Shown here: positions 1 through 64,000 of the stretch, piece by piece
Layout of the letters: every line of letters starts with the position of its first letter
Numbering within the stretch: the stretch's first letter is position 1
DNA from: Candidatus Nomurabacteria bacterium RIFCSPLOWO2_01_FULL_42_17
GTDB taxonomy: Bacteria; Patescibacteriota; Minisyncoccia; Phycocordibacterales; UBA9973
Length of the DNA: 64,000 nt
Direction: 5' to 3'
NCBI GenBank assembly: GCA_001785985.1
Contig: MFVE01000005.1
Location: forward strand, 112,533 to 176,532
The notes under the pieces: model-generated
Told to the model about the DNA's origin: nothing
The model's database searches: none
The model's input: only the letters and a program-made list of their open reading frames with translations
Translations under genes and position numbers: made by a program

Positions 1-17422: not shown

Positions 17423-18503
17423 AATCGCGCAAGGCGAGCCCGAGCGCCGCCGCGAAGGAAAGCGCTTGTTTAAAATCTATATCTGGGACATATTTTTCCT
17501 TGTCTACTATATTGACCCAGACATTGGCCATCTCCACCGGACTCTTCATGCTGATAGAAAAATATTCCGCCAGTCCTATCAGATTAGAATCCCCGCCGCA
17601 GAGAATTATCTTCTCGATGGGCAGATTGTTCTGCCCTTCTTCATCCTTGTGAGTATGCCAGTATAGAAAATGCTTGACGAGCTCGTCGCGCAGAATAGAA
17701 ACACTGTTTAAAAGAACCGAAAATAATTCCTTGTTTGGAGTATTGCGCTCCAGGCCGTATTTTATTTTCATTTGTTCTGCTTCCTCAAAACTTAATTTGA
17801 AATTTTTTGCAATCATGTCGGTCAGCATCTTTCCGCCCACATCGAGCGTAGAAGTAAACATCACCAGACCACGAGATACGATAAAAATGCCTGTGAGTTT
17901 TTCTCCAAAATCAACAATCATATAAGTGCCGCGATCGCCGGCTTTCACAACCGCTCGGCAAATCGCCTGAGCTTCGAGTTCGAACGACTGGACTTTGATC
18001 TGCGCATTCTTGAATATAGAAAGATAATTTTCAATCACATTCTTTGGTACGGTGGCGACTTGGAGCTCCAAGTGCTGTTTATCTTGACTAATCAATTCAT
18101 AGTCAAAAATAGCATCTTCGGCTTTGAGCGGTATATGCTCTTCGAGGGAGAGTTCGATGCTTTCTCTGATATTAACTAATCCTGTTTTTTCTAATCGAAG
18201 TTTGAAAAGATAGACCTGTTCTTCGAGCAGAGAAACACGTACCGATTTTATTCCAACCTCGGTTTTTAATCTTTTTAGAATTTCCTCGATTTGCTTTGGA
18301 TTTTTGATCTTGCCCGACTCGATGATCCCGGGCGGAATAGGGCGCTCTCCATGCCGGCCGACCCGGATGCCATTTTTTGTATTTATCAGCTCTAAAAATT
18401 TCAATGATTCATCCCCGATATCTATACCGAAGGATGCAATGGACAAAAAAGAAGGAACTGGAAAAAGTCGGTTGAAAAATTTATTTAACGCATTCGAAGA
18501 CAT
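17409..18503 (-). CDS. pilM: Type IV pilus assembly ATPase-like protein PilM (actin-like fold)
   Basis: 364 aa; FGIDIGDESLKFLEL... actin/FtsA-like phosphate motifs; ...IILCGGDSNLIGLAEYFS. Confidence 0.65.
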   Translation of the reverse strand: MSSNALNKFFNRLFPVPSFLSIASFGIDIGDESLKFLELINTKNGIRVGRHGERPIPPGIIESGKIKNPKQIEEILKRLKTEVGIKSVRVSLLEEQVYLFKLRLEKTGLVNIRESIELSLEEHIPLKAEDAIFDYELISQDKQHLELQVATVPKNVIENYLSIFKNAQIKVQSFELEAQAICRAVVKAGDRGTYMIVDFGEKLTGIFIVSRGLVMFTSTLDVGGKMLTDMIAKNFKLSFEEAEQMKIKYGLERNTPNKELFSVLLNSVSILRDELVKHFLYWHTHKDEEGQNNLPIEKIILCGGDSNLIGLAEYFSISMKSPVEMANVWVNIVDKEKYVPDIDFKQALSFAAALGLALRDFEEN

Positions 18504-18575
18504 AGTAATATTGTAACATATTCATGTTTGATTTTCTAAAATAGAAAAGGAAGTACGCTTTTAAAATACTTCCTT

Positions 18576-18791
18576 TTATAGATCTCCACGAGCTACCGTT
18601 CCCGGTACACCCACGATCTTGAACTCTGAAGGATCACAGTCAAATGTTGCCTTTTGATCGCCTAGAAAAATTACGGCAAACCAGTTGTCTTTGACATTCA
18701 CGTAAAAGACCAACCCGATTTCGCCACAACGTTCCCCTGCGATCTTCTTGACCCAAGTGACCCTCGGAATCAACCTTTGTACTATGACCAT
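18576..18791 (-). CDS. Hypothetical small protein
   Basis: 71-aa ORF; no family recognised. Confidence 0.2.
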   Translation of the reverse strand: MVIVQRLIPRVTWVKKIAGERCGEIGLVFYVNVKDNWFAVIFLGDQKATFDCDPSEFKIVGVPGTVARGDL

Positions 18792-18854
18792 ATCAAGCCT
18801 TTCTTTATGCTAATTATATGGATATAGAAAGAAGATAGCAAGGAACTGTATAAA

Positions 18855-19310
18855 TCACATTTCATCAAACGAAACAGTGATGTATTCTGGTTTTTCAATA
18901 CCCAACTCTTTTTCAACGAATTCTTTGCTTGGATTTTCTCCGGTTACGATGATGAAATTTCCAACATCGTCGATAAGATTAAAAATTATTTGATAATTTT
19001 GGAATTGAAAAAATTTCCTGCTTCCCTTCATTATTCTTTTTATGCCGTATTGAGCAACTAGTTCTTTTTTTAGTTTTTCTATATTATCTATTCGCTCATC
19101 TTTTACGACTTGAAATTTACCATGAGCGGCTTGGAAGATATTGATGAACGCCCCCTTCTTCTTTTCTACTATTTTTAAGACTTTCCCTTCTGGTTGATGA
19201 AAATATGTATCAATGAAATATGTTTGATCAGTAATTTTCGCTCCATTCTTCAATAACCTTTGTTCAACTTCTTGAACATTATAAATTCGCGCTTTAATTT
19301 CTTGAATCAT
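18855..19310 (-). CDS. CYTH-domain protein (CyaB/thiamine-triphosphatase-like)
   Basis: 151 aa. An N-terminal E.K motif in beta strand 1 (MIQEIKARIYNV) and alternating acidic/basic beta-strand residues typical of the CYTH barrel. Confidence 0.45.
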   Translation of the reverse strand: MIQEIKARIYNVQEVEQRLLKNGAKITDQTYFIDTYFHQPEGKVLKIVEKKKGAFINIFQAAHGKFQVVKDERIDNIEKLKKELVAQYGIKRIMKGSRKFFQFQNYQIIFNLIDDVGNFIIVTGENPSKEFVEKELGIEKPEYITVSFDEM

Positions 19311-19348
19311 AAGAGAAGTATAGCAGAAATTAAGTTTGCATTTATAAT

Positions 19349-19378
19349 ATTCCTGAATTTAAATAATATGTTATACTG
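19349..19378 (+). promoter_or_regulatory. Promoter with an extended -10 (TGtTATACT) upstream of purF. It shares the TCCTGAATTTAA..TATGTTATACT module with the island cassettes.
   Basis: tcctgaatttaaataatatgttatact, 37 bp upstream of the purF ATG. Confidence 0.45.
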
Positions 19379-19414
19379 GCTCATATTCGAAAGGAAGAAA
19401 GAATAATAAATTAT

Positions 19415-20854
19415 ATGCAGGATTTAAATGAAAAATGTGGAGTGTTTGGTATTTACAGTAAAGATCGCGACGTTTCACGTATATCTTTTTTTGGTCTTTT
19501 TGCGCTTCAGCATCGCGGACAGGAAGCCTCAGGCATTGCAGCTACGGATGGCACACAGCTTCGTTCATTTCGCAATAGAGGCTTGATCTCAAATGTATTT
19601 ACTGAAGAAAAAATTAAAAAACTCAAAGGATTTGCCGCCATTGGACACAACCGCTATTCAACTTCTAAAGGCAATCATGTCAGCCACGCGCAACCCGTGA
19701 TAATTGATCCTGTTATTGATACTTCTTATAAAGGCGGAGGCATAAGAGCAAATGACGGACTTTTGGCTCTAGCGCATAATGGCAATTTGCCTAGCACTAC
19801 TGCCCTAGTTTCTTTTTTGAAAAGTAAAAATATACCAACGATGGATGATCAATCAGATTCTGAACTTATGGCGATTGTTATTGGAGTCTATTTGCGTGAA
19901 GGAAAAACATTACCGGAAGCAGTGCGCTTATGTTATCCGCTTTTTACTGGAACATTTTCCCTACTAGTGCTGACTAAAAATACACTTGTTGCTGTTCGAG
20001 ACCATTGCGGTGTCCGCCCACTTTCGCTTGGGAAACTTGACGGTGGATATGTAATTTCCTCTGAAACTTGTTCTTTTAAAACTATCGGCGCGGAATTTTT
20101 ACGAGATGTACTTCCTGGAGAGATGATAATAATTGATGAAAATGGTCTCGAGTCTATGCAAATCGCTCCAGCTAACCAAAAATTCGATCTTTTTGAATTT
20201 GTTTATTTTGCTCGACCTGACAGTAATTTATTAGGAAAATTAGTCTACGAAGTTCGTAAAAAATGTGGAGAACAGCTTGCCAAGGAACATCCAGTTAAGG
20301 CAGATATTGTCGTCCCAGTCCCAGAAACTGCCATTGCAGCGGCTATTGGTTATTCTAATGCTACTGGTATTCCCGTTGAAATGGCTTTAATGAAAAATCG
20401 CTATATTCATCGTACATTTATTGAACCTGAACAACACACTCGCGAGGCGGTGGTAAAATTGAAATTAAATCCGTTGCCTGAAATGCTTGTTGGTAAGCGA
20501 GTTGTGATTATTGATGATTCAATAGTCCGCGGAACTACTAGTCGTCAAATTGTAAGAGAATTATTCAACGCTGGCGCCAAAGAAGTTCACTTTTTAGTGA
20601 GTTCACCCCCTGTAAAATTTCCCGATTTCTATGGAATTGACACTCCTAAACAAGAAAACTTAATCGGTGCCAATAAGACAATAGAAGAAATAAAAGAGTT
20701 TTTAGGGGTAACCTCACTTCATTATCTCTCTCTAGAGGGATTAATCGCCTCAACTGGTTTACCAGAAAAAGATTTTTGTACATCGTGCTTTACGGGCGAA
20801 TATCCAATCGATATTTTAGAACGCAAAAAAGAAGTATACACCCCAAAAACATAA
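19415..20854 (+). CDS. purF: Amidophosphoribosyltransferase
   Basis: N-terminal Ntn Cys (M..CGVFGI); class-II glutamine amidotransferase domain; PRTase motif VVIIDDSIVRGTTS. Confidence 0.9.
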   Translation: MQDLNEKCGVFGIYSKDRDVSRISFFGLFALQHRGQEASGIAATDGTQLRSFRNRGLISNVFTEEKIKKLKGFAAIGHNRYSTSKGNHVSHAQPVIIDPVIDTSYKGGGIRANDGLLALAHNGNLPSTTALVSFLKSKNIPTMDDQSDSELMAIVIGVYLREGKTLPEAVRLCYPLFTGTFSLLVLTKNTLVAVRDHCGVRPLSLGKLDGGYVISSETCSFKTIGAEFLRDVLPGEMIIIDENGLESMQIAPANQKFDLFEFVYFARPDSNLLGKLVYEVRKKCGEQLAKEHPVKADIVVPVPETAIAAAIGYSNATGIPVEMALMKNRYIHRTFIEPEQHTREAVVKLKLNPLPEMLVGKRVVIIDDSIVRGTTSRQIVRELFNAGAKEVHFLVSSPPVKFPDFYGIDTPKQENLIGANKTIEEIKEFLGVTSLHYLSLEGLIASTGLPEKDFCTSCFTGEYPIDILERKKEVYTPKT

Positions 20855-20858
20855 TTGC

Positions 20859-21647
20859 TTAAATATTCGTTGATTTATTTCTACTTACCCAAATTCTATG
20901 TAAATGTCTTTGAATATCATGCGTTCCTAAATTTTTATGTTCTAATAATCCACGACCGTGGATTAGCCGCAAATTATCAAAAACAATAGCACTATTTTTC
21001 TTCCATGTGTGTGGAATAATTTTCAAATTTTTTTCTGCTATTTCTCCAAGTAAGTCATAAAATTTATCTGCATCTTCCTGAGTTTTACTACTTCCGGGTA
21101 AAGGTCTTAGACAACATTTAGGACTTGCAACCGCAATGTTCATTATGAGTTCATCGTTTTGATAACGCTTTTCTAAGAGTGGTCTTACAAACTCAAGTCC
21201 TTCTTTTTTTCTAAAAAGAAATTCATATTCTTTTGCCTCTTCTAATTGACTAGTGTTTCGTAAGATATCAATAATGTCTTTTGTGTCCCCAAAAACTGTT
21301 GGAATATCACTCGTGCCTGCATCCACACAGTGAAGAACAACTATTTCGGGAACTTTAGTTAAATATTGCCCATCTGTGTGTAGCCCAAAGTAACGACTTG
21401 ATCTTGAATAGTCAGATGCGCCTGCCTCTGGACTTTCTTTAACGTGGGAGATAATACCATCGCTACTTGCGATTGGTGTTAATATTTCACTTTCAGACAG
21501 TAATTTAATGAAGGATTCCGCATCTAAATCAACATCAAATATTTTCAAGCGTGGTCCTTCTTTACTAAAATCAATTTTAATTAATTCTTCGTAGAACTTT
21601 TTGGTTGACATAGATTCACTTTGATTGTTGAAAGATTCTTTGGGCAT
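20859..21647 (-). CDS. TauD/TfdA-family Fe(II)/2-oxoglutarate-dependent dioxygenase
   Basis: HxD...H facial triad (FGLHTDGQY ... LIHGRG) and WxNR-like IVFDNLRLIHGR. Confidence 0.5.
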   Translation of the reverse strand: MPKESFNNQSESMSTKKFYEELIKIDFSKEGPRLKIFDVDLDAESFIKLLSESEILTPIASSDGIISHVKESPEAGASDYSRSSRYFGLHTDGQYLTKVPEIVVLHCVDAGTSDIPTVFGDTKDIIDILRNTSQLEEAKEYEFLFRKKEGLEFVRPLLEKRYQNDELIMNIAVASPKCCLRPLPGSSKTQEDADKFYDLLGEIAEKNLKIIPHTWKKNSAIVFDNLRLIHGRGLLEHKNLGTHDIQRHLHRIWVSRNKSTNI

Positions 21648-21741
21648 AAAAATATAATTTTCATTATATCATAGATGATTGATTCCTATAATGTAATATT
21701 AGATTGACAAAATTCAAGTTTGTTCTTAACATAAAAGAGAT

Positions 21742-22203
21742 ATGGATACGACACCTGAAATTTCTCTTGAATCCAAAAAAACAATTTTTGAGAGAGTAAA
21801 AAAACTAAATTTCCCTATAGGTAAATATGTTGTAGTAGGCGGTGTAATGGAAGCGCATGGTATTAGGAAAGCAGTAGATGTTGATTTTATTGTCACTAAA
21901 GAATTATTTGATGATTTATTGAAACAGGGATGGGTGCCTAAGCCCTGTCGGCCTGGCGATATAGGTAAGGAAGGAGAAAAAAGAAAATTAAGAAAAGATG
22001 ATATTTCGATTATTTCTGAATATTCTTGGTTGGATAAGTATTTTGCAAAAACAGAAGATTTGATAGCCAACGCAGACATCATCGATGGTATACCTTTTAT
22101 ATCATTGAGCGAATTATTAAAATGGAAAAAAGCATGTGGTAGAGAAAAAGATTTGATAGATATCGAACTAATTGAGAATTATCTGAAAAAGAAAGGGAAT
22201 TAA
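21742..22203 (+). CDS. Nucleotidyltransferase-fold protein (Pol-beta superfamily; ANT/Lnu-like minimal NTase)
   Basis: hGG....G.....D.Dhh pattern (YVVVGGVMEAHGIRKAVDVDFIV). Confidence 0.4.
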   Translation: MDTTPEISLESKKTIFERVKKLNFPIGKYVVVGGVMEAHGIRKAVDVDFIVTKELFDDLLKQGWVPKPCRPGDIGKEGEKRKLRKDDISIISEYSWLDKYFAKTEDLIANADIIDGIPFISLSELLKWKKACGREKDLIDIELIENYLKKKGN

Positions 22204-22207
22204 ATTT

Positions 22208-22274
22208 GTAATACTAAGATTCCTGAATTTAAGCAATATGTTATACTATCCCTATGCCCGAAGGAGATAAAAGG
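22208..22274 (+). promoter_or_regulatory. Copy 1 of the repeated promoter-plus-leader cassette
   Basis: gtaatact..ttcctgaatttaagcaatatgttatactatccctATGCCCGAAGGAGATAAAA; an MPEGDK upstream ORF starts at 22254. Confidence 0.55.
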
Positions 22275-22281
22275 ACATCTT

Positions 22282-22461
22282 ATGATTCCAGAATTTCCAC
22301 AATTTAAAAATTTAGAACTTACCGACAAAATAGACGTCGAAAAATTTACTTCAAAATTTCCACCATATTCCGATTTTAATTTTGTATCCATGTGGTCTTG
22401 GGACATAAAGGGAGAAATGCGGATGAGGGGTTTCTCTAAAAAATTAAACTGGTATTAAAAA
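22282..22461 (+). CDS. Small ORF (59 aa) downstream of leader cassette 1
   Basis: ATG preceded by AAGGAG and followed by a terminator at 22470-22504. It falls below the ORF-track length cutoff. Confidence 0.25.
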
Positions 22462-22469
22462 TAAAAAAA

Positions 22470-22504
22470 CCCGCGTGTCACAAAGTGACAAAACGGGATT
22501 TTTT
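22470..22504 (+). terminator. Rho-independent terminator
   Basis: CCCG-cgTGTCAC-aaa-GTGACA-aaa-CGGG followed by ATTTTTT. Confidence 0.6.
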
Positions 22505-22543
22505 GAGGGTTTAGATAACAAGCAACCCACAAGTTGTAGTTTT

Positions 22544-23233
22544 TCAAACAATCAATTCCTTTTCAATGAACTGTACGATATTTTGTGTTGCGTAATCACA
22601 CCATACAGGCGGAGTTGTGTGTTCCTCTTTAGTATGGAGATCCACCCAACCGGACTCCCTAAGTCCGTTACCAACGAGTACAGTAACAAACCCCACTTCT
22701 TTAGCCATCTGCAAGCTCGAAGGAATGTCGTCGAACATGCAGATTTCTTGGGCCTTTATGCCAAGTTCTTGAACAGTGGCAAGGTATACTTCTCGGTTGG
22801 GTTTACGGATGAAGTTGTTACTCTCGATCGTAAACACTTTGGTGATGTAATCTCGAAGTCCAAGATGTTCAAGTCCACGAAGGACAAACGAACGGTTGGA
22901 GTTGGAAAAGATATGAAGTGGTGCTCTTTGGGAGAGACGTTTTAATGCTTCCCCTAGCCCTGGCTTAGGAAACATCGCGCTGATGTCAAGACCAGAATAT
23001 AGTTCCTCGTAGAATTCAAAGGGATCAATTCCATGATGCTCCTTTAAACCGAGGACACTTGAACGATATTCTTGTCGGTACTGAGTGAGGAGTCTACGAA
23101 CCTCCTTTTCTGGGATGTTTAACCTTTTTTGTGCACAAATCCGAAACCGGTGCATAATCTGGTCTTCGATACCGGCAGTAGAAGGGTATAGTGTTCCATC
23201 GAAATCAAACACAAATACTTTGATGTTTTTCAT
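22544..23233 (-). CDS. HAD-superfamily hydrolase (pyrimidine 5'-nucleotidase-like)
   Basis: HAD motif I FVFDFDGTLY; motif III/IV region ...MFDDIPSSLQMAKEVG. Confidence 0.7.
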   Translation of the reverse strand: MKNIKVFVFDFDGTLYPSTAGIEDQIMHRFRICAQKRLNIPEKEVRRLLTQYRQEYRSSVLGLKEHHGIDPFEFYEELYSGLDISAMFPKPGLGEALKRLSQRAPLHIFSNSNRSFVLRGLEHLGLRDYITKVFTIESNNFIRKPNREVYLATVQELGIKAQEICMFDDIPSSLQMAKEVGFVTVLVGNGLRESGWVDLHTKEEHTTPPVWCDYATQNIVQFIEKELIV

Positions 23234-24048
23234 AGTTTAAGAAGATGTTGATGTAGTTCTGAAGGACTCTCGAAGCGTTTCATTGGATCAGTCGAAAGAC
23301 TTTTTCGCAAGATCGCTTCAAGTTCTGGGAACGGATCCGCCCCAACTTCTTTAAACGTGAGAATGCGATTGCCAATAGCGCATTTGAGTTTCTGCTCCAT
23401 GGAAACTTCTTTCAATTTTTCTTTGGAAGCTCCAAAGTCAATTGCCAGACTTCCCGTGTAGAACATAAACAATGTTGCGCCAAGAGCGTACACTTCCGCA
23501 TGTGTGGTGTAGTCAATTATAGAGTCTCCTGATTTCATACTGCGAGCAATCTCAGGAGCCACGAAGTAGATGAATCCTCCCTTATACAACGGATTTGATT
23601 CGTTGATTTTTCGAGCCATACCCCAGTCAATGACTGTGATTTGGTCTCTCTCCAGGAAGGTGTGCGCTGGTTGAACGTCTCCATGGAGATACCCTCCTTG
23701 GTAGAGCAAATCATAGAACCCAGACACTTTGCGAAGCAGATCAATCTCATTTTTCCCTTCAATGTGATTGACTTCAATTTCTCGGATCAATAGCCAGTTC
23801 ACCCCTTGACTTGTCCCATGAGCTACATAGAGCTGATTTGTCAGATGCGGAACCGTTGAAAGAATCTCCGCTTCTTGGATTAAAAGTTGCCCTTTATCCA
23901 CTGAGCTTTTGTCATGGAACTTGAGAACCATTTTTTTCCCGCTTCGAAGAACACGCAACACAAGCGTGTCTCTCCTGTCAGCTATTGTTTCGACATAAGT
24001 GAGGCCAATCGCTTCAAGGAATTCTTCAATTTTTTGCATTGTTTTCAT
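23230..24048 (-). CDS. Protein-kinase-like fold protein (ePK/APH-type)
   Basis: Catalytic loop LHGDVQPAHTF (HGD), IDWGMA (DFG-equivalent) and VAPEIA (APE). Its start overlaps the HAD gene stop by 4 nt. Confidence 0.6.
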   Translation of the reverse strand: MKTMQKIEEFLEAIGLTYVETIADRRDTLVLRVLRSGKKMVLKFHDKSSVDKGQLLIQEAEILSTVPHLTNQLYVAHGTSQGVNWLLIREIEVNHIEGKNEIDLLRKVSGFYDLLYQGGYLHGDVQPAHTFLERDQITVIDWGMARKINESNPLYKGGFIYFVAPEIARSMKSGDSIIDYTTHAEVYALGATLFMFYTGSLAIDFGASKEKLKEVSMEQKLKCAIGNRILTFKEVGADPFPELEAILRKSLSTDPMKRFESPSELHQHLLKL

Positions 24049-24757
24049 TTTGTTTGTGTTTAGCTAGTTCTTGCTTTGATAGCTCTTTAGCTTTGGCATA
24101 AAAGTTACTCTGAGTTAGAGCGCCACTGATGCCGTCAAAGCTGGAACTCGTCGGCTCGGCGCAGAAAGCTCCAAGTGTGTCTTGATAAACAATCAGGTCG
24201 TTAAAGACATTTTGATTGACATCATTGGCTGATTCAAGAGAGGGTAGAAGCCATTCCGCCTTCTCAAAGAATTTGGGATCCCTGGCACGAACATTCTCTC
24301 GTATCGAGAAAAGATTGCACGGAGGGATAGGAAGGTCGCGTCCATTCTTTCCTTGTTCTACCGCGCCTTTCCAAAACTTTCCGAAAAGCACACCCACTTG
24401 GGTATACCTGCACTTCAAAACCCAATGAGGCCAAGCAAGTATTTCCTTGCTTAATGCATCATCTATGCGCGGGAACAGAAAGATTACGTTCTCGCACAAA
24501 AGAGGAGGTCTTTGTTTCAAGTTGGCTATCCTCCTTTGATGCCGGAGCAACTCGCTCATGATGTATCCGCTCGTAAAGACAATTCTTTCTGCGAGCAACT
24601 TGTCTTCAGTGTCTGAACTGACCACTGTGTAAGCCATCTCTTCTTTCAACATTGATGGATCGATGTAGGGACAAAAGCGTGAAGAAACTTCTGCTATGTA
24701 TTTCCTGAATCCCGAAACATTCGGGATATTTTTGCTTCTAAATTCTAAAACGTTCAT
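24026..24757 (-). CDS. Hypothetical protein. The ORF track gives 24026..24778; the start at 24757 (MNVLEF..) with an AAGGA RBS is favoured because a terminator hairpin covers 24779-24800.
   Basis: ORF of about 243 aa in an operon-like arrangement with the kinase and HAD genes; no family recognised. Confidence 0.3.
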   Translation of the reverse strand: MNVLEFRSKNIPNVSGFRKYIAEVSSRFCPYIDPSMLKEEMAYTVVSSDTEDKLLAERIVFTSGYIMSELLRHQRRIANLKQRPPLLCENVIFLFPRIDDALSKEILAWPHWVLKCRYTQVGVLFGKFWKGAVEQGKNGRDLPIPPCNLFSIRENVRARDPKFFEKAEWLLPSLESANDVNQNVFNDLIVYQDTLGAFCAEPTSSSFDGISGALTQSNFYAKAKELSKQELAKHKQNENNAKN

Positions 24758-24778
24758 ATTTCCTTTGTGAAAAATCAC

Positions 24779-24800
24779 GGGCAGAGTTTAGACCCTGCCC
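24779..24800 (-). terminator. Hairpin terminator downstream of the HExxH gene
   Basis: GGGCAG-agtttagacc-CTGCCC with flanking T-rich sequence. Confidence 0.4.
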
Positions 24801-24825
24801 GTTTTGTTTGTTGAATGATTACCTG

Positions 24826-25200
24826 TCAATCAAAAGGATCGCAATCCCAGCTGGCATGAAAGACGCCGGTTTGGAGATACTTCAGACGGCTTTGTTGATT
24901 GAGAATCCTGTTGGTGTCTTGGAACCAGACCTCGGGCAGTTTCCCGAAAAGTTTTTCATAAGTCTTCGTCCAATCGATTTTACCTTCACCTTTCACGGGT
25001 CGGTGGCCGACTTCGTGTCCAACAGCACTGCGACAGAATCCCTTGTACCTTTTTGGGTTCTTAAGACGCCGATGCCATTCGGTATCCACAGGACAAGCAG
25101 GCATGAATGTCCGTCTGCCAGTTTCTCGGTGGATTTGAGCCACCTGAAAGAAACGTTGCAACTCCCTCCCAAGGGAGACTTGCTTGATTTTTGTACTCAT
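24826..25200 (-). CDS. Small HExxH-motif protein (putative zinc metallopeptidase-like)
   Basis: 124 aa with CRSAVGHEVGHRP (HExxH); no further family recognised. Confidence 0.3.
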   Translation of the reverse strand: MSTKIKQVSLGRELQRFFQVAQIHRETGRRTFMPACPVDTEWHRRLKNPKRYKGFCRSAVGHEVGHRPVKGEGKIDWTKTYEKLFGKLPEVWFQDTNRILNQQSRLKYLQTGVFHASWDCDPFD

Positions 25201-25410
25201 AATTAGGAACTAATTTACTTTTGTTGTGTTAGATAACGCTCCAACGGTTGCGACTTATTTCATAGACTAGCTATCTCTATGAACCAAGCTCTTTAATCCC
25301 TAATTTATAAGGTTCAAAAAGCTTGATTCATATAAGGAGCCAAAAACTTTATCAAAGAACTTGTTACTTTCTTATCGTAACCTTTGCTGACAGAAAGTCA
25401 AGGATGTGTT

Positions 25411-25561
25411 GTAATGATAATATTTTTAAATTTAATAAATATGTTATACTAATCCCATGCCCGAGGGAGATAAAAAAGTTGACTGGTTTCTATGGCTAAT
25501 CGGCATTAGTTGTTTAACTGCAATTAATATAGCAAGGACTTTCCTTGCTATTCCTGTGTAG
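25411..25561 (+). promoter_or_regulatory. Copy 2 of the promoter-plus-leader cassette, with a 34-aa upstream ORF
   Basis: About 88% identical over 89 bp (25411-25499) to copy 3 at 29019-29107. Upstream ORF 25457-25561 encodes MPEGDKKVDWFLWLIGISCLTAINIARTFLAIPV. Confidence 0.55.
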
Positions 25562-25567
25562 ATATTC

Positions 25568-26572
25568 ATGCGAAGTATATACAAAACTTATAAAACTGGA
25601 ATTATTAAACTAGGTAAAGATGAGTTGTTCTATAAAATTCTTAATGAAAAAGATTTCAATTCAGAAGTTGTAGGTTATAAGGCTTTATTGAATCACTACC
25701 CAGTACCTAAACTTTTGAGCTACATTAAAATTAATAAAGATTCATACTGCATGCTCTTTAAAAGAGAGATTTCTGTGGGCGTAGAAAAAGGTTTGCTTGT
25801 CGATTTATTTGCAAGCAAAAAGAAGCTAGAGAAAGATTTTTTAAAAATAATTAAACTTTATCGAGAAGTGTTTTTGAAAACTCTCAATCAAACTAAGTAC
25901 ATATCATGTAATATTTTCTTTTCTGATAGAGTTAACGGTCGGTTACCAAAATACTACAATAAAGTTTTTCTAAATAAAAAATTTAGTTTTTCCTTGAATG
26001 GAAAAGGTGTAAATATAAAACTAGAAGATTCTATAAAAGAAATCCAAAAATATTTTAAAAGGAAAATATTTTTTTGGTCGGTTATATCTCAGTGTGATCC
26101 AAGCGATTTAAATATAGCCATCAAACCTATTGTTTTTGATTATACTGCTGGAGGGAATGTACCAATCATGGCTGAATTTGCTACATTTTTTTGGTGTCAG
26201 CTTTTTCACGGAAACTATTTAGCGCTTAAGTATAACCCTAAGTCATTTACGAATCATCGAGCAATATACAAAAAGATTGATAAAGTTATAATGAAAAAAG
26301 ATAAAATTATTCATACACCCATGAAGCTCAGAAAAGAGTTTTTAGAAATGTATATTAAAGAAGTAATCAATCCTTGTTTTTATAAAATAGGTAATAATTA
26401 CCCAGATTGGTTTACTGATTTTAAAAATTTTCTCGCAATGAGAATCATTGGCGTTTACAATATTTCAAAAATGGATAAAAAAGATATGCTTTTATCCCTG
26501 GGATACCTTTCTATTTTTTATAATGCAAAAGATATAAAAAAGCCAGAGGATTTATTAGAATTAATTGATTAA
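25568..26572 (+). CDS. Hypothetical protein, possibly a degenerate kinase-fold (APH/choline-kinase-like) protein. Very AT-rich.
   Basis: SQCDPSDLNIAIKPIVFDYTAGG resembles the h.HxDLxxxNIL..//..IDFEY catalytic region of APH/ChoK-type kinases, with the His replaced. GC is visibly lower than in the flanking genes. Confidence 0.3.
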   Translation: MRSIYKTYKTGIIKLGKDELFYKILNEKDFNSEVVGYKALLNHYPVPKLLSYIKINKDSYCMLFKREISVGVEKGLLVDLFASKKKLEKDFLKIIKLYREVFLKTLNQTKYISCNIFFSDRVNGRLPKYYNKVFLNKKFSFSLNGKGVNIKLEDSIKEIQKYFKRKIFFWSVISQCDPSDLNIAIKPIVFDYTAGGNVPIMAEFATFFWCQLFHGNYLALKYNPKSFTNHRAIYKKIDKVIMKKDKIIHTPMKLRKEFLEMYIKEVINPCFYKIGNNYPDWFTDFKNFLAMRIIGVYNISKMDKKDMLLSLGYLSIFYNAKDIKKPEDLLELID

Positions 26573-26574
26573 GT

Positions 26575-35338: not shown

Positions 35339-35388
35339 AAAGCGGAAACCGGGTAACTGGTTCGTGAGTTCGAATCTCACCTCCTCCG
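35301..35388 (+). tRNA. tRNA-Ser (anticodon TGA), type II
   Basis: GGAGGAGTGGCTCGAGAGGTTTAAGGCA-CCGCT-CTTGAAA-AGCGG-long variable arm-GGTTCGAATCTCACCTCCTCCG. Confidence 0.8.
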
Positions 35389-35400
35389 CAAAGATATATT

Positions 35401-36192
35401 TTGTTATACTGGCGGTATACATTTATGTTAGTTTCTTTAACTCAATTTAATATCAAGAGACCGGAAAGATTAAACTATGATTTTCTTCTGCCTAATCCTG
35501 ATAATTTGATAAAAAATATTAAAAGTAAAAGTCTAAGGTCTTTTTTAATTGAATCTGATGAAATATTAGCAAAGAATAATATTAATTATAAATATGAAGA
35601 TTTAACAGAGGAAAAATTTATTGCATGGCTGCCATATTATAAAGAAAAAATGGAAGAACATAACTATGATGTTCGCGCAAAAAAAAATTGGTATCAAGAA
35701 CAAATAAATAAGGGTTTTATTATGAAAGCTATATTTATGTACCAGAATAAAAAACTCGTAGGAAGTGGTATCTTTGATTTTCATAATCACATTGCCGATT
35801 TTGCATACAAGGCAAGTGACCGAATAACCATCTCGTCTAAAAAAGCAGCAAGTTTGGGGTCTATCATTGAATTTTTGTTCCTGAAAAAATCTGCAGAAAG
35901 TGGCAGCTATAAAATTGCGACTAATAGATCAAGAAACGCTTTTGGTTTCTTTAATACACTCGGATATTTAGATCTTAAATTACGATTCGGCTATAAACCT
36001 AGACCCAGTAAAGATGCACCTTTATTAGAAGAAGTGCCAGTTAATGAAAAAGGGTTCGTGATTTTCTATGGATTACAGGATGACCAATTTATTTTATTTA
36101 GCTTACAGCCAGAATCTACAAAAGGACAAAGGTTTTTTGATAAGACACCTTTTATTGACCAAGAAATTCCCTTTAAAGAGATTTACTATTAA
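35401..36192 (+). CDS. Hypothetical protein, AT-rich (the ATG at 35425 may be the true start)
   Basis: 263-aa ORF immediately after tRNA-Ser; no family recognised with confidence. Confidence 0.3.
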   Translation: MLYWRYTFMLVSLTQFNIKRPERLNYDFLLPNPDNLIKNIKSKSLRSFLIESDEILAKNNINYKYEDLTEEKFIAWLPYYKEKMEEHNYDVRAKKNWYQEQINKGFIMKAIFMYQNKKLVGSGIFDFHNHIADFAYKASDRITISSKKAASLGSIIEFLFLKKSAESGSYKIATNRSRNAFGFFNTLGYLDLKLRFGYKPRPSKDAPLLEEVPVNEKGFVIFYGLQDDQFILFSLQPESTKGQRFFDKTPFIDQEIPFKEIYY

Positions 36193-36213
36193 CAATATGT
36201 TACAATTAAACTT

Positions 36214-36687
36214 ATGGAAAAACTCGAATGGTCCGCTTTGGAATATGAAGAGAAGGAAAGAAGCCGAGATTGGTTTTGGGCGCTTGGGATTATTGTGGCG
36301 ACGAGCTCCATTGCTGCGATGATTTTCGGAAATTATTTTTTTGCAGTCCTACTAATTCTCAGCGGAGTCTTATTGGGATTCTTTGCAATTAAAAAACCAG
36401 AAATGGTGCATTACGAATTAAATAATCAGGGACTGAAAATCCGAACCCATCTCTATCCTTATGAAAGAATCAAATCTTTTTGGGTACAAATAGATAAAAG
36501 CGGAGAGAGGAAAGTCAAACCGACACTTTTTATAAAATCAGAGAGAGCGTTTATGCCTGTTATCGAAATGCCTATAGAATACATCATGGCTGACGACATT
36601 CACGCCATTATGCTTTCAAAAAATATTGCGGAAGAGGAAATGAAAGAGCACACATCTCTTAAAATAATGGAGTCTTTGGGCTTTTAG
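36214..36687 (+). CDS. Membrane protein with a bacterial PH-like domain
   Basis: Two N-terminal TM helices, then a beta-rich segment of about 90 aa. Confidence 0.35.
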   Translation: MEKLEWSALEYEEKERSRDWFWALGIIVATSSIAAMIFGNYFFAVLLILSGVLLGFFAIKKPEMVHYELNNQGLKIRTHLYPYERIKSFWVQIDKSGERKVKPTLFIKSERAFMPVIEMPIEYIMADDIHAIMLSKNIAEEEMKEHTSLKIMESLGF

Positions 36688-36743
36688 CTTGTTTTATTTG
36701 GCTTTTATTTTTTCTGGAAACCTGCTAATCTAAATAAACCAAC

Positions 36744-36816
36744 GTCCCCGTAGTTCAACGGATAGAATTCAAGCTTGCGGAGTTTGAGATCGTGGTTCGA
36801 TTCCACGCGGGGACAC
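36744..36816 (+). tRNA. tRNA, anticodon GCG (Arg); no CCA encoded
   Basis: GTCCCCG-TA-GTTCAACGGATAGAAT-T-CAAGC-TTGCGGA-GTTTG-..-CGTGGTTCGATTCCACG-CGGGGAC-A. Acceptor, T and anticodon stems all pair. Confidence 0.6.
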
Positions 36817-36999
36817 AAATCATAGAGAATTTTATGCTATTTACGTTATTTTTAAACACAACCCCACTGGGGGTATTCTATAAATTTTTATTTTGTGTTT
36901 TAATGCGAAAAATTGCAGTTATCCACTTTACACTTGGGCACTATTTTCGTGTATAATGATTGAACGGCTAAAAAAACCTAAAGATAAAAAATATTTAAA

Positions 37000-39564
37000 A
37001 TGACACTGACAATTACAAAAAGAGACGGAACAAAAGCGCCTTTCAACGCCGACCGAATCAATAAATCCATCGAGAGAGCATGCTACGGACTCGCTGACCC
37101 GATCAGCAAGGTCATTCAGATCGCGACCGAGACGCAACTCACTCTCTATGACGGCATCACGACCGAAGAGATGGATGCGGCGACCATCAATGCCGCCCTG
37201 CAGAATGCTCAATACGGCATGGATTTCGACAAGATCGCCACGCGCCTCTTGTTGAAGACGATTTACAAGAAAGTCATCGGTGATTATGACAATGATGAGT
37301 CTAAAGTCGTGACTCACGAGGAATTCACGAAGCTTCATAGCTCTCATTTCAAAGAATACATCTTGAATGCGGTGGAAAAGAAACTTTTGGACGACAGAAT
37401 GGCGACGACTTTTGACTTGGAAGATTTGGCCGCGAGCTTGAAAATAGAAAACGACGAACTCTATAAATATTCCGGACTCTCCACAATGCAAAATCGTTAC
37501 TTGATGAAGAACGAAAAACAATCCCCGCTCGAAACTCCGCAATATTTCTGGATGCGAGTCGCGATGGGCATGTCTCTAAAAGAAAAAGATCCGACGCAGT
37601 GGGCCAAAAGATTTTATGACAAGATGTCCAAGCTGGAATATCTCTCGGCTGGAAGCTCAAACATCGGCGCCGGCACTCCCCGCCCGAAACTTTCAAATTG
37701 CTACTTGATGGAAATCCATGACGACATGGAACACATAGGCAAAACTGTTTCGGACGTCTTACTTTTATCCAAGGCAACTGGCGGCATCGGACTTTCAGTG
37801 ACCAAGCTTCGCGCCGAAGGATCAGTGCTAAAATCAAACAACACTATTTCCTCCGGCCCGGTGCCATTCATGCATATTATCGATTCCGCAGTGCGCGCTG
37901 TGCAGAGAGGCGGTAAGAAAAAGGGCGCTTTGTGTTTCTACATGGAAAACTGGCATCTAAATTTCCAAGATTTTCTGGATTTGAAGCAGAATAGCGGCGA
38001 TGATTATCGAAGGACTCGCACTGCCAATACCGCTGTCTTCATCTCAGATGAATTTATGAAAAGAGTCTTAGACGGCGCGGATTGGTACCTCTTTGATCCA
38101 AAAGAAGTAAAAGACCTAAACGAGCTCTATGGGGAGGAGTTTTCTAAAAGATACAATGAATATGTAGAAATGGCTAAAAAAGGAAAACTGAAAATGTATA
38201 ATGTCCTGCCGGCTAGAGAGCAATACAAAAACATTTTAGTTTCTTTGGAAACCACCTCTCACCCTTGGTTGACTTGGAAAGATTCCATCAATGTCCGAGC
38301 ATTGAACAACAACACCGGCACTATCCACTGTTCAAATCTCTGCACCGAAGTCACTTTGCCTACCGATCGAGAAAATATTGCTGTCTGCAATTTGGTTTCC
38401 ATCAACCTTGCAAGACATATCATCAATGGACAGGTTGATTGGCATCGATTAGAAGAGTCCGTCAGGCTGGCTACCCGCCAACTTGATAATCTGGTTGATA
38501 TCAACGAACTACCTGTGCCAGAAGCTATCCGCGCGGACAATGAGAACAGAGCAGTGGGACTCGGGCTCATGGGCTTTGCCGACTCTATCGAACAGCTCGG
38601 ATATTCGTATGAAGACAAAGAGACTTATGATTTCGCGGACCAAGTTTTTGAATTTATTTCCTACATGTCGACCGATGAATCCGCAAATTTGGCAGAAGAA
38701 CGAGGATCTTACAAAAATTTCAAAGGCTCCGGCTGGTCCAAGGGATTGGTGCCGATCGATACTCTGAAAAAATTGGAAGAAGATCGAAAACGTGAACTAA
38801 CCGTGAAAAAGGAATCCGCAAAATTGCTTCCTCCGCTCGATTGGGAAACTTTGCGCGCTAAAGTCAAAAAAGGAATCCGCAATGCGACGCTTCTCGCCAT
38901 CGCGCCAAATGCAAACATTGGGCTCGTAGCTGGAACCTCGCCGGGGATTGATCCGAGGTTTACCCAGATGTTCTCCAGAAATAAAATATCCGGCAAATAT
39001 CTCGAAGTAAATCCGAACATGATGCGAGCTCTGCAAGCCGAGAATCTATGGGAGAAAACACGCGAAGCGATACTAGAACATCATGGCGACATCGAATCCA
39101 TCGCTGAAATTCCAGACTCACTAAAAAGAATCTATAAAACTTCCTTCTCTGTCTCCCCTTACGCATATATCGAAGTAGCGGCTCGCGCTCAAAAGTGGGT
39201 GGACATGGGCATCTCACGCAACATGTACTTGGATATCCGAGACATCAATGAAATTATGAACATCTACACCACTGCTTGGGACAAGGGCTTGAAAACGACT
39301 TATTATCTGCATATGAAGCCCCGTCATTCAGCCGAACAATCCACCACTACCGTAAATAAGGCTCAAGTATTGGGCAAGAGAGGTTTTGCCGTCTTGCGCG
39401 ACAAAGAGAAAATTGTTCAAAAAGAAGTAGAGGCAGAATCAGAAGTAACCATCCCGGAACCGCCTGCGATCCAAATGAAAGAACCAGTGCCGGTGCTAAA
39501 AGTTCCAGACGTGAATGTTACCGAAGACCCCCAAGAAAAATTCTTGTGCGAAAGCTGCCAATAG
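37000..39564 (+). CDS. nrdA: Class I ribonucleoside-diphosphate reductase alpha subunit with an N-terminal ATP-cone
   Basis: ATP-cone (ITKRDGTKAPFNADRINKSIERA); catalytic-site segments (NLCTEV..P; ...GLGLMGFAD); C-terminal CESCQ. Confidence 0.9.
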   Translation: MTLTITKRDGTKAPFNADRINKSIERACYGLADPISKVIQIATETQLTLYDGITTEEMDAATINAALQNAQYGMDFDKIATRLLLKTIYKKVIGDYDNDESKVVTHEEFTKLHSSHFKEYILNAVEKKLLDDRMATTFDLEDLAASLKIENDELYKYSGLSTMQNRYLMKNEKQSPLETPQYFWMRVAMGMSLKEKDPTQWAKRFYDKMSKLEYLSAGSSNIGAGTPRPKLSNCYLMEIHDDMEHIGKTVSDVLLLSKATGGIGLSVTKLRAEGSVLKSNNTISSGPVPFMHIIDSAVRAVQRGGKKKGALCFYMENWHLNFQDFLDLKQNSGDDYRRTRTANTAVFISDEFMKRVLDGADWYLFDPKEVKDLNELYGEEFSKRYNEYVEMAKKGKLKMYNVLPAREQYKNILVSLETTSHPWLTWKDSINVRALNNNTGTIHCSNLCTEVTLPTDRENIAVCNLVSINLARHIINGQVDWHRLEESVRLATRQLDNLVDINELPVPEAIRADNENRAVGLGLMGFADSIEQLGYSYEDKETYDFADQVFEFISYMSTDESANLAEERGSYKNFKGSGWSKGLVPIDTLKKLEEDRKRELTVKKESAKLLPPLDWETLRAKVKKGIRNATLLAIAPNANIGLVAGTSPGIDPRFTQMFSRNKISGKYLEVNPNMMRALQAENLWEKTREAILEHHGDIESIAEIPDSLKRIYKTSFSVSPYAYIEVAARAQKWVDMGISRNMYLDIRDINEIMNIYTTAWDKGLKTTYYLHMKPRHSAEQSTTTVNKAQVLGKRGFAVLRDKEKIVQKEVEAESEVTIPEPPAIQMKEPVPVLKVPDVNVTEDPQEKFLCESCQ

Positions 39565-39640
39565 AAACAGCTTGTAGCTGGTTAGCTTGTAGCTAATTAG
39601 CTTTAAGAAATTATTAATAATAAGCTAAAAAGCTATCACT

Positions 39641-40654
39641 ATGATTCTAGGAAAAGCATCCCCGACAGACATGAATCTGCATCCCATGCACTATAAATGG
39701 GCTTACGACCTCTATAATCAGGCGGTCAGAAACAGTTGGTTCCCCCACGAGATACCGCTCGGTGAAGATTTGGCTGACTGGAAAAAGATGACCGAAGACG
39801 AGAAACACGCGGTAGAATTTCTGATGGCGTTTTTCAATCCGGCGGAGCTGATAGTCAACAGATCGCTCGCTCTCGGCGTCTACCCATATTTAAAATCTCC
39901 CGAATGTCATTTGTATCTCGCCAAACAAATGTTTGAAGAAGCAAACCACTGCGTTTCGTTTGAATATGTACTCGAAACATTTCCGCTCGATCGCACACGC
40001 GTTTACGAACAGCACCTCGAGATGGAGTCAATGAAGAATAAAGAAAATTTCATCAACAAATACCTCATCCGCATGACCGAAGACTCTCTAGACATCGAGA
40101 CAGCTGAAGGCAAAAAGGACTTTTTACGCAATTTGGTCGCGACCAATATCGTCATGGAAGGAACTTGGTTTTATTCCGGATTTATGGTGGCGTTGTCTTT
40201 CCGCCAGAGAAATCAGCTCCGCAATTTGGGCTCGATGATCACCTGGGTCCTGCGCGACGAGTCTTTGCATTTAAAATTCGGCATCCAGCTCATTCATGCG
40301 GTATTAGAAGAAAATTCTGAGCTTCTAACAGCAGAATTCGCAGAAGAAATTAGAAAAATAATAATCGATGGAGTGGAGCTGGAAGTTAATTATAATAAAG
40401 ATATGTTTCCAAAAGGCATCCTCGGACTCAATGCGAACTATGTGAATCAATATGTGCAATATGTGGCAGACCGCAGACTCGAAGAGCTGGGCTTGGCCCC
40501 CCATTTCAACGTCACCAACCCCGCCAAATGGATGTCGACCGCGACTGATGTCTTTGAATTAGTGAATTTCTTCGAACAGCAAAATACTTCTTACGAAGTT
40601 GACGCTCATGGGCACAATTCTGATACAGACAAAGACCACAAAAAACATCCGTAA
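39641..40654 (+). CDS. nrdB: Ribonucleotide reductase beta subunit (ferritin-like di-iron)
   Basis: EEANHCVSF and VMEGTWFYSGF..// di-iron ligand helices; C-terminal tail. Confidence 0.85.
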   Translation: MILGKASPTDMNLHPMHYKWAYDLYNQAVRNSWFPHEIPLGEDLADWKKMTEDEKHAVEFLMAFFNPAELIVNRSLALGVYPYLKSPECHLYLAKQMFEEANHCVSFEYVLETFPLDRTRVYEQHLEMESMKNKENFINKYLIRMTEDSLDIETAEGKKDFLRNLVATNIVMEGTWFYSGFMVALSFRQRNQLRNLGSMITWVLRDESLHLKFGIQLIHAVLEENSELLTAEFAEEIRKIIIDGVELEVNYNKDMFPKGILGLNANYVNQYVQYVADRRLEELGLAPHFNVTNPAKWMSTATDVFELVNFFEQQNTSYEVDAHGHNSDTDKDHKKHP

Positions 40655-40710
40655 TAAAAATTGTAAATATTTGAGTCAGTCTGGACGCCTATTGACAATA
40701 AGATTATGGC

Positions 40711-42213
40711 ATGATATACTCCTCATGCATGAAAAAAACATATCATAAAGTGGTAATTTTAGGTTTGGGGATATTAGCTATTCTCGCTTTGGCAGCTTTA
40801 CTCATGCCTGAAAAAACCAGTGCCCAATATTACTATGGTGGCGGATACCATGGTGGAACTGGTTACAATTCCTACAATTATTCGGATTACCAAAACTCTT
40901 CTTATAATTCTTACCCAACCTATTACCAACCACCCGCAAGCGGCAGTAGCGCAAACAACAATACGAATAACAATACAAACAACAATACTATAAATATTAA
41001 TATACCGGGAAATTCTCGGTCGGGATCTGATTTTTCTGATGATCCGACGGTCTCTCTGCGAGCCGATGATACAGACATAAATTATGGAGAAAACACCATT
41101 TTACGCTGGTCCTCGACTGATGCGGATTCTTGCAGGGCAAGTGGCGGCGACAACAGATGGTCAGGCAGCATAGACACTTCCGGTTCTTTCAATACCAGAA
41201 GTTTGACAGATACGACTACCTATCGCATCACCTGTACCAACGATGAGGGATCGGACAGCGATTCAATCACAATCGAGGTAGGCGACCGCCGACAAATCTC
41301 AGGTCAGTCCCAACCGACAGTGTCGCTTGTCGCAGATAGTACAAACCTAGCTTACAACGGAGCGACTTTTCTTCGTTGGTTTGCCGGAAACGCGACTGCT
41401 TGTTATGGTAGCGGCGGATCTGGTGATTGGGTAGGAATAAAGAATACTGGAGCAGGATCTTTCTACACCGGGTCACTGACCGCAAGCAGAAACTATGTAC
41501 TCACTTGTAGTAATAATATTGGGACATCTGCCGATTCAGTCACCATCACTGTGCGCGAACCGGGAATTACTACATTCACCCCTAGATCCGCCGGTACTTC
41601 ACTCGTCCTCTTGAACTCTTCAGTAGATCGCAATCAGCCAATCGTGCCCACGCTGGATAATACCAAGCCGCGTCCGGGGGATGAGATCAATTACACTGTA
41701 AATTATCAAAATATCGGCACCGCCGCGATCACTGGCCTTTCTCTGCGAATAGATCTTCCTTTCGAAGTGGATTATATGTTCTCAAATCCGGGTAACCCGA
41801 CTATATCGGGTCAAACTTTGATCTTCAATTTGGGGACGCTCCGAGCAAATGGAGCTGGAACAGTTACAGTCAGGGCGCGAGTACGAGAAAATATCCCTGA
41901 CGGAGTGAATTTAAACTTCCCTGCGACCTTGAATTATATCGATCCTGCTGGCTTCCCGCAGACGGTAACTGCGAATGTTTCTGCAGAGGTCTTACCAAAT
42001 GAAAACAACGGACTCGGAGCAAATGTGTTCGGCGCAGGATTCCTGCCTGTTAATTTATTCGGATGGCTGTTCCTACTCATCCTCATACTTGCACTAATAC
42101 TTATAGCTAGATATTTTTTAATCCAAGTCAGCCAGCCTTTCCGCAAACAAACTGTGACCACCCTCGATCAGCCTCTAGGTAAAAAGACTACCACTACTAC
42201 AATAGTGCATTAA
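40711..42213 (+). CDS. Cell-surface protein: signal/TM, a Y/G/N-rich low-complexity region, two tandem roughly 90-aa beta repeats, a DUF11-like repeat domain and a C-terminal TM anchor. The start at 40729 (MKKTYHKVVILG) is likely.
   Basis: The repeats PTVSL.AD.T...Y......LRW....A..C.ASGG...W.G.......GSF.T.SLT....Y..TC.N..G...DS.TI.V occur at roughly aa 113-190 and 203-280. C-terminus GWLFLLILILALILIARYFL. Confidence 0.5.
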   Translation: MIYSSCMKKTYHKVVILGLGILAILALAALLMPEKTSAQYYYGGGYHGGTGYNSYNYSDYQNSSYNSYPTYYQPPASGSSANNNTNNNTNNNTININIPGNSRSGSDFSDDPTVSLRADDTDINYGENTILRWSSTDADSCRASGGDNRWSGSIDTSGSFNTRSLTDTTTYRITCTNDEGSDSDSITIEVGDRRQISGQSQPTVSLVADSTNLAYNGATFLRWFAGNATACYGSGGSGDWVGIKNTGAGSFYTGSLTASRNYVLTCSNNIGTSADSVTITVREPGITTFTPRSAGTSLVLLNSSVDRNQPIVPTLDNTKPRPGDEINYTVNYQNIGTAAITGLSLRIDLPFEVDYMFSNPGNPTISGQTLIFNLGTLRANGAGTVTVRARVRENIPDGVNLNFPATLNYIDPAGFPQTVTANVSAEVLPNENNGLGANVFGAGFLPVNLFGWLFLLILILALILIARYFLIQVSQPFRKQTVTTLDQPLGKKTTTTTIVH

Positions 42214-42223
42214 AATAAAAACT

Positions 42224-42913
42224 GTGGACAAACAAACAAGGGAATCTTTCCCAATGCGGATAAATAAATATCTGGCTCTTAAAAAAATCTCGACGAGGCG
42301 GGGAGCAGATGAGTTGGTAAAAGAAAAAAAAGTTTTTATAAATGGGAAACTCGCAGTGCTTGGTAGTAAAGTAAATGAAACTGATAAAGTAGAAGTAAAA
42401 GGCGCGAAAACAAAAGAATATGTATATTTTGCGTATAACAAACCAATTGGAATCGAAACTAGCTCTCCCAGAGAAGATCTCTTCCCTTTGGGCAGACTCG
42501 ACAAGGCTTCGCATGGACTCCTGATACTCACAAACGATGGACGCATCACCGATCAACTTCTAAATCCAAAATATTTTCACGAAAAAGAATATGTGGTGAA
42601 AACTCTAAACAAACTTCGCTCTAGTTTCAAAAAAAATATGGAAACGGGGGTAAAAATAGAAGGAGAAAAAGATTATGTTACCAAAAAATGTAAAGTGAAA
42701 ATTTTAAATGAAAATACTTTCAGAATTATTTTGACTGAGGGAAAGAAACACCAAATCCGCAGAATGTGTTCCGCCCTATTCCAAGAAGTCGCTGATCTAA
42801 AACGCGAGAGAATTATGAACATCAAGCTCGGCAACCTAAAACCCGGCGCCCTGCGAGAAATAAAAGACGAAGAATTGACTACTTTTCTAGATCAAGTACT
42901 TCATCAATCCTGA
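42224..42913 (+). CDS. RsuA/RluF-family pseudouridine synthase with an N-terminal S4 domain (the ATG at 42254 is likely the true start)
   Basis: S4 segment MRINKYLALKKISTRRGADELVKEKKVFINGK; catalytic segment LGRLDKASHGLLILTNDG. Confidence 0.8.
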   Translation: MDKQTRESFPMRINKYLALKKISTRRGADELVKEKKVFINGKLAVLGSKVNETDKVEVKGAKTKEYVYFAYNKPIGIETSSPREDLFPLGRLDKASHGLLILTNDGRITDQLLNPKYFHEKEYVVKTLNKLRSSFKKNMETGVKIEGEKDYVTKKCKVKILNENTFRIILTEGKKHQIRRMCSALFQEVADLKRERIMNIKLGNLKPGALREIKDEELTTFLDQVLHQS

Positions 42914-44408
42914 TTTGTTTAACAAATTCGGGCACATGGGAGACGAGGATCATTGCGCCGGCGTATTTGTCGAGAGCTTCGGCGATGATGGGCAAATGAC
43001 GGAAATTTATGTGGTTAGTGGGCTCATCTAGGATGAGAAGTCCAGGCTTTTGGAGAACAAGTCTCGCAAAAGCTACCAGCCCCTTCTGTCCTTCTGATAA
43101 ATCGCCTATTTTGGTGCGAATAAATTCTCCGGTGATCAAAAATCCAGCGGCCACAGAACGCATCCGCTCTTCGTCCAGCTTTTCTCCGCCTGCCAGCATC
43201 GCACTAGATAAAGATTGATAGACAGTATCTTCAAAATTGAGCGTGGAAAAATCTTGACGATAATACCCGATACGAATTCCCTCTTTTACCTTTTCACCTT
43301 CGGCATGACCGCTCGCCAATCTCTCTAAAAGGGTTGTTTTACCTATACCATTTGGCCCTTGTAAAAGTAAGTGCACATTTTTATTCAAAGATATTTTCAC
43401 TTTATGTTTTACAATCTTGCCATTTTTCATTGTGGTAAAAGAAGAAATATTTAAAATCTCTCCGATCAAGTCCGGCTGGCTTGGAATATTAAAAGGTCTG
43501 ATGGAACGGTCTTCTTTTCGCACATCCACTATTTCTTCTTCTAGTTCTTCGGCTTTCTCGCGCATTCTTTTGGCGACCAGACGCAAGCGTCCACCTTTAT
43601 AGGCAAACACATTCGCTTGATCTTTTTTTGCTTGAATTTCTTTTTGCAGCTGGGCATTTTTCATATTCTCTTTTTCTACTCGGGCTGTGATATCTTTGAC
43701 CACATTAAAATAGTTACCGACATATTGTTCAATCTTTTTAGTATAGACATCAAGGTAAAGCACGCCCTGTGTGAAAGCATTCAAAAATTCAGCGTCGTGA
43801 GAAATTACCAGAACTGTCTTTTTATAATCAACTAAAAATTCTGTTAGATGCGCAATCCCTGCTTTGTCTAAATTATTCGTCGGCTCATCGAGCAATAGTA
43901 GGTCGGGGTCTTGGATGAGCGCCGAAGCCAGAAGTAAACGCGCCTGTTGTCCACCAGAGAAAGTATTTATTTTTTTATCATGCACTTTGGTGTGTCCTTT
44001 TAGATTTACTACCTCTAAGACATCATCAATCCGAGGATCTATGTCATAAATTTTCACCCTCACCCCACCCCTCTCCCGAAGGGCGAGGGAGTTCTCAAAA
44101 AACTCCCGCACCGTCAGATCCATCTCTCCTTTGGGAATCACTTGCCGTGAAGTTGCAATGCTCACCCCTTTGACAACATTTATTATTCCAGATTCGGGAA
44201 CATGCAAACCAGAAATCAATCCAAAAATAGTGCTCTTGCCGGCACCATTTTGCCCCATCAGAGTGAACTTCATTCCTCGTCTGATAGTAAAACTCACCCC
44301 ATCTAAAATGGGTTTATTGACGCCCCATTCAAATGAGACATCGTCAAATCTAACTATAGTTTCTTGGGTTTTTTGAGATTTTTGATTTTCCTGCTCCTTT
44401 TTAGACAT
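42879..44408 (-). CDS. ABC-F family ATPase (two tandem ABC domains, no TMD)
   Basis: Two Walker A motifs (GQNGAGKST; GPNGIGKTT), two LSGGQ-type signatures (FSGGQQARLLLA; LSEGQKGLVAFA) and an inter-domain linker. Confidence 0.85.
   Translation of the reverse strand: MSKKEQENQKSQKTQETIVRFDDVSFEWGVNKPILDGVSFTIRRGMKFTLMGQNGAGKSTIFGLISGLHVPESGIINVVKGVSIATSRQVIPKGEMDLTVREFFENSLALRERGGVRVKIYDIDPRIDDVLEVVNLKGHTKVHDKKINTFSGGQQARLLLASALIQDPDLLLLDEPTNNLDKAGIAHLTEFLVDYKKTVLVISHDAEFLNAFTQGVLYLDVYTKKIEQYVGNYFNVVKDITARVEKENMKNAQLQKEIQAKKDQANVFAYKGGRLRLVAKRMREKAEELEEEIVDVRKEDRSIRPFNIPSQPDLIGEILNISSFTTMKNGKIVKHKVKISLNKNVHLLLQGPNGIGKTTLLERLASGHAEGEKVKEGIRIGYYRQDFSTLNFEDTVYQSLSSAMLAGGEKLDEERMRSVAAGFLITGEFIRTKIGDLSEGQKGLVAFARLVLQKPGLLILDEPTNHINFRHLPIIAEALDKYAGAMILVSHVPEFVKQIRIDEVLDLEK
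44055..44091. repeat. GC-rich palindromic element in frame inside the ABC-F gene
   Basis: caccctcaccccaCCCTCTCCC-gaa-GGGCGAGGGag encodes ALRERGGVRV. It stands out against AT-rich flanks. Confidence 0.45.
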
Positions 44409-44578
44409 TCGTATAGATTAGCTTATTTTTGACTAAATAGAAAGGCGTGATAAAAAATTTGACAAAATGGGTGCTTTTATGCTATACTCAAAAGACAAAG
44501 TAGGTGCAAGAAGAGTATGTTAGAGTCGATTTCTTAAGTAATATCTATTTGTATTTAATAGTTTAATCAAAAAAATCA

Positions 44579-44776
44579 ATGACTGGTACAATAAAAAGAC
44601 TCACTGATAAAGGTTTCGGCTTCATCACAGCAGAAGGGCTACAGAAGGATTTATTCTTCCATAGCAATTCTCTTGTTGGCGTAACTTTTGACGAATTGAA
44701 AGAAGGCGATACGCTTTCTTTTGAAACAGAGGAATCACCAAAAGGATTGAATGCTACGAACGTACAACGCGCGTAA
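44579..44776 (+). CDS. cspA: Cold-shock protein (CspA family)
   Basis: MTGTIKRLTDKGFGFITAE......FFHSN......F..L.EGD.LSFE (RNP1/RNP2). Confidence 0.9.
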   Translation: MTGTIKRLTDKGFGFITAEGLQKDLFFHSNSLVGVTFDELKEGDTLSFETEESPKGLNATNVQRA

Positions 44777-44794
44777 TATTCACTCAATTAAAAA

Positions 44795-44816
44795 AGCCCC
44801 AGTTGGGGCTTTTTTA
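44795..44816 (+). terminator. Rho-independent terminator after the csp gene
   Basis: AGCCCC-agtt-GGGGCT followed by TTTTT. Confidence 0.75.
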
Positions 44817-44991
44817 ATTTGTGATAAAAAAAGTAGAAATTGTCTTTTAGAAAGCCTTGCGCAGGAGATTAGAAAATAATAAGAGGCAGTTAAACTATTT
44901 GCCTCTTATTATTTTCTTGATCGACGAGCAGTTCGCTGGCAAAGCTTTGCCAGATAGATTGCTTTATAAAAGATAATTTATACTTTTTTCT

Positions 44992-54446: not shown

Positions 54447-54648
54447 TTATTTCACAGAAGCGTCATAAGTCAGCCCATCAGCAACATCAAAAGTGTCATA
54501 AGCTTTGACCACAAGATGATAAGAGATCGCGGAAGTTATTATCGTAAAAATTAGAAAATATACTAAAGTTAAATTGATTCGATGCATGTTAAATATCATA
54601 ACATTTTCTTGATTTTTAGCACTATTTCCTATATATTTGAATGGTTAC

Positions 54649-54721
54649 GCGCCCGTAGCTCAGTCGGTAGAGCAGATCCCTTTTAAGGATAAGGTCGTTG
54701 GTTCGATCCCAACCGGGCGCA
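54649..54721 (+). tRNA. tRNA-Lys (anticodon TTT); no CCA encoded
   Basis: GCGCCCGTAGCTCAGTCGGTAGAGC-AGATCC-CTTTTAA-GGAT..GGTCGTTGGTTCGATCCCAACCGGGCGC-A. Confidence 0.8.
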
Positions 54722-54842
54722 CAAAGTATGGGATACTTTGTGCGAGCCGCAGGCACCAAGGTGCCGAGGCGGGGTCGCGCAAAAATTCAGCAGAATTTTA
54801 TGTGTGACCACAAAATGATGTTATAATATATCTCTATCTTCC

Positions 54843-56888
54843 GTGAAAAAAGATATGACTAAATTTTTTAGAGAACAAATTGAAAAAATAAATTTGATTT
54901 ATGGCGTGAAGCTTGTCGTGCTTTTTTTAATATATTTCGCTACGGCCAAATTAGGTCTCCAATTCGACGCCGTGAGCGGTTTTGCGACACTGGTCTGGCC
55001 GCCGACTGGTATTGCCATTGCGGGAATTTTAATTTTTGGATATAGATATTGGCCAGCGATATTCTTGGGCGCTTTTCTGGTTAATTTCAGCACTGGCGCT
55101 CCGGCCCTCGTAGCGCTTGGAATAGGTTTAGGCAACATGCTAGAAGCGGTTATCGGAGTTTTTTTAGCAAGAAGATTCGGCTTTATGAGAGAAAAAGGGG
55201 AGCTAAAAAATATTTTGCTTTTTATCTTCTTCTGCGTCTTGGGAAGCACTGCGCTGGCAGCTACAATCGGAGTGACTAGCTTGTGGCTGGGTGGCATAGT
55301 ATCTCTCGCAACATATAAAGCGACCTGGATCGCCTGGTGGGTAGGAGACGCGCTGGGAGCATTGATCGTTGGGAATTTAATAATAAATTTTCGGGAGAGA
55401 TTGTCTCTGAAAAACTTTAAATTAAAAAAAGCAGCCGAGGGAATTTTATTCTTTCTTATTCTGATTGTTTGTAATTTGTTCGTTTTTACAAATTTCTTCA
55501 CAACGAAAACGATCGAAACAAACAATCCAATAATTGTTTATACGATTTTCCCTCTTTTGATCTGGGCCTCGCTTCGCTTCGGAAAATCTGGCGCAGTCTT
55601 AGCCGTATTTGTCACCTCGGTCATTTCCATTTGGGGGACAGTGTTGAAGCAAGGTCCGTTTGGAGTGGGAGAATTGAGCGATAATCTTCTCTTGCTGCAA
55701 GGGTATATCGGGGTAATTGCCGGCACAAGCATGATACTTTCGGCGGTGATCGAAGAACGTTTAAAAACAGAGAGAGAATTGACCAATGAGCGAAATAAAG
55801 ATGAGGCAATTTTAGAGAGTATCGGAGAGGGAGTCATCATCACGGATACAAATGGTGTCATCCTTATGATCAACCGTTCGGCGCAGATCATGCTTGGGCT
55901 CGAGCCGGCTCGCGCAATCGGAAGTTATTATGAAAAAGTGATCCATATCGAAGACAAGAGAGAAACGCCCTTAGTGATAGCAAACTGCCCGTTTACATTG
56001 GTATTGTCTTCAAATAAAGTCATAACTGATAACTATTATTTTCGTCCTCGCAATAATAAAAAGTTTGCCGTAAATATGACCACCTCTCCAATCGTTTTTG
56101 AACAAAAAGTTGTCGGAGTGATCGACGTTTTTCGTGACATTACCCATGAAATAGAAATTGACAAGGCAAAATCTGAATTCGTTTCCCTAGCCTCGCATCA
56201 GTTGCGCACACCGCTGACTACTATGAAATGGTATTCGCGCGCGCTCATGAAAGAAGAAAGCGAGAAACTTTCTCCTAAACAGCTGGAATATGTGAAAGAG
56301 ATGTATCACAACAATGAACGCATGATTGAATTGATAAATTCACTGCTCAACGTTTCCCGCATTGAGCTTGGCAGATTTATCATCAAACCGGTAGAAATAA
56401 ACATACGTGAAATTGCCAATGAAGTCATCCACGACATCACCCCTTATACAGACGGCAAAAAGATAGTAATCAAAAAACATTACGATGAAAAAATCCCGCT
56501 TGCTATGATCGACCCCAATTTATTAAAAATTATTTTGCAAAACTTGCTCGCTAACAGCATCAAATATTCCAAGAAACACGCCACTGTTAATTTTTATATT
56601 GAAAATAAAGAAAAGGAAATTTTGTTTATTATTGCCGATAAAGGATGCGGTATTGCGAAAAACCAGCAAGAAAAAATCTTCACGAAAATGTTTCGCACTG
56701 ACAATGCCAGAATGATAGATCCGGAAGGCAGTGGCCTCGGACTTTATATTGTAAAATCAATTATCGAGCAATCAGGCGGTCGCATTTGGTTTAGTTCAGC
56801 GATAAATGAAGGCAGCACCTTTTACGTTGCCCTGCCCCTTTTAGGCACAATAAAAAGAGAGCCGGGTTCTAGACTTATTTATTCATAA
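54843..56888 (+). CDS. Sensor histidine kinase with an N-terminal multi-TM (MASE1-like) domain, PAS, HisKA and HATPase_c
   Basis: About 8 TM helices at the N-terminus; PAS-like segment (ILESIGEGVIITDTNGVI); H-box SLASHQLRTPLT; ATP-lid (DKGCGI...GSGLGLYIV). Confidence 0.8.
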   Translation: MKKDMTKFFREQIEKINLIYGVKLVVLFLIYFATAKLGLQFDAVSGFATLVWPPTGIAIAGILIFGYRYWPAIFLGAFLVNFSTGAPALVALGIGLGNMLEAVIGVFLARRFGFMREKGELKNILLFIFFCVLGSTALAATIGVTSLWLGGIVSLATYKATWIAWWVGDALGALIVGNLIINFRERLSLKNFKLKKAAEGILFFLILIVCNLFVFTNFFTTKTIETNNPIIVYTIFPLLIWASLRFGKSGAVLAVFVTSVISIWGTVLKQGPFGVGELSDNLLLLQGYIGVIAGTSMILSAVIEERLKTERELTNERNKDEAILESIGEGVIITDTNGVILMINRSAQIMLGLEPARAIGSYYEKVIHIEDKRETPLVIANCPFTLVLSSNKVITDNYYFRPRNNKKFAVNMTTSPIVFEQKVVGVIDVFRDITHEIEIDKAKSEFVSLASHQLRTPLTTMKWYSRALMKEESEKLSPKQLEYVKEMYHNNERMIELINSLLNVSRIELGRFIIKPVEINIREIANEVIHDITPYTDGKKIVIKKHYDEKIPLAMIDPNLLKIILQNLLANSIKYSKKHATVNFYIENKEKEILFIIADKGCGIAKNQQEKIFTKMFRTDNARMIDPEGSGLGLYIVKSIIEQSGGRIWFSSAINEGSTFYVALPLLGTIKREPGSRLIYS

Positions 56889-56907
56889 GTAATACAATTA
56901 TAGGCAG

Positions 56908-57306
56908 ATGGAAACAGAAGAAAAAAAGAAAATATTGATTGTGGAGGATGAATCATCAATGTTGAAAATTTTGGTTGATAGTTTCGAAAAGGAAAATTTT
57001 TCAACGCTGGAAGCGCGAGATGGCGAAATCGCATTCAGAAAAGCGCTCGAGGAAAGACCGGATATAATTCTCCTAGACATTTTGTTGCCGAAAATAGACG
57101 GCCTGACGGTGCTCAAGAAATTAAGAAAAGAAAACGAATACGGGAAAAAAGTTCCAGTGATTCTCCTGACCAACTTGAATCCAGATCGAGAAGAAATAAA
57201 TAAAGTAATAGCCGAAAATAATCCGGCTTATTATTTGGTAAAAACAAACTGGAACATAGAAGATGTCGTGGAAAAAGTAAAAGAGCGTTTATCTCGCTCT
57301 GATTAG
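56908..57306 (+). CDS. Single-domain response regulator (CheY-like receiver)
   Basis: ILIVEDES (DD pocket), phospho-acceptor D in IILLDILLP, T/K signature (...LLTNL...); 132 aa. Confidence 0.8.
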   Translation: METEEKKKILIVEDESSMLKILVDSFEKENFSTLEARDGEIAFRKALEERPDIILLDILLPKIDGLTVLKKLRKENEYGKKVPVILLTNLNPDREEINKVIAENNPAYYLVKTNWNIEDVVEKVKERLSRSD

Positions 57307-57959
57307 AAAGCTTCCAATAGAAACTGTTCAAAAGCTGATTCGGTATCACGCCCTTCTTTGCGCGCTTGCGGCAAGAGATAGGCCAAGCGCGAAGCCGAGT
57401 TTTTGAGTTCAATTTCAGAAAATTTATTAAAATCTTTTTTAATTGTCATATCTTTTATCTTCCAGAAAAGGACCCCAATAATTTCCTCCATCCCCACCCC
57501 CTTGTCCATCGCCTGGCGAAAATAGATCCACATATTCAACTTATCTTTTTTCCCGAAAGCATTGGCTACTAGAAAATTGTCAAATTTTTCTTTCTTCTCT
57601 TTTGGTAATTCAAATATATTAAGCTGAAGAATTTTTGGCTCGGCTTTTTTAAAATCATCTAGGATGGATTTACTCAGCTTCCCTTCCAGAAATACAAAGG
57701 AGTTGGGGGACTTTTCCATCAGTTTCAATTTATCCAAGATAAAATCTCTAGCTTCTTCGTGGTCAAGAATATTTTGAAAAATCACCGCTGATAAAGGAGA
57801 AAAAAGGCTCGCGCCGGAATAAAAGCTTTCTATCTGAATAGGATTAAAATCATTTCGGTTAATAAAAAAGGTCTCTACACCTTTTGGTAGGGATTTTATG
57901 AATTTTTCATAACTCGCAAGCTTGTTTTTCGCATCGTCGCCAGAGAAAAGATAGATCAT
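57303..57959 (-). CDS. holA: DNA polymerase III delta subunit-like protein (short HolA)
   Basis: The N-terminus MIYLFSGDDAKNKL...SLFSPLSAVIF aligns to HolA (..YLLLGND..L ... SLFASRQTLLL); 218 aa. Confidence 0.5.
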   Translation of the reverse strand: MIYLFSGDDAKNKLASYEKFIKSLPKGVETFFINRNDFNPIQIESFYSGASLFSPLSAVIFQNILDHEEARDFILDKLKLMEKSPNSFVFLEGKLSKSILDDFKKAEPKILQLNIFELPKEKKEKFDNFLVANAFGKKDKLNMWIYFRQAMDKGVGMEEIIGVLFWKIKDMTIKKDFNKFSEIELKNSASRLAYLLPQARKEGRDTESAFEQFLLEAF

Positions 57960-57962
57960 AAG

Positions 57963-58433
57963 TTAAAGTTTAACTGATTTTTTATATTCCAGATACGGAG
58001 CGCCATATTTTTCCGCAAGCACCGCATCTTGTTTCTTTAAGAAAAAAAACTTAGAGATAAAGAGAGAGATAATGGTAGACAAAACCACGAAAAACGCGTT
58101 GGCAATAATGCCAAATCCCAACACCAAGGAAAAAAGTCCCCAATGCGTGGGATGCCGACTGTAACAATAGGGCCCCTTGCAAAAAGTCTCTTTACTGAGA
58201 TTCTCTATGTTGAAATTTCGGGATGTTTTCTGAGCCCAGAGAATCAAAAAACTGGCAAATACTAGAAAGATAATACCAATTACCGAAAAAATAGGATTGG
58301 TAAAGATTTTAATTTGAAAAATAAAATCAAGAGTTACGCCAATTAAAAATAAAATGAAGTACATCGTGTACGAATGCGCCAAAATCTTGTGTACCCGATA
58401 TTGCCTAGGACTTTTTTGATTAATAACCTGCAT
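57963..58433 (-). CDS. Isoprenylcysteine carboxyl methyltransferase / phospholipid methyltransferase family membrane protein
   Basis: 4-5 TM helices and the C-terminal motif KGPYCYSRHPTHWGL (..Y..VRHP.Y.G). Confidence 0.6.
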   Translation of the reverse strand: MQVINQKSPRQYRVHKILAHSYTMYFILFLIGVTLDFIFQIKIFTNPIFSVIGIIFLVFASFLILWAQKTSRNFNIENLSKETFCKGPYCYSRHPTHWGLFSLVLGFGIIANAFFVVLSTIISLFISKFFFLKKQDAVLAEKYGAPYLEYKKSVKL

Positions 58434-58456
58434 TTGCCTATTATACTACAAAAAAT

Positions 58457-60859
58457 TTATTTCACCTCTCCAAAATTATCGCCACAGCCGGAGTGGACTT
58501 CGAGTGGAATATCGGTTTTGTAATGCAAATACGACCTTTCGAGGACGCTCGCCATAGCCTGTTTTATTATTTCATCAGCCCTTTCCAAGACGCTTTCGTC
58601 CACTTCGTATACTAGCTCATCGTGAATTTGCAGCACGAGATGAACCTGATCGAAAAGTCCGGCGCTCTTTAGATCCTCGTCCGCGTACCTGATAGCGAGC
58701 TTGATGATGTCTGCGGCGGTGCCTTGCACTGGCGCGTTGGTCGCCGTCCGTTCGGCCATATTTTTCAAGAACGGGATTTTGGAATTTATATTCGGGAAAA
58801 ATCTCCGCCTGCCAAACAAAGTCTCGGTAAAAGAATTTTTCAGAGCAAACTTTTTTACCTCTTCTAGATAATCCCGCACTCCCGAAAATTGATTAAAATA
58901 ATTATCATAAAACTTCTGCGCTTCTTCGCGGGTGCCACCGAGATTTTTGCGCAAAGCCGAGACTCCCATGCCGTAAATAATTCCAAAATTTATCACTTTC
59001 GCCTGGCGTCGCATTTCACTATCCACTTTTTCTATCGGGACACCGAAAACAAAGGAGGCTACGCCGGCGTGAATGTCTTTTTGATCTCTGAATATCTGGG
59101 TCATCTTTTTATCGCCGGAGAGCATAGCGGCCACACGCAGCTCGATCTGGCTATAATCAAAAGCGCAAAGTTTGGAGCCTTTAGGCGCGATAAATCCGTT
59201 GCGGATCCTTTTTCCCAGAGCTGTCTTGATGGGTAAGTTTTGCAAATTTGGATCCTGTGAAGAAAATCTGCCCGTGGTGCTACCATTTTGTAAAAATTTT
59301 GCGTGCAACCGGCTATCTGCGCCCGCCATCTTGGGAATTACGTCAATGTAAGTGGAAAGTAATTTCTGCAATTCTCGATAAGCTAAAATTTCTTTTATTA
59401 TTGGGTTGGCTTCTTCTAATTCTTCCAAAACGGAAACTTTAGTAGAAAAAGATCCTGTCGCGTTTGCTTTTTTACTAGACTTCATACCCATTTTGCCAAA
59501 AAGCACCTCCCCCATTTGTTTTGGTGAATTGATATTAAACTCTGTGCCCGCCAGTTCATATATTTTTGCCGTTAACTTGTCTAGCTTTTTATGGTATTCC
59601 ACTGACAAATTTTCAAAATATTTTTTATCAATAAGGATTCCATGTTCTTCCATTTGTTTTACGATATGGATTATCGGACGCTCAATTTCTTCGTAAACTT
59701 TCTCCAGCTTGTCCTCTTTTAATTGCTTAAATACATAATCGTAAGCAGCATCGAATGAATCAGCGCCCGCAAACATCAAAATGTCATCCAACTGCGGATT
59801 GGGTATGTCGGAATTGATGAGCCAGAGGGCAATGCTAGCTTCTTGTAATTTTACTGTATCAACTTTAGTGTTTGTTTTTTCTTCTTTTTTAGAATTACCA
59901 TTAAAAAAATTCTTGAGACGTCCAAACAAACTTCTAAATTCAAATTTAGTAAAAACTGCTTCTACCTTTTTTAAATCAGCATTTTCCCAAAAGGTCTTTT
60001 CTGGTAATCTAAAATCTAGTGGCGCATCAGTCCGAATTTTTGCTAAAGTTTTTGAAAATAAAGCTTCTTCCTCATTATTTTTAATTAATTCTATGATTCT
60101 AGGACTTATTCCAGCTTTTTTAAAAATGGCTTCACCTTTCTTGATTTTCTCATAAATTTCTTCTATCGTGCCGAAATTTGTAATCAGAGTAGTAGCCGTT
60201 TTCTCTCCGATGCCTTTGATACCGATAATATTATCCGAGGCATCTCCGCGGAGTCCCTTGTAGTCCGGCAAAAGCGCCGGCTTGAAGCCAAAACGCGCTA
60301 CAACTGCGTCTTCATCGTATAAAATAGTTTCGTTGATACCTTTCTTTAGAGTATAGACTTGCACTTTTTTATCGTCCACCAACTGCATCGTATCCATGTC
60401 ACCGGAGGCAATGATGATATTTATCCCGTTAGAGGCAGAGGGTCGCTGCGAGCCCTCGCGGCCTCTAACGGGATTTATTTGCTTAACGATCGTCCCCAGC
60501 ACATCGTCTGCTTCGAAACCTGGAGCATCATATATAGGCACATTAAAAGCTTCGAAAATGGCTCGGGAATTTTTTAGCTGCATTATCAAGGCATCGTCCG
60601 CTTTGACTCGGCCGGCCTTGTATTGATCATAGGCTTCATGCCTAAATGTCTTCCCGGGCAGATCATAACAAGCCACAATATAATCCGGTTTTAGATCCGT
60701 AACGATTTTCATCAGCATCGAAGCGAGTCCATAGAGCGCTCCTGTCGGCTCGCCCTTGGACGACAAAAACTCGGGCAAGGCATGATAAGCGCGATGAATG
60801 ATGGCGTGAGCATCCAATAAAACTATGGTCTTTTTAGGCTGATTATCTCCTTTAGGCAT
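58457..60859 (-). CDS. polA: DNA polymerase I
   Basis: 5'-3' exonuclease N-terminus (LLDAHAIIHRAYHAL); polymerase motif A (..DYSQIELR), motif B (RRQAKVINFGIIYG) and motif C (QIHDELVYEV). Confidence 0.9.
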   Translation of the reverse strand: MPKGDNQPKKTIVLLDAHAIIHRAYHALPEFLSSKGEPTGALYGLASMLMKIVTDLKPDYIVACYDLPGKTFRHEAYDQYKAGRVKADDALIMQLKNSRAIFEAFNVPIYDAPGFEADDVLGTIVKQINPVRGREGSQRPSASNGINIIIASGDMDTMQLVDDKKVQVYTLKKGINETILYDEDAVVARFGFKPALLPDYKGLRGDASDNIIGIKGIGEKTATTLITNFGTIEEIYEKIKKGEAIFKKAGISPRIIELIKNNEEEALFSKTLAKIRTDAPLDFRLPEKTFWENADLKKVEAVFTKFEFRSLFGRLKNFFNGNSKKEEKTNTKVDTVKLQEASIALWLINSDIPNPQLDDILMFAGADSFDAAYDYVFKQLKEDKLEKVYEEIERPIIHIVKQMEEHGILIDKKYFENLSVEYHKKLDKLTAKIYELAGTEFNINSPKQMGEVLFGKMGMKSSKKANATGSFSTKVSVLEELEEANPIIKEILAYRELQKLLSTYIDVIPKMAGADSRLHAKFLQNGSTTGRFSSQDPNLQNLPIKTALGKRIRNGFIAPKGSKLCAFDYSQIELRVAAMLSGDKKMTQIFRDQKDIHAGVASFVFGVPIEKVDSEMRRQAKVINFGIIYGMGVSALRKNLGGTREEAQKFYDNYFNQFSGVRDYLEEVKKFALKNSFTETLFGRRRFFPNINSKIPFLKNMAERTATNAPVQGTAADIIKLAIRYADEDLKSAGLFDQVHLVLQIHDELVYEVDESVLERADEIIKQAMASVLERSYLHYKTDIPLEVHSGCGDNFGEVK

Positions 60860-60897
60860 TATGTAAATAATATCATTTAATATACAATATATACATA

Positions 60898-62595
60898 ATG
60901 GCTTTATTTGACGAAGAAAAACAAAATAAACAGCTGGACGAATTGCATAAAGAAGAAGAGGAACAATTAGTGGCGACGCTCGCAGAATCTAAGTACCATC
61001 TCCCCTATGTAAACCTATATCGCCTAGGCATAGACAACGAAGCGCTCCGGGCGATATCTGAGAAAGATGCGATAGAGATGAAAGTCGCGCCTTTCAAGCT
61101 TTTCGGAAAAAATATTTTCATCGCCGTCCGCTCTCCATCAGGTGACCTTTTTAAAACATTAAAAGAGGAAGTGGAGAGGCATAACTTGATACCTACTTTT
61201 TATATGGCATCGAACGCCAGCCTGAGTAAAGTATGGGACAGATATAAAGAAATTTCTCTGGCTGAAAACTCCAAGGTCGGAGGATTAGATATCTCGCCTG
61301 AGATTTTAAGAGACACAGCCAAGAATATTTCGCACATGCAAGATATCGAGAAGCTGGTCATCGAAGCCCTGGAAGGAAATAAAATTCATAAAATTTCGCG
61401 CTTGCTGGAGATAATCCTGGCTGGCGCAATCGCCATCAAAGCTTCAGACATCCACATAGAACCGGAACAAAGCAGAGGCAGACTCCGCTTGCGTCTCGAC
61501 GGCGTGCTCCAAGATATAAATTTCTTCGGACTAGATATCTATCGCTTGCTCAATTCACGCATCAAACTCCTCTCCGGCATGAAACTAACTTCTAAGATCG
61601 CGCAAGACGGACGTTTTAGCATTATGGAAGACAAGGACGAAATAAATATCCGTACTTCTCTGATTCCCGGAGCTTATGGCGAATCGATAGTCATGCGTAT
61701 CTTGGACCCAAAATCCATCCAGGTAAAACTGGAGGAATTGGGGATAGAGCCCTATCTGTTTTCGGTGATCGAACAAGAAATCGCCAAGCCAAATGGTTTG
61801 ATCCTGGTCACCGGTCCGACTGGAAGCGGAAAAACGACTACCCTTTACGCTTTTCTCCGAAAAATATATTCTCCGGACATAAAAATAATAACTATTGAAG
61901 ATCCGATCGAATATCATTTGCCCGGCATTACCCAAACTCAGACAAACGATCAGAGAGGCTATACATTCGTAGAAGGATTACGTTCCGCCCTGCGCCAAGA
62001 TCCAGATGTAGTGATGGTCGGAGAAATTCGCGACAATGAAACTGCTGAAACAGCCGTGCAATCCGCCCTCACTGGCCACATCGTTTTTTCCACCCTGCAT
62101 ACCAATAATGCCGCCGGCGTCATCCCTAGATTGATTGATCTCGGAGTAAATCCAAAAATTCTGGTCTCTGCCCTCTCTCTTTCCATCGCCCAGCGTCTGG
62201 TCCGCGTGCTCTGCCAATCCTGCAAAAAAGAAAACGATCCGACCGCTGAAGAAGCGAAAATTATAAAATTAGTGCTAGATAGCATGAAAGCAGAAGAAAA
62301 AGATGCTTCAAAATACAATATTAAAAATGAAGCATCTTTTAAGATTTTCTCCCCAGTCGGCTGTGATAAATGCAACCAGATCGGCTACAAAGGGCGAATC
62401 GGCATTTTCGAAGCGATAAAAACCGACGAATCCATAGAGAAAATAATCCCAACAAACCCAAGCGAACATGAAATCAAAAAAACAGCGCGCGCCCAGGGCA
62501 TACTCTCAATGCGACAAGACGGTATGGTAAAAATATTAAACGGCATCACCTCGATCACCGAAGTGCAAAGCGTGGTGGATTTGAACGAGGAGTAA
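60898..62595 (+). CDS. pilB: Type IV pilus / type II secretion assembly ATPase (PilB/GspE family)
   Basis: GspE N-terminal domain, Walker A GLILVTGPTGSGKTTTL, Asp box, Walker B (..VVMVGEIRD), His box (GHIVFSTLHTN) and a tetracysteine motif (CQSC...C..C). Confidence 0.85.
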   Translation: MALFDEEKQNKQLDELHKEEEEQLVATLAESKYHLPYVNLYRLGIDNEALRAISEKDAIEMKVAPFKLFGKNIFIAVRSPSGDLFKTLKEEVERHNLIPTFYMASNASLSKVWDRYKEISLAENSKVGGLDISPEILRDTAKNISHMQDIEKLVIEALEGNKIHKISRLLEIILAGAIAIKASDIHIEPEQSRGRLRLRLDGVLQDINFFGLDIYRLLNSRIKLLSGMKLTSKIAQDGRFSIMEDKDEINIRTSLIPGAYGESIVMRILDPKSIQVKLEELGIEPYLFSVIEQEIAKPNGLILVTGPTGSGKTTTLYAFLRKIYSPDIKIITIEDPIEYHLPGITQTQTNDQRGYTFVEGLRSALRQDPDVVMVGEIRDNETAETAVQSALTGHIVFSTLHTNNAAGVIPRLIDLGVNPKILVSALSLSIAQRLVRVLCQSCKKENDPTAEEAKIIKLVLDSMKAEEKDASKYNIKNEASFKIFSPVGCDKCNQIGYKGRIGIFEAIKTDESIEKIIPTNPSEHEIKKTARAQGILSMRQDGMVKILNGITSITEVQSVVDLNEE

Positions 62596-62607
62596 TTTTA
62601 TTTTATC

Positions 62608-63453
62608 TTATTTTGTCTTATTTATCTCCCCCTTAAATACAAACTCTGCCGGGCCACGGAGGATTATTTCGCCTTCTTTGTTTTCGGACAGATATAAATT
62701 CCCACCCGGGAATTCTAATGTTATTTCTTGCGTTAGGTCTTGCACTGGGTTTTGTTTAAGGCAAGCATATACAGCGCAAGCGCCGGTGCCACAGGCTAGT
62801 GTCGCCCCGCTTCCGCGTTCCCAGACTTTCACTTTAAAATGATTGTCTTTGATTTTTTCTACTAATTCCACATTTATTTTATTTGGAAAATGAGAATCAT
62901 TCTCTATAATGGGTCCAATCTGTGATATGTCAATCAGAGAAATATCTTTTACCATTCCCACGGCATGCGGATTGCCCATCGAGACAAATTTAAAAGCAAT
63001 ATTTTCTAAAGTAAGTGAATCTTTAGGAAAATCATTGTGAACAAATACTGGAACCCCCATATTTACGGAAAAACTTCCGTCTTCATTTATGACTATCCTT
63101 TTTATTCCAGCTCTCGTATCAATAGATACCTCTTTTATTTTATTTTCTTTGAGTTTGATGTGTTCTAAGAAAAATTTAGCGACGCACCGCACCCCGTTGC
63201 CACACATTTCCGCAATCGTTCCATCAGCATTGTAATAATTCATAAAACAATCCGCTTGTGGTGAGCCCGCCCTATCCACCTTGTCCGAAGATTCGACAAG
63301 TATCAGACCATCCGCGCCTATACCAAAATGGCGATCGCATAAAAGTTTGATATTTTTTGTAGCTTGAACGGGAAAATTTTTAGCGCGATTGTCTATCAAA
63401 ATAAAATCATTCCCAGCGCCGTGATATTTATAGAATTTGGTCATCATAGTCAA
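62608..63453 (-). CDS. dapF: Diaminopimelate epimerase
   Basis: FYKYHGAGNDFILID with the first catalytic Cys motif (MCGNGVRC), and a second Cys (ATLACGTGACAV). Confidence 0.85.
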   Translation of the reverse strand: MTMMTKFYKYHGAGNDFILIDNRAKNFPVQATKNIKLLCDRHFGIGADGLILVESSDKVDRAGSPQADCFMNYYNADGTIAEMCGNGVRCVAKFFLEHIKLKENKIKEVSIDTRAGIKRIVINEDGSFSVNMGVPVFVHNDFPKDSLTLENIAFKFVSMGNPHAVGMVKDISLIDISQIGPIIENDSHFPNKINVELVEKIKDNHFKVKVWERGSGATLACGTGACAVYACLKQNPVQDLTQEITLEFPGGNLYLSENKEGEIILRGPAEFVFKGEINKTK

Positions 63454-63463
63454 TATTTGAATA

Positions 63464-64000
63464 TTACTTTATATACCCCTTTTTTACCAATAATTCAGCC
63501 GTAAGAACACTGCCTCCAGCTGCGCCCCGAACAGTGTTGTGCGATAGGGCAACGCACTTCCAGCCTAAAACAGAATCCTCTCTAAGACGGCCGATGCTGA
63601 TAGCCATACCGTTGCCCAAGCCGCGATCTAAACGTGTTTGCGGCCTATTTTCCTCTTCAAAATATTTCAAAAATGGTTTTGGAGCGGAAGGCAAACCTAA
63701 TTCATCTAAAGGATTCTTAAAATTTTTCAAGGCTTTGATTAACTTCTCTTTAGTTACTTTTTTGCCAAACTGTATGTTAATTGTGGCTAGATGACCGTCA
63801 GAAACAGGCACTCGCACACAATTGGCTGAAATTTTTATTTTATTTTCTAAAACAAATCCTCCTTTTCCCCCAATATTTAGCCTGCCCAAAATTTTCTTGG
63901 GTTCCTTTTCGGATTTCTCCTCTTCACCTCCCCCGATATAAGGTATGACGTTGTCGATCATCTCCGGCCAAGTTTTAAAAGTTTTACCCGCGCCGGAAAT
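63464..64000 (-). CDS. asd: Aspartate-semialdehyde dehydrogenase, C-terminal part (the gene continues beyond the window end)
   Basis: C-terminus ...CVALSHNTVRGAAGGSVLTAELLVKKGYI and CVRVPV..GH; it is adjacent to dapF, consistent with the DAP/lysine pathway. ArgC cannot be fully excluded. Confidence 0.55.
   Translation of the reverse strand: MSGAGKTFKTWPEMIDNVIPYIGGGEEEKSEKEPKKILGRLNIGGKGGFVLENKIKISANCVRVPVSDGHLATINIQFGKKVTKEKLIKALKNFKNPLDELGLPSAPKPFLKYFEEENRPQTRLDRGLGNGMAISIGRLREDSVLGWKCVALSHNTVRGAAGGSVLTAELLVKKGYIK

What the first reader, a model, noticed from the sequence alone, without database searches (positions are those of the whole stretch)
25411..25561. Thrice-repeated roughly 90-bp promoter-plus-leader cassette with an MPEGDK(KVDWFLWL) upstream ORF heading island genes
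Copies at 22208-22274, 25411-25499 and 29019-29107 share an extended -10 promoter block (TCCTGAATTTAA..TATGTTATACT) and a leader ATGCC(C/T)GA(A/G)GGAGATAAAAAAGTTGACTGGTTTCTATGGCTAA. Copies 2 and 3 are about 88% identical over 89 bp, lie in direct orientation 3.6 kb apart and bracket a four-gene block. Each begins a short upstream ORF with identical first codons (MPEGDK) that then diverges (34, 24 and 17 aa). A fourth locus upstream of purF shares only the promoter block. The cassette could be a mobile promoter, a leader-peptide attenuator or a recombination scar marking cassette boundaries.
Basis: seen in the sequence. Interest (0 to 1): 0.75.

Follow-up and report, generated by a model that had tools for sequence, protein, structure and literature searches.

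The report
Reused leaderless promoter with gene-start stubs
The repeated 90-bp cassette is real: it is the promoter plus the first few codons of a small conserved Parcubacteria gene, left as truncated stubs in front of unrelated operons, so it is promoter reuse and gene decay rather than a new regulatory RNA or leader-peptide switch.

Summary
There are three direct copies: 22206-22272, 25409-25499 and 29017-29107. Copies 2 and 3 are 89% identical over 91 nt. A fourth, promoter-only copy lies at 19328-19377 before purF.

The "MPEGDK" upstream ORFs are not leader peptides. They are 5' stubs of 6, about 24 and 14 codons from a conserved 125-aa membrane-anchored, Cys-rich hypothetical protein of Parcubacteria/Paceibacterota (at least 195 protein clusters). 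In intact relatives this gene starts exactly 6 nt after a TRTGnTAnAAT extended -10 and has no Shine-Dalgarno sequence, so it is probably leaderless.

- In relative L027, the ortholog of the gene after copy 2 follows a near-full-length copy of this gene. Copy 2 is therefore an in-place decayed gene.
- The stub-plus-EamA junction of copy 3 is shared with a distant relative (L033).
- In L013 the same cassette is fused in frame to an AdoMet decarboxylase.
- The copies lie in a 15.3-kb island between ruvX and pilM.
- The window is Shine-Dalgarno-poor and rich in leaderless-type starts.
- I found no Rfam match, terminator or significant fold.

Best reading: a propagated promoter that carries its start codon with it. 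Promoter activity is inferred, not shown. Interest is modest.

The parts
18504..33802 (.). About 15.3-kb island between pilM (17409-18503, -) and ruvX (33803-34255, -). It holds all four cassette copies.
   Evidence: In relative L010, ruvX and pilM-pilN-pilO are adjacent (70-76% aa identity to the window genes). In the window they are 15.3 kb apart. GC is 0.34-0.40 inside the island, against mostly 0.40-0.45 in the wider flanks.
19328..19377 (+). Copy 4: promoter-only copy (extended -10 TATGTTATACT, hexamer 19372-19377), 37 nt upstream of purF (19415-20854).
   Evidence: 84% identical over 50 nt to copy 1. Homology ends at the -10. purF is TIGR01134, 441 bits.
22198..22272 (+). Copy 1: promoter (-10 at 22242-22247), ATG at 22254, and 6 codons (MPEGDK) of the conserved gene.
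   Evidence: The best outside match is the L013 cassette (86% over 57 nt).
22254..22307 (+). Stub ORF 1 (17 aa, MPEGDKRTSYDSRISTI). It overlaps the start of a 58-aa ORF (22282-22458) of unknown identity, which ends at a hairpin followed by a T-run on the minus strand (my reading of the sequence; the scan did not list it).
   Evidence: No Pfam or NCBIfam hit for the 58-aa ORF.
25374..25401 (-). Divergent sigma-70-like promoter (TTGACT, 16 nt, TACGAT) just upstream of copy 2. The AAAGTCAAG box is also present upstream of the native or related promoters in L008, L030 and L033.
   Evidence: Its role as a promoter is inferred.
25409..25456 (+). Copy 2 promoter: TTGTAATGATAATAT...AATATGTTATACT (hexamer 25445-25450), then 6 nt, then ATG.
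25457..25561 (+). Stub ORF 2 (34 aa, MPEGDKKVDWFLWLIGISCLTAINIARTFLAIPV): a decayed 5' end of the conserved 125-aa gene. Its stop codon lies 6 nt before the ATG of the 334-aa gene.
   Evidence: tblastn matches aa 1-30 of the L003 protein (70% identity, E 1e-8). In L027 the orthologous position holds a near-full-length gene. Translation.
25568..27303 (+). Two-gene unit (334 aa of unknown function, plus a 242-aa nucleotidyltransferase-like protein) with no -10 or SD-like motif of its own found upstream, so it probably depends on the copy 2 promoter.
   Evidence: Orthologs start at the same ATG.
29017..29107 (+). Copy 3: promoter (-10 at 29053-29058), ATG at 29065, and 14 codons (MPEGDKKVDWFLWL).
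   Evidence: It is homologous to the stub upstream of the EamA operon in L033.
29065..29139 (+). Stub ORF 3 (24 aa). It overlaps the EamA start by 22 nt.
29105..29110 (+). Second -10-like hexamer (TAAAAT), 7 nt before the EamA ATG at 29118. It straddles the point where copy 3 stops matching copy 2 (TATGGCTAA|AAT) and is conserved in L031 and L033.
29118..33172 (+). Five-gene operon: EamA, a PLP decarboxylase, a 272-aa protein, a 97-aa protein and a histidine kinase. It is conserved as a block in relatives.

Best explanation
Each cassette is the promoter plus the translation start of a small conserved Parcubacteria gene. I call this gene the "MPEG" gene. It encodes 125 aa: an N-terminal membrane helix followed by a domain with 10 invariant cysteines.

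In intact relatives the gene's ATG lies exactly 6 nt after an extended -10 element (TRTGnTAnAAT), with no Shine-Dalgarno sequence. Transcription should therefore start on the A of the ATG, giving a leaderless mRNA. Because promoter and start codon are physically fused, any copy or remnant of this promoter carries the ATG and some codons with it.

In the window the body of the gene is gone. Only the promoter plus 0, 6, 14 or about 24 codons remain, each in front of a different operon of a 15-kb island.

- Copy 2 is a gene that decayed in place.
- Copy 3 is an old stub, probably refreshed by gene conversion from copy 2.
- Copies 1 and 4 are more diverged.

The retained function is most likely transcription of the downstream genes. 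The stub ORFs are by-products. They would be translated from the 5'-terminal AUG and are tolerated because this genome hardly uses Shine-Dalgarno sequences. For copy 2, the stop codon 6 nt before the next ATG would allow termination-reinitiation.

Shown: the homology, the nested break points, the island, and the leaderless-type architecture. Inferred: promoter activity, the transcription start site, gene conversion and translational coupling.
For: 1. Origin. The genome scan found the same promoter plus ATGCCTGAAGGAGA at the head of a real 125-aa ORF in Parcubacteria GW2011_GWB1_37_13. That protein has at least 195 homologous clusters at 58-99% identity, all about 125 aa. Window stubs match only its N-terminus: aa 1-30, 1-15 and 1-9.

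2. Leaderless architecture. In L003, L005, L008, L010 and L027 the ATG is 6 nt after TRTGnTAnAAT. In the window, 22 of 65 gene starts have TAnnnT 5-8 nt upstream (mode 6-7), against 5.3% of internal ATGs. Only 6 of 65 have an SD-like motif.

3. In-place decay. In L027, an 89%-identical ortholog of 25568-27217 sits 30 nt after a near-full-length MPEG gene that already carries a premature TAA.

4. Reuse elsewhere. L013, from the same metagenome, has the cassette (78-86% identity) fused in frame as MPEGDKK plus AdoMet decarboxylase (PF02675, 3.5e-24). L033 and L034 have promoter, decayed stub and second -10 before the orthologous EamA operon (alignment score 59 against 17.5 +/- 5.8 for shuffles, 0 of 2000 reaching it).

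5. Constraint on the promoter. TATGTTATACT is the only long invariant run across six aligned cassettes. L033 keeps the -10 and the ATG while its stub peptide has decayed.

6. Concerted evolution. The window copies are 81-88% identical to each other but 67-76% identical to L003 and L013. All 10 mismatches between copies 2 and 3 fall in the first 57 of 91 nt (P=0.007).

7. Flanking genes are unrelated. There are no convincing blastp cross-hits among them: the only one is a 16-residue match at E 0.53.
Against: There is no transcript or transcription-start data, so promoter activity and leaderless starts rest on sequence architecture alone. The standard -35/-10 scan did not call the cassettes, because they have no good -35 and rely on the extended -10. 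EamA has its own conserved -10 seven nt before its ATG, so copy 3 may be redundant. Copy 1 heads only a 58-aa ORF of unknown identity, so that copy may be a dead remnant. I could not determine whether the genome keeps an intact MPEG gene outside the window. I could not separate "whole-gene duplication followed by repeated deletion" from "duplication of the promoter stub alone". The island inference rests on a single comparator (L010).
Confidence: 0.75

Rival explanations
1. Leaderless regulatory upstream ORF or leader-peptide attenuator. Translation of the MPEGDK... peptide would control expression of the downstream genes by attenuation or coupling, and the peptide or RNA would be conserved for that purpose.
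For: The stub ORFs start at a probable 5'-terminal AUG. The stop of stub 2 is 6 nt before the ATG of a gene that has no SD and no promoter of its own found. The last 34 nt of copies 2 and 3 are identical.
Against: No terminator-like site lies between stub and gene. Fold z-scores run from -1.6 to +0.5. Rfam finds nothing. The three peptides diverge after 6, 14 and 24 codons and end differently. The L033 stub has lost the WFLWL motif. The sequence is explained by descent from a coding gene. Simple reinitiation coupling at copy 2 remains possible, but only as a by-product.
Confidence: 0.12
2. Recombination sites. The repeats would be att-like or homology anchors through which gene modules enter and leave. 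For example, a circular [cassette + 4 genes] intermediate could integrate Campbell-style into the cassette upstream of EamA, giving the direct repeats at 25409 and 29017.
For: Direct repeats bracket a four-gene block whose content (334-aa gene, nucleotidyltransferase-like gene, NUDIX, about 400-aa gene) recurs as a module in L029. The upstream flank of copy 2 shares short patches (AAAGTCAAG, ACGGTTGCGACTT, CAAAAAGCTTG) with the region upstream of the EamA operon in L030 and L033. This fits a block inserted into a formerly single cassette. What lies downstream of the MPEG gene differs between genomes.
Against: Pfam finds no integrase or recombinase in the island. The break points differ between copies, so there is no common crossover core. 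The copies are 82-89% identical, not identical. No strain variant lacking the block was found: other contigs are identical or break at the repeat. The shared flank patches are short and were not significant in blastn.
Confidence: 0.1
3. The similarity is only the consensus promoter of this organism, seen by chance four times.
For: TRTGnTAnAAT followed by ATG at 6-7 nt is common at gene starts in this window, for example pilM at 18503, and the genes at 36214 and 34255.
Against: Similarity extends 30 nt upstream of the -10 and 19-43 nt downstream, reaching 89% over 91 nt (E 8e-31). The downstream part is homologous to a protein-coding gene.
Confidence: 0.02

Closest known systems
Putative mobile promoters / promoter propagation (Matus-Garcia, Nijveen and van Passel 2012, PMC3488235; Nijveen et al. 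2012, PMC3575422)
   Same: Homologous upstream regions of 50-100 nt at 80% identity or more, in front of non-homologous genes with non-homologous upstream neighbours, both within one genome and across genomes. No IS element, MITE or riboswitch is involved.
   Different: Here the unit can be traced to a specific donor gene and carries that gene's start codon and first codons, because the gene is leaderless. This leaves stub ORFs or, in L013, an in-frame N-terminal fusion. The published pipeline discarded clusters that mixed promoters and coding sequence. The lineage is an uncultivated Parcubacteria.
Leaderless genes and leaderless short ORFs (Zheng et al. 2011, PMC3160421; Shell et al. 2015, PMC4633059; Cortes et al. 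2013, PMC3898074)
   Same: A -10-like signal a fixed short distance upstream of the start codon, no SD, and short ORFs at the 5' ends of transcripts upstream of annotated genes.
   Different: In mycobacteria the transcription starts and translation were measured. Here they are only inferred from sequence. These stubs are demonstrable gene remnants, not dedicated small proteins.
Pseudogene remnants and microhomology-type deletions in reduced genomes (general knowledge)
   Same: L027 shows a nonsense mutation, the window shows a deletion of about 300 nt of the gene body, and L033 shows a decayed stub. Together these look like a decay series.
   Different: The promoter and ATG are retained and invariant while the coding part decays. 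This suggests selection for transcription of the downstream genes.

Membership tests
Putative mobile promoter family (PMC3488235 definition) | Upstream regions align over at least 50 nt at 80% identity or more | tested here: met
   c2-c3: 89% over 91 nt. c1-c3: 84% over 67 nt. c1-c2: 82% over 67 nt. c1-c4: 84% over 50 nt. c2-c4 and c3-c4 reach only 42 nt at 81%.
Putative mobile promoter family (PMC3488235 definition) | Downstream and upstream CDSs of the copies do not align | tested here: met
   All-against-all blastp of the 4 downstream and 4 upstream proteins gave no convincing cross-hit: the only one is a 16-residue match at E 0.53. DNA similarity stops at the cassette ends. Pfam families differ.
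Putative mobile promoter family (PMC3488235 definition) | Cluster contains no coding sequence and is not an IS element, MITE or riboswitch | tested here: inconclusive
   No Rfam hit and no terminal inverted repeats reported. However, the 3' part of the cassette is coding sequence in other genomes, which the published filter would have flagged.
Leaderless gene start | -10 hexamer ending 5-8 nt before the start codon, with no SD | tested here: met
   TATACT, then 6 nt, then ATG in c1-c3. The same spacing holds in 5 relatives. Genome-wide enrichment is 22/65 against 5.3%.
Leaderless gene start | Transcript 5' end mapped on the A of AUG, and translation from it | not testable with these tools
   No transcriptome or ribosome-profiling data are available here.
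Leader-peptide transcription attenuator | Terminator and antiterminator hairpins between the leader ORF and the gene | tested here: not met
   No terminator-like site in 25457-25567, 29065-29117 or 22254-22281. Folding is not better than shuffles.
Riboswitch or other described cis-regulatory RNA | Match to a curated covariance model, or conserved structure with covariation | tested here: not met
   No Rfam hit at gathering score or at E<=1. The substitution pattern in relatives is codon-like. Too few copies exist for a formal covariation test.
Integron cassette or site-specific att repeat | Nearby integrase and a common crossover core at a fixed position | tested here: not met
   No integrase or recombinase domain in 18.5-33.8 kb. 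The 3' ends of homology differ in every copy.
MPEG protein family (125-aa Paceibacterota hypothetical protein) | N-terminal MPEG..KK..WFLWLIGISCL anchor | tested here: met
   Copy 2 matches at 70% over aa 1-30 (E 1e-8) and copy 3 at 80% over aa 1-15.
MPEG protein family (125-aa Paceibacterota hypothetical protein) | FYFFYFKKDYDF segment and the Cys-rich domain (10 invariant Cys) | tested here: not met
   No match anywhere in the window. The window copies are therefore fragments, not members.

The most novel reading that the evidence does not exclude
In Shine-Dalgarno-poor, leaderless-rich CPR genomes, a roughly 110-bp module may serve as a portable expression head. The module comprises a divergent TTGACT promoter, an extended -10, an ATG and a few codons. 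It would be repeatedly attached to incoming operons, either as an in-frame N-terminal tag (L013, AdoMet decarboxylase) or as a short leaderless upstream ORF whose termination feeds ribosomes to the next SD-less gene (copy 2). Its copies would be kept alike by gene conversion. Promoter capture in leaderless genomes would then necessarily mean start-codon capture.
Probability: 0.25. Interest if true: 0.55.

Novelty: new member of a known kind. Interest (0 to 1): 0.33.

Why it matters
It shows concretely how an uncultivated, reduced-genome bacterium wires accessory operons into expression. It recycles the promoter of a conserved gene rather than evolving new ones. Because the donor gene is leaderless, the recycled promoter brings its start codon with it. 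This produces stub ORFs that gene callers annotate as tiny proteins: the 34-aa ORF is called in public annotations. It can also produce N-terminal fusions. This matters for annotating CPR genomes, for reading "small protein" predictions with caution, and for predicting promoters in a phylum with almost no experimental transcription data. It does not reveal a new class of regulator.

Tried and rejected
- Rfam at gathering score on the whole window, and at E<=1 on 19.3-29.2 kb: only tRNAs and one chance miRNA hit.
- RNA folding of all leaders: not significant.
- Promoter and terminator consensus scan: the cassettes were not called as -35/-10 promoters, and no attenuator-like terminator was found.
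- Strain variants lacking the block between copies 2 and 3: the other contigs are 100% identical or simply end inside the repeat.
- Whether the genes after copy 3 are the native neighbours of the MPEG gene (EamA, 269-aa protein and histidine kinase in L005): BLASTP shows no orthology for EamA or the 272-aa protein, and the kinase is only about 34% identical.
- Viral contig scan: only unrelated phage sequences that fit the pattern by chance (MPEGEDVNSMYFLHG...), and they lack the TRTG context. The same applies to most metagenome hits.
- My recollection that the 58-aa ORF after copy 1 resembles a DUF2156 N-terminus: no Pfam or NCBIfam support even at E<=5, so I dropped it.
- The 157-aa gene at 36214 as a possible intact MPEG homolog: it is a different protein.
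- Function of the MPEG protein: no Pfam, NCBIfam or PDB sequence hit. The AlphaFold model (pLDDT 76) has no Foldseek match in PDB at E<=0.001.

Full report
**1. Observation**

- The repeat finder groups 22206-22296, 25409-25499 and 29017-29107 into one direct-repeat family. It also finds a four-member family of the 50-nt promoter part that includes 19328-19377.
- blastn gives copy 2 vs copy 3 at 89% over 91 nt (E 8e-31), copy 1 vs copies 2 and 3 at 82-84% over 67 nt, and copy 4 vs copy 1 at 84% over 50 nt.
- The motif ATGCCYGARGGAGATAAAA occurs three times, against 0.14 expected.
- The short ORFs are 34, 24 and 17 aa.
- The gene after copy 4 is a true purF.
- The same proteins and neighbours are on record on 5-6 contigs from several samples. 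A 24-kb JGI contig is 100% identical over the stretches fetched from it (about 19.3-33.0 kb), which hold all four copies. This is not a misassembly.

**2. Organism and genomic setting**

The window matches groundwater metagenome contigs (JGI 3300025317 and Rifle 3300002105). Its relatives are Parcubacteria/Paceibacterota.

In relative L010, ruvX and pilM-pilN-pilO are adjacent. In the window the orthologs (70-76% aa identity) are 15.3 kb apart, so 18504-33802 is an inserted island. Its GC content is somewhat lower than that of most of the wider flanks.

The island carries:
- purF;
- a TauD-like dioxygenase, a HAD phosphatase and a protein kinase;
- a 334-aa unknown gene plus a nucleotidyltransferase-like gene;
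- a NUDIX gene and a 385-aa gene;
- a five-gene operon of EamA, a PLP decarboxylase, two unknowns and a histidine kinase;
- a RelB/RelE pair at its right end.

No integrase was found.

**3. What the "upstream ORF" is**

A scan of one genome per species for promoter plus leader gave one true hit, in Parcubacteria GW2011_GWB1_37_13 (L003). There the same promoter and ATGCCTGAAGGAGA... open a real 125-aa ORF.

This protein defines a well-conserved family: at least 195 clusters, 58-99% identity, nearly all about 125 aa, all annotated as hypothetical, with no Pfam, NCBIfam or PDB match. It has an N-terminal helix (MPEG.DKK.NWFLWLIGISCL...FYFFYFKKDYDF) followed by a domain with 10 invariant cysteines.

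The window contains only N-terminal pieces:
- copy 2 matches aa 1-30 (70% identity, E 1e-8);
- copy 3 matches aa 1-15;
- copy 1 matches aa 1-9;
- nothing matches the C-terminal domain.

Homology ends at a different point in each copy: 19377, 22272, 29107 and about 25526-25565. In intact relatives the residues WFLWLIG(I/V)SCL are invariant while the DNA differs mainly at synonymous positions. The conservation is therefore protein-coding, not RNA structure.

**4. A leaderless gene start**

In L003, L005, L008, L010 and L027 the ATG of this gene lies exactly 6 nt after a TRTGnTAnAAT extended -10, with no SD. This holds even where the gene directly follows the stop codon of an upstream EamA gene. 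With the hexamer at its canonical -12 to -7 position, +1 falls on the A of the ATG. That step is established promoter geometry, not measured here.

The window as a whole fits this pattern. 22 of 65 gene starts have TAnnnT 5-8 nt upstream (mostly 6-7), against 5.3% of internal in-frame ATGs. Only 6 of 65 have an SD-like motif. The purine-rich GAAGGAGA in the cassette therefore encodes Glu-Gly-Asp and is not a ribosome-binding site. A promoter of this kind cannot be copied without its start codon.

**5. History of the individual copies**

Copy 2.
- In L027 an 89%-identical ortholog of 25568-27217 sits 30 nt downstream of a near-full-length MPEG gene. That gene already has a premature stop (AAA to TAA at codon 33) and is preceded by the usual EamA gene.
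- Copy 2 is therefore the same gene further decayed in place. About 300 nt of its body are deleted, leaving the promoter and a 34-codon ORF that stops 6 nt before the 334-aa gene.
- I found no -10 or SD-like motif of its own upstream of that gene, either in the window or, by eye, in the L027 and L028 sequences.

Copy 3.
- The five-gene EamA operon is conserved as a block in L031/L032 and L033/L034.
- L033 has, upstream of it, TATGCTAAAAT-N6-ATGTCCGAAGAAAAAAAA...GCTAAAAT-N6-ATG. This is homologous to window copy 3 through to the EamA start (score 59 against 17.5 +/- 5.8 for shuffles).
- In L033 the stub peptide has decayed (MSEEKKFVALLAKIKICRMNYT).
- L031 has lost the cassette's -10 and the stub but keeps the EamA-proximal -10. 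L030 has no stub.
- The stub-EamA junction is thus old.
- The point where copy 3 stops matching copy 2 (TATGGCTAA|AAT) coincides with the conserved EamA-proximal -10 (TAAAAT, 7 nt before ATG 29118). This suggests a deletion between similar sequences.
- Window copy 3 nevertheless carries a perfect DKKVDWFLWL. It is identical to copy 2 over its last 34 nt, and all 10 mismatches lie in the first 57 nt (P=0.007). The window copies resemble each other (81-88%) more than they resemble L003 or L013 (67-76%). Gene conversion between copies is the simplest explanation, but it is inferred.

Copy 1. It heads only a 58-aa ORF of unknown identity that ends at a hairpin. This copy may be a dead remnant.

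Copy 4. It keeps only the promoter, in front of purF.

**6. Reuse in another genome**

L013, a contig from the same metagenome, has the cassette (78-86% identical to the window copies) next to a divergent methyltransferase gene. It is fused in frame: MPEGDKK followed by a complete AdoMet decarboxylase domain (PF02675, 3.5e-24). This is promoter-plus-start capture that yields a working leaderless gene rather than a stub.

**7. Mechanism proposed**

The cassettes most likely act as promoters for the rightward operons of the island. Three observations support this:
- TATGTTATACT is the only long invariant run across six aligned cassettes.
- The -10 and ATG persist in L033 while the peptide decays.
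- The 334-aa operon has no alternative promoter signal.

The stubs would be translated from the 5'-terminal AUG. At copy 2, termination 6 nt before the next ATG would allow reinitiation. At copy 3, EamA can also be expressed leaderless from its own -10.

An AAAGTCAAG box about 45 nt upstream of the -10 reads TTGACT-N16-18-TAnnnT on the other strand. It is present in copy 2, L008, L030 and L033, next to unrelated divergent genes. The module may therefore be bidirectional. All promoter activity is inferred.

**8. Rivals**

- A leader-peptide attenuator or riboswitch is not supported. There is no terminator, no significant fold and no Rfam hit. The peptides diverge, and a coding origin is shown.
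- A role as recombination anchors cannot be excluded. The four-gene block between copies 2 and 3 recurs as a module in L029. The upstream flank of copy 2 shares short patches with the region upstream of the EamA operon in L030 and L033. This would fit insertion of the block into a formerly single cassette. However, no recombinase, no common crossover core and no variant lacking the block were found.
- Mere promoter consensus is excluded by the length and identity of the matches.

**9. Comparison with known systems and novelty**

Operationally the copies meet the published definition of putative mobile promoters: at least 50 nt, at least 80% identity, and unrelated flanking genes (PMC3488235). 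The leaderless architecture matches what has been predicted or measured in other bacteria (PMC3160421, PMC4633059).

What is specific here is that the donor gene can be identified. Because it is leaderless, the propagated promoter carries its start codon, which leaves stub ORFs or an N-terminal fusion. My full-text searches found no paper holding both "leaderless" and "Parcubacteria", and the two hits I opened for "leaderless" plus "candidate phyla radiation" mention it only in passing. That is an absence of hits in a limited library, not proof of novelty.

I rate this a new member of a known kind, of modest interest. It is useful mainly for annotation and for understanding how CPR genomes express acquired operons.

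Noticed in passing
whole window (e.g. 18503-, 19310-, 34255-, 36214+, 58433-, 60859-): The genome is Shine-Dalgarno-poor (6 of 65 starts) and rich in leaderless-type starts. 22 of 65 first ATGs have TAnnnT 5-8 nt upstream, against 5.3% of internal ATGs, often with the TRTG extension.
   Followed up: partly
L003:4444-4821 and about 195 homologs (P0001-P0120): A conserved, uncharacterised 125-aa Paceibacterota protein family with an N-terminal TM helix and 10 invariant Cys (CDP..E.CF.RDC..PD.CPPNG...). It has no Pfam, NCBIfam or PDB match. The AF2 model has pLDDT 76 and no Foldseek hit. It usually follows an EamA gene, and what lies downstream of it varies between genomes.
   Followed up: partly
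L013:168-593 (-): An AdoMet decarboxylase gene whose first seven codons (MPEGDKK) and promoter come from the MPEG gene. This is an in-frame promoter-and-start capture in a contig from the same metagenome.
   Followed up: yes
L027:628-999: An MPEG gene with a premature TAA at codon 33 (AAA to TAA) but an otherwise readable body, directly upstream of the ortholog of window 25568. It is either a real pseudogene or a sequencing error.
   Followed up: partly
window 33250-33534 and 33536-33793 (+): A RelB/DinJ-type antitoxin and a RelE/ParE-type toxin pair at the right edge of the island. It is preceded by the best -35/-10 match of the region (TTGACA, 16 nt, TATACT with TG; 33194-33221).
   Followed up: partly
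window 25201-25400; L033:5387-5520; L030:380-600: Short patches are shared between the long intergenic region upstream of copy 2 and the regions upstream of the EamA operon in relatives: ACGGTTGCGACTT, CAAAAAGCTTG..TCAT, a C-run, and AAAGTCAAG. Their meaning is unknown. They could be a divergent promoter with its leader, or traces of a rearrangement.
   Followed up: partly
window 27766-29064 (-): Public gene calls give a 432-aa product that starts at 29064 and runs antisense through copy 3. A start at 28923 (385 aa, with AAGGAG 7 nt upstream) seems more likely. The L029 homolog is 406 aa. I did not verify this.
   Followed up: no
window 29118-33172; L031:3143-7187; L033:5585-9597: A five-gene operon is conserved as a block in different genomic contexts: EamA transporter, group IV PLP decarboxylase (lysA-like, below cut-off), a roughly 270-aa membrane protein, a roughly 95-aa protein and a short histidine kinase. 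Substrate unknown.
   Followed up: partly
L012, L015-L019, L035-L042: Freshwater phage contigs share a conserved 25-aa ORF (MPEGEDVNSMY(F/L)LHG..., seen in L012 and L015-L019) after TGTTATAAT. L035-L042 overlap them by contig and coordinates but were not translated. They fit the search pattern but are unrelated to the cassette.
   Followed up: partly
window 18566-18793 (-): A GC-richer 75-aa ORF at the left edge of the island, between pilM and the 151-aa gene. I read it by eye from the sequence and did not analyse it.
   Followed up: no
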